Shown here: positions 1-10,035 of the stretch, piece by piece
Layout: each line of letters opens with the position of its first letter
Position numbering within the stretch: position 1 is the first letter of the stretch
Assembly: GCA_964549075.1 (NCBI GenBank)
Contig: CAZJUB010000094.1
Coordinates: forward strand, 1-10,035
Source: an uncultured archaeon
Lineage (GTDB): Archaea; Asgardarchaeota; Heimdallarchaeia; Heimdallarchaeales; Heimdallarchaeaceae
Reading direction: 5' to 3'
Length of the DNA: 10,035 bases
Made by a program: the position numbers and the translations under genes
The notes under the pieces: generated by a model
Told to the model about the DNA's origin: nothing
Databases searched by the model: none
What the model saw: only the letters and a program-made list of their open reading frames with translations

Positions 1-957
1 TTAAACGAAGATACTAAAGTTAAAGCGACTCAGGAAGGTTTTGAAACTTTAACCCAACTTCATTTTAAGAATAAAGTACAAAATTGGGAAGAGCTACTTA
101 CAAATTTAACACAGAAGAATCTTCTAGTATCAGCAGATGGACTCTATTCTCTAACTGAAGAAGGGAGAAAAATTGGCAAAGAGATCAGAGCAAAGTGGCA
201 TAGTAAAAGGTATGATGACATCTTAATCAGATGCACAAAAAGTAAAGCTTATAGCTTGTTTTGTGAGAAAGTCTTTGGTAGGGATCTGATTCAGTTTAAC
301 GCTTCAGATATGGTGCAATTAGATACTTTGATAGACTCTCTTCAACTCCACCCTGACGATCTAATCTTGGATATGGGGTGTGGGTTAGGGAAAGTTGCAG
401 AATATGTCGTTGAAAAAACTGGTGTCAAACTTGTCGGAATAGATTTCTCTGAAGCAGCAATCAACTGGGCAGAGGAACATATTCAAGCTAAGAACGAAAA
501 GTTAGAATTTTACATACAAAATTTTAACAAACTAGCTTTTCCTCCTTCAACTTTTGATGCAATCATCTCCATAGACACGTTTTATTTTGTGGAGGATTTT
601 GATATAATGATAAAAAAACTCAAGCAAATCCTTAAACCAGGTGGACAAATGGGGATTTTTTATGCTCAGATTATAACTGAAAATGACCCTAAAGAGCTTT
701 TGAAAGCTGAAAATACTAAGTTGGCTAAAGTGTTAACTCAAAATGGTTTAGAGTATGAAGTTGTGGATTTTACAGACAATATTAGGAAATTATGGCAAAG
801 GGAAGTAGCTACAGCGGAAGAGCTGAAAGAAATGTTTGAGCAAGAAGGGAATCTCGTTCTGTATGAGGACAGGATAGCAGATAGTAAAAACGTGATTAGA
901 AATTTGGAAAACAACCTACAGCGAAGATTTTTCTATCATATAAAATTAGATAATTAG
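1..957 (+). CDS. Class I SAM-dependent methyltransferase with N-terminal winged-helix-like domain (5' partial; ORF track start at 256 is too late)
   Basis: Frame +1 is open from base 1 (LNEDTKVKATQEGF...NLLVSADGLYSLTEEGRKIG...) into the listed ORF. SAM motif I ILDMGCGLG, motif II LVGIDFS, FDAIISID and LKPGG are present. 'GLYSLTEEG' resembles a wHTH wing. Confidence 0.88.
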   Translation, partial: LNEDTKVKATQEGFETLTQLHFKNKVQNWEELLTNLTQKNLLVSADGLYSLTEEGRKIGKEIRAKWHSKRYDDILIRCTKSKAYSLFCEKVFGRDLIQFNASDMVQLDTLIDSLQLHPDDLILDMGCGLGKVAEYVVEKTGVKLVGIDFSEAAINWAEEHIQAKNEKLEFYIQNFNKLAFPPSTFDAIISIDTFYFVEDFDIMIKKLKQILKPGGQMGIFYAQIITENDPKELLKAENTKLAKVLTQNGLEYEVVDFTDNIRKLWQREVATAEELKEMFEQEGNLVLYEDRIADSKNVIRNLENNLQRRFFYHIKLDN

Positions 958-1055
958 GACTATGAAAAACAACCAAAAAATGTTAAGAAATTAGCTTTAT
1001 GAAGAAGCCAATATATCGTCCTTGATCATATAAATAAGAAAATTTTCTATTTTTT

Positions 1056-1070
1056 GATAAATTTTATTAA
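1056..1070 (+). promoter_or_regulatory. Candidate archaeal BRE/TATA promoter of the GNAT gene
   Basis: GATAAATTTTATTAA lies about 30 nt before TTG 1098. A similar GATAAGATTTTTATT lies about 25 nt before ATG 7676. The AT-rich background weakens this call. Confidence 0.35.
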
Positions 1071-1097
1071 TGTCCAGAACTGGTTTATTTTTGAGAT

Positions 1098-2144
1098 TTG
1101 AAGAAAATGAAGTACAGAATTGAAGAATACAACCCCAAAGAAGTACCTGATGAGTTCTGGGAAGGGTATTTCGAATTCAATGAAGCTAATTTCAGATATC
1201 ACAATCCTGATGATCCTTTACCCAATAGAGAAGCCATCATTCAACGTCAGAAAGCTGATATACCTAATTTTTATGTTAAACGATGGCTAGCTTTTACTCC
1301 TGAAGATAAAATCGTTGGGTGGGCAGGTTTTGGAGCTGCTACTGATACTTCTCCAGAATATGAAAAAAATAAACATCTTTGCCAGTTGAACATAGCTGTC
1401 TTACCTGATTACCAACGCAAAGGGATAGGAACTGCTCTGCTCAAAGTGTGTGTTCAAGAAGCTCAATCTCTTAATAAAACTGTTATTGAAACTGGTACTA
1501 ATCATGATTCTGGACGATCTTTCTTAAAGAAGTATGGCGCAGATTTCACTATTGAAGCAGCAGAGAATCGTCTAGAGTTGGAAGATGTCGACTGGAATCT
1601 CATGCAATCTTGGGTTGATGAAGGACCTAAAAGAGCTGAGGGTGTAACCATTGAATCTTTTTACGATTGTCCTGAAGAGATTCTTGATGAATACTGTGAG
1701 ATGTTTACAGAAGCGTTAAATATGCAACCTCTTGGAGAAACTGAACATCGTTCGAAAATTGATGGAAAATTTCGACGACAGCTAGAACAACGGTTTAAAG
1801 ATACAGGTCAGATTTCCTATACTCTTATCAGTAGAGAAAGGGATAGGAGAATTTCTGGGATGACTGATATACTCTATGATCCTCGAAATAGCGACAGGGT
1901 TTTACAACAACTAACTGGAGTCCGTCCTGAATTCAGAGGGAGAGGACTAGGGAAATGGCTTAAAGGTAAAATGATTCTTCATATAAGAGATACTTATCCT
2001 GATGTTCAAAGAATAATCACTGGCAATGCTGAATCTAATGCACCCATGCTTTCCATTAATCAGAGGATGGGTTTCAAGAAGTACAAAGGAGCAGAGGGAT
2101 ATAAATTCCACACTGAAGATTTAGCTAAGAAACTTGGTATTTAA
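1098..2144 (+). CDS. Tandem (two-domain) GNAT family N-acetyltransferase
   Basis: Two acetyl-CoA motif A copies (VLPDYQRKGIGTALL; TGVRPEFRGRGLGKWLK) and C-terminal NAESNAPMLSINQRMGF. Start is either TTG 1098 or ATG 1107. Confidence 0.92.
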   Translation: MKKMKYRIEEYNPKEVPDEFWEGYFEFNEANFRYHNPDDPLPNREAIIQRQKADIPNFYVKRWLAFTPEDKIVGWAGFGAATDTSPEYEKNKHLCQLNIAVLPDYQRKGIGTALLKVCVQEAQSLNKTVIETGTNHDSGRSFLKKYGADFTIEAAENRLELEDVDWNLMQSWVDEGPKRAEGVTIESFYDCPEEILDEYCEMFTEALNMQPLGETEHRSKIDGKFRRQLEQRFKDTGQISYTLISRERDRRISGMTDILYDPRNSDRVLQQLTGVRPEFRGRGLGKWLKGKMILHIRDTYPDVQRIITGNAESNAPMLSINQRMGFKKYKGAEGYKFHTEDLAKKLGI

Positions 2145-2232
2145 AGGAAGATAGAATAAGAAACTTGATCTGAATAATCGTTGATGTTCTTCCCAGATGT
2201 TCAAGGTGAATTATAAAAAAAGGTAGAAGAGT

Positions 2233-3192
2233 TTATTTCTTCTTTTTCTTGAAATAAACTATTATAGCACTTATTGCTGCTACTCCCAAGACTACCCCCA
2301 CTACTATTCCTACAACAGCATTACTTGTTTTAATATTAATCTCATAAGGTACGAACCTTAAAGTAAGATTATAACCCGGTTGATTCTCATACGAACTGAG
2401 TAGTAAACCTGTTGTTGCTTCGTAGTATACTTCAACTTCATCGAGTATTTCAAATGAGAAAGTAAAGCTATCATTATATGCTACGTGTATAGTATCATAA
2501 GGTTCTGTACTTACGTTTATAGAAGGTTTATCAACAACTTTGCCAGGATTATCCTTGAAATTTATCTCATTGTCAATTTCTGCTTTTGGGGAAATTGCAA
2601 AAATAGTCCAAGGAAATAGGGATTTAATATCTTGATTGAACGTTTTCCAGTAGTCAGCAGTTGATTCAAGTTCAGGATATCTTGGATCCAAAGGATCAAC
2701 TTCACCAATAATATAGGATGTACCGTTAATGTAAGTAATTTTTACATTACTTTCATTGGTTAAACCAGCTATCGTATCAAGATATAAGGTTGAAATTTCA
2801 AGACTCCAAGTGCTATTCGAAAGAAATATTCTTCCTGCAAATAACAGTGTTGTTCTATTATGTTCAAAAATGAGCTGTGTCCACTCTACAGTAGTCATTG
2901 CCTCAAAGAAAGAGAATTCCACATCTTCTGAATAATTGTAACTGACTTTCAGTTGAATTAGGTTATATGGAGAATCTCTTGGTTTGAATATATCTTCAAC
3001 TATAACTTCATTTTTCCAGATCAACACATCAGTATGGGTATCATTCGTATAGAGATAGTTACCTTTAACATAACTTCCTTTCGTTAATTTTAACTCATCT
3101 GGAGCTATCAATCCTTGAGAAAGGTCTGAAATAAAGATTGAAGATATAAAGAATCCTAAGACGAAAAATGTAACAAATAATCTCTTCTTCAT
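2233..3192 (-). CDS. Secreted, C-terminally membrane-anchored cell-surface protein (319 aa)
   Basis: ATG at 3192 gives MKKRLFVTFFVLGFFISSIFIS (signal peptide-like), preferred over the track start at 3252. Beta-rich ectodomain with several N-x-S/T sequons, then a C-terminal TM (AVVGIVVGVVLGVAAISAIIVYF) and KKKKK. An A7 run at 2215-2221 gives a T tract downstream on the minus strand. Confidence 0.8.
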   Translation of the reverse strand: MKKRLFVTFFVLGFFISSIFISDLSQGLIAPDELKLTKGSYVKGNYLYTNDTHTDVLIWKNEVIVEDIFKPRDSPYNLIQLKVSYNYSEDVEFSFFEAMTTVEWTQLIFEHNRTTLLFAGRIFLSNSTWSLEISTLYLDTIAGLTNESNVKITYINGTSYIIGEVDPLDPRYPELESTADYWKTFNQDIKSLFPWTIFAISPKAEIDNEINFKDNPGKVVDKPSINVSTEPYDTIHVAYNDSFTFSFEILDEVEVYYEATTGLLLSSYENQPGYNLTLRFVPYEINIKTSNAVVGIVVGVVLGVAAISAIIVYFKKKKK

Positions 3193-3315
3193 AGTAGATA
3201 AAAATAGTAACACTGGACTAATTAATATTATGGAAGGATTCTTTATACACAAGTTAGTTATTTGTAGATTTAGTTTAAGAGATGTATCTAATTGAAAACT
3301 TGGTGAAGTATTTGC

Positions 3316-3454
3316 TTAAAGGGTACTTTATTTTTTCCCCACTAATAAGTTACTCTGTTCTTAGCTCTTTTCTATTCTCTTTATGCACTCCATGGACAAA
3401 AATCCAAAAAGGATTATCTAGTATCCTTCTGATTAATACTGTTTTTCCCTTATG
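3316..3454 (-). pseudogene. Degraded 3' fragment of a DinB/YfiT-family gene, homologous to the end of 6819-7382
   Basis: Minus strand reads HKGKTVLIRRILDNPFWIFVHGVHKENRKELRTE* versus HTGQIVLIRRMFDNPFWSFVGGVNKENRKELREEW in the other copy. TAA at 3350-3352 sits at a Trp position, and there is no 5' part. Confidence 0.88.
3362..3439. repeat. Diverged direct repeat, copy 1 (copy 2 at 6870-6947)
   Basis: Ungapped manual alignment gives 61/78 nt identical and 21/26 aa identical. Confidence 0.9.
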
Positions 3455-3534
3455 TTTCTATATCTTTTTGATACCAACAATATAAAAGGTATTTTTTTAT
3501 TTATTTTTTACAAAAATATGACATTCTAATTATG

Positions 3535-3578
3535 TTTATATTCAATGGTTTGGATAATTAAAAATGAGTGAAGAGGTG
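3535..3578 (+). promoter_or_regulatory. Candidate TATA box and Shine-Dalgarno of the Argonaute gene
   Basis: TTTATATT at 3535-3542. GAGGTG at 3573-3578 lies 5 nt before ATG 3584. The SD is more convincing than the TATA box. Confidence 0.5.
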
Positions 3579-3583
3579 TAGAA

Positions 3584-5932
3584 ATGGAGAAAGCACTATT
3601 AAATCTCTATAGAATAAAACTAAATTATGATAAACTTAACCTATATGAAATACAGTTAGATACAAATCTTTTGAAAGAGAGTGAAAAATTTTCTATAGTA
3701 AACAAGATAAGTTTCAGATTGTATGGATTAAATAAATTTTTCATCTCTGCCTATCTAAATTACATAGCATGTAAACAATTTGATAAACTTGATATAAGAC
3801 AGGTTGAAAATGTATTAAAAGAAGAACTGAAGTATGCAGGTTTGGACATTAATTTCAAAGTAAATTATAAGGAAATAAAGTTTGAGAGTGATCCAAGACT
3901 TTTTCAGCAATTTGTAGAAAGATTTCTTATCTTAGAAATAAACGATTTTCTCCGTAAATCTGGTTTTCAGACATTTCGAAGGAGTCGATATATTTCCGTT
4001 AGATTAACTGAATTAGTAGATAAATCTCTATTAATAATGAACAATTATAAAGCAGAAAGATTTGTAAACTTACGTATTATAACAAATCAAAATAATCAAA
4101 AAGAGCCATTTCTTCAAATTGATTCTACTTCCTCAATTGAAGGTACTACAACTATATGGGAACAGTTAAACCAATATATATCTAAGAATAAAATATCGAT
4201 AGAACAACTCAAAGAAAATACTGAACTACAAGAAGAGCTTAATTTAGAATTCAAATCAAATAATCCTAGATTAACTACAACATATAGTAGAAAACTTGCT
4301 ATGGGTGGTGAAAAGAAAGATCTTTATTTCTTTGTTAACTTTGATTTTAATAATAATCCTTATACAAGAAAAATAGTGATAGATAATAAGGAAATTTCTG
4401 TAAGCGAGTATTATAAATCCAAGTACAATATTGCTTTTGAGGAAAAAGAACAATTCATTGTAAATGTTCGAAGAGCTTCTCTTGGTGGTTCAAGAAGAGA
4501 TACAATTCAAGCGATTCCTATTCCTAGTAACTTGATAATTGAAACTCCTGATACAAAATCTTTAGAAAGATATGATTTCTCTTATGAGTATTCTAAATTT
4601 ACTCTTTTATCTCCTGAAGATAGAAAAAAGCTCATCGATGTTATATCATCCATCTTAATAGCAAATAATTTTATTTCTGCAGATTTAGAAGTTGATATCT
4701 TCAGAACAAAATTGCCAGAATTATTTGATGGAAAAAGAAAATTTTCATTCTATGATGAGAGAGATTACTCGGGGCAATATTTGGAATTTCCCGATATCAA
4801 ACGGATTAAGATTTTAGTTTTTTCAAAAACAGAATCTTGGTTTAATAGAAACAATGGGGGAACTATTATTAATTCATTAAAAAACGAGATTTTTTCTCAT
4901 CTAAATTTTGTTTCTACTGATTCAAGTAACAAAATTGAAAATATCAATTATGAAATTTTCTTTGAAATTCAAAAGAATTGGAAAAATACGATAGATAGAT
5001 TGATGCATAATAACAAGTTTGACGCCTATATAATTGTTACTTCACCACCTTCACAAACTTTCTACAATTACGTAAAACGAACATTTAGTATTAAAAAAGG
5101 TATACCAACACAATTTATCCTATTTTCAACGCTTCAAAAGCTTTACAAGAAAAAACATATGAAAGGTTTGGCTAAATCTTTGGTCAAACAGATTGTGGTG
5201 AAGTGTGGAGGAATCCCATATCTTCTAGTTAATAACAATATAAAAGAGACTATTTATATTGGTGTAGACAGATCAAGAGATGTTTTTAGTGATAAGCCTT
5301 CTTTAAGTGCTGGAGTTGCTGCTGTTGCTCCTAATGGAGAATATTTAGGTGCAGATTCTACATATCTAGACAAGTATACTGATGATTTCATCGACATAGC
5401 TGAAATACTACCTAGGATAATATCTAAGATAAAAACACAATGTCCTAAAGCTAAAAAATTAGTGGTTTTACGTGATGGTGGAAAATACAATATCACTGAC
5501 TATGAATTGAATACTGCAGAAAAAATTACAGAAGAAGAAAATCTCGATCTTATTTTTCTTTCTGCTAATAAATCTAGTGGATTTAGAGCTTTTAAACATA
5601 TGAACAATAAATTTGAAGGTTTTTCTCAACCAGTTTTAATCAAAGATCTACCAAATGATCAAGAAGATTTTCTCATTTTCACTACTCTACCAAGACATGG
5701 AACACAAACACCCATATTATATTCTATCCTAAAGAATACCACAGAGTTTTCATATAGTGAGATTAAGGTAGAATTAGCTGATGATTTAGCAGGTTTATGT
5801 AGTCTCGTTTGGGAAGCGATGGGACCAACAAACTTACCACTACCTTTACATTATGCAGACAAACTAGCTGGTTTTTGTAAGAACATTGAAACTCCTTGGG
5901 ATTCTGAGATAGAAGCACCTCTCTTTATCTAA
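3584..5932 (+). CDS. ago: Long prokaryotic Argonaute (N-L1-PAZ-L2-MID-PIWI), 782 aa
   Basis: MID 5'-phosphate pocket Y494/K498/Q510/K540 (FYNYVK...GIPTQFI...QIVVKCGGIP). PIWI motifs IYIGVD(562), LVVLRD(631)GG and LPLPLHYAD(759)KLA. PAZ motif ISVSEYYKSKYNI, L2 motif TLLSPEDR, hydrophobic C-terminus APLFI. Confidence 0.96.
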   Translation: MEKALLNLYRIKLNYDKLNLYEIQLDTNLLKESEKFSIVNKISFRLYGLNKFFISAYLNYIACKQFDKLDIRQVENVLKEELKYAGLDINFKVNYKEIKFESDPRLFQQFVERFLILEINDFLRKSGFQTFRRSRYISVRLTELVDKSLLIMNNYKAERFVNLRIITNQNNQKEPFLQIDSTSSIEGTTTIWEQLNQYISKNKISIEQLKENTELQEELNLEFKSNNPRLTTTYSRKLAMGGEKKDLYFFVNFDFNNNPYTRKIVIDNKEISVSEYYKSKYNIAFEEKEQFIVNVRRASLGGSRRDTIQAIPIPSNLIIETPDTKSLERYDFSYEYSKFTLLSPEDRKKLIDVISSILIANNFISADLEVDIFRTKLPELFDGKRKFSFYDERDYSGQYLEFPDIKRIKILVFSKTESWFNRNNGGTIINSLKNEIFSHLNFVSTDSSNKIENINYEIFFEIQKNWKNTIDRLMHNNKFDAYIIVTSPPSQTFYNYVKRTFSIKKGIPTQFILFSTLQKLYKKKHMKGLAKSLVKQIVVKCGGIPYLLVNNNIKETIYIGVDRSRDVFSDKPSLSAGVAAVAPNGEYLGADSTYLDKYTDDFIDIAEILPRIISKIKTQCPKAKKLVVLRDGGKYNITDYELNTAEKITEEENLDLIFLSANKSSGFRAFKHMNNKFEGFSQPVLIKDLPNDQEDFLIFTTLPRHGTQTPILYSILKNTTEFSYSEIKVELADDLAGLCSLVWEAMGPTNLPLPLHYADKLAGFCKNIETPWDSEIEAPLFI

Positions 5933-5961
5933 AGCTTACTATGAAAGAGTGAAGTGATACA

Positions 5962-6396
5962 ATGAAAGAAAATAAACAAAAAAAAGTAAGATTTACTTGG
6001 ATCACTCATATATTTGATTTTGGACAAAAATATAGTATAGAAGGAAAAGATAAACATAAACTGATATACAACTCACTTTTTGTTCCTCTTATGATTTCTC
6101 ATATAACTATGATTGTAATAATATCAATTCTATCACACTTTCAAGTAATAAATGTACATGTTTCACCTATATTCCCCACGCCATATTATAATAGCGCTGG
6201 ATTTTTTGTGCTTTTTTCTGTTATTCCTGAATTACTTTATGTTAGTGCATTTTTACTTTTCTTTTATGATTTAAGAGAACAGAAGGAAGAAGAGAAAAAC
6301 AAAACTGAGGAGAAAGATCATCTGAAATTGGTACTTTTCCTTATATTTTTAGCTGTGATTATTCAGTTTATCATACTACTATTCTTTTATCTTTAA
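5962..6396 (+). CDS. Hypothetical integral membrane protein (3 predicted TM helices), possibly Argonaute-associated
   Basis: Three hydrophobic stretches (LFVPLMISHITMIVIISIL; AGFFVLFSVIPELLYVSAFLLFFY; LVLFLIFLAVIIQFIILLFFYL) and a charged loop. It starts 29 nt after the ago stop, with purine-rich GAGTGAAGTGA upstream. Confidence 0.72.
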   Translation: MKENKQKKVRFTWITHIFDFGQKYSIEGKDKHKLIYNSLFVPLMISHITMIVIISILSHFQVINVHVSPIFPTPYYNSAGFFVLFSVIPELLYVSAFLLFFYDLREQKEEEKNKTEEKDHLKLVLFLIFLAVIIQFIILLFFYL

Positions 6397-6413
6397 TTTC
6401 TTTTTCTTTTTTT
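6397..6413 (+). terminator. Archaeal oligo-T terminator candidate
   Basis: TTTCTTTTTCTTTTTTT immediately follows the TAA at 6394-6396. Confidence 0.55.
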
Positions 6414-6451
6414 CAATCAAAAACATTCCTATTTATTTTCTGTTTTGTACG

Positions 6452-6798
6452 ATTCTTCCTTAAATAATCGAAACAAGTTCTGTATATCTTTACTGAGAAG
6501 AAGTTTATGGTGCCACCTTTTATTATATCTACAGACCAACTAATCCTATCTGGATTATGGAAGGAATAACACCTATTGACTTTACATCAAACACAGATTT
6601 TATTAATTATTTACTGGATGAAGGTACATATTATTACGCTGTTGTAGCAGATAATTTTGTAGATAATAGTTTGACATCTCGCTTAGCTTATGTTGAGTAT
6701 AAAATTCCGCATCTAAGAGAATTTGCGATAATAACAAGTTTACTAGTAAGTACAGTTATTATCTCATTTTTGTATTTAGAAAGTGAAAAAAGCAATGA
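6452..6798 (+). pseudogene. Relic C-terminus of a surface protein (FN3-like domain + TM anchor)
   Basis: In frame upstream of ATG 6557: ILP*IIETSSVYLY*EEVYGATFYYIYRP...EGTYYYAVVADN. TGA 6494-6496 sits where FN3 has its conserved Trp. After the TM, the basic tail VFRK*KKQ* is in another frame following the T5 run at 6767-6771. There is no N-terminus. Confidence 0.7.
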
Positions 6799-6818
6799 GA
6801 TATTTTTTTCTTTCTATT

Positions 6819-7382
6819 TTATCTATACTTTTCTTTTTTTTCTTTCCACCAAGTTGCCCATTCTTCTCTAAGCTCTTTCCTATTTTCTTTATTCACTCCT
6901 CCTACAAAACTCCAGAAGGGATTATCAAACATCCTTCTAATCAAAACTATCTGCCCTGTATGTCCCAGCATATGGAGAGCTACTCTTTTTATCAGATCTG
7001 ACAGTTTTTCCTGTGCTTTCTCGTGTGGTATCTCTTCAAATTTCTCTTCTTCTAGATTCTCTAATATTTGATAGAATTTTTCTGTTATTTTCAGATGAGC
7101 ATCTAGTAGTTTTACATATGAATAAGGATAATTTTTGATTCTATCTTTGGAAATTCCATAATCATAAAAATCCCCTTCTTCTTTGGTCGGCAATTGTTTA
7201 TTAGCTAACAGAAACAAATACCAATCAACATGTTAAACGCAAAGCCCAACGATCCAGGCGATAGTATTGACATTTTCTACTGCTCTTTGATTTACTAGTT
7301 CTGGTTTCACTTCTTTTAAAGCCATCAGGAAATTAATCTCTGCTATTTCTAAAAATGATAGAAGTTCTTCTTTAGTATCCAA
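6819..7382 (-). pseudogene. DinB/YfiT-like (DinB_2) putative metalloenzyme with an internal stop codon
   Basis: From TTG 7382: DTKEELLSFLEIAEINFLMALKEV...NTIAWIVGLCV*HVDWYL...RVALHMLGHTGQIVLIRR. In-frame TAA at 7233-7235. The HxxxHxGQ motif is intact, but the first metal-binding His (expected 'WIVGH') reads Leu (CTT). Confidence 0.85.
6870..6947. repeat. Diverged direct repeat, copy 2 (copy 1 at 3362-3439)
   Basis: 61/78 nt identity with copy 1. Confidence 0.9.
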
Positions 7383-7675
7383 GCTTCTTATCCCTATGTT
7401 CAAAGGTTCAAGTTCTTATTGAAATGGAAAATTATTGTTCCTATTTTCTTAATTCTAATCATTATTCCTGATACTTTTGTAATTATCTTTCAACCTTTTA
7501 GAATTTCTAATACTATTGATTATTCTTTGTTCCCCACTAAACTCTCTTCTATTAGTACTCAAGAGTTCTTTTGCGAGGATTTATTTGTTCATGATGAACC
7601 ATTTTTTTCTCTTATCTGAATTTTTTTCTACTGTCACGATAAGATTTTTATTCTTTCATTATTATAACGTAAGGT

Positions 7676-8089
7676 ATGAATGAAGAAAATAATGAAGAAG
7701 AAGAAGAAGACCTAGACTATTTAGAGTGTTGGGAAGAAGTAGAACCTTTGCTTATTGAATATATAAAAAGTGGTCAAGATTCTCTTATGAATGAGATAGA
7801 GAAGATTTTGTTTTCTGCTGATTATTATGACAGTAAGACGATCTATGCTGCAGAAGACATTGCAAAAAAAATACATGGAAAAACAGTTACTACTAGTCAG
7901 TGGTCATCTCTAACTACTTTACTTAGAAATATTATCGAATCTGGTGATTATGACGATGATTATTGTAGTATACTTAGGGATTCTGTTTCATTTAATGATA
8001 TTGAAATTGGTTACATAACCATTATTGGTGGTGGACTCAGAAGCGAAGCTTCTTCAACGACTGTTCTATGCAGAATCATAAAAGAATAA
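7676..8089 (+). CDS. Acidic hypothetical protein (137 aa)
   Basis: Clean ATG ORF with a D/E-rich N-terminus. TTTTTATT at 7645-7652 is spaced for a leaderless transcript, and a hairpin lies at the stop. No family recognised. Confidence 0.68.
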   Translation: MNEENNEEEEEDLDYLECWEEVEPLLIEYIKSGQDSLMNEIEKILFSADYYDSKTIYAAEDIAKKIHGKTVTTSQWSSLTTLLRNIIESGDYDDDYCSILRDSVSFNDIEIGYITIIGGGLRSEASSTTVLCRIIKE

Positions 8090-8112
8090 AAAATGAATCG
8101 AGGTTCATTTTT
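8089..8112 (+). terminator. Hairpin at the stop codon of 7676-8089
   Basis: AAAAATGAA-tcgagg-TTCATTTTT forms a 9-bp perfect inverted repeat ending in T5. Confidence 0.45.
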
Positions 8113-8191
8113 GCACTTCCCACCAGTTAAATTTACTAGATGTAAATTTTTAAAGTATTGTCTGAGATGTTTTACCAGATGATAATGAAAC

Positions 8192-8206
8192 TTCGTTTTA
8201 AACGAA
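8192..8206. repeat. 15-bp palindrome
   Basis: TTCGTTT-T-AAACGAA. Confidence 0.6.
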
Positions 8207-8292
8207 AACTTTGTTTGTTGGGATAAACAACAAGTAAAGAAACTCAACCTGCTAGATAATCTGATAGTTCTCGAAAATTTTGATTAGCAAAT

Positions 8293-8329
8293 AATCTTAC
8301 CACGGAAAATTTTTTTGTGTGGTAAGATT
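8293..8329. repeat. 11-bp perfect inverted repeat (hairpin)
   Basis: AATCTTACCAC (8293-8303) pairs with GTGGTAAGATT (8319-8329). The 9-bp direct repeat CAAATAATC occurs at 8288-8296 and 8333-8341. Confidence 0.75.
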
Positions 8330-8408
8330 TCTCAAATAATCGAAATTTTTTAAGGTTTTTAGTTAAACCAGATCTTCGTTCACAATAACTGCTAAAGAAA
8401 GAGTAGAA

Positions 8409-8969
8409 TCATTTCCCTACTCTTATTGCTTTAGCTAGTTTGGGTCCTACAAGTCCTTGCAATAATACACCTATTAACAGCAAGAAAGCTAAGCCTATTA
8501 TCCAGAGTATTTCTAGAGTATTGTAATCTATAAAGAAAATCAATACAGCTGGTACAATAGATATTAGTAAAATTGTTGTTCCTACAATCAATTTTTGTTT
8601 TATCATAGGTGTCTTCAAAGTCTTGTATCTCACATTTGCATCAAATGCTCCTGCTAAAACTGTTATTAGCACAACAAAAGGTAGAACAACAGTTAGAACC
8701 TTTAGAGCTATAAACAAATTCAATCGCAAAGGATCGTTAAACACTGCTACCAATATCGATAGAATAAAAATAAAAGGGATAAGACCACCTGGAAAATGTA
8801 CCAAGAGGGGATGGATATTAAAGTCTAATATTTTCATTCTTTTCTCTGAAACTTTACTCTCATAGGGTTTAAAAGCTGAGCTTTTAGCTCCACAAGCAGG
8901 ACAAACATCTTTCACTTGACTCTGCTTTATTACATAACCACAAACATTGCATTTCACAAATTCTACCAT
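8409..8969 (-). CDS. Rubredoxin-like metal-binding domain fused to a DUF2231-type membrane domain
   Basis: CNVCGY...CPACG at the N-terminus, then IHPLLVHFP and four TM segments. SD-like GAAGGCGA upstream. Confidence 0.85.
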   Translation of the reverse strand: MVEFVKCNVCGYVIKQSQVKDVCPACGAKSSAFKPYESKVSEKRMKILDFNIHPLLVHFPGGLIPFIFILSILVAVFNDPLRLNLFIALKVLTVVLPFVVLITVLAGAFDANVRYKTLKTPMIKQKLIVGTTILLISIVPAVLIFFIDYNTLEILWIIGLAFLLLIGVLLQGLVGPKLAKAIRVGK

Positions 8970-9241
8970 TAATTATCGCCTTCTTCAAATATAAAATGTT
9001 TAATAAATGCTCCTTTTTATGTTTTTCTGAAAAAGAATTCTTAGAGCTTATTTACATATGAAATTCCTACTAAGAGATGAGAATATTTCTACAAGTTAGT
9101 ACTTCCTCAACTTTGAATAGAATAGCATGAAAACTACTAAAAAAGCCTAATTTCTTTTCAATTTTCCTATATTTCTACACAACATTTATTGGGGGGAACT
9201 AACCTAATTTTTCTATATTCAATTAAAAGAGGTTTAAAAAA

Positions 9242-9718
9242 ATGAAAGATTTTGTTAAAACAACTAAATTTCTAGCTTCTTTTCTACTTTTAGTCTTTTT
9301 TTTAAGTATGGGAACTAGAAATACATTAATTGCACAAACACAAGTTAATACGCAAAATAATGCTATTATTTATAGTAGCACAACTAAAACTAGCTGGGAT
9401 TATACTGCACTAGAATTGGTATCAGCTGAGAGTAACGAAAATTCTAGATATCCATTTATTGCGGTAGACTCAAAATCAAACATACATGTAGTATGGCAGG
9501 ACTATACTGATTTATATGGTTCTGGTACAGATGGTGCTATATTCTACAAGTATTGGGATGAGGAAACTCAAACATGGACACCGACACAGTTTATTTCTAA
9601 TCAGAGTGGGCAAGCGTTCTATCCAGCAATTGCAGTCGATAATAAAGACAATTTACACGTAGTATGGGAGGATTATTCAGGCTATGCTAGTTCAGGTTTC
9701 GACCGTAATCAGCTGTAG
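9242..9718 (+). pseudogene. 5' part of a secreted beta-propeller-like repeat surface protein, truncated near 9707-9712
   Basis: Signal peptide and SD AGAGGT (9228-9233). Two ~58-aa repeats (YPFIAVDSKSNIHVVWQDY..GSGTDGAIFYKYW / YPAIAVDNKDNLHVVWEDY..SSGFDR). The second breaks off before IFYK into NQL*. Confidence 0.75.
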
Positions 9719-10035
9719 TATGAAATCTTGATCAATCTTGCCAACAAGAAATTTTGGGATAATTTTTGAAAGGGAAATTGACGAAGAACTTATGTTAATA
9801 AGAATAGGCATAGCAGCTCAGTTACAAGGAGTGTCAGCGAGTACACTAAGAAGATGGGAGAAAGACGGAAAAATGCTCCCCTACGGAAGGACAAGGGGAG
9901 GACACAGAAGATATAAACTCTCCCAGAGTGTAGAAGAAGAGAAGAAAGGGAACAGCTTTAATCACCAGCACCTTGTTGTGGGGGGAGATCCGCCTGATCC
10001 ATTACCAGAGATAATGCCAATGTTCTATTATATTA
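9708..10035 (+). mobile_element. IS607-family-like element (left part, probably internally deleted; boundaries approximate)
   Basis: Abrupt junction in the upstream gene. Short direct repeats AATCTTG at 9724-9730 and 9734-9740, with variants at 9750-9756 and 9761-9768. A TnpA-type HTH ORF follows and GC content rises. Confidence 0.65.
9792..10035 (+). CDS. MerR-type HTH typical of the IS607 TnpA serine-recombinase N-terminus (3' partial, not in ORF track)
   Basis: MLIRIGIAAQLQGVSASTLRRWEKDGKMLPYGRTRGGHRRYKLSQ... is open to the window end. No YARVS catalytic motif appears in the next ~40 codons. Confidence 0.78.
   Translation, partial: MLIRIGIAAQLQGVSASTLRRWEKDGKMLPYGRTRGGHRRYKLSQSVEEEKKGNSFNHQHLVVGGDPPDPLPEIMPMFYYI

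Follow-up and report, generated by a model that had tools for sequence, protein, structure and literature searches.

A long Argonaute with a PIWI-like PAZ-L2 region in a strain-specific island of an Asgard archaeon

Eukaryotic RNA silencing is thought to have descended from archaeal Argonautes, and HrAgo1 is, to our knowledge, the sole prokaryotic protein so far shown to act like a eukaryotic Argonaute. This protein, of "Ca. Harpocratesius repetitus" (PDB 8R3Z), was described by Bastiaanssen et al. 2024 (PMC11217426); its authors were aware of a single truncated homologue, distinguished 15 asAgo clades, and stated that no Asgard clade basal to AGO and PIWI ("asAgo at the base") was found. The window, that is, the whole stretch of 10,035 nucleotides analyzed here, encodes an Argonaute (Ago) whose PAZ and L2 segments had been likened by eye to those of eukaryotic PIWI proteins in a first-pass annotation. 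The locus raises the question of whether it holds another Asgard Ago that is informative on the origin of RNA interference, and with which guide and target such a protein would work.

RESULTS

The window encodes a full-length Argonaute

The coding sequence and its domains are located as follows.

3584 to 5932, + strand: Argonaute coding sequence (P0001), 782 aa, ATG start, stop included, from the list of open reading frames (ORFs) and the translation
3584 to 4129, + strand: N and L1 domains, aa 1-182, boundary approximate, from the secondary structure of the model; the alignment with eAgo chains starts at model residue 1
4130 to 4579, + strand: PAZ domain, aa 183-332, the core of the finding, from Pfam PAZ and a PAZ-only model
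4580 to 4768, + strand: L2 linker, aa 333-395, with the motif SKFTLLSPEDR at its start and helices 333-340 and 344-360 in the model
4769 to 5227, + strand: MID domain, aa 396-548, the segment to which MID chains align (Z, 11.7-13.5)
5228 to 5929, + strand: PIWI domain of the RNase H-like type, aa 549-782, with structural matches to chains of Endonuclease V and RNase H over 551-770

The translation of positions 3584-5932 (+) contains no internal stop. Residues 228-347 (nt 4265-4624) read PRLTTTYSRKLAMGGEKKDLYFFVNFDFNNNPYTRKIVIDNKEISVSEYYKSKYNIAFEEKEQFIVNVRRASLGGSRRDTIQAIPIPSNLIIETPDTKSLERYDFSYEYSKFTLLSPEDR, and the residues quoted in the first-pass annotation do sit there. The PIWI domain was recognized by Pfam Piwi (PF02171) with 104.1 bits versus a cut-off of 28.9 (1.1e-29; aa 484-766), and neither Pfam Piwi_N nor ArgoN matched the 782-aa protein. 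An AF2 model of the full-length protein, for which the input alignment included eukaryotic PIWIs, reached a pLDDT of 92.7 and a pTM of 0.91. Compared with a representative library, this model gave Z scores of 29.7-31.4 (669-680 residues aligned) for full-length eAgos and HrAgo1, including 31.0-31.4 for PIWIs of the Siwi/EfPiwi/MILI/MIWI/fly Piwi type, versus 16.8-27.8 for long pAgos. The library was used in place of the top 1000 Foldseek chains, against which the Z of the whole model was nondiscriminating (30.9-33.3; 31.2 for AfAgo MID-PIWI). All six domains are present in the Argonaute order N-L1-PAZ-L2-MID-PIWI. A short pAgo, which would consist of MID and an inactive PIWI only and have an APAZ partner, was ruled out, since the protein is full length and has an acidic tetrad; the short pAgo of this genome is a separate gene on contig C169.

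The gene resides in a strain-specific island of an Asgard genome

A genome of the same phylum (G134) encodes HrAgo1, as an 817-aa ORF that PDB 8R3Z matches over its full length with 1856.6 bits, and the genome under study is thus Asgard; the HrAgo1 host belongs to a different class. The methyltransferase and GNAT genes of the contig have adjoining counterparts in a congeneric genome, with 81-85% identity, and the 85% identity of the GNAT neighbor indicates that the contig is native to the genus. The Asgard origin on which the first-pass proposal depended is thus confirmed.

The Ago gene sits in a strain-specific island of approximately 4.7 kb. Its extent and content are as follows.

2145 to 6830, no strand: island absent from the congener between the same flanking genes, about 4.7 kb, limits approximate, holding the Ago gene
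2233 to 3252 (- strand), 3282 to 3485, 5962 to 6396, and 6557 to 6871: other ORFs of the island, companions of the Ago gene

A tblastx comparison of G019:C78 with the window matched adjoining stretches to positions 1-966, 1099-2135, and 6834-7388, and no further match between these exceeded 62 bits. Pfam and PADLOC assigned no family to the non-Ago ORFs of the island. Among the 24 other genomes of the genus, none has a Piwi gene. Outside the Ago gene, the fragments nearest to it, L037 and L045, show no synteny with the window. Close relatives of the Ago adjoin Cas3-like and NERD genes.

The PAZ-L2 region is nearer to eukaryotic Argonautes and HrAgo1 than to classical pAgos

In its PAZ-L2 region, the protein has more in common with HrAgo1 and with eukaryotic AGO and PIWI than with the sampled classical pAgos. 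The likeness seen by eye was borne out, rising above chance only with profile or structure methods. (i) Pfam and single-sequence comparisons gave modest scores. Pfam PAZ (PF02170) scored 24 bits on the whole protein, under the cut-off of 28.8, which was barely reached when aa 180-365 were searched alone (28.9 bits; E, 1.2e-6). With phmmer against the PDB sequences, aa 190-763 aligned to Piwi-like protein 1 (E, 3.1e-6) in the register of the first-pass annotation, pairing EYYKSKYNI with EYYRKQYNQ and TLLSPEDR with TRLTPEQR; this value of 3e-6 compares with 2e-81 for the best PIWI match of HrAgo1. PIWI proteins were the best PDB sequence matches of both the 782-aa protein by phmmer and the clade profile, and HrAgo1 was missed by phmmer with P0001 and by hmmsearch with the A3 profile. 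Pairwise BLASTP of PAZ-L2 was weak for HrAgo1 (E, 0.012; L2 start aligned to TQMSPSDR) and nonsignificant for one PIWIL1 (E, 17), the register being correct in both cases. (ii) Profile comparisons were discriminating. A PAZ-L2 profile of P0001 and P0003 matched the eukaryotic PIWI profile best by hhalign (94.8%; E, 4.9e-8), followed by its own Asgard sister clade (92.0%) and HrAgo1-like proteins (85.8%), versus 3.1% for CtAgo-like long-A pAgos and 0.2% for TtAgo and the Pontibacillus and Natrarchaeobaculum proteins. A profile of 17 sequences of the Asgard clade retrieved Siwi from the PDB with 3.2e-16, the best pAgo being CtAgo (8.4e-8). (iii) Structural comparison agreed. A PAZ-only model (pLDDT, 90.4), built from an alignment of prokaryotic sequences alone, was nearest to the PAZ of HrAgo1 (Z, 12.6; rmsd, 1.6; 99 residues aligned), followed by those of human AGO1 (12.1), fly Piwi (11.4), and EfPiwi (10.8), and then by TtAgo (9.9), CtAgo (8.3), PfAgo (7.5), MjAgo (6.1), and RsAgo (3.6). 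The ten structure sets nearest to the model of the ESM Atlas itself were all eukaryotic.

The window Ago belongs to a largely Asgard clade

The MID-PIWI tree (83 rows by 391 columns; LG+C20 PMSF) covered as pAgos the CtAgo/AaAgo-like group, TtAgo, and the Pontibacillus and Natrarchaeobaculum proteins; its named outgroups were plasmid records only, and it includes none of PfAgo, MjAgo, the trypanosome Agos, and the AGO clade. When HrAgo1 served as the query of a word-indexed search, 41 proteins were returned, namely, HrAgo1 and 40 PIWI-like proteins. The window Ago fell into a 31-row, largely Asgard-labeled clade (support, 100/98) with members in records titled Heimdallarchaeota and Borrarchaeum. 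In this tree, the clade is the sister of the eukaryotic PIWI/HrAgo1 clade (33 rows; 100/100), outside which the window Ago lies, and the joint branch (99/95) divides the window Ago from all sampled pAgo groups. The split was retained after dropping 5 long-branch rows (SH-aLRT, 94). An AU test (LG+G4), whose groups were named only after the tree was seen, did not reject a rival topology in which eukaryotic PIWI/HrAgo1 joins the classical long-A pAgos (delta lnL, 29.8; p = 0.061). In this phylogeny, a check of the kind proposed in the first-pass annotation, the protein does not nest within the sampled pAgo groups, and the rival topology still stands beside the one recovered.

The nearest large relatives, sister to the window Ago with 99/86, form an RNase III-linked Asgard subclade of 16 rows (P0006-P0018, L039, L040, L042, L043). 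These proteins are 21-35% identical to the window Ago and share its D-D-D-D set and the C-terminal motif LPLHYADKLA. In contrast to the window Ago, Pfam PAZ was found in 0 of 8 members scanned, and their N-terminal halves match the window PAZ-L2 less well than does eukaryotic PIWI.

With HrAgo1, the window Ago shares an Asgard host, the domain order, the YKQK MID pocket, the PAZ fold, a full-length Z of 29.7, and a position eukaryote-ward of the 99/95 branch. The two differ in several respects: identity is 23% and confined to PIWI, the Pfam Piwi score is 212 bits for HrAgo1 versus 104 for the window Ago and that of PAZ is 73 versus 24-29, the tetrad is DEDH versus D-D-D-D, and HrAgo1 is flanked by rnc and a helicase gene, whereas the window Ago is flanked by neither. 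Orthology with HrAgo1 was rejected on account of the 23% identity over PIWI only and the position outside the PIWI/HrAgo1 clade. PDB searches excluded two 837-aa proteins, P0005 and P0035, as HrAgo1. Eukaryotic PIWIs (Siwi, EfPiwi, MILI/MIWI, fly Piwi) have in common with the window Ago motifs of the EYYxxxYNI and LSPEDR type; they differ by their 13-16% identity in structural alignments, and the window protein has an Asp finger, an Asp as fourth residue, and a prokaryotic gene in a small island. Classical long-A pAgos (TtAgo, CtAgo/AaAgo/CbAgo) resemble it in domain order, in an acidic tetrad that ends in Asp, in a distribution of the defense-island style, and in that PADLOC pAgo models match it (122.7 bits). 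TtAgo matches Pfam PAZ_3, unlike the PAZ segment of the window Ago.

The predicted active site carries Asp at the glutamate finger position

The four tetrad positions are located as follows.

5267 to 5269, + strand: catalytic D562, first tetrad Asp, aligned to HrAgo1 D585, near-invariant in the clade
5384 to 5386, + strand: D601, at the "glutamate finger" position, Asp for Glu, aligned to HrAgo1 E623 and the Glu of Piwi-like 1
5474 to 5476, + strand: catalytic D631 of the RDG motif, counterpart of HrAgo1 D655 in the alignment and invariant throughout A3
5858 to 5860, + strand: D759, fourth tetrad residue, in HYADKLA, aligned to HrAgo1 H792 (YAHKVA)

The set D562/D601/D631/D759 departs from the DEDH tetrad. 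With respect to the DEDX tetrad of long-A pAgos, its first, third, and fourth residues fit and the second is Asp, not Glu. Tetrads of the DEDD type that end in Asp are typical of pAgos. In the finger column, Asp occupies 30 of the 31 clade rows, versus none of the 33 eukaryotic and HrAgo1-like rows, where Glu is found in 27; the fourth column of the clade holds D in 22, H in 6, and N in 3 of the 31 rows. We know of no Argonaute in which Asp at the finger position has been tested. Such a residue could reduce or abolish cleavage. Four acidic positions and the near-uniform Asp finger of the clade speak for a working site under purifying selection. The predicted MID pocket for a 5'-phosphate is intact (Y494/K498/Q510/K540), its columns matching Y512/K516/Q528/K555 of HrAgo1.

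RNase III and helicase genes accompany the sister subclade

At the distinct loci of the sister subclade, an RNase III-dsRBD gene lies upstream of Ago in 8 of 9 and an SF1 helicase gene downstream in 3 of 9; this helicase and the one that flanks HrAgo1 share 34-37% identity over ~840 aa. Neither Pfam nor profiles of these Ago-linked genes identified an RNase III or helicase gene on the 10-kb contig. Applied to the whole genome, the same profiles retrieved no more than a housekeeping RNase III with a weak score (56.4 bits; contig C4) and a helicase of generic type (56.6 bits; contig C8). The former is the sole RNase III of the genome and a genus-wide gene (21 of 25 genomes), and it thus provides no link between the window Ago and the processing of dsRNA. 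The RNase III beside HrAgo1 is 36.5% identical to the housekeeping gene versus 27-31% to the RNase III genes of the sister clade. A common origin of the RNase III partners of the sister clade and of HrAgo1 is thus unsupported by similarity, and the association with RNase III may have arisen more than once.

DISCUSSION

Probable function of the window Ago

The window encodes a complete long Asgard Argonaute, and we consider it probable that this protein is active and acts as a guide-bound cutter of nucleic acid from invading or selfish elements. It would bind a small guide with a 5'-phosphate, would hold the 3' end of that guide in its PAZ pocket, and would cut nucleic acid of such elements that is complementary to the guide. 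RNA appears slightly favored over DNA as the guide, since an RNase III-dsRBD gene usually precedes the Agos of the sister subclade and some of these loci carry the helicase related to that of HrAgo1. Any guides derived from dsRNA would need to be produced in trans, and the RNase III of contig C4, which is genus-wide, is one conceivable source.

There is a modest chance that the protein is instead an ordinary long pAgo defense nuclease of the TtAgo/CbAgo type, DNA guided and DNA targeting, in which case the PIWI-like PAZ would be an ancestral fold that is uninformative on the guide. This reading is consistent with D759 in place of the eAgo His, with a contig that lacks an RNase III or helicase neighbor, with the PADLOC matches, with the location in a strain-specific island, and with close relatives of the Ago that, like defense genes, lie beside Cas3-like and NERD genes. 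In addition, the PAZ of TtAgo scores just 1-2.7 Z units under the eukaryotic ones, and the ESM language-model features put the protein closest to clusters of bacterial and archaeal pAgos (0.96-0.97, versus 0.93 for eukaryotic clusters). It is opposed by the ties of sister-clade loci to RNase III-dsRBD genes, by the tree position beside the RNA-guided HrAgo1/PIWI lineage, and by clade and PAZ-L2 profiles that fit PIWI far better than pAgos.

We find it rather improbable that the Ago is weakly active or binds only, the Glu-to-Asp change at D601 having disabled slicing so that silencing would need other proteins, perhaps membrane proteins of the island. ORFs without an assigned family (2233-3252 on the - strand, 5962-6396, 6557-6871) do occupy the same island, and, according to Leao et al. 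(PMC11291487), a DED triad is retained in only ~20% of Asgard Agos. However, the four acidic positions and the recurrent Asp finger argue for a working site, and the two closest relatives for which downstream sequence is available do not share these neighbors. Membership in the HrAgo1/PIWI clade proper, which would make the protein an archaeal PIWI, agrees with its best PDB sequence matches and with the proximity of its PAZ model to HrAgo1 and yet is very improbable, being contradicted already by the tree (100/100 for a clade that excludes it) and by the low HrAgo1 identity, the lower Pfam Piwi and PAZ scores, and the D-D-D-D set. The least credible alternative is a non-archaeal gene on a contaminant or misbinned contig: the estimated contamination of the MAG is 3.39% and the nearest fragment among named genomes, 77% identical over 125 aa, belongs to a record titled Aenigmatarchaeota, whereas the methyltransferase and GNAT genes match those of the congener, the GC content of the Ago gene (29.0%) compares with 32.4% for the genome, and other clade members occur in Heimdallarchaeota and Borrarchaeum records.

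Implications for the origin of RNA silencing

The proposal that this Asgard Ago is informative on the origin of RNA interference is supported, since its PAZ-L2 scores better against a eukaryotic PIWI profile than against pAgo profiles, the contig is Asgard, and the protein stands apart from the sampled pAgo clades; its place is nevertheless outside the PIWI/HrAgo1 clade. Taken together, the data allow a more tentative reading, which we consider possible rather than probable. The largely Asgard clade of ~30 members may be the "asAgo at the base," with no prokaryotic group standing closer as a sister to the lineage of HrAgo1 and eukaryotic PIWI or to that of all eAgos. If this sister relationship is true, the recurrence of RNase III, Ago, and an HrAgo1-related SF1 helicase in the clade would indicate that a Dicer-like pathway from dsRNA to guides existed in Heimdall- and Borr-type Asgards before eukaryotes. 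The window Ago would then combine the most PIWI-like PAZ-L2 of the clade, at the sequence level, with a D-D-D-D site that functions in the absence of the usual glutamate finger.

The clade of the window Ago represents a second Asgard lineage, distinct from that of HrAgo1, much larger, and eukaryote-ward in the tree. The Asp that it conserves at the glutamate finger position also offers a variant of Argonaute catalysis that is open to experiment. If RNA guides were shown, RNA-guided silencing would be a trait of an Asgard lineage and not the property of one protein; if the protein were DNA guided, it would mark the point of the switch to RNA. The window Ago may thus bear on the beginnings of RNA silencing.

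An Argonaute gene in an Asgard genome

The open reading frame (ORF) at 3584-5932 (+) starts with an ATG, runs uninterrupted through 782 codons, and encodes a protein (P0001) that Pfam Piwi matches with 104.1 bits at aa 484-766. Pfam PAZ (PF02170) scored 24 bits on the whole protein, which is under the cut-off of 28.8 bits, and 28.9 bits (E 1.2e-6) on aa 180-365 alone; the TtAgo-type family PAZ_3 of Pfam had no match in this segment. The translation of nt 4265-4624 (aa 228-347) is identical to the letters quoted in the first-pass annotation, which had likened this part to the PAZ and L2 of eukaryotic PIWI proteins. We conclude that the protein is a true long Argonaute of an Asgard archaeon, that its PAZ-L2 is PIWI-like, and that it is a variant of a known Argonaute kind and not a separate kind.

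The window is the entire contig C94 of genome G000 (3.23 Mb in 217 contigs, estimated to be 89.7% complete and 3.39% contaminated), which was placed by scanning 400 genomes from its phylum. The host is an Asgard archaeon, since G000 is in the same phylum as G134, the genome encoding HrAgo1; its class is another than that of the HrAgo1 host. The Asgard origin assumed for the contig was thus borne out, and its GNAT gene is 85% identical in the congeneric genome G019. Piwi genes were present in 30 of the 400 genomes; the genus, apart from G000, had them in 0 of 24 genomes, and the family in 0 of 30. The methyltransferase and GNAT genes of G019 adjoin the homologue of window positions 6834-7388, so that about 4.7 kb are extra in the window. 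The features of this region are as follows.

1098-2144: two-domain GNAT acetyltransferase
roughly 2145-6830: island with the Argonaute gene and four ORFs matching no family
2233-3252 (-): island ORF
3282-3485: island ORF
5962-6396: island ORF
6557-6871: island ORF

Neither Pfam nor PADLOC assigned a family to the four island ORFs, which by eye look hydrophobic or like predicted membrane proteins. The GNAT acetyltransferase is one of an expanded family that counts 8 matches in G000 and as many as 11 in a congeneric genome. Pfam detected no RNase III or helicase gene on the 10,035-nt contig, and no Argonaute-type RNase III or helicase copy was found in the G000 genome; a bacterial-type RNase III (contig C4 of G000, 26427-27161 (-)) occurs in 21 of 25 genomes of the genus. 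Contig C169 of G000 (locus L002, 60-929 and 907-2397) encodes a Class I short pAgo of 496 aa (PADLOC pAgo_I, 392 bits), preceded upstream by a partial ORF that matches Aga_REase-PNTD1-PNTD2 models; on the basis of these two genes, G000 carries a further Argonaute system that differs in type.

Similarity of the PAZ-L2 segment to PIWI proteins

A phmmer search with the protein against all PDB sequences gave 13 matches at E <= 1. Seven were full-length PIWI-clade proteins (best, Piwi-like 1, E 3.1e-6) and four or five were isolated PIWI PAZ domains; the remainder were one short pAgo and one unrelated peroxiredoxin, and neither a long pAgo nor HrAgo1 was among the 13. The phmmer alignment placed EYYKSKYNI over EYYRKQYNQ and TLLSPEDR over TRLTPEQR, which agrees with the register that had been proposed by eye. 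Pairwise BLAST of the segment was weak against HrAgo1 (E 0.012) and not significant against a PIWIL1. Since the phmmer register is right and pairwise BLAST is weak, the PIWI resemblance is real, but only profile and structure methods show it.

Profiles of aa 183-365 were compared by hhalign with the N-terminal halves of five groups, using as queries either P0001 with P0003 or eleven sequences from the same side of the clade. With the two-sequence query, the PIWI profile outscored the pAgo profiles (94.8% versus 3.1% and 0.2%), as had been anticipated, in a comparison of target groups that are unequal in size and do not include an AGO-clade profile.

Table. hhalign comparison of aa 183-365 (target; P0001+P0003 query; eleven-sequence query)
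20 eukaryotic PIWIs; 94.8%, E 4.9e-8; 98.0%, E 1.4e-13
Asgard sister subclade; 92.0%, E 6.6e-7; 94.8%
HrAgo1-like proteins; 85.8%, E 5.4e-6; 94.8%
CtAgo-like long-A pAgos; 3.1%, E 0.014; 81.7%
TtAgo/Pontibacillus/Natrarchaeobaculum; 0.2%, E 0.33; 74.6%

Predicted structures

An AlphaFold model of the PAZ alone (aa 183-332; pLDDT 90.4), for which the input alignment held only prokaryotic clade members, was compared with 48,161 representative PDB chains. The Z scores were 12.6 for HrAgo1 (rmsd 1.6, 99 aligned), 12.1 for human AGO1 PAZ (rmsd 3.2, 118 aligned), 11.4 for fly Piwi, 11.1 for Giardia Dicer, and 10.8 for EfPiwi; those of pAgos were 9.9 (TtAgo), 8.3 (CtAgo), 7.7 (CpAgo), 7.5 (PfAgo), 6.6 (AaAgo), 6.1 (MjAgo), 4.8 (MpAgo), and 3.6 (RsAgo). 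The ranking of this predicted structure is consistent, but the best pAgo trails by just 1 to 2.7 Z units.

The full-length model (pLDDT 92.7, pTM 0.91), whose input alignment contained eukaryotic PIWIs, scored against the representative library 31.4 with EfPiwi, 31.0 with fly Piwi, 30.8 with Arabidopsis AGO10, and 29.7 with HrAgo1; pAgos followed with 27.8 (RsAgo), 27.3 (CpAgo), 25.6 (AaAgo), 24.5 (CtAgo), 23.1 (MjAgo), 22.7 (PfAgo), and 16.8 (TtAgo). All of the top 50 Foldseek rows were eukaryotic Argonautes or HrAgo1. For the ESM Atlas model, made independently of our alignments, the ten nearest structure sets were all eukaryotic PIWI/AGO clusters (TM 0.73-0.81). Counterevidence to these matches comes from the ESM language-model features, by which the pAgo clusters of bacteria and archaea rank highest (0.96-0.97) and eukaryotic ones lower (0.93).

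Relatives and position in the MID-PIWI tree

An index of 5.8 billion proteins contained the protein itself and a single relative, 54% identical. The exhaustive search of representatives retrieved 119 proteins with E <= 1e-3, of which 23 reached E <= 1e-30. The nearer relatives are of prokaryote type (Pfam Piwi, ~50-105 bits; of 22 scanned, 2 had PAZ at E <= 1e-3), and the farther ones are of eukaryotic PIWI type, with Piwi above 150 bits in most. A clade profile of 17 members, free of eukaryotic sequences, matched in the PDB Siwi (3.2e-16) and ten more PIWI sequences (up to 6.8e-11), then CtAgo, AfAgo, and AaAgo (~1e-7), and then human AGO2 (8.6e-6).

The MID-PIWI tree (83 rows by 391 columns after removal of three duplicate rows; IQ-TREE, LG+C20+F+G4 PMSF, UFBoot/SH-aLRT) was built without AGO-clade, trypanosome, PfAgo, and MjAgo sequences. 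P0001 and P0003 form a pair (100/100) that is sister (99/86) to a 16-row subclade including records titled Heimdallarchaeota and Borrarchaeum, both within a 31-row clade (100/98). A 99/95 branch unites this clade and the orphan protein P0070 with a 33-row eukaryotic PIWI/HrAgo1-like clade (100/100); across it are a CtAgo/AaAgo-like long-A group, TtAgo, two plasmid pAgos, and short pAgos. The split was kept when five long-branch rows were taken out (SH-aLRT, 94). The alternative that joins eukaryotic PIWI/HrAgo1 to classical long-A pAgos cost 29.8 log-likelihood units and was not rejected by an AU test (LG+G4, p 0.061) whose groups were defined after inspection of the tree. With regard to ordinary pAgo clades, the branch parts the protein from the sampled pAgos, and the rival topology stands.

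Several relatives deserve mention. (i) Within the clade, P0035 and P0030 form a long-branched pair that shares 35% identity across 464 aa, ends in ...VFYA, and has a W-K-Q-K MID pocket. (ii) The closest fragment in named genomes (L037 3-377) shares 77% identity across the final 125 aa and adjoins a NERD-domain gene; its contig, 2.6 kb long, comes from a MAG titled Aenigmatarchaeota (DPANN), which reflects either interphylum transfer or a binning or labeling problem. (iii) At L045 (3-686, 1389-3319), a Cas3-like DEAD helicase and an HD-domain ORF come after a 70%-identical metagenomic Argonaute fragment, a setting that looks like a defense island.

Active site and guide pocket

PMC11217426 gives D585/E623/D655/H792 as the catalytic residues of HrAgo1. 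Alignment to HrAgo1, whose positions were checked in its sequence, assigns D562, D601, D631, and D759 to P0001. The second position, the glutamate finger, is Asp in 30 of the 31 clade rows; in the 33 eukaryotic/HrAgo1-like rows it is Glu in 27 and Asp in none. The fourth residue within the clade is D (22 rows), H (6), or N (3). Conservation argues that the predicted catalytic site, with its Asp finger, would work. The MID pocket is Y494/K498/Q510/K540. That of HrAgo1 includes Phe512 and Asn528 in the text of PMC11217426, and Tyr512 and Gln528 in the sequence matching 8R3Z at full length (P0122).

Comparison with HrAgo1 and gene neighborhoods

The 817-aa ORF of G134, which one source names HrAgo1, is a full-length match to PDB 8R3Z (1856.6 bits). 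P0001 was ruled out as its orthologue, with 23% identity in the PIWI domain only. HrAgo1 scores 212 (Piwi) and 73 bits (PAZ) in Pfam, and its best PIWI match in the PDB is at 2e-81, versus 3e-6 for P0001. Three more full-length proteins (P0123, P0060, and P0066; Pfam Piwi, 204-224 bits) group with HrAgo1 at 100/100; PMC11217426, of 2024, knew of a single homologue, a truncated one. RNase III-like genes flank both sides of the copy on contig C109 of genome G133 (L005/L058).

The same source counts 138 Asgard Argonautes in 15 clades, among which the 31-row clade may already be, and reports that none of the asAgo clades is basal to AGO and PIWI; according to PMC11291487 and PMC12988326, most Asgard Argonautes fall in the clade giving rise to eAgos.

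The Argonaute genes of the sister subclade have an RNase III gene directly upstream in 8 of 9 distinct loci with upstream sequence (called by Pfam Ribonuclease_3 in three scanned, two with a dsRBD, and by a profile of these three in the other five), and an SF1 helicase (AAA_11/AAA_12) of ~1160-1200 aa lies downstream in 3 of the 9 loci whose sequence extends that far. The loci examined were L041 1434-7961, L049 349-6925, L039 4308-7368, L043 3708-6879, L042 1-5222, L046, L047, L048, and L051. The order RNase III, Argonaute, helicase matches that of the HrAgo1 locus. The HrAgo1-adjacent helicase is 34-37% identical to those of the subclade over ~840 aa, whereas the adjacent RNase III is 36.5% identical to the genus-wide RNase III of G000 and 27-31% to the sister-clade genes. 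Apart from HrAgo1, no described RNase III-linked Asgard Argonaute came up in our full-text literature search. The sister-subclade loci repeat a gene order, the rnc/helicase neighborhood, that PMC11217426 describes as unique to HrAgo1.
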